DNA of 63,985 nt, filler included, from Octopus bimaculoides (taxonomy: Eukaryota): assembly GCF_001194135.2 (NCBI RefSeq). It is 5 parts of 5 records of this genome, joined end to end, with 100 filler letters (N's around TTAATTAATTAA, not from the genome) between each part and the next. Parts side by side here need not be neighbours in the genome. Positions count along the whole stretch, not along the records: positions 28,955 to 49,004 come from NC_069004.1; 4 more parts are not named here. One strand, given 5' to 3'. The notes under the pieces were generated by a model. It made no database searches, had not been told where the DNA came from, and saw nothing but the letters and a program-made list of their open reading frames with translations. Both the position numbers and the translations under genes were made by a program. Of the stretch, positions 1-63,985 are shown piece by piece. Numbering within the stretch: position 1 is the first letter of the stretch; every line of letters begins with the position of its first letter.

Positions 1-25377: not shown

Positions 25378-25802
25378 GGCGAAAGCTGTCAGGATTGTCA
25401 GCACATTGGGAAAAATGATTAGCAATACGTTTTTACATTCTGAGTTCAAATTCTGCCGAAGTCTACATTGCCTTTCATTCTTTCGTCGTCGATAAAATAA
25501 GTACAAGATGAGTAACGGGGTCGATGTAATCGCTTTACGCCTTACTCCCGAATTGCTGCCTTGTGCCAAAATTTGAAACCAACCTTATCACAACAGTAAA
25601 GGCGGCAAGCTTAGAGAATCGATGGCATATCGAGAAACAGGCTAAGTGTTATTTCGTCCATTTTTATGTTCTGAGTTCAAATTTCGCCGAGGTCAACTTC
25701 GGCCTTTCATCCTTTCGGGGTTGATGAAATAATTATCAATTGAGCACTGGGGTCGATGTAATCGTCTAATCCTCTACTCCGAAATGTGCCACAATTTCAA
25801 AC
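25378..25802 (+). mobile_element. Two tandem copies of SINE family C (ttctgagttcaaattcgccgaggtcaac..gcctttcatcctttcggggt)
   Basis: Copies at ~25378-25580 and ~25601-25802, both ending tgtgcca(a/c)aattt(g/c)aaacc. Confidence 0.82.
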
Positions 25803-25863
25803 CAACATTTATAGCTACAGTATAGACGCAAACGTTTTACATAATCTATTCCCCAAAACAGTA

Positions 25864-25905
<42 letters not shown>

Positions 25906-26525
25906 NNNNNNNNNNNNNNNNNNNNNNNNNNNNNNNNNNNNNNNNNNNNNNNNNNNNNNNNNNNNNNNNNNNNNNNNNNNNNNNNNNNNNNNNNNNNNNN
26001 NNNNNNNNNNNNNNNNNNNNNNNNNNNNNNNNNNNNNNNNNNNNNNNNNNNNNNNNNNNNNNNNNNNNNNNNNNNNNNNNNNNNNNNNNNNNNNNNNNNN
26101 NNNNNNNNNNNNNNNNNNNNNNNNNNNNNNNNNNNNNNNNNNNNNNNNNNNNNNNNNNNNNNNNNNNNNNNNNNNNNNNNNNNNNNNNNNNNNNNNNNNN
26201 NNNNNNNNNNNNNNNNNNNNNNNNNNNNNNNNNNNNNNNNNNNNNNNNNNNNNNNNNNNNNNNNNNNNNNNNNNNNNNNNNNNNNNNNNNNNNNNNNNNN
26301 NNNNNNNNNNNNNNNNNNNNNNNNNNNNNNNNNNNNNNNNNNNNNNNNNNNNNNNNNNNNNNNNNNNNNNNNNNNNNNNNNNNNNNNNNNNNNNNNNNNN
26401 NNNNNNNNNNNNNNNNNNNNNNNNNNNNNNNNNNNNNNNNNNNNNNNNNNNNNNNNNNNNNNNNNNNNNNNNNNNNNNNNNNNNNNNNNNNNNNNNNNNN
26501 NNNNNNNNNNNNNNNNNNNNNNNNT

Positions 26526-26890
26526 TCTACCGCGTGGTACCTTGGGCAAGTGTCTTCTATTATAGCCTTGGCCGATCAAAGACTTGTGATCTGGTAAACG
26601 GATCTGGTAGACGGAAACTGAAAGAAGCCTGTCGTTTATATATGTACATAAGTATGTATGTATGTGTATGTATATGTTTGTGTATCCGTGTTTGCGCCCC
26701 CCCAAAAAAATCGCTTGAAAGCCGATGCTGGTGCGTTTACGTACCCGCAACTTAGCGGTTCAGCAAAAGACACCGAAAGAACAAGTTTTGGAATAAGCTT
26801 ACAAAGAATAAGTCTTGAAGTCGATTTGCTCGACTAAAGGCGATGTTCCAGCATGGCCACAGTCAAATGACTGAAACAAGTAAAAGAAAA
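26526..26890 (+). mobile_element. SINE family B, head cut off by gap
   Basis: ccttgggcaagtgtcttctattatagcc..ggaaactgaaagaagcc..gactgaaacaagtaaaaga. Confidence 0.85.
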
Positions 26891-27996
26891 AAACAAAGCA
26901 AAAGAATATATATATATTGTATCTTTACTTACAAAAATTTGTATTTTCTTTATTGCTTCCCGAACTTCACCCACTTTACCCGAAACCTACAATAAAACTA
27001 TAGTGAGCAGAGAATTTTATTTCTCAACCAACAGCACCTCTTTTTTTCTCCTTATCAATTATTATACAAAATGCAATTTCTTTTTTTTTTTCTCTTGTTG
27101 ATACATGTATATGTATATGATGCGCCAACTTGCAAAACACACAAAAGAGTAAAACTAAAAATACAGGCAGAAACGAAGTTAAAAAAAAAAAAACTAAACA
27201 GAGACAGAGAGAAAGAAATTTGATATCAATTAAGTCAGCATGAATGTAAATAAATGCAAATGTAAGTTGTGTATGTAACCTCATGTATATGAATGCATGT
27301 CTTCAAATAGTAAGTTTACAAGTAGTCTTATATATTTATGATAGTTTTTTCAGCTCCATTTTTTTATCATTTTATCGCTCTATCGCTCTATCGCTCTACC
27401 GCTCACTCTCGCTATTAACACAGAGGACGATGGACAATACCCAGGCTTGAGTAAGACTGCACAAAATATATATATATATCTGTCTCTTCCGTTCCCTGTC
27501 TCTTTCACAAATATATAAATATGTATCTATGTGTGAGCGTGTGTAAGTGTGTATATATATGTGTATATATATATATATATATNNNNNNNNNNNNNNNNNN
27601 NNNNNNNNNNNNNNNNNNNNNNNNNNNNNNNNNNNNNNNNNNNNNNNNNNNNNNNNNNNNNNNNNNNNNNNNNNNNNNNNNNNNNNNNNNNNNNNNNNNN
27701 NNNNNNNNNNNNNNNNNNNNNNNNNNNNNNNNNNNNNNNNNNNNNNNNNNNNNNNNNNNNNNNNNNNNNNNNNNNNNNNNNNNNNNNNNNNNNNNNNNNN
27801 NNNNNNNNNNNNNNNNNNNNNNNNNNNNNNNNNNNNNNNNNNNNNNNNNNNNNNNNNNNNNNNNNNNNNNNNNNNNNNNNNNNNNNNNNNNNNNNNNNNN
27901 CATTTACATATGTACATATATACACAAACACACACATATATATATATATACATAATATGTATATATATAATATACATACATATACATACACACGCA

Positions 27997-28030
<34 letters not shown>

Positions 28031-28399
28031 GGCATACGTGCATACGTATATATTTATGTGTGATCAAATCTAACTAAACACATACGGAGAGACAGACAGT
28101 TAGAACGAATATGTGCGTGTATATACTTCGATATTGAAGGAATACAGGAATTTTATGAAAGATATCTGTTTATGCATTTCTACTCCACTTCTACTCCTGT
28201 TGCTCACACGTTTTCTTTCTCCATGAATATCTGTATGTACGTGTAAGTATATGTGTGTATGTGTGTGCGTGTGTGTATATGTATGTATGGATGTGTGTTC
28301 GTGTGTTGTTTATTTGTAGTGAAAGAAAAAAAAGCATAGATATAAAAATAATGATCTGCAAACACCATATATTTATTCATAAGTGGAAAAAGTAATAAC

Positions 28400-28481
28400 A
28401 GCACCAACAACAACAACAACAGCAACAACAACAACAACAACAATAATAATAATAATAAGGATAATAATAATAATAATAAGG

Positions 28482-28533
<52 letters not shown>

Positions 28534-28565
28534 TAATAATAATAATAATAATGATAATAATAATA
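28400..28565. repeat. (CAA)n/(TAA)n microsatellite
   Basis: Read directly. Confidence 0.93.
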
Positions 28566-28954
28566 TTGTCAGTACAAAGACAAGCATATTACTTTTTTTC
28601 CTCTTCCTTACATGTATACGTTTACAATATATTCAAGTAACGGGTGAGTGTGTGTTCTTATTTGTTATTTTCGTTTGTGTATGGGTGCGCATGCGTGCAT
28701 GTGTCAAAATACCTCTCTGTATGCTTGCATACATGTATGCTTGCATACATGTATGCATGTGCTTATAAATAAATAGATGCATATATATATATATATATAC
28801 ATGCATATATACATATATATGCATACATACATATATATATATACATATATATATNNNNNNNNNNNNNNNNNNNNNNNNNNNNNNNNNNNNNNNNNNNNTT
28901 AATTAATTAANNNNNNNNNNNNNNNNNNNNNNNNNNNNNNNNNNNNNNNNNNNN

Positions 28955-29019
<65 letters not shown>

Positions 29020-29066
29020 ATATATGTAAGTATGTATATATATGTATGTATATATGTATGGAAGTG

Positions 29067-29107
<41 letters not shown>

Positions 29108-29766
29108 ATGCATGTAAGTATGTATATACGTATATATATATATATGCATATGTATACATATGCATATATTTATATATACACATGCATATACACATATATA
29201 CATATATATATATATTCATATGCATATATTCTTATTTGGATGTATGCATCTATGCATATATGTATGTACGTATGTACGTACGTAGGAATGTTTTCTTTCT
29301 GATTTTAATTTTGAATAGATTTTGACCAGTCACCTACTTGGAAAGCGTCTTGTTTTCTTCATCTTCTTTTAAATCTGAAGTTCTTGCAGCTTTTTATAAT
29401 CCCAGACATCGCAATAATGTATGTGTGCGTGTGTATGTATGTATGTATGTATGTATGTATGTATGTGAAGATGAAAACAAAAGTTCATGGATAGTGTCAT
29501 TGGTTTGTGCTGCAAAATTTTAGTCATGGCTTATGTGCAAGATTCTTAAGCTCGCATCTTGTTGCGAAAAGCGTTGTAGTCGGTTTGGAATGTATCTATC
29601 TTGGAGGAAAAAAACTACTATTCAAAGAACGAAGGACAGAATAAAGTTTCCGCTGGTATTAAAATTACAGTTTCTAAAACTTCTGTCACATACATCTGGC
29701 CGGCATATTAGCTTAAACTTCTCGCGTAAGGACCGCAAGCACACATACATATATACATACATACAT

Positions 29767-30025
29767 TAACTGGCACTCCGTCGGTTACGGCGACGGCTCT
29801 AGTTGGTCAGATCAACGGAACAGCCGGCTCGGAAATTAACGTACAACTGGCTAAGCGCTCCACAGACACGTATACTCTTAAAGTAGTTCTCAGGGAGATT
29901 CGGCACGACATAGAATGTTTGAAATACGGGGCCGACTCATTTTTGGCAGCTGAGTGAACTGAAGTAATGTGAAATAAAGTGTCTTGCTCAAAGACACAGC
30001 GCCTCGCCGGGAATTGAACTCACCA
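29767..30025 (-). mobile_element. SINE with family D body and family A-type tail
   Basis: Body as in 8590-8902; tail ..gatctgaccaactagagccgtcgccgtaaccgacggagtgcca as in family A. Confidence 0.78.
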
Positions 30026-30209
30026 ACAGTAAACAACATGAAATACGAAAACAAATGTGTTCAATACGCAATCAACTAGAGAACCAAATGGAAAAGAGGG
30101 CAAGTAACATAAAGAACGACCCTTCATCAGTTGTCGGTTGTCTACCTACTCCTCATTTCGAGCAGACTGTTTTATTAACACATATATATAGATATGCACA
30201 CACACACAC

Positions 30210-30240
<31 letters not shown>

Positions 30241-31439
30241 TGTATGTATGTATGTATATATTATGTATGCAAGTATGTATATGTAACATTTGATATAGTA
30301 TTTAAACAAGAGCTAGTAATAGTAGCGCTTATTCGAATGCTATGTGTATGAAATATTTCTCTCTCACTGGATGGAGTACGTTTTTGTTGACTCGAACTAT
30401 AACGGAATAGTAAACTATACACATATATGTGTGTGCGTATGTGTGTGGGCGTGTATGTGTATGTGTTTTCGTGCGTACACATGCATATATGGGGAGAGAG
30501 AAAGAAAGAGTTCGATAACCGACTCCACTATTCTTTATGCGTGATCGATACTTTACATATCGTTCCCATAACAACTAAATGGTAGGTTTGGACTCAGAAT
30601 ACATAAAACCGTTTCAAAAACCGTAAAATGTACAATCTCACGTTCTTAGGACCCCGGCAATCTGCCGCCAGTGTGGCGTTTAATCCGACCACAAATATGT
30701 CTTTACAATCATTCCAATATTCTATTCTCATTCTGTAATAATCCAAAATATATAATTTATAATTTCATATGAAAATATCTACAAAAAATATTCTTTGTTT
30801 TTTTTTCTTTTATTTTCCTCTTTTTATCCATCCTTTCTCGATATATTTTATTTAATTTTATTTATATTATCAAGCTTCAGGGTTTTTTGTCTCCATATTT
30901 CTTTCAATATTTGCATAGAGTTTTTATATATACCGATTCATATTATTATATATATATATACAAGTAAATATACATATTTATTTATTGCATATATATCTGT
31001 ATCAACAAAAATTTTTATTTAGCAATTTCAGAGTTACATGCCTTTTCAGTAAAACTACTGACGCCTATAACAATTGACGTTGTAATACTAATGAATTATT
31101 CATATCATAATTAAAGAAATATTAAAAAGAACCGCTATATACTGTATTGATTCAATGTGTGAGGTTCCAAAGTTATATATATAGAAATAAATTATAATCT
31201 TTCAAATGTAAGAAGTAAGAAATAGCAAAATTGTACTTATTTGGCATGTGATTTGGTTTACAATCAATTATATAGGGCAAGGTAGTTGGCAGCCGTTTAA
31301 AGCATATATGCCATTATTTACACGAGTTTATGTTAGATATAAATTTCACAGCATTTAGTCAGGTATTTCGAAACTGCATAATAGACACTCTATCTTACAC
31401 TTTTCGCCACATATTACAATATGATATATATTACAGTGG

Positions 31440-31590
31440 CTATATGGCAAGAAGCTTGCTTCTCAACAACATGGTTCGGGGTTCAGTCCCACTGCGTGGC
31501 AACTTCAGTAACTGACTTCTACTATATCCACGAGCCGACCAAATCTTTGTGAATGGATTTGGTAGACAGAAACTGAAAGAAGTCTGTCGT
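31440..31590 (+). mobile_element. SINE family B 5' half
   Basis: catggttcggggttcagtcccactgcgtggca..gaaactgaaagaag. Confidence 0.8.
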
Positions 31591-34500
31591 ATATATGTAT
31601 ATGTTTTTCGTCATCACCCAAACCTACACTCACACCACATAACCACAAGTGGATTATTGACGATATTTTTCTCACTTTCCTCCTTCTTCCCTTTCAACAT
31701 TCTTGTTTTTTTGCTGTTTCCGAAGAAGAGGTATGCTCGAAATGTAAAACAACAAATCTTTTCCTTCTCCGAGTGTCCTATTAATACATCGTTTGTGCTA
31801 CGTCCTCTTATTGTTTTTTCTGTCTTTTGAATTANNNNNNNNNNNNNNNNNNNNNNNNNNNNNNNNNNNNNNNNNNNNNNNNNNNNNNNNNNNNNNNNNN
31901 NNNNNNNNNNNNNNNNNNNNNNNNNNNNNNNNNNNNNNNNNNNNNNNNNNNNNNNNNNNNNNNNNNNNNNNNNNNNNNNNNNNNNNNNNNNNNNNNNNNN
32001 NNNNNNNNNNNNNNNNNNNNNNNNNNNNNNNNNNNNNNNNNNNNNNNNNNNNNNNNNNNNNNNNNNNNNNNNNNNNNNNNNNNNNNNNNNNNNNNNNNNN
32101 NNNNNNNNNNNNNNNNNNNNNNNNNNNNNNNNNNNNNNNNNNNNNNNNNNNNNNNNNNNNNNNNNNNNNNNNNNNNNNNNNNNNNNNNNNNNNNNNNNNN
32201 NNNNNNNNNNNNNNNNNNNNNNNNNNNNNNNNNNNNNNNNNNNNNNNNNNNNNNNNNNNNNNNNNNNNNNNNNNNNNNNNNNNNNNNNNNNNNNNNNNNN
32301 NNNNNNNNNNNNNNNNNNNNNNNNNNNNNNNNNNNNNNNNNNNNNNNNNNNNNNNNNNNNNNNNNNNNNNNNNNNNNNNNNNNNNNNNNNNNNNNNNNNN
32401 NNNNNNNNNNNNNNNNNNNNNNNNNNNNNNNNNNNNNATACATATATATAATTGTATAAAATAATAATGTATAAGAGTAAAATTGTATTGTAATTTGCCT
32501 CAGGTACTGCAATATGTTGAAATAATATAAACATCTCAAAAACCTTTGAGCAGCTAAGTTGCCATCAATTAACGAAAGCAACGAAAATTATTGAATGTTA
32601 TGTGTTGTATGATGATCGTATGTTTAGGAAAATGTTTTCCGTTTTCAAATAACCTCCAAAAGTTCGTGGAAATGCTTTGCTAGCAGCAGGAAATTCTACA
32701 ATGACCTTATCTACAGATTCTCATTATTTTCTATCTTCAGGCTGAGTTGAGAAATATTTCTCAAAATCTAGAATTAATAAACAACTTTTGTAAGGTAATA
32801 TAATCTTTTCACCTTGTTCTTCATTGACGTCTTCTTATATATTTTGCCTAACATCTCAACTACATTGCTTAACGCTTTTATCCAAACATGTATATAATTT
32901 ACTGTATATATTCGTTACACAGTACGGTGCGGGTGCATTTTGGCCGCAAGTTTAATAGGTTTTAGCAACAAAAGATATACGATGTTATATATATAGTTTT
33001 GTCAATTTTGAGTCACACCGGTAAAAGTATTTATTTTACATCTTTCTAAGTTTCTAAATTCTTATGACGTAACCAACGTACAATTCCTGCTGGTAACAAC
33101 TAAGCTTCTAAAGTGGTTGGAGAAAAAAATCGAAGAATTGCTTCAGTAGAGTTGCAAAACGTTTATCATGTTTATAGACGATGTAGGTCTCAGTCACACA
33201 AGTATCTCTTCGGCTTTTTAACCTAATATTCTACATGATATTATTTATGACTATATCTGCTTCGAGTTCCACCGTTAAAAATTGATATACACACTCATAC
33301 ACATATACATACATACATACTTACATACATACATATATATATATACATACATATAAATGTATATAATCACAAAGTCTCGGCAGCCACATTTAATTTTTAC
33401 AGCCAAGCCTGACAAGCAACAACACTGGAAAATTGTAAAGATACGTAGAATATTTCCCAGCTTTCAAATTTGTCGTGCTCTAGTATTTCTAGAGTCCATA
33501 ATTACATATATAAAATGAAAACTGTTTTGAATAATTCATGAGACCTATATGCATTTTCGAAAAAATATTACATTACATTTGTACAAAATTAAATAGTTTT
33601 TGCTTTCTATCATACGTATGTCTGAGAGTGTATATGTGTGTATGTGTGTGTGAGTATGTGTGTGTGAGTATGTGTGTGTGTGAGTGTGTACATATGTGTG
33701 TATATGTGTGTGTGTGTTTATGTATGCATTTACGTTATATGTTTGCATGTATGTATTTACGTTATATGTTTGCATGTATGTATCTGTTCGCACAAGTAAT
33801 TATATGAGAGATGGTATTAAAATAACCATATGGATGTTTTATTATTATCAAGAACTGTGCATTTGGCTTTGATATTCCTTTTACAGATAACCCTTTCGCT
33901 GTGAACAATTTTCATAGAATAAATAGATAAAGCATTTTACTTCTGTTAAAATTATCACCTTTATTTGAAATAAAATTGTATGATCTGTATAAAAATGTAG
34001 GCCATGTATCGAGCTTTTATGTTGAAAGATTAAAATAACTGACAAAATGATCCAGAAAAACAAACATACTATTGCTGTAAGTGTTTCGACAATATTCAGA
34101 TAACCTTTACCAAAATCAGAACCATTCCTGCCGCAAAAATCCAAATCCCAGTAGTGATTAAGTAGTTGTATGGTGTCAACTTAATGTGACAGTCTCCTGA
34201 AGGGAATAATACTACAGTTGGTTGGACGTAGGAAGCTGCACCGCTTCCTGTCGGCCTTGACACTTTTCCTGTGTCCTTACGTTTACGAGGGGGAGACAAG
34301 CACCTCCACCCAGCTAAGCTCTGCATCCAGAGACAGGTTTCTGAGTCTTTGCTCGTCATCAGTAGTGATTGTTCCTACAAAATAAAAAGGCATCACAATT
34401 ATATTTAGAAACAAATTGTTTATCCTAATCTTCGATCTGTGATAAAATCCGCACCACATGATCGAATCTAACAATCTTTACTCCTTCGGTTAGTCTTGAT

Positions 34501-35157
34501 TGTGTAGAAAATCTCTCAAAAAAAAGAAAATACTACAAAAGACAACGAAGAATTTGTCTCAAAGGTATTCGAGCAAAAGCCAACACTATTCTATCGGTTG
34601 AAACTTAATTGTTTGGCAAGAAAACTCGGTCTCTATAAAAGCACCATTGAAATCTTTGGACCCCGACTCAAATACAATTACCTCATCTAGACACAATTGG
34701 CACCAAATCTGAGAAATGTGTGTATGTGTGTGTGTGTGTGACTGTGTCTGTGTCTGCGTGTCTGTGAGTCTGTGTTTTTATGTGTTTGGGTATGTGTGCG
34801 TGTGTGTATTAAATATATCAAATGTGTGGTAAGATATTTGTTTTCCAATCTCAGGGTGTCGGCTTAAATTCGACCCATGACACCTTGGTCGAGTTTCTTA
34901 TACTATAGCCTCGATCCGATCAAAGCCGTCTAAGCTGATTTGGTAGACGGAATATGAGAGAGGCTTGTCATATATACCATATTCTGCCCCATCTCCTTTT
35001 AGTATTAAGTATTAGCAACAGAGATTGATGCATATTTGTTACTATTATATCTAAAGCCGCATGCTGTTCAGGATTCTTTTATGTGGATCTATGAATAGCC
35101 ACCATTGATCAACATTTATGATCTTCGCCGTGTATTTCTCATCACCTGAAATACAGG

Positions 35158-35290
35158 TGCTACTCATTTTTGCCAGCTGAGTAGACTGGAGCAACGTGAA
35201 ATAAAGTGTCTTGCTCAAGGACACCACGCGTCGCCGAGAATCGAACGCATGATCGTGAGCCGAATTCCCTAACCACTAAACCACGCGCCT
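35158..35290 (-). mobile_element. SINE family D 5' part
   Basis: gccagctgagtagactggagcaacgtgaaataaagtgtcttgctcaagg..aaccactaaaccacgcgcct. Confidence 0.82.
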
Positions 35291-35924
35291 TCACTATTTT
35301 ATACATTATTAAATGTATCAATTAAAGAAATAGTCATAAATTTTCTTTTAGTCGTCAATGTTGGTTTGAATACGCAACAGTTGGCTATTGTCCAATTTTA
35401 TTTATTTTTATCATTGACTATCATTTCTGCAGTATGAGTTTAAATATTTACAGAGTGTTCCGTAAGAAAAGTGTCTTCAGCCGTAATAACAATCATAAAG
35501 CTACTATCGTTTTCATTTCAAACGTCAGTGTAATGTATTTGATTAAACATTTAAACGAACAAAGCAGCTTTATAATTTCATCGCAATGACACGCTATTCT
35601 CCTGAAGGTGATACAACTACAACTGACAAAAGACCTGTTAAAATGGCTACTTGGTGGCTATTAATTAGGTTATGCTAGCGAGTAATAGATTGTAATTGAA
35701 AGAATCCATATCGATGTGATATGGTTGTTTAAAAAAAAATATACACAAAATAATTTTTATAAACTAGAATTTATTACAGAGGAAAATTAATAATGTCTAT
35801 TTTAATTTAGAAAGTCGAAAAATTAAAATCGTACAAGAAAATGAAATTTTAAAAAAATTGAATGAAATATTTTTTTATCGTTTACCAGTCTCAGTCATTG
35901 GACTGCGACCATGCTGGGGCACAG

Positions 35925-36264
35925 TCTTGAAGGGTTTTCGTTGAACAGGTCAATCCCGCTAGTTATAGTCTAAGTTTCACACTTACTCTACTTATTCTAT
36001 CAGTGTTATTCGTCGAGTTGTTATGTTACGAGGACGTAAGCAAACCAACACTGGTTGCCGAGCGGTGGTGGATTCAAAGGCAAGCACTAAGACACACACA
36101 CACACACATACGCACAGATATATACGCTCGGCAACCAGTGTTGGTTTGCTTACGTCCTCGTAACATAACAACTCGACGAATAACACTGATAGAATAAGTA
36201 GAGTAAGTGTGAAACTTAGACTATAACTAGCGGGATTGACCTGTTCAACGAAAACCCTTCAAGA
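35925..36264. repeat. Perfect 140-bp inverted repeat (35925-36064 / 36125-36264) with 60-bp spacer
   Basis: Arms compared base by base with no mismatch; the ORF track shows mirror-image peptides on both strands. Confidence 0.97.
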
Positions 36265-37374
36265 TTGCACCTAACTGAATATCTAAAAAAAAAAAAAAGC
36301 AGAAAATTATATTCAATTTACGTTGTGACTTTTTCTGGCACGCGTCAAATGATATACAGCCAAAATTATTGTATACGTGATCATCTCGACATTTTAATGG
36401 GGTTTAGTGTATCTAGGACTATACAATCTAATGTAAAGCCGTTTTGAATAATCAGAGTTATTGGTATTTAATTGTCTTAGTAAGCGCAGCTCTTTCGAGA
36501 TCGGCATAATGTTGCTTCTCTTTAGCATAAAGGAAATTGACGAAGTAGAAATGACAATTAAATACTTAACTAAATAGAATATTAATCGAGACAGATAACC
36601 ACACACGCCCTACGCTTATATGCATATATAATTTTCAGCATTCATCACAGGCCCGCGTATACTTACGTATCCACAATACATAGGCAAGCGAGCGCGCAAA
36701 CAGCCCTTGATCTATGCATGTTCCTTTCACACACACATCAAGGACACTGACACGACCACGATGTATACTCACATACACGCTCACGCATACGCAAACACTT
36801 AGAAACACACACACACACGCGCGCGCATGTATAAGTATATATCTATCTGGTACCCTCATGTATTCCACGTGCACACCTCACATACACCTAAAATCTGACA
36901 CACACCTAAAGCCGCATGCACTTTCAGTCACATGACAAACGCATACGCATTAACAAATGTGCATGTGCACACCAACCAACATCGCTAAACGCTTATATGC
37001 ACGAAGCAAACAAAAACGGACGCTCACACGTACACACCGTAACACATCCGTACACCGTTGTACAAACAACACACATACATACATCACTTCCTATACTAAC
37101 TTTAAGAACCATGTTCACAACTATATATGCACATCCAGGGTCTAGAGGTTAATCAAAAATCATTATCTCCCTTGACTGACCTTTTCACTTAAAATGTAAT
37201 ACAATTTACGGCAGCCATTACTTGTTTTAAAATACCATCTGTAAAAAACACGTGATATTTTCTTAAATAATATTCCGTCTAAATTAAATTTTTCTAATAC
37301 ATACTCATTCCTGAAAACACACTATACATTGTACACCCAAAATTGTAATTAAAATTGAACGCACTCTAAGTCTT

Positions 37375-37375
<1 letters not shown>

Positions 37376-37465
<90 letters not shown>
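37376..37465. repeat. Pure (CA)n tract of ~90 bp
   Basis: Read directly. Confidence 0.97.
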
Positions 37466-37470
<5 letters not shown>

Positions 37471-37699
37471 ATATATTGTGAGTGTGTCGCATAATACACC
37501 ACGAGATATATGCCAATATGCACATACACACATACTACTATTATATACACCCATAGGCATTCACACGTCCTGCTCACGCACGTACGTGAACATATCTCCA
37601 GACGCAGTACAAGCAACGCAACACACACGCCCATACGACAGATGGTTAGTTTGCTTTGACCTTTAGTTTCTAGCGTTATTAGCATGGGTGCCATCACGA

Positions 37700-37960
37700 C
37701 ATACTGTATGTTTGGATTTCTCCAGCTGTTGCGACTGTTTGCCAGAGCTCCAGTTCGCACTAATAGTATGCTTATCCACTCCTTGACATTATTTCTCCAT
37801 CTTTTTATCTGTCTGACTCAGCTTCTTTCTCTGACCACACTTCTTTAGAGAATCGTCATTGCAAGGCCGCCTGATGTTTTTTTTTTACATGCTTATACCA
37901 TCTCCGCGTTGATTTCTTCCTGGTTTTGAAGTGTTCATGAGAACCACTTCATGATTTCGT
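37700..37960 (-). mobile_element. RTE-clade LINE 3' fragment, degraded
   Basis: Manual translation RRWYKHV..SGGLAMTIL*..RQIKRWRNNVKEW..LANSRNSWR matches the RTE C-terminal pattern (RW.GHV.R..GLAKTILQG..RQ.KRW.DN.KEW). Confidence 0.75.
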
Positions 37961-39277
37961 GAGCTGTTTCATTTGTGACATGATCGAAGTACAAGTTGGA
38001 GTAGCAATACATTTTCAACGCCCGTACTTTTGTCTGCAGTGGACTTCAAGTTTTGGCTTCGGTGCAGAAAATGGAAAAAACCAGTGTATGCAGACAACAG
38101 ATTTTACTTTTCAAGTTAATGTTCGTATCTCTCCATTTCACGATGAGATTTATTTATTCATATTTTTCTGTCCTATTATTATCATAATGCTTACAGAACA
38201 TTCATGTCATGATTCATTGTTAATAATGACTTTCAAATATTTGAACTTCTGCCCTGTCTCTAGTTTTTGTCCTTATGATGAAACGTTTTCATAAACTCGG
38301 GCGTTTTAGCGCGGATTTACATTCAGAACTTGATGGAAGCGCTATCAAGGTGGCTAATACAATCGATTCCTCCTCCTTTCTTGTCAGTCGATGAAAATCA
38401 TGAATATAGTTCAAATTTTTGATGCTCCTCCCTTCGGCGCTGACTATCCACACACACTCTTCTAGAGCACAACAGAGAGAAGAATAAAGTATATTAATAT
38501 CAACTATGAAATTAATTAGGAAATAAGAAATGACAAAAGTGAAACTGATAACAGGAAAATATGAAGATATGAAAACAGTCTTTTCATTAAGCAAACAAAT
38601 AAATATTCCAACAAGTAATGGACTTCATCAACCATTCCAGCTACAGATAGAAAATAAATCGAGAAAATAAGCCTCGGTCCAACATCTCCGATGCTTACCT
38701 GCCTACGTACATATGTTAGATAAGGGGCTGGGGGCACTGTGGCTGCATAACCAGCTTTGGAGTGAGAGAACAGAAACGTGCAACCTGGGAAATCTCATGA
38801 AAACATTTTATGAACTGAGATTACCGCGTAAATTAGTTTTTATGAGATCAGATGTAGTTGAATGAAGTGGTTATATGGTAAAATCAATGGGCATTATATT
38901 AATATGGATGATATGATAAAGTCAATCGATATGATATTTATATGGAAGATATCATAAAGTTAATCGATATCATATTAATATAAAAGTTCTGATAAGGTCA
39001 ATCAATAATATATCAATGTTATTATGATTGAAGATATCTTGAAAAGGTTCCACGCAAAGAGTTTGTTGGGATAATAGATTTGTCAGGAGAAATAGAATGG
39101 TTTTGTTGTTATATCATAGAGTTAGTCGATAATATATACATAGCAGAGCGGATAAGCGTAGAGTACAGAGTACAGTTGAAAGAATTATGATGTCTGGATT
39201 ACATAATAAAACGTTAGGATTAGAGTTATAGAAAGGGTTAAACGCTCGGTTAAGGACGTAACTTGTTTGTAACCGCT

Positions 39278-39780
39278 TCACCTTATTCGTTTCCGCCATT
39301 GCACTGCGACCGTACTGGGGCACCACTTTAAATGCTTTTAGTGCAACAAATTCAACTCAGTATTTATACTTTTTGTCTTTTTCTATTTTTGTTTGTTAGT
39401 CGGTTACATATTATATCGCTTTGTTTTACCGAACAGCTAAGTTACAGGGGTGTAAACATGCCAGCACCGATTGTCAAATGGTAGGTATGACAGACACAAC
39501 AGACACGGGCATAAAGACACACATACAAACACACACAAACACTCACACGCAAACACATACACACACACACACGCATACATGCACACACTCACATACACAT
39601 ACACATATATTAAAATGTTCATATATACGACAGGCTTTTTTCGGTTTCCGCTTGCCAAAATCACTCAGAAGGCATTAGTGAGCTTTCAGCTATAGTAGAA
39701 AGGTATCCATAAGTTACTGCGCAGTGGGACTGAACCGGAAGCCAGGTGGGTGAAAAGCGAGCTTCTTAAAACACATAGCC
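39278..39780 (-). mobile_element. SINE family B, diverged full-length copy with expanded central microsatellite
   Basis: Head and tail similarity to the 63083-63471 copy. Confidence 0.8.
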
Positions 39781-40992
39781 AGGTCTGCGAACGTTATTAC
39801 GCATATGCATTCGCCCAATACGTGTGCATCCATGCATAGGTTCATATGAATATGCATCTACGTATACAGTCATTAAAATAAGTAAAAAAAAAAATGTAAT
39901 AAAAAAGGTAAAATATAAAAGATATATATACACAATGCCGGATGACGTAGATTCAAATGCCCAACCGTACTTCCTTGCCCTGCGTAGCTCATTGCACTCC
40001 TTGTTAGGCGTACATTTATACGTCTCCATGTTTACACTTGCCCTTATAGATACATATATTACATACATATATTACACAAACGCATACGCACACAGGAACA
40101 CTCATTCAAATGTAAGTTAATAAAGTAAAACTAAGATAAAACAGATAAATCAAATAACAAAAAAACGAAGCAACATTACTTCATTTGGATGTGTGATGAA
40201 TAAATAAATGGTGTAAATGAGATTTATGAGCTACGTTAAATAAGAAGTGATGAATCAAATTATGATAAAGGATAGATGATGGATGGTGATAAAACGTGTT
40301 GAAATAAAATATAATAAAGACAATACGATGATAAAAAAATATTGTGTTGTGGCGTAAAAATATATACTAGAAATCGAATGGAATGCTAAGCTAGAGCATA
40401 TTATGTAGGTGATTTTTAGGTGTGGGAGAACAGACCGAATGAAGCAAGAATTCTTGTCAATTAAGATTAGGGAAGATATCATAAATAGCCAATAGGTTTC
40501 GTTTTTATTCTTTCTTATGGTTTTATCTACTTTTCTTGTCAGTAAATTTATTTACATTCTTTAACATACAATATATATATACATACAGAGAGAGAGAAGT
40601 AATGTTTTGTTTATCGCCACATCAATATAGCTGTTCCAGAGTCACCGACGTTACTACTGTCTTTAACCCCAAATGGAGCCTCCTCCAGCTGGTTATTGAT
40701 GCAATCTGTACTCATTATATATTGCAAGCAGGGGAGCGAACCCTTCCCATTTTCTAGCGGGCGAAGGGATCACTAAACCTTCCGGTTTCGGGTTATTTGT
40801 GCCCATCGGTAGTGGTGAACAGCCGTCCGCTAGAGGTAAGCAATAACTCGCTCCAGCTCGTAGACTCATCCTGGGATCAAAACTATTGTAACATCGATTT
40901 CTATAGAACAACTATATTGATGTTGCGACAAACATTACTTCTCAATAAAGGTACTACTTTCATCTCTTAAAGAGATTTTCCAATTAGTTACC

Positions 40993-41035
<43 letters not shown>

Positions 41036-42593
41036 ATGTGTACATCCATACCTACACATCTACTTGTAAACTTATAAAGCGATAGAGCGGGACGTCGGGA
41101 TGTTTAGAATCTGCTTGCTTCCATTCTCCACGTGAATATTAAACAGTATGTTAGCCATCACTCAGGTTTAACTTCTCACAGCTAAAAATATAGAAACATC
41201 CACTAAAAAATCGATAAACGAAGACATTTAGGAGATAAATCTACTTAATCTTTATTAGAATATTTTATTATCACTAATACATTTACGTAACAGCTACATG
41301 AGAGTTCCAATTGATTTAAGAAAGAGGCTAGTTCAGATAATTTATGGGTGACGTATATTACTTACCTTCAGCTCATCGACTTTTCTAGCCTCCTTGAAAA
41401 ACAAGTACACACTTTATAAGACTCCTAACAGGTAAATTATGATGGCAGTTTGGAGTGTTCAACCTTTTAAGCAAAGCTTTATCGAACTCTGTGTAACTCC
41501 CGTTGCTATAGTGAATAGTAATATAATTATTCCAGTTGTCTCAAGCAGTTAGCGTATTTGAGCACGGAGTAAATGTGATAGGAAGTGATATTCTAAGAAT
41601 GTCTTTGTTAAATGCTGCTGTTTCTTCTTTCTCTCGTTCGTTCGTTCTTTCTGTCTTTGCTTCCATCCTTTGCCTTTTAATTTTGTTTCTTGTCTTTCAA
41701 TCTTGAGTTCGTTCTTGTTTTTTCTGCACTTATGAACCCTCAGCAGTCGGAATAATTTCGTTCTTAGTTCGTTGTGAATAACAACGCTAGTGTTTCAATT
41801 CCAAGTCAAGTGTAGTTTTCTTTTTCTAACTTGAACACAAAAGCTGTTTAGAAAATCACAAAAGCTCAGAATTTCGTTTGTACTCATTTATATATTGATT
41901 GTTTGATCGATTTAAGTGAATAACTTCTAGCAAATACACAAAACCTCGCATTTTTGTGAAGCTGTGGTTAATCAATAATGGATTACAATAGGTGACAAGG
42001 TATTTTGATTATTGTTTCCAGAAAAATGTAGAACAAAGCTGACTCGTTCACAATTCGAACCTAGATTGTATGAAGGATTAAGGATTTGTACGCATCTCTT
42101 TCCAGGCGCACTGAGCAATTATTCAAGCTAAGGGAAGCCATACGAAATATTAACCATGTACAGTAGGTTCTTGAAATGAACATTATATAATAAATTTTCA
42201 TTATAAACATTTTTCTGATTTAAAACACTGTACCGTGATTGGCAAACACTTTAAATTATACTCACAGTGGAACACAATCGAAAACTAATCGGTTTTCAAA
42301 ATTATTTTGTACTCTTGCGATTACTTTGGTAAAGATTTAACATTGTGTAATAGCCTGGATTTCATTTCACAGAAAAGTGCGCATAGCTTGAACTGAAAAT
42401 CTTAGGGAGAACGTACACTTGTTGACCTAGTGAACTGTGAATTTTTATAACATTGTATCACGATAAGTGTGTGTACATACATACATACATACATACATAC
42501 ATACATACATACATACATACATACGTACGTACGTACATACATACATACATCCATACATACGTACGTACATACATACATACATACATACATACA

Positions 42594-42880
42594 TGCGTGG
42601 TAAGAAGCATGCTTTCTAACCACATGCTTCTGAGTTTAGTCCCACTGCGTGGCAAGTGTCTTCTACTATTGGTCCAGGTCGACCAACCCCTTGTCAGTGT
42701 ATATGGTTAATATAAATTGAAAGAAGCCAGTCGTATCTACAAGGGGTTGCTGAAAAGTTCCAGTTTTAAGAGTATCGCGAAAGGCCTGGATGAACACCCA
42801 ACCTTCCGAGTTCTTTTACAGAACTTAGAAAAACCCTTCACAGCGGTGCCCCAGCATGGTCGTCGTCCAAGAACTGACAT
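42594..42880 (+). mobile_element. SINE family B remnant interrupted by a mariner-TIR-like segment (~42738-42830)
   Basis: Head at 42594-42735, then TA|caaggggttgctgaaaagttc, then tail fragment aaccctt..gcggtgccccagcatgg. The mariner assignment is tentative. Confidence 0.6.
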
Positions 42881-45800
42881 GAGTAAATTTTTCTGAAGCA
42901 TTTAATTTTACACAAGATTTATATGTTGTTGACATCATAAGAATTTTAAAAATTAGAGAAAGCATGAAATCTTCCTTTTTGGAAATGAGAAATTAGAAGA
43001 AATTAGAATTACCTTTTACTGATGATATCTGAAAAGAAACAGCAATTTTAGCAATTCATATTAAGCAACACTTTTCAGTGTGTTGTTCCCATTATGACCG
43101 CATTCCAATGAGTGAAAACAAGTAACCGATAAAGGGTATCATAAAATAATCTTAAAAGCTCTGAGGATATCGAAATACTTTGGTTGGTTAATTGTTAAGT
43201 CAGAAACGTGGTTGTATGAGATTAGGACAAACATGAAGTGTTACACCTGATTCTACTTTAAATGAACTCTTGAAATAATATTAATCATTTTGAATACTTC
43301 GACAAAACCAAAAACAGAAATTCCAACACAATTTTCTTTTGGTTTAGGCATTGAGCTTTATTTCTCTTCTATTATTGTTCAAGTGGGTACTGCCAATTTA
43401 GACTAAAATGTAATCGAAATTAAATAGAGTTTGCTTTTAAAAATTATTTGAATAGAAAATACACCACCCTAAAAATTCAGAGAAAATAAAATGAAAAACA
43501 GTATTCAAATGGATTGAAACACCTCTGGTTGTTGGGCGAAACAGTGAATAAAACGATGCAGGTGTTTGGACGTGTATACTCAAGCACTGCATTAATGGAT
43601 ATTGTATCGACACTTTTTGTCTAAGGTATGACATATGACTTTAAACTACGTACAGTAATGAAGCCTGTTTCCGGAGTTTCGGGATTGTGAGGTGCGTGGA
43701 ACCACATCTTAACCCACTATTGTAGAAGTTCTACTCTGATCAGGAATAGTAGCACCTATCAGTGTCTCAGCTATTGGTTAATTAACATGTTACGTGAGAA
43801 GCTCGAAGCATAAACCTTCGCTACCTTGCAAAATGCTTGGAAAATGAAAAGGCTAGGGGAGAGATCCTTGACAGAAAATCAAGGAGTCGAGTACCTCAGG
43901 CAGTCAGGCGTCCCACTTGGCACCCTTCCGGCAGTGGTTCTCCAAGCCTGTCAGGCAATTTACATTGGAGAAGATCACTCCGATGTAAAGCCTACAGATT
44001 TATGGTCACCAATTTCTGCGACTGCAGTTCTTTAGACATGATCATGAAGATAGGTCCCAAAGAATAAATCCTAGTGAGTAAGCCCAGGGTTTCTAGGTCC
44101 ACCTCTGCCCTACACATGTCTTGGAAGCTGTGTATTAAGGAATTACCGTACATTGCAACTAGAATATCTCTGTTTACCATCTTACTGTAGAATAGTGCTC
44201 CATTGTATCTTTTCCCTTTTATCTCAGCTACCAAAATATTTCTGATGAAAGTCATGTAGACATTTGTTATAGAATGTTCAAAAACAGGAGGCAAAAGGAA
44301 GCTGTGTTGCGAAACATAACCAAATTAACTTTCGGCGATTGAAAGTATCGAACAAGTAATTCGTATGGGTTCTCCGTAAATTCACATTCGATACTTAAAC
44401 CTGTTGACACCTAAAATGAAAATAGCTTCATCTCTACTTAAATTATCCTCCTAAGAGACCCTGTATCACTAACTATTGAATTAATTCATGAATCAACGCT
44501 TGAGTCAACGAGTCAATGATATGTTCACAAATCTCAAACTTCCTATTTTAAAGTCATCTAAAACTAAAGCGTCCCATCAAAATTTCACCTGAATTTATGC
44601 TCTAAATACCAGTTTATGTATGACAAGGTAATGTTACAAATTTTTTTGCAATATTTTAAATTAATACAAACAAAGATTGTGTATTTCAACAGAAATATAG
44701 CAATGAAAGGGTTAAAATATACTCATTGTATAACTTTACATTTTAAATTTGTAAAACTGTACTAGAAAGTTATATGATAGATTTAACGTTGAAAAAGTAT
44801 AATTGACTTAATAACGTTTGTAAAAAAAACTTACATTACTGGCTAGTATTAGCCTATTTACTGCTGTTCAATACTTTCTGAATAGACAAATTAGAACGTT
44901 TTAAATCTCAAGGATTTAGATATCTTTGAATAGTACCATAGAAAATAAAAACCTAACCTACTGAAATATATCGGTCTTGTTAAAAATGAATAGAACTACA
45001 AGGTTTTGTTTCATTGAAGCCGTTTCGAATTCTAGACTTAGAAAGATCTTCAACTGAGCCTGCAGCTTTAAATTCCTTGAGAGGCTTCACACGTGTTGGG
45101 GTGGTAGAGAGTGATCAAACTTAAAGTTTGTTTTTTCATGTTCTGAATTGATAGGATTGATGCGTGAGATTGTACATTTTTTAGATCAATGAATATTTTC
45201 TCGCTTGTTGATAATGACATTTTCTTAAAATATAAAAGCTACACACACACACATATATATGCGTGTGTATGTATTTTTATATGCATATATATATATATAT
45301 ATATGTATATACATATACATACATACACACGTATAAGTATGTACACACACATTTATAGCTTCTTATAGAAATTCGTGTCACAAAGATTCACTGATGCAGT
45401 TTCTATATAAAAAAAGCATATCCTCTACAATATGTATTGTTGGGCATATCCATCTCACTCGTTCGACATAAAACAACTTACACACACACACACACACACA
45501 CACANNNNNNNNNNNNNNNNNNNNNNNNNNNNNNNNNNNNNNNNNNNNNNNNNNNNNNNNNNNNNNNNNNNNNNNNNNNNNNNNNNNNNNNNNNNNNNNN
45601 NNNNNNNNNNNNNNNNNNNNNNNNNNNNNNNNNNNNNNNNNNNNNNNNNNNNNNNNNNNNNNNNNNNNNNNNNNNNNNNNNNNNNNNNNNNNNNNNNNNN
45701 NNNNNNNNNNNNNNNNNNNNNNNNNNNNNNNNNNNNNNNNNNNNNNNNNNNNNNNNNNNNNNNNNNNNNNNNNNNNNNNNNNNNNNNNNNNNNNNNNNNN

Positions 45801-45886
45801 NNNNNNNNNNNNNNNNNNNNNNNNNNNNNNNNNNNNNNNNNNNNNNNNNNNNNNNNNNNNNNNNNNNNNNNNNNNNNNNNNNNNNN

Positions 45887-45978
<92 letters not shown>

Positions 45979-48031
45979 GATAGATAGATTGAGTGAGTGA
46001 GTTTTGAAATATGTGTGTATTGTATGTATTTATTCATATGTATATAAATTATATGCATGTAGACATATAAACGTGCTTGTATATGTGTACGTATGTGTAT
46101 GATCCTGTGTGTTTTCATGCTTCCTCTTTTCCTTTGTTTTTTCCCTTTATCGAAATATTAAAAAAAAATCACATGAACTTGAAGTCGCTTAATTTCATGA
46201 CATGGGAGAGAACAAGAGGCGGAAACTCGTGCAACATGTGCTGCAGTGAATGCTGCAGTACATCACGAACAACTAAAATAAGAATACGGAATACGGTTCA
46301 AATGAACGCAAACGTGTTTTAGTCGAAGATGCTAGTTTTATGTGTAAGGATATAACATTTCTTTGTTTGACTAAATTATTATCGTGTTACCAATAATAGC
46401 TTTACTAAATCAGTTGGAATTTGAATAAAATTTGTGAAAAGAATACAACAGTAACCCTTTTGATACTAAACCTGCCTTAGACCGCCCTTAGTTCTACAAT
46501 ACAAACTTCCTGTTTAAAAGTAATCTAAATTAAAATGTTTTCATCAAAATTTCATATTAACCCATTTTATGTCAACTTTCCTTGAACCACATATGGTTCT
46601 GTCATACAAATCTGTTTTAAAGTGATCTGAATTAAAAATTATTCTATCAAATTTTCATCCGTTAGATGATAACCCGCCTAAAACTGGTTTTGGTTCTTGT
46701 TATGTCCCAACGCTAATGATATCTAGCACCTTCGGATGACCTCTATTCAACCGCTACACAACTGCTACTCGACTGATGCTCAACACTCCTACCACGGCCA
46801 GATTACCTCTATTTATATGTCTTGAGAGATTTTACTTCTTCGCCTGGGGACGTCAACACAACAGTTCTATCATACAAGATTCATGTTTTAAAATAATCTA
46901 AATGAAAATCTTCCACCAAAATCTCATGTTAATTTATGTTCCCAACACCAGTGTATTACTGAAAGACATTTACTACTAAATTCCTCGCAAGTTTTAAAAT
47001 TAATTGAAATAAAACCAATGCATTTCAACAGTCGCGGTCTCTCTCTCTGTGTCTATCTGCGTCTCTCTCTTTCTCTGTCTGTCTTCACTTCGACAGTGAG
47101 GGTTCAGAAAGGTGCTATAAGTGTACCTGTCGCAACTTTCCTATCCTATGAAGAATGTGTGATGGTTTTTCGTGCTAGAGTCTTGGTTTGCGGAGCAACC
47201 TAAAGGATGGATATCTTTATCGTAGGCTTGGTTTGTGCAAAGCCAACCCCCACTCCCGCCACCTTCAAACTCGTACTGGTATAGTGCAACAAGTAGCACG
47301 AAGCCAGTAGATATCAGAATGTAGGATTTACATGGAATGATCTTTTCTTAGAGGAGTAGTTAAAAAATCTAACGGGCTTCGTATACCCTGGAGCCGCTGG
47401 AGTGTTCTGAATGGCTTTCTTACGGAGGCAATTCTATGGCATGCTAATTAACACCTTGAAATAACCCCGGAAGCTGCTACAGGCCCGGATCGTAGAATGG
47501 TGATTAAGAGGTGGTTTCGTAACACTTCAAATCTCTGGAACTCCTTAACAAGTGCCTCGCTGACGGGTGCAGATTGAAGTTAAAATTCAATAATAATATG
47601 GAGATAAGTTTCAAATAAAATCACTGTACGGATTTAGTTTGTGCAACTTAGATCTGTATATGACAGAATTAACCTTTGAAAAATTTTCGTGAATTAATTT
47701 ATTACAATTTTAAATACAATTATAGTGGAGGATAGTAATTTTCAACGTGTCCGGTGTCACTACGCATACAAAGTGGTTTTAAAAACATGTTTTACAGATA
47801 ATTTTTTTTTTGTTATTGTTCAAAGAATCACTAAATTGTATTAATTAGAGTTACTTGCACGCCATCGATAGAGCGAGTTTTAATCGAATAAACAGTAGTC
47901 TTTAATTGTCCCCATAAAAGAATCCGAAAACATCATTAAATTTTTGAACCATCATAAACAATTATGATGGCTATTATAATTGACGATGGCAAAATCTTTA
48001 CACTTATATATAAACTCACACACATACATAT

Positions 48032-48076
<45 letters not shown>

Positions 48077-48429
48077 NNNNNNNNNNNNNNNNNNNNNNNN
48101 NNNNNNNNNNNNNNNNNNNNNNNNNNNNNNNNNNNNNNNNNNNNNNNNNNNNNNNNNNNNNNNNNNNNNNNNNNNNNNNNNNNNNNNNNNNNNNNNNNNN
48201 NNNNNNNNNNNNNNNNNNNNNNNNNNNNNNNNNNNNNNNNNNNNNNNNNNNNNNNNNNNNNNNNNNNNNNNNNNNNNNNNNNNNNNNNNNNNNNNNNNNN
48301 NNNNNNNNNNNNNNNNNNNNNNNNNNNNNNNNNNNNNNNNNNNNNNNNNNNNNNNNNNNNNNNNNNNNNNNNNNNNNNNNTATATATATATATATATATG
48401 AGCGTATATATGTTATCTTTCTTTTATCT

Positions 48430-48825
48430 TCTTTTATTTGTTTCTTTTACTTGCCATTAGACTGCAACCATACTGATGCACCGCCTTCAGGGATATTTAC
48501 TTGAATGAATTCACTCCAGTACTGTTTCTCAGCCAGATAATTACTGTATCGGTCACTTAAGTTGAACACCAGTTGTCCAGCGTTAGTGGTGAACGAACAT
48601 AAAAATGACACACACAAACACATACACGTATACAAATACACACATAGATATATAGACATATATAAATATATGATGGACTTTTTTCAGTTTCCGTCTACCA
48701 AATAAACTCATAAGGCTTTGATCGGCTTGAGGCTACAGTTGCCTATGTTTCTACACAGTAGGACTGAACCCGGAACCACGTGGTTGAGAAGCAAGCTTCT
48801 TACCTCACAGCAACGTCTGCGCCTA
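48430..48825 (-). mobile_element. SINE family B, diverged copy
   Basis: Head, central microsatellite and tail recognisable. Confidence 0.8.
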
Positions 48826-48826
48826 C

Positions 48827-48872
<46 letters not shown>

Positions 48873-49375
48873 TGAGTTTATGTGTGTGTCTTTGTGTCTT
48901 TGTGTTTGCGTATATATATGTATATATATATGCATATATGTATATACATGTATGGATATATATGTACATATATGTATATATATGTATATATATATATATA
49001 TATANNNNNNNNNNNNNNNNNNNNNNNNNNNNNNNNNNNNNNNNNNNNTTAATTAATTAANNNNNNNNNNNNNNNNNNNNNNNNNNNNNNNNNNNNNNNN
49101 NNNNATATATATATATATATATATACATACGCACACTCACACACACACATATATATATTCACACGTAGATGCATACATGCATATACATGCACTTATACTT
49201 TGTATTTTTTGTTGTGCTTTTGTTGTGCTTCCTTTTTTCTTATTTTTATCCGTTTCAACTTTCCGTCGCTTCGTGTCTCATATTTCATATATTATTTTTC
49301 AATCCCATTTTGATTTTCCTAAATGTTATGCAGCTATTTATACCGCACACCTAATTCTCAATTCCCTCTCAATAG

Positions 49376-49410
<35 letters not shown>

Positions 49411-50173
49411 ATATATACACGTGTGTGTGTGTGTGTGTGTGTGTGTATGTACGCGTAATATATATCCACATACATACATAAATGCACAAGTACCTTTTTT
49501 TGAAATGAATTGATGTCTAGCGAAGGTCACATATATACATACATATATATATACATACATACATACATACATATATNNNNNNNNNNNNNNNNNNNNNNNN
49601 NNNNNNNNNNNNNNNNNNNNNNNNNNNNNNNNNNNNNNNNNNNNNNNNNNNNNNNNNNNNNNNNNNNNNNNNNNNNNNNNNNNNNNNNNNNNNNNNNNNN
49701 NNNNNNNNNNNNNNNNNNNNNNNNNNNNNNNNNNNNNNNNNNNNNNNNNNNNNNNNNNNNNNNNNNNNNNNNNNNNNNNNNNNNNNNNNNNNNNNNNNNN
49801 NNNNNNNNNNNNNNNNNNNNNNNNNNNNNNNNNNNNNNNNNNNNNNNNNNNNNNNNNNNNNNNNNNNNNNNNNNNNNNNNNNNNNNNNNNNNNNNNNNNN
49901 NNNNNNNNNNNNNNNNNNNNNNNNNNNNNNNNNNNNNNNNNNNNNNNNNNNNNNNNNNNNNNNNNNNNNNNNNNNNNNNNNNNNNNNNNNNNNNNNNNNN
50001 NNNNNNNNNNNNNNNNNNNNNNNNNNNNNNNNNNNNNNNNNNNNNNNNNNNNNNNNNNNNNNNNNNNNNNNNNNNNNNNNNNNNNNNNNNNNNNNNNNNN
50101 NNNNNNNNNNNNNNNNNNNNNNNNNNNNNNNNNNNNNNNNNNNNNNNNNNNNNNNNNNNNNNNNNNNNNNNNN

Positions 50174-50220
<47 letters not shown>

Positions 50221-50795
50221 GTGTATACACTTTTATATGTGCGTGATAATATATGTATATGCATATTTATATAAATGTGTGAGTGCATATATGTTACGTA
50301 TGCACAAATATATACATTTTCACACACATACGTATAATATACACCCCAAATCAGAGGCAGACAGAGATGGCAATATATGAAGGTTATATATATCAATTTT
50401 GTATACGTGAGTATATGTGTTTGTGTGTGTGCGCATGCGTGCTTTCCTTTCAGTATGTTTTTGTATAAAGAATTATTTTACACATGTATTTATGTGTGAG
50501 CTCTTTTGCTTCACACACGCTCCGTTTTAAAGTTTAATTCGGCAGTATGTACCATTGTCTGCGAGTATTCCTGCAATATCGAGGTTATCTCCTCCATTTT
50601 TTTTTTACTTTGTTTATTTTGCTGCTTCGTATATTCCTGCTGCACACGATCATGAAATTATATGAGATTAAAATCTTGTCCTTGCACCAACCAAATACAC
50701 TTAATCACATGCTCCTATACATGTGTGTTGCAGTATATATATATATATATAAACACACAAATTTGTGTACATAAATATATATGTATATATGCATG

Positions 50796-50837
<42 letters not shown>

Positions 50838-50873
50838 TATATGTATTTTACACATGTATACATGCATATATAT

Positions 50874-50906
<33 letters not shown>

Positions 50907-51104
50907 GCCTGCGTATGTGTGCGTGTGTGTTTGTACATATGTATTTATTTCTGAATATGTGTCTGTGTATACCTGTCTGTATACTCAAATTATTCTTCGT
51001 CATTCTTGGCAAACGATTGACAACACAGATGGGGAATGTGTGAGTATATGTTCTATAAATATGAATACATGTGTGTATATATACATTCATGCATATACAG
51101 ACGC

Positions 51105-51135
<31 letters not shown>

Positions 51136-51339
51136 CATATATATATATATACATACATATATGTATATATATATATATATATATATACATGCGTGTATAC
51201 ATATACATATATGACTGTATGTTATTCATACATATATTGATATATATATATACATGTACGTATACATACCCGCGTACGTATATATATTTTTTAGTAAGTG
51301 CAAATGTCATAGTGCGTTATAAATAAATATATGCAATTT

Positions 51340-52239
51340 TCAGTGTGACGCAGCCGCAGAAAATTTCATTCTTTTCTGCTTTTGTCTTTGGTTACAAAAC
51401 CAAACTCGAACTACATTTTTTTTCAAGTCCAACTTTTCTGCAATTTGGGCGATTTTTTCCCCCGAAGGTCTTGGTTGTACGGCAAAGTAGGCTTCAAGCG
51501 ATCGCTTCTCCGGAGCTGCTATAGACGTTCTTTTCCTTTTCTTTTCACCGTGAATAGGCATCACCCCAGTCTCTCCTTCAATTTTCTTCTCTCTTGCCTG
51601 TTTCTCTGCTTCTTCAAGCCATGCCTGTAATACAGGTTTTAACGCAATCATATTGTTGTGACTCAACGTCAACGATTCGAAACGGCAGATAGTACTCTGA
51701 CTGAGTGAACCTACGCCTGGAAGTTTCAGGTTAGCCAGGGCACTGCCTACATCTGCTTGAGTCACTCCGAGTTTGATTCGACGTTGTTTGAAGCGCTCGG
51801 CAAACGCTTCTAATTCTCGTGGGTCGCAGTCGGAATTTCTCATGCTCGAATGATGCACTCCTGGGTGATGAGCCGTTATGGTGTGGTGGGTATTCATGGT
51901 ATTTTGATGAGTACTATACATCGGAGTGTACATCTGATGATTGTGATGGCCATGAGAACTGGCGCTTGGGTGGTGTTCCGGCATACTACCGAACGGCATG
52001 CCGCCGGCGTTGGTTGTGAGTTGGTCCAGCATAGTGTCCGTATTTGGACCAAAACTGTGAAGTGCCGAAGACATTTGACTCCGCGAAGTATTCGCTGTGT
52101 GTCCAGCAAAGTCCGAATGTCCGTATATACTGTCATGTTTCATTATTTGCGGTGATGTGGTTTTCGTGATGTCTACGGCGGCCAGTGCTTCTGCACGAGC
52201 AAGGAGCCCTCCATCGTCAAAACCTCCAAATATGTTGCT
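51340..52239 (-). CDS. POU4: Class IV POU-domain transcription factor (Brn3/unc-86/acj6 orthologue), terminal coding exon (299 aa + stop)
   Basis: Translation has the POU-IV box remnant SNIFGGFDDGGLLARAEALAAVD, a His-rich region, the POU-specific domain DPRELEAFAERFKQRRIKLGVTQADVGSALANLKLPGVGSLSQSTICRFESLTLSHNNMIALKP and the homeodomain KKRKRTSIAAPEKRSLEAYFAVQPRPSGEKIAQIAEKLDLKKNVVRVWFCNQRQKQKRMK, near-identical to vertebrate POU4F proteins. Pyrimidine-rich acceptor ttttcag ends at 52240; the exon starts AGC(Ser) in phase 0; TGA stop at 51340-51342. Confidence 0.98.
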   Translation of the reverse strand, partial: SNIFGGFDDGGLLARAEALAAVDITKTTSPQIMKHDSIYGHSDFAGHTANTSRSQMSSALHSFGPNTDTMLDQLTTNAGGMPFGSMPEHHPSASSHGHHNHQMYTPMYSTHQNTMNTHHTITAHHPGVHHSSMRNSDCDPRELEAFAERFKQRRIKLGVTQADVGSALANLKLPGVGSLSQSTICRFESLTLSHNNMIALKPVLQAWLEEAEKQAREKKIEGETGVMPIHGEKKRKRTSIAAPEKRSLEAYFAVQPRPSGEKIAQIAEKLDLKKNVVRVWFCNQRQKQKRMKFSAAASH

Positions 52240-53295
52240 CTGAAAAATACAAGAAAAAGAATACATTAAGAATTATAATAAAAAATAGAAAGACGAATAA
52301 TCAAGGAAATTACAAAACTCTATAGAATAGAACATAAGAAAATAAAGCAGGGATTTGCAAAAACTCTGCCATGCATTTCGGCTGAGAAAAGTAAAAAAAA
52401 TGTGTTGTACAGGGATTAATGTTAAAGGTAATCTAATCTCAAATGCATTACCGTAGCTTTCTAAATTACTAGCACACACATATGCATATACATACACACG
52501 CATAAGTATGTGCTACACATACAAAAAGAGAGAGAGAGAGGGGAGAGAGAGAGGAAGGAAGGTAGAGATTGGGAAAAGGAGAAAATGAGACTATATTAAC
52601 ATATCAGAAATGTAAAATATTCGATGACTTGAGAAAAAAAGAAACTAAGTAAAAAGAGAAAGCAAAAAGAAAGAGAGAAGAATATAATTGGTTCGTGTTT
52701 TTTTTTTCCTTTACTGCCTTCTTTATTAAGCAATCAACCGCACAATTGTTTCTAACAGTCTCATATAAACAACAGACCTGTTGCATCGTATCTATTTAGA
52801 GTGACATTGGAGTAAATATAAGAATTGGGACATGAGAATATAAATAAACAACTGAATTCCTATTTAAGCTAAATTATAGCATTCTATTTGGCTTGGTTTA
52901 TTATCCACTCTTCTCTAATTGTCATATAAGCATGCCTGAATAAGTCAACGAACACACACACACGCATAATCGTGACATTATGAGGAAGAAAGAGAATTAT
53001 TCATTTTCAAAACTTGTTTATTACAGTATTGTTCTCATTAAATTCGCACTAGATTCCAATCGGACATGTGTTTCTGCTGCGTAAGAGTCCAAATGCATTT
53101 ATCTGCATTTAGTTGGTCAGTTGCAGTTCTATTGATCCAGAGTAGATATTCCTATGCACCTTTGTTTTAGGTTTTATCTACGCAGGTGGCAGAAGCGAAC
53201 TCGGGATTTCAATGTTTGATAGTCCTTCTTAAAGTCTATCATCTAATGCAAATTTATTGAGAATAATATAATGAACAAATTCTGATGATACATAA

Positions 53296-53518
53296 TTCTC
53301 CATTGCCAAGCCAGTCGCCAGATATGAATCCTATTGAACACCTCTGGGGCATAATGGACAGGACACTTCATAAAAAGAACAAGAAAGCATCCTCAAAGCC
53401 AGATCTTTTGAGATTACTGCATGAAACTTGGCAAGAAATTCTCCAACAGAATATTCGCCATCTGATCTGTAGCACACTTTATGGGATCGTTGCATTGAAA
53501 AATGCAAATGTCGACTAA
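53296..53518 (+). mobile_element. Tc1-like transposase C-terminal fragment inside the presumed POU4 intron
   Basis: PSQSPDMNPIEHLWGIMDR..LHETWQEI..NIRHLI motif. Confidence 0.85.
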
Positions 53519-55292
53519 ATATTAAATATTCACATTATAATAATAATTAAATAATAATTAGAATGTATGACTTTAGATTTAAATAAACTTTTATGATTAT
53601 AAGGTTGTCTATTTACTTCTGCCATGTCTCAATATATATATATATATATACACACACACATACATGATCTATGTGTCTATGCACAGATATAGGCATGCAC
53701 ACAAACGCACATACGTATATATATAATTTCTCTCTCTCTCATACATATATATATATATATTCTTTTACTCGTTTCAGCCATGTGGCTGCGGTCATGCTAG
53801 ACCACCGCCGTATGTACGTGTAGATACGTCTGTCCATGTATGAGTATCATGTGTATATTATGCATATTCGTGTATGACATGCTGTCTGCTACAAAGGGAG
53901 ACAAACAGAGTAAGAAATGCGAAGCAAACTAGAAAAGCACAGTCTGAGGTAGAAAAACCATCGGAGACCAAAAGTGTTGAGCTAAGTAAAGGGGAGAGAA
54001 AGAAATAAAGAAAAAGGGGTGGGAATAGAAAATGAAAGAGAAGTAGTGAGGGTACTGCTGGTGTTTCTATGTACAGAAATGAATAGGGAGATTGGGAGAT
54101 AGGGAGATTGTTGTCGGTACGTTGGTGATGATGCGGCGACGGTGTTGATGCTGGTGGCAACGGTCGTGGTCGTCATTGTGATATTGGTTGTTATTGATAT
54201 CGATAATACAGCATATCGTTTGACATTTAATAATAATGAATGGAAAGTAGCTGTCCTGTTTTATGTGCATACACACTCCTCACACACACATATATGCATA
54301 TACATATATACATATATGTATATATATATATATATATACATAAGTCACATATCTTTATGCATGTGTGTATGCGTATGTATATATATGTATGTATACACAC
54401 ATGTATATATATATAGATGTGTATGTACGGATGTATACGCACATATATGTGTATACACATATATATGTATAGATGTATATATAAGTGTGTGTGTGTGTAT
54501 CTGAGAAAGACAATGATTGTGTTGTGTGTATAAGCCTGCATGTATATGCGCACGTATATATGTCTAACTGTGTATGTACGCACGTACGTATGTAAGACAG
54601 CGAATTGGCAGCAGAATCTTTAGAGAAGAGAATAAAATATTTGGCCACCATATTTGCGCTGCCTCTGAACACTTTAGACTTGTATCTTCCTGAGGTCAAC
54701 TTAATCTCTCACTCATTTCAGGTCAGTATAAGAATAGCAGCAACCCCGGGAATTGGACTGGGTGAAATGTTAAAGCATTAGACGCCATGTCTTGCGGAAC
54801 CCATAGCGATTCTTAGGATTCCAACCAGAACGCCTTAAATGACGCAGATAACATTCGGTATCGAAATCGCATTTTCCTTTTCTATCAGAAACACAGAGAA
54901 GTGAATGGCTCATGTATACGTAGGCAACTACTTGTCGTCCTCAAAAATCATTGTCCAGGCTCTACTGCTCGGAGTATAACTTTTGGAATACAAAAACCCC
55001 TGACCAGCTCTGCTTGAAAGAGGCTTTAAAGATATGTGTGTATGTGTTTGTTTGTCGGTGCGACGACGATCTTCTAGCCGTACTTAAGGATGGCTTATAA
55101 CTTGCTCGGTGACTCTGTCTAGTGTGAAGAAGAGTTGCGCACCGTCAGCCTCCCTTTCTTGTCCATCTATAATAATCCAGTGACAAGACCAGGCCAAGAG
55201 GATTGGGGACAGTGACGGATGCAGTGGATCACCAAGGTGTCTTACTTGCCTCATCTTGAACTCTGCAATCCACAATGCTTTGCTGCAATCGC

Positions 55293-55477
55293 TTTGTTTC
55301 ATTTGACTGCGGCCATGGTGGAGCACCGCCTTTAGTCGGACAAATCGACCCCAAGACTTATTCTTTGTAAACCTTGTACTTATTCTATCGTTGTCTTATG
55401 CCGAACCGCTAGGTTACGTAAACACACCAGCATCGGATGTTAAGCGATGGTGGAGGGACAGACACAGACATAAAACA

Positions 55478-55527
<50 letters not shown>

Positions 55528-55618
55528 TACATACATATACGACGGGATTCTTTCAGTTTCCGTTTGACAAATCCACTCACAAGGCTTTGGTCGGCCCGCG
55601 GCTATAGTAGAAGACACA
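55293..55618 (-). mobile_element. SINE family B, head-truncated, in the presumed POU4 intron
   Basis: Tail, central microsatellite and body match the 63083 copy. Confidence 0.85.
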
Positions 55619-55869
55619 TGCATACAATACATACATGTATGTATATATGAGTGCGTTTTGTTGGTGTGTGAGTATATATGCAGATATATATATGCATGTA
55701 TGTATAAACAAATACATAAACGCAAACAAACGCCCACTCATACACATTAAAATGTATTTAGGTATCTATAGATGTGTGTGTGTCTATGTGTGCTTGTGTG
55801 TGTGTGTCAATGTTATATATTTATATTTATATTTATATACAAACACATACAAATATATTCACTAAAAGC

Positions 55870-55877
55870 ACCATCAC

Positions 55878-55911
<34 letters not shown>

Positions 55912-56420
55912 TACATAATGACTGGCAAAAGAAATTTGAATATATATATAAATATCAGCGCGATTTTCTTTACAATCTTCCCTATCACTTTCTCTCCTAC
56001 CTACACAACGACCTTTACCATCACCATCATCATCACCATCATCAATCTGAACTACAAACCACCCAACAACAATACAAACGTTAGCAATACCATGATCATC
56101 ACCCTCATCATAATCATCATTAATATCATCAGCATCGTCATATCATTAGCATCATCACGACCACCACTATCATAATCATCATTACTATCACTACCACCAT
56201 CATCATCGTCATCATTATCATCACCATCCTCATCATGACAGTTCTTTTTCTTTTTTATTTTCATCGATGAAACGAAGAGTGAAATTATCACTGCAACAGC
56301 CACCATCGCCGTCGCCGCCACCACCACCGCGCACAACACTACCAATAACAACACCATCACCGCGACCACACCTCGTCCATCAACACAGACACCATCGCGA
56401 TAACCACCGCCATCATCACC
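55870..56420. repeat. Degenerate (CAT)/(CAC) array
   Basis: Read directly. Confidence 0.85.
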
Positions 56421-56734
56421 ACGAACTGCTATGAGGGAGACAGCGTTTCGTTTGTGAATACCAAAGCAACATGTTCTGCCGGCATGTTAGAGGCATATAA
56501 TATCTGTGTGGCTCATAATGCTCTGTTGTGTCTGCGGCTGTTTCCCGATGCGCACATGTCAATCTGCGAATGGCTATGAATGCGTATATTTACGTTCGAT
56601 GCGTGAATATGTAGATGGCGCTTATGTATGTTTAGCACGAGTATGCAACCGTGTATGAATTAAATAGTGCGTGTATCGATATATATTTATATGTGCGTGT
56701 GTGTATACATACACACACACATATATATATATAT

Positions 56735-56773
<39 letters not shown>

Positions 56774-57076
56774 NNNNNNNNNNNNNNNNNNNNNNNNNNN
56801 NNNNNNNNNNNNNNNNNNNNNNNNNNNNNNNNNNNNNNNNNNNNNNNNNNNNNNNNNNNNNNNNNNNNNNNNNNNNNNNNNNNNNNNNNNNNNNNNNNNN
56901 NNNNNNNNNNNNNNNNNNNNNNNNNNNNNNNNNNNNNNNNNNNNNNNNNNNNNNNNNNNNNNNNNNNNNNNNNNNNNNNNNNNNNNNNNNNNNNNNNNNN
57001 NNNNNNNNNNNNNNNNNNNNNNNNNNNNNNNNNNNNNNNNNNNNNNNNNNNNNNNNNNNNNNNNNNNNNNNNNNNN

Positions 57077-57120
<44 letters not shown>

Positions 57121-57369
57121 ATGTGTGCGTTTGTATATATGCGTAAATGTATGTATAAACACTCATAATTATGAAGACATATTCGTTCGCGACTGCTGGC
57201 GCGTGTATACATGAACACAAAAACCGCGTCTATAAGCGTGGGTCTGCTGGTGTTTGTGAAATTAGGAATGTCGGTCTGTTCAGAGGGCGACCAATACGCA
57301 GCAGGGGATCGAACGTGGGACGGTCGGTGTCGAAATGGAATAGTTTCAGATGAAACGAAATTGTTTTTC

Positions 57370-57532
57370 GTGACGACAATGACGACGTAGACGACGATGA
57401 TGATATTGATGATAATGAGGAGGACGATGATGGTAGTTGATGGTTTTTGGAAAAAGATGGTGTTGCGGTGACGTTTTTTTGGTAGTGTTGGCACTGGTAG
57501 CCAAACTGGTGGCAGTGACGACGATGGCTTTT

Positions 57533-57574
<42 letters not shown>

Positions 57575-58090
57575 TCGGTGGTGGTGGTGGTATGGTGTTG
57601 TCGGCGTTGAAGGAGATAATGATGGCGAAGTTCGATAACAAGACAACAGTGTAAATGCCTGATAATGGTTCTAAACACGGTAGGGAGCGATTTTTAATGA
57701 TGGATAGTGTTAATGTTCTGTTGTCAATGTTGGTCTAGATAATGATGCTGATGATGGAAGATGATGACAAGGACCATAATGACGACGACGGCGGCAGTGG
57801 TGGCGGTGGTCGTCGTCGTCGTCGTCGTGTTATTGGTCGATATCGTCGGCGACGTCGTCGTTTTGGTGGTGTCGGTGGTGGTCGTAGTAGTGATGATGAT
57901 GATGGTGATGATGACGTTGCTAAAATTTATGGCAACGTCGACAGTATATCAATGAGAGATAATAACAATGACATCAAACGTAGTGACCACCACAAAAAGC
58001 AATGCAAGCCTAGAAGTAGAGACACTGGAAACCGCAACAACAAAAATATCAGCCACAACATATTCCACAACACGAATAACAACAACAATA
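57370..58090. repeat. Degenerate (GAT)/(GGT)/(GTA)/(GTC)/(CAA) array
   Basis: Read directly. Confidence 0.85.
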
Positions 58091-58145
58091 ACATCAAGAA
58101 GAAGAGTTACTTGGAAAATTTAAATAAAACTCATAAACAATTTCA

Positions 58146-58460
58146 GTCTCACTACGTGGCACCTTGAGCAAGTGTTTTCTACTATTGCCTCGAGCCTACC
58201 AAAGCCTTATCAGTGGATTTGGTAGATGGAAAATGAAAGTTTATTAAATTAATAATCACATATATATTCTTTTATTGGTTTCAGTCATTTGACTGCAGCC
58301 ATGCTGGAGCACCGCCTTTAGTCGAGCAAATCGACCCCGGGACTTATTCTTTGTTAGCCTAGTTCTTATTCTATCGGTCTCTCTTGCCGAACCGCTAAGT
58401 GACGGGGACGTAAACGCACCAGCATCGGTTGTCAAGCAATGTTGGGGGTACAAACACAGA
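58146..58460. mobile_element. Two opposed SINE family B fragments (5' half on + at 58146-58240; 3' half on - at 58270-58460)
   Basis: Sequence similarity to the corresponding halves of the 63083 copy. Confidence 0.8.
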
Positions 58461-58949
58461 CTCTCTCTCTCTCTCTCTCTCNNNNNNNNNNNNNNNNNNN
58501 NNNNNNNNNNNNNNNNNNNNNNNNNNNNNNNNNNNNNNNNNNNNNNNNNNNNNNNNNNNNNNNNNNNNNNNNNNNNNNNNNNNNNNNNNNNNNNNNNNNN
58601 NNNNNNNNTATATATATATATATATATATATCAATCAATCAATCAATCTATCTCTTTCTCTCTCCCACTCCCGCTAAATCAACTGTGCGAAGGAACCAAA
58701 AGCGCGTTCACATCGCTCGCAGCCGGTCAAATTCTTCACCACCTCTTTGGTAATACGACATAGAAGCAGTGAAAAAAACCGACAGAGAAATAAGGAAATT
58801 TTGCTTGCTTGTATGTCTACAATGTAGGTTTACACAGACGTCCTTGCTTCCAACAACAACAAAATCTCTGACATTGTGCCTATATGATGTAAGGATATAT
58901 TCATACGCCGATTATACATGCTCAAGCAGCAGAACGATTCAGCTGAGGA

Positions 58950-59201
58950 AAACATGTCACAGTCTGTGACAAAGCTGGCCCTTTTGAAATACAGGTACAA
59001 CAGAAAGAGGAAGAAAGAGTGAGAGAAAGTTGTGGTGAAAGATTACAGCAGGGTTCGCCACCACCTCCTGCCGGAACCTCGTGCAGCTTTAGGTGTTTTC
59101 GCTTAATAAACACTCACAACACAACACCCGCTCTGGGACTTCAAAACCGCAATCCTACGACCGCGAGTCCGCAGCCCTAACCACTGGGCCATTGTGTCTC
59201 C
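58950..59201 (-). mobile_element. SINE family A, 3'-truncated
   Basis: Reverse complement of the family A head and body. Confidence 0.85.
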
Positions 59202-60229
59202 ACAACTGTTTGTTACTTTTTTAAGATACGTAACGATGCATTTGATCTAATACGTTAATTCCTTCTTTAAACTGGAAAGGAGTAATTTGAAGGAATGGCT
59301 GTATAGAGACTCCCTCGTGAATGGAAGGTGTGTTTAATAAACTCACCCTCATGTCTCATTTAAAACTTTTATAACATTTGGTTCTTCGCATTTAATAGCA
59401 ATAGTTACTACAATAACGATGTTGTTTCGGCAGAATGAGGGGCAATGTGTAGGCGATTTAATCAATTACAGGATAGTATTGGGACAAATCTTATGGCACC
59501 CAGAAAAATTGGCGTCAGACTTGGCCTAAATCTGGATATGAATATTAGGATTTACAGGGATGTATCTAAATACTGAAATCTTTTATTTTTTCAGGGTTGA
59601 TAAAATTTAGTAAAAGTAAAATGGATTGGCAGAAATATAGTAGCATTTGGACAAAATGTTTAGTTGCATTTAATCCGACTTTTTACTTTTTGTACTGAAA
59701 TCCCGCAGAGGCTAACTTTGGTTTTTAAGTTTAGGTTGTCGATAAATTTAGGCAACAATCTCAGGTTTATGGATTTGCATAATGGTAAGCGCTTCGGAGG
59801 AAATGCCTGGCGCAGTTTAATGGGGGAATTTTCATTTTGAGATTCGAAACAGATGTGACAAACTTCCCTTTTTCAAACCGATGTCACAGTGTCTGACAGA
59901 ACAATACCTGAAGGCATGCGAAATACAACCACCTTTGTATTTTCCCAAGATAATTCCATAAAAAACGCATATAGCGTCCATCAAAGAATTCAGCAGAGAT
60001 CGTTTGTCGATTTGAGGGTTTTTGGTACTAAGGAAAGAAATATATACCACAGGGTATAATTACATTTGCCTTACTGATAGTCCACAAAATTTTATATATT
60101 TGTTATTTTTTTCTTATTGATAAGTGTTCAGATATAACTAATGAGCGATATTCACCGCGTAATAAATACTAACGAAAGCTAATTCATTCTGCTGCGGCTC
60201 ACCGCTCTCTCTTTCACTCTGCTTTCTTC

Positions 60230-60470
60230 GGGGTTTAATCAATCGATCGATTGCTCCTTTTGTCTACACATCAAATCAATATTTAGATTACGCTAAAAAA
60301 AAAATAGATATATGCAATCAAAAACAAAACATTTGTTAGCAAATATGTTTTAACGAGTGTTTGGTGGTTGCATGAGGGCTAGAGGGAGGAGGAAGAGGAG
60401 ATCAGTCATAAATGTCAAACTATTCCACCGATCAATGCAGCGCGTTTTAGAAAAGATGTAATCAATGGCT
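60230..60470. promoter_or_regulatory. Candidate POU4 cis-regulatory module (ATCAAT/ATCGAT cluster)
   Basis: ATCAAT at 60238, 60275, 60431, 60461; overlapping ATCGAT at 60242 and 60246; CATAAATGTCA at 60407-60417. Confidence 0.35.
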
Positions 60471-60659
60471 TACGATGATCATTGTTTTTGGTATTTCAAC
60501 ATTTTTTTTTTCAGTCGTTTTGTGTAGAATTTTGCAAGTTATATTCAACAAAATGTGCGTGTGTGCTTATCTAGGATATTATAATGTGTATATATACGTA
60601 TGTGCGAGTGTGTGTACATATAAGTATATATACACGTCTCACATTTATGTGCTTACTTC

Positions 60660-60696
<37 letters not shown>

Positions 60697-60809
60697 TCAT
60701 ACATACGTGAATTCAAACTATTGCTAATCGAAATTAAAATAAGTTCATGAATGAGAAGCAGTAAAATAACAACAACAACGACAACAACAGCAATAGCAAC
60801 AGAGATAAT

Positions 60810-61010
60810 CCGCATAGGCACGAGGCCAGAAATTTGATGAGAAGGGGAAGGCGATTAGCTCGACTCCAGTAATTGGGTGGTGCATTTTTTTTATCGACCC
60901 CAGGGAAGAATGAAATATAAATTTGATCTTGATGTCATTTGAACTGAGGACAGGAGAGACCGTAAGTAAATAGCTTTGCGGGGTCTTAATCTTGGCTGTC
61001 TACACTCTCT
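60810..61010 (-). mobile_element. SINE family C, diverged
   Basis: gcacgaggccagaaattt..tttatcgaccccagggaagaatgaaa..tttgaactgag. Confidence 0.7.
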
Positions 61011-61635
61011 GCTATTTCAATGCCCTTACTGGTAACCCCCCTATAACGAGCCAAAAAGGGAACCTCCATGTATCAGCCAGCATGCTAGAAATACCAGCTA
61101 AATTCGTATTGATATCAAACCTCCACAAGGAAGAACGAAGACGAAGCTTGATGTGAAGCTATGAATCGCTTGATATAACGAGATTTTCATGGAGATTAAT
61201 TACACAGGCCCTGCCTAATTTGACCTCGTCTCCGATTAAACAACCAGAGCGCCATACATTGTCCTAAAAATTGTAATACGTGTGATAACAGGAGGAGGGG
61301 TTACAATAAAATGCGTATCAATATATACATAATACGTATTTTACTCACACCAGAAATATAACAAGTTGAGTGAAAAACATAAAAAGAAGTAATTTAAAAG
61401 TGTTTTTTTCTCTTTTTTATTTCTTTTTTGTGTGAGGGAGATTTCCGGTGGTGAACTCATTCTGTGTTATGGCGACTTAATTACAGAGTTCTTTCGTTGT
61501 GTCCTTCATATGGCACAACAACAATATTAACTGAAATGAATTATTTTAATAACGACCCTCATATATTCCAATCGAAGAGGAATAAACGTCTCCATTTCAC
61601 TTGAGAAGTGGGTGTGTGTGTGTGTGTGTGCGTGT

Positions 61636-61709
<74 letters not shown>

Positions 61710-62096
61710 GTATATGTTTAGGTAATTATGCACACCTATACACATATAAACTTGTGTGTCTGCGTGGAGGGAAAATATACATACCTTTACTATGTATATA
61801 ATTATATGTGCANNNNNNNNNNNNNNNNNNNNNNNNNNNNNNNNNNNNNNNNNNNNTTAATTAATTAANNNNNNNNNNNNNNNNNNNNNNNNNNNNNNNN
61901 NNNNNNNNNNNNTATTATTATTATTATTATTATTATTATTGTTTTATCTGAATAAATTGCTTGGATTTCATTATCAGTCTAAATGTTTCTGATGATTGTG
62001 GCCAGATTGTTATCATGTATCATGTTTGATATATGTTTATAAAACTGATTATCCATTGAAGTGTTGGCATATTACTCAGTGAACATCGCTGCCAGC

Positions 62097-62327
62097 TTCA
62101 CCCTTTTCGTATTACACCTCCTGTGACCACTCCTCATTCAATCATACAAAATTCCCGTTTTAAAGTGATCTAAATTAAAAACCTTCCATCAAAATCTCAT
62201 GTTAATTTATATTCCAAACACCAGCTTAATAATGACAATGTTACTTCCCAAAATTCTTAATTATTTTCAAAATCAATTGAAACAAAGCCTGCATATTTCA
62301 AGAGAAATATGGTAACAAAAGGGTTAA
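62097..62327. mobile_element. Related TTAA/CCCT-terminated MITE
   Basis: ttca|cccttttcgt..gtaacaaaaggg|ttaa; internal similarity to segments at 44555-44715 and 46451-47035. Confidence 0.7.
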
Positions 62328-62399
62328 TGATGTCTATGCTAAACTGCTTCCTTCTGTTGATTGTGCTGCATTTGCTTGATCTTAGTTTTTTTTTTAAAT

Positions 62400-62800
62400 A
62401 TTATAGTTTCATTTTTGCAATTATTTGTGACGGGGCATTGGTACTGCACATCTAAATAGAGATTTTCTGTTTCTGCTTTTAGCCCAGAGCATTTGAACTT
62501 CTGTTGTCTTTAACTCTGGCTTCTTTCTGTCAATCAAGCCTTGCAGGATATTGGCCATGGAGTGTTTTTTTATATTTTATTTTCAGTTTCTCTTTAGTAT
62601 ATTTTGGAATTACTACCATGATTAGTTTTGAAATAACCTCACAATTTACACAACTGCATCCAGTAATATAACACCACCCACGTAGCATATATGCTTTCTT
62701 AACCCCCACACGACAGTTTTCTGAAAGCATCAACTTCATCACCAGATTTTCCTCTATGTGTCTGATGTGAATTATCCTGTATGGTCTTTTAAATCTGTAG
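62400..62800 (-). mobile_element. Degraded non-LTR retrotransposon fragment (R2/R4-like, clade uncertain)
   Basis: KTLHGQYP followed, after a frameshift, by SGLKAETENL..Q.Q..T.N, matching the HGQY..GLK.ETEG..AAQDQ..T.N motif of RLE-type LINEs as I recall it. Confidence 0.6.
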
Positions 62801-62958
62801 GACTGCATCTAGATGATTCTGTTACTTTTCCTTATTGTAGGCTTAACCCTTTCATTACCAACCCGGCTGAAACTGGCCCTGGCTCTGAGTACAAATGTCT
62901 TGTTTTCATAAGTTTTAAATTGAAATCTTCTCCCAAACCTTAGTCACAATTTATGTTA

Positions 62959-63051
62959 CTAGCTTAATGATAACTTAATGATAACTAGCTTAATGATAAC
63001 TTAATGATAACTAGCTTAATGATAACTTAATGATAACTAGCTTAATGATAA
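62959..63051. repeat. Tandem repeat, 26-bp unit ctagcttaatgataacttaatgataa, ~3.6 copies
   Basis: Read directly; unit = ctag + 2 x cttaatgataa. Confidence 0.95.
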
Positions 63052-63082
63052 CTAAGTTATTTTACTAAATTCTTTGTTATAG

Positions 63083-63471
63083 TCTTTTACTCTTTTACTT
63101 GTTTCAGTCATTTGACTGTGGCCATGCTGGAGCACCGCCTTTAGTCGAGCAAATCGACCCCAGGACTTATTCTTTGTAAGCCTAGTACTTATTCTATCAG
63201 TCTCTTTTGCCAAACCGCTAAGTGACGGGGACGTAAACACACCAACATTGGTTGTCAAGCGATGTTGGGAGACAGACACAGACACACACACACATAAATA
63301 TATATACATATATACGACGAGCTTCTTTCAGTTTCCATCTACCAAATCCACTCACAAGGCTTTGGTCGGCCTGAGGCTATAGTAGAAGACACTTGCCCAA
63401 GGTGCCACACAGTGGGACTGAACCTGGAACCATGTGGTTGGTAAGCAAGCTACTTACCACACAGCCACTCC
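63083..63471 (-). mobile_element. tRNA-derived SINE, family B (CORE-like ccttgggcaagt segment, internal microsatellite), full length
   Basis: Head ggagtggctgtgtggtaag..ggttcagtcc, then ccttgggcaagtgtc, a central (TA)/(TG) tract, and a tail ending gactgaaacaagtaaaagagtaaaaga. Confidence 0.9.
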
Positions 63472-63679
63472 TATTAAGGTAATTAAAAGAAACACAGAGC
63501 ATCTCAAAATAAATACAGTAACAAAAGGATTAATGTTTGTTGTTTCTGAAGTTATTTTAGATATTATTTATTTGTTGTATAGAATAAGTGCAATGTGAAA
63601 TGTGTTAGTCCAAGGACAGGGACTGTGTTGTGTAGATTGTATTATAATATCAGTTGCTTGAAGCATATTTGAACCCATA

Positions 63680-63985
63680 ATAATCATAATCATCATCATT
63701 ATCATCATCATTATCATCATCATCATAATCATCATCCTCATTGTCATCACCACCATCATTGTCATCGTCATCGTCAATGTCATCGTTATCATCACTGTCA
63801 TCAATGTCATCATCATCAACACAATCATCACCATTACCAGCCTCACCTTCACCATCATCGTCATCTTTATCATCATCATCATCATCATCATCATCATAAT
63901 CATCATCGTTGTCATCACCATTACCACCACTGCTGCCACCACCACCATCATCACCACCACCATCACCACCACCACCACCACCACC
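63680..63985. repeat. Degenerate (CAT)/(CAC) array
   Basis: Read directly. Confidence 0.9.

What the first reader, a model, noticed from the sequence alone, without database searches (positions are those of the whole stretch)
35925..36264. Zero-mismatch 140-bp inverted duplication of a decayed SINE tail
Seen: arms 35925-36064 and 36125-36264 are exact reverse complements around a 60-bp spacer, yet the arm sequence differs at many positions from other family B tails in the window. It is therefore one copy duplicated very recently or kept identical, not two insertions. It lies between candidate minus-strand exons. Established: long perfect hairpins are ADAR and Dicer substrates and extrude cruciforms, and coleoids have very extensive A-to-I editing. 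Inference: a template-switch (foldback) duplication creating a new hairpin RNA, or a foldback assembly artefact.
Basis: partly seen in the sequence, partly recalled or inferred. Interest (0 to 1): 0.7.

Follow-up and report, generated by a model that had tools for sequence, protein, structure and literature searches.

The report
Perfect inverted copy of SINE tail
A 140-base stretch of an old, decayed octopus SINE has been copied once, backwards, right next to itself, giving a perfect hairpin-forming repeat. It is most likely a recent replication or repair slip (less likely an assembly error), and nothing shows that it does anything.

Summary
Arms 35925-36064 and 36125-36264 are exact reverse complements (140 nt, 143 nt with one mismatch) around a 60-nt spacer. 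This is the only long exact repeat in the 20-kb piece.

The left arm lies inside an old SINE tail whose sense strand is the minus strand. That copy carries its own 3' end (35876-35924) and its internal microsatellite, which forms the spacer. The right arm holds only the middle segment, without the SINE 3' end, so it is not a second retrotransposition.

The left copy is about 64% identical to a 20-copy consensus, and 48 of its 58 substitutions are private. It therefore decayed in place, and the identical arms are far younger than the insertion. This rules out two insertions, and it rules out twin priming or reverse-transcriptase snap-back at insertion time.

The best explanation is a single recent in-situ inverted duplication by template switch or fold-back repair, unusually long for that class. 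An assembly artefact remains possible (about 0.2). The locus sits in a gap-rich short-read-style octopod assembly, but it is 3.5 kb from the nearest gap and its junctions share at most 2 nt.

I found no exons, no RNA-family match and no outside copy. The hairpin-RNA, ADAR and Dicer role is untested. Verdict: an ordinary kind of event, low to moderate interest.

The parts
35876..35924 (-). 3' end of the source SINE copy (sense on the minus strand: ...CTGTGCCCCAGCATGGTCGCAGTCCAATGACTGAGACTGGTAAAC). It is present only beside the left arm.
   Evidence: Aligns to the 3' end of the family consensus and of other copies. The flank right of the right arm shows no significant similarity to it (shuffle p 0.4-0.9).
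35925..36064 (-). Left arm: the source segment, the middle of the SINE tail, contiguous with the rest of that SINE on both sides.
   Evidence: Exact reverse complement of 36125-36264. Part of the 229-nt match to the full-length copy at 39270-39800 and to the Octopus consensus.
36065..36124 (-). Spacer, the loop of the hairpin. It is the 5' part of the same SINE tail plus the SINE's internal (TA)n(TG)n microsatellite. It is not palindromic.
   Evidence: In SINE sense it reads GCG|TATATATCTGTGCGTATGTGTG..., like the canonical body|microsatellite boundary GTCG|TATATAT seen in other copies.
36125..36264 (+). Right arm: the inverted copy of the left arm. It reads SINE-sense on the plus strand, has no SINE 3' end and no microsatellite of its own, and sits where the SINE body and head would be expected.
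   Evidence: 140/140 complementary. Its boundaries fall inside the SINE consensus. No SINE head or body sequence lies to its right.
36265..36267 (+). Possible 3-nt extension of the right arm (TTG against the expected CTG): one mismatch then two matches. This is either 2-nt microhomology at the outer junction or chance.
   Evidence: outward match string .||...

Best explanation
This is a real, evolutionarily recent, single-step inverted duplication made in place. An old SINE copy (sense on the minus strand) had already decayed here. During replication or break repair, a DNA 3' end at the edge of the SINE's internal (TA)n(TG)n microsatellite switched template. It copied 140-143 nt of the neighbouring SINE tail in reverse-complement orientation and then rejoined the chromosome. 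The copied segment either was inserted beside a 5'-truncated SINE or overwrote the SINE's own body and head. The result is a perfect 140-bp stem with a 60-nt loop. What is shown: the geometry, the source-to-copy direction (left to right), and that the duplication is much younger than the SINE. What is inferred: the template-switch or fold-back mechanism. No function is indicated. If the region is transcribed through, the RNA would be a long perfect duplex of the type that ADAR hyper-edits and Dicer cuts, but that is untested.
For: 1. Exact 140-nt arms and a 60-nt spacer, unique in the piece.
2. The left arm is embedded in a continuous SINE tail, whereas the right arm lacks the SINE 3' end and the 5' tail part. 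The left is therefore the source and the right cannot be an independent target-primed insertion.
3. The source copy is 64% identical to a 20-copy consensus, with 48 of 58 substitutions private. No copy in 95 kb of octopod DNA is more than 70% identical to it. Arms separated since insertion should differ at tens of sites, and they differ at none.
4. The inner junction lies at a microsatellite, a classic site of fork stalling. In SINE sense it reads GCG|TATATAT like the canonical GTCG|TATATAT boundary, which allows a 2-nt CG microhomology.
5. Template switching is documented to create perfect stems in one event (PMC10710096, PMC8794818). Fold-back templated inverted insertions at breaks are also documented (abstract of PMC11724301, listed).
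6. Against a simple artefact: the hairpin lies inside a 13-kb gap-free stretch, 3.5 kb from the nearest N run. The spacer is not self-complementary, so the structure is not a de Bruijn-graph turn-around at a palindromic (TA)n. The two novel junctions share at most 2 nt with the sequence they replace, so a k-mer walk could not have jumped there without reads that carry the junctions.
Against: No independent sequence of the locus could be obtained. Seven exact-ORF look-ups, DNA scans of three collections and a protein search of the hairpin ORF all returned nothing for this locus. An assembly error therefore cannot be excluded. A 140-nt copy is long for the class: the largest template-switch pattern in PMC8794818 was 59 bp, and fold-back insertions at yeast breaks are mostly about 5-34 bp (abstract of PMC11724301). 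There is no clear microhomology at the inner junction and none demonstrable at the outer one. Long perfect inverted repeats with short spacers are unstable, so a priori rare. No perfect inverted repeat of 40 nt or more with a short spacer was found in 75 kb of O. bimaculoides sequence; the longest exact inverted matches there are dispersed SINE copies kilobases apart.
Confidence: 0.62

Rival explanations
1. Assembly artefact. The second arm does not exist in the genome and was created during contig extension, gap closure or from chimeric (fold-back) library molecules.
For: The piece is a gap-rich, scaffolded draft with N runs of 603, 382 and 304 nt. The same style is seen in O. bimaculoides GCA_001194135.2, which has 713,915 contigs (PMC10700109). 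That assembly demonstrably contains local false duplication: L001 31848-32352 is repeated at 32411-32915 across a 10-N gap. The arm length of 140-143 nt is close to a short-read length. Zero mismatches is what a collapsed or copied arm would give. Fold-back artefacts are well known in sequencing libraries (PMC12870357).
Against: The hairpin is 3.5 kb and 9.2 kb from the nearest gaps, inside continuous sequence. The artefact seen in L001 is direct and sits on a gap, so it is a different kind. The spacer is asymmetric, so the structure is not a palindromic-k-mer turn-around. Both novel junctions have at most 2 nt of overlap, so several chimeric reads agreeing on two exact junctions would be needed. 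The documented fold-back read artefacts are read-length palindromes with no or minimal spacer, not 140-nt arms ending at a defined outer junction.
Confidence: 0.2
2. An older inverted duplication whose arms are kept identical by repeated intrachromosomal gene conversion. A variant is two old inverted SINE copies with one recent 140-nt conversion tract.
For: Perfect identity on a decayed background is also what arm-to-arm conversion produces in larger palindromes (established knowledge of sex-chromosome palindromes).
Against: The identity ends abruptly on both sides. The right copy has no diverged remnant of the SINE 3' end and no tail 5' part of its own, because the whole spacer belongs to the left copy. 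There is therefore no flanking homology to start a conversion between two old copies. Arms of 140 nt are short for efficient conversion. One recent event is more parsimonious.
Confidence: 0.07
3. The structure was made at the time of retrotransposition. In SINE sense it reads inverted 5' segment followed by direct 3' segment, as in twin priming. It also fits a first-strand cDNA that snapped back on itself and self-primed.
For: The architecture in SINE sense (minus strand) is antisense-B, then microsatellite/S, then B, then the 3' end. This is the 5'-inverted layout described for L1 (PMC2912911). The plus strand reads exactly like a cDNA that folded back after reaching the microsatellite. The left flank is T-rich next to the SINE 3' end.
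Against: The arms would be as old as the insertion, yet the copy carries about 48 private substitutions in about 200 nt while the arms show 0 in 140. Twin priming joins adjacent, essentially non-overlapping parts of the RNA, whereas here the two segments overlap completely. 5'-inverted SINEs are very rare, with one Alu among thousands. No significant target-site duplication flanks the composite, though that test is weak because even about 90%-identical copies of this family showed none with the same crude method.
Confidence: 0.05
4. Two independent SINE insertions in opposite orientation (as with inverted Alu pairs), or a multi-copy fold-back element or MITE with 143-nt terminal inverted repeats.
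For: Inverted neighbouring repeats are the usual source of long dsRNA in animals, and octopus is rich in them (PMC5625713).
Against: Independent copies of this family in the same window are about 47-64% identical to the consensus and 56-61% identical to the left copy, not 100%. The right arm lacks the obligatory SINE 3' end. The left arm is in register with the rest of a SINE, which an inserted fold-back element would not be. No similar element occurs in 75 kb of O. bimaculoides, where the best match is 68% over the ordinary tail.
Confidence: 0.02

Closest known systems
Template-switch mutations (TSM; quasi-palindrome or four-point model of Ripley and of Loytynoja & Goldman; Monttinen & Loytynoja 2022, 2023)
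   Same: A reverse-complement copy of adjacent sequence is created in one event and gives a perfect stem where none existed. The source is left intact, and the loop is the sequence between the source and the switch point.
   Different: The copied tract of 140-143 nt is several times longer than typical reported events; the largest TSM-like pattern in PMC8794818 was 59 bp. The ancestral state is not available, so the four switch points cannot be verified.
Fold-back (snap-back) templated inverted insertions and inverted duplications at double-strand breaks (yeast and cancer fold-back inversions)
   Same: A 3' end folds back on its own strand and copies it, giving an inverted duplication with a short spacer (abstracts of PMC11724301, PMC10622511 and PMC7467729, listed).
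   Different: Those events are either very short (about 5-34 bp) or very large and chromosome-scale. This one is intermediate in size and was resolved by rejoining after 140 nt. No priming microhomology is visible at the inner junction.
Inverted SINE pairs (for example inverted Alu pairs) as ADAR substrates; long near-perfect dsRNA loci of Octopus bimaculoides
   Same: SINE-derived arms in inverted orientation within a few hundred bases. If transcribed, they would form the long near-perfect duplex that hyper-editing targets. Octopus has an exceptionally high fraction of such loci (4.4e-3 of 50-bp loci) and the strongest hyper-editing signal (PMC5625713).
   Different: Here the arms are not two insertions but one copy duplicated. 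The identity is 100%, not 'nearly perfect'. Transcription and editing are not shown.
Twin-priming 5'-inverted retrotransposon insertions
   Same: The order of segments in element sense is an inverted 5' part followed by a direct 3' part.
   Different: The two parts are the same 140 nt rather than neighbouring parts. The arms are far younger than the insertion.

Membership tests
Template-switch / fold-back inverted duplication | The new segment is the exact reverse complement of nearby sequence on the same chromosome. | tested here: met
   140/140, 60-nt spacer.
Template-switch / fold-back inverted duplication | A single event that post-dates the surrounding sequence, so the copy carries the source's private mutations. 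| tested here: met
   48 of 58 substitutions of the source against a 20-copy consensus are private, and all of those within the arm are shared by both arms.
Template-switch / fold-back inverted duplication | The ancestral or outgroup allele lacks the second arm. | not testable with these tools
   No other assembly, reads or orthologous locus could be retrieved.
Template-switch / fold-back inverted duplication | Microhomology at the switch points (usual, not obligatory). | tested here: inconclusive
   The inner junction shows none against the present sequence, with a possible 2-nt CG if the ancestral SINE body followed the microsatellite. The outer junction shows a possible 2-nt TG.
Pair of independent SINE insertions | Each copy has its own 3' end or tail, and divergence between copies is typical of the family. 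| tested here: not met
   The right arm lacks the 3' end. Family copies are about 56-70% identical to the left copy, against 100% between the arms.
Twin-priming 5'-inverted insertion | Inverted and direct segments come from adjacent parts of one RNA, and both date from the insertion. | tested here: not met
   The segments overlap completely (140 nt). The arms are identical on a decayed copy. The segment layout alone matches.
Twin-priming 5'-inverted insertion | Target-site duplication flanking the whole composite. | tested here: inconclusive
   No significant shared word or alignment. The same crude test also fails on younger copies of the family.
Fold-back transposon / MITE | Terminal inverted repeats bounded by a target-site duplication, with many copies in the genome. 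| tested here: not met
   The left arm continues in register into the SINE 3' end, so it is not an element terminus. No copy occurs in 75 kb of O. bimaculoides.
Known RNA gene (miRNA or other Rfam family) | Match to a curated covariance model. | tested here: not met
   No hit at gathering score. The best E-value hits are 0.13 and 0.67, far below threshold.
Assembly artefact (gap-closure duplication or palindromic turn-around) | Adjacency to a gap, or symmetry about a self-complementary k-mer. | tested here: not met
   The nearest N runs are 3.5 and 9.2 kb away. The spacer is not self-complementary.
Assembly artefact (any kind) | No reads span the novel junctions. | not testable with these tools

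The most novel reading that the evidence does not exclude
The locus is real and transcribed: a newborn hairpin-RNA gene made in one step. An unusually long (140-nt) template switch overwrote a SINE's own head with an inverted copy of its tail, producing a perfect 140-bp dsRNA. That RNA would feed the octopus ADAR hyper-editing or Dicer/endo-siRNA pathways and could silence or sponge other copies of the family. It would be a snapshot of hairpin birth before any mismatch has accumulated.
Probability: 0.06. Interest if true: 0.5.

Novelty: new member of a known kind. Interest (0 to 1): 0.25.

Why it matters
If real, this is a clean, datable example of how a perfect long hairpin can arise in a single mutational step from ordinary decayed repeat DNA. 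It would also extend the size range usually quoted for template-switch events. Such events supply raw material for dsRNA, for editing substrates and, rarely, for new small-RNA genes, in a lineage with the heaviest RNA editing known. If it is an artefact, it is a useful warning: counts of perfect dsRNA-forming loci taken from fragmented short-read cephalopod assemblies need read-level checks. Either way, it is one locus of a known kind with no evidence of function.

Tried and rejected
1. Independent copies of the locus. Exact-product look-ups of the two 64-aa ORFs that run through the hairpin, and of three neighbouring ORFs, found none on record.
2. A protein search with the 88-aa hairpin ORF found no candidate.
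3. DNA scans were made with an arm-specific 25-mer (metagenomes) and a family-level 22-mer (metagenomes, prokaryote genomes, viral contigs). All gave 0 hits.
4. Host gene. Pfam on 10 ORFs and one protein search of 23 concatenated long ORFs gave nothing, so no orthologous intron could be fetched.
5. Rfam at gathering and at E-value threshold, and tRNA search, gave nothing.
6. Target-site duplication. Shared-word and local-alignment tests were not significant. A tempting candidate (AGATATTCAGTTA / AAATATTTCATTCA, abutting a possible remnant GGTGCAA of the SINE 5' end) does not beat chance. The test also has little power in this family.
7. The idea that the right flank is a diverged SINE 3' end plus poly(A), which would make the right arm an independent copy, was rejected.
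8. A de Bruijn-graph turn-around at palindromic (TA)n was rejected because the spacer is asymmetric.
9. The 'inverted repeats' of 180-350 nt reported by the repeat finder elsewhere in the piece are N runs.

Full report
**Observation.** Positions 35925-36064 and 36125-36264 are exact reverse complements (140/140). The pair extends to 143 nt with one mismatch (35922-36267), and the spacer is 60 nt. Complementarity stops sharply on both the inner and the outer side.

A k-mer scan of the whole 20-kb piece finds no other exact non-microsatellite repeat longer than 29 nt. The larger 'inverted repeats' that the repeat finder lists elsewhere are N runs paired with N runs. As a single strand the region folds into one uninterrupted stem: RNA -281.7 kcal/mol (z = -34) and DNA -183.7 kcal/mol (z = -35).

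**What the arms are.** A full-length member of the same repeat family lies at 39270-39800. It shows the element's layout:
- a tRNA-like head with a B-box-like GGTTC..GTCC motif;
- a body ending ...GTCG;
- an internal (TA)n(TG)n microsatellite;
- a roughly 200-nt 'tail' ending ...CCAGCATGG.CGCAGTC.AATGACTGAAAC.AGTAAA.

I recalled a consensus of the common Octopus SINE from memory. It aligns to the window copies, and its translations hit Octopus bimaculoides proteins at 67-95% identity, which validates the recollection.

By this layout the left arm belongs to a SINE tail whose sense strand is the minus strand. Its parts are the 3' end at 35876-35924, the arm segment at 35925-36064, and the 5' part of the tail plus the internal microsatellite at 36065-36124, which is the whole spacer.

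The right arm is an inverted copy of the middle segment only. It has no SINE 3' end, since the flank at 36265-36300 is not significantly similar to it. It has no tail 5' part of its own, and no SINE head or body follows it. A target-primed retrotransposition always carries the element's 3' end, so the right arm is not a second insertion. The left copy is the source and the right arm is the copy.

**Age argument.** I fetched 75 kb of O. bimaculoides GCA_001194135.2 (L001 and L002) and aligned 17 tails from it with three from the window. Young copies there are 85-92% identical to the consensus and old ones 66-77%. The window's left copy is 64% identical.

Of its 58 substitutions, 48 are shared with at most two other copies. 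Its best pairwise identity to any other tail is 70%. The differences are therefore overwhelmingly private, that is, acquired in place. Two segments separated since the insertion should now differ at tens of positions, but they differ at none of 140.

This rejects three readings: two independent insertions, twin priming, and a reverse-transcriptase snap-back at the time of insertion. That holds even though, read in SINE sense, the locus has the '5'-inverted plus 3'-direct' layout of twin-primed L1 copies (PMC2912911). The escape route is that the copy is a young product of a rare, very divergent master. That has no support in 95 kb, but it cannot be closed without the whole genome.

Zero mismatches in 140 nt bounds arm-to-arm divergence only at about 2% (95%). 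'Recent' therefore means recent relative to the SINE, not necessarily last week. A short-read assembler could also have homogenised one or two real differences.

**Mechanism.** The geometry is source, then 60-nt loop, then reverse-complement copy, then unrelated flank. This is the geometry of a template-switch mutation or a fold-back-primed repair. A 3' end leaves its template at the microsatellite, copies the neighbouring tail backwards for 140-143 nt, and is rejoined.

Such events are documented to create perfect stems in one step (PMC10710096, PMC8794818). Fold-back templated inverted insertions at breaks are also documented (abstract of PMC11724301). This one is long for the class, since 59 bp was the largest pattern in PMC8794818 and 5-34 bp is typical at yeast breaks.

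In SINE sense the inner junction reads GCG|TATATAT. Canonical copies read GTCG|TATATAT at the body-microsatellite boundary. This hints that the ancestral SINE continued into its body and head and that these were overwritten, with CG as a 2-nt microhomology. The hint is weak, about 1 in 16 by chance for the dinucleotide.

A candidate decayed target-site duplication would fit that picture: AGATATTCAGTTA / AAATATTTCATTCA, next to a possible GGTGCAA remnant of the SINE 5' end. It is not statistically distinguishable from chance, and even younger family members show no clear duplication with the same crude test. The mechanism is therefore inferred, not shown.

**Artefact.** The piece carries N runs of 603, 382 and 304 nt. 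The same variable-gap style is seen in the O. bimaculoides loci. That assembly has 713,915 contigs (PMC10700109). The window shares its repeat families at 70-89% identity. The window therefore comes from an octopod genome assembled in that fragmented, short-read manner.

That assembly does contain local false duplication: L001 31848-32352 recurs at 32411-32915 across a 10-N gap. But that case is direct and sits on a gap. The hairpin lies 3.5 and 9.2 kb from the nearest gaps. Its spacer is not self-complementary, which excludes a graph turn-around at palindromic (TA)n. Its two novel junctions overlap the replaced sequence by at most 2 nt, so a k-mer walk could not have produced them without reads that carry them.

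Documented fold-back read artefacts are whole-read palindromes (PMC12870357). I put the artefact at about 0.2. It cannot be lowered further without reads.

**Context and function.** No coding exon is demonstrable in the piece. Ten of the long ORFs have no Pfam hit, and 23 concatenated long ORFs have no homologue.

The left copy lacks the Pol III head, so any transcription would be read-through. Rfam and tRNA searches are empty. The two 64-aa ORFs that cross the hairpin and share both ends are a trivial consequence of the symmetry, not genes.

Octopus is already known to have an exceptionally high density of long near-perfect dsRNA-forming loci and the strongest hyper-editing signal among animals surveyed (PMC5625713). 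Imperfect short-range hairpins are visible in the O. bimaculoides loci fetched here. The class is therefore known and common. This member stands out only by being perfect, longer than usual for a template switch, and derived from one copy.

**Verdict.** The functional gloss is untested. My confidences are:
- real recent in-situ inverted duplication: 0.62;
- assembly artefact: 0.20;
- homogenised older duplication: 0.07;
- retrotransposition-time origin: 0.05;
- other: the remainder.

Novelty: a new member of a known kind. Interest: 0.25.

Noticed in passing
L001 31848-32352 and 32411-32915 (O. bimaculoides GCA_001194135.2, CM046608.1): About 500 bp of sequence is repeated almost exactly, in direct orientation, on both sides of a 10-N gap at 32401-32410. 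This looks like unmerged overlapping contigs, a false tandem duplication in the public assembly, inside or near the LMBR1-domain gene.
   Followed up: partly
window 39270-39800 (minus), 31437-31605 (plus), 42593-42890 (plus), 48597-48821 (minus), 34898-34976: Further copies of the same tRNA-head SINE family. One is full length, two run into N gaps, and one is a fragment. The three tails aligned (left copy, 39276-39520, 48400-48600) are only 47-64% identical to the Octopus tail consensus. The 75 kb of O. bimaculoides holds roughly 8-9 copies at 82-92%. The window has no young copy, which may be chance or a somewhat different species.
   Followed up: partly
window 29920-30022 and 35147-35249; L001 13154-13250: A second interspersed repeat family, 83% identical between the two window copies and 80-89% identical to an O. 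bimaculoides copy. Translations contain VSLSKTLYFTLLQ.TQL.KMS. It was not identified.
   Followed up: no
window 36600-37480: A roughly 900-bp strongly C/A-skewed tract (GC skew -0.37) ending in a perfect (CA)~50 array at 37375-37470, a few hundred bases right of the hairpin. It is degenerate microsatellite DNA that could add to replication difficulty in this region.
   Followed up: no
L001 23097-23147/23178-23228; 31473-31559/31709-31795; 32142-32247: Imperfect short-range hairpins in O. bimaculoides: 51 nt at 92% with a 30-nt loop, 87 nt at 87% with a 149-nt loop, and a 106-nt near-palindrome. They may be older events of the same kind or MITEs.
   Followed up: no
window 35992-36186 (minus) and 36003-36197 (plus): Two 64-codon ORFs on opposite strands cross the hairpin and encode identical N- and C-terminal peptides. 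This is a mechanical by-product of the palindrome. Neither is on record anywhere.
   Followed up: yes
window 45578-45927/48031-48380 and 48046-48411: the repeat finder reports 180-350-nt 'inverted repeats' here that are only runs of N matched to runs of N (gaps 45505-45886 and 48077-48380).
   Followed up: yes
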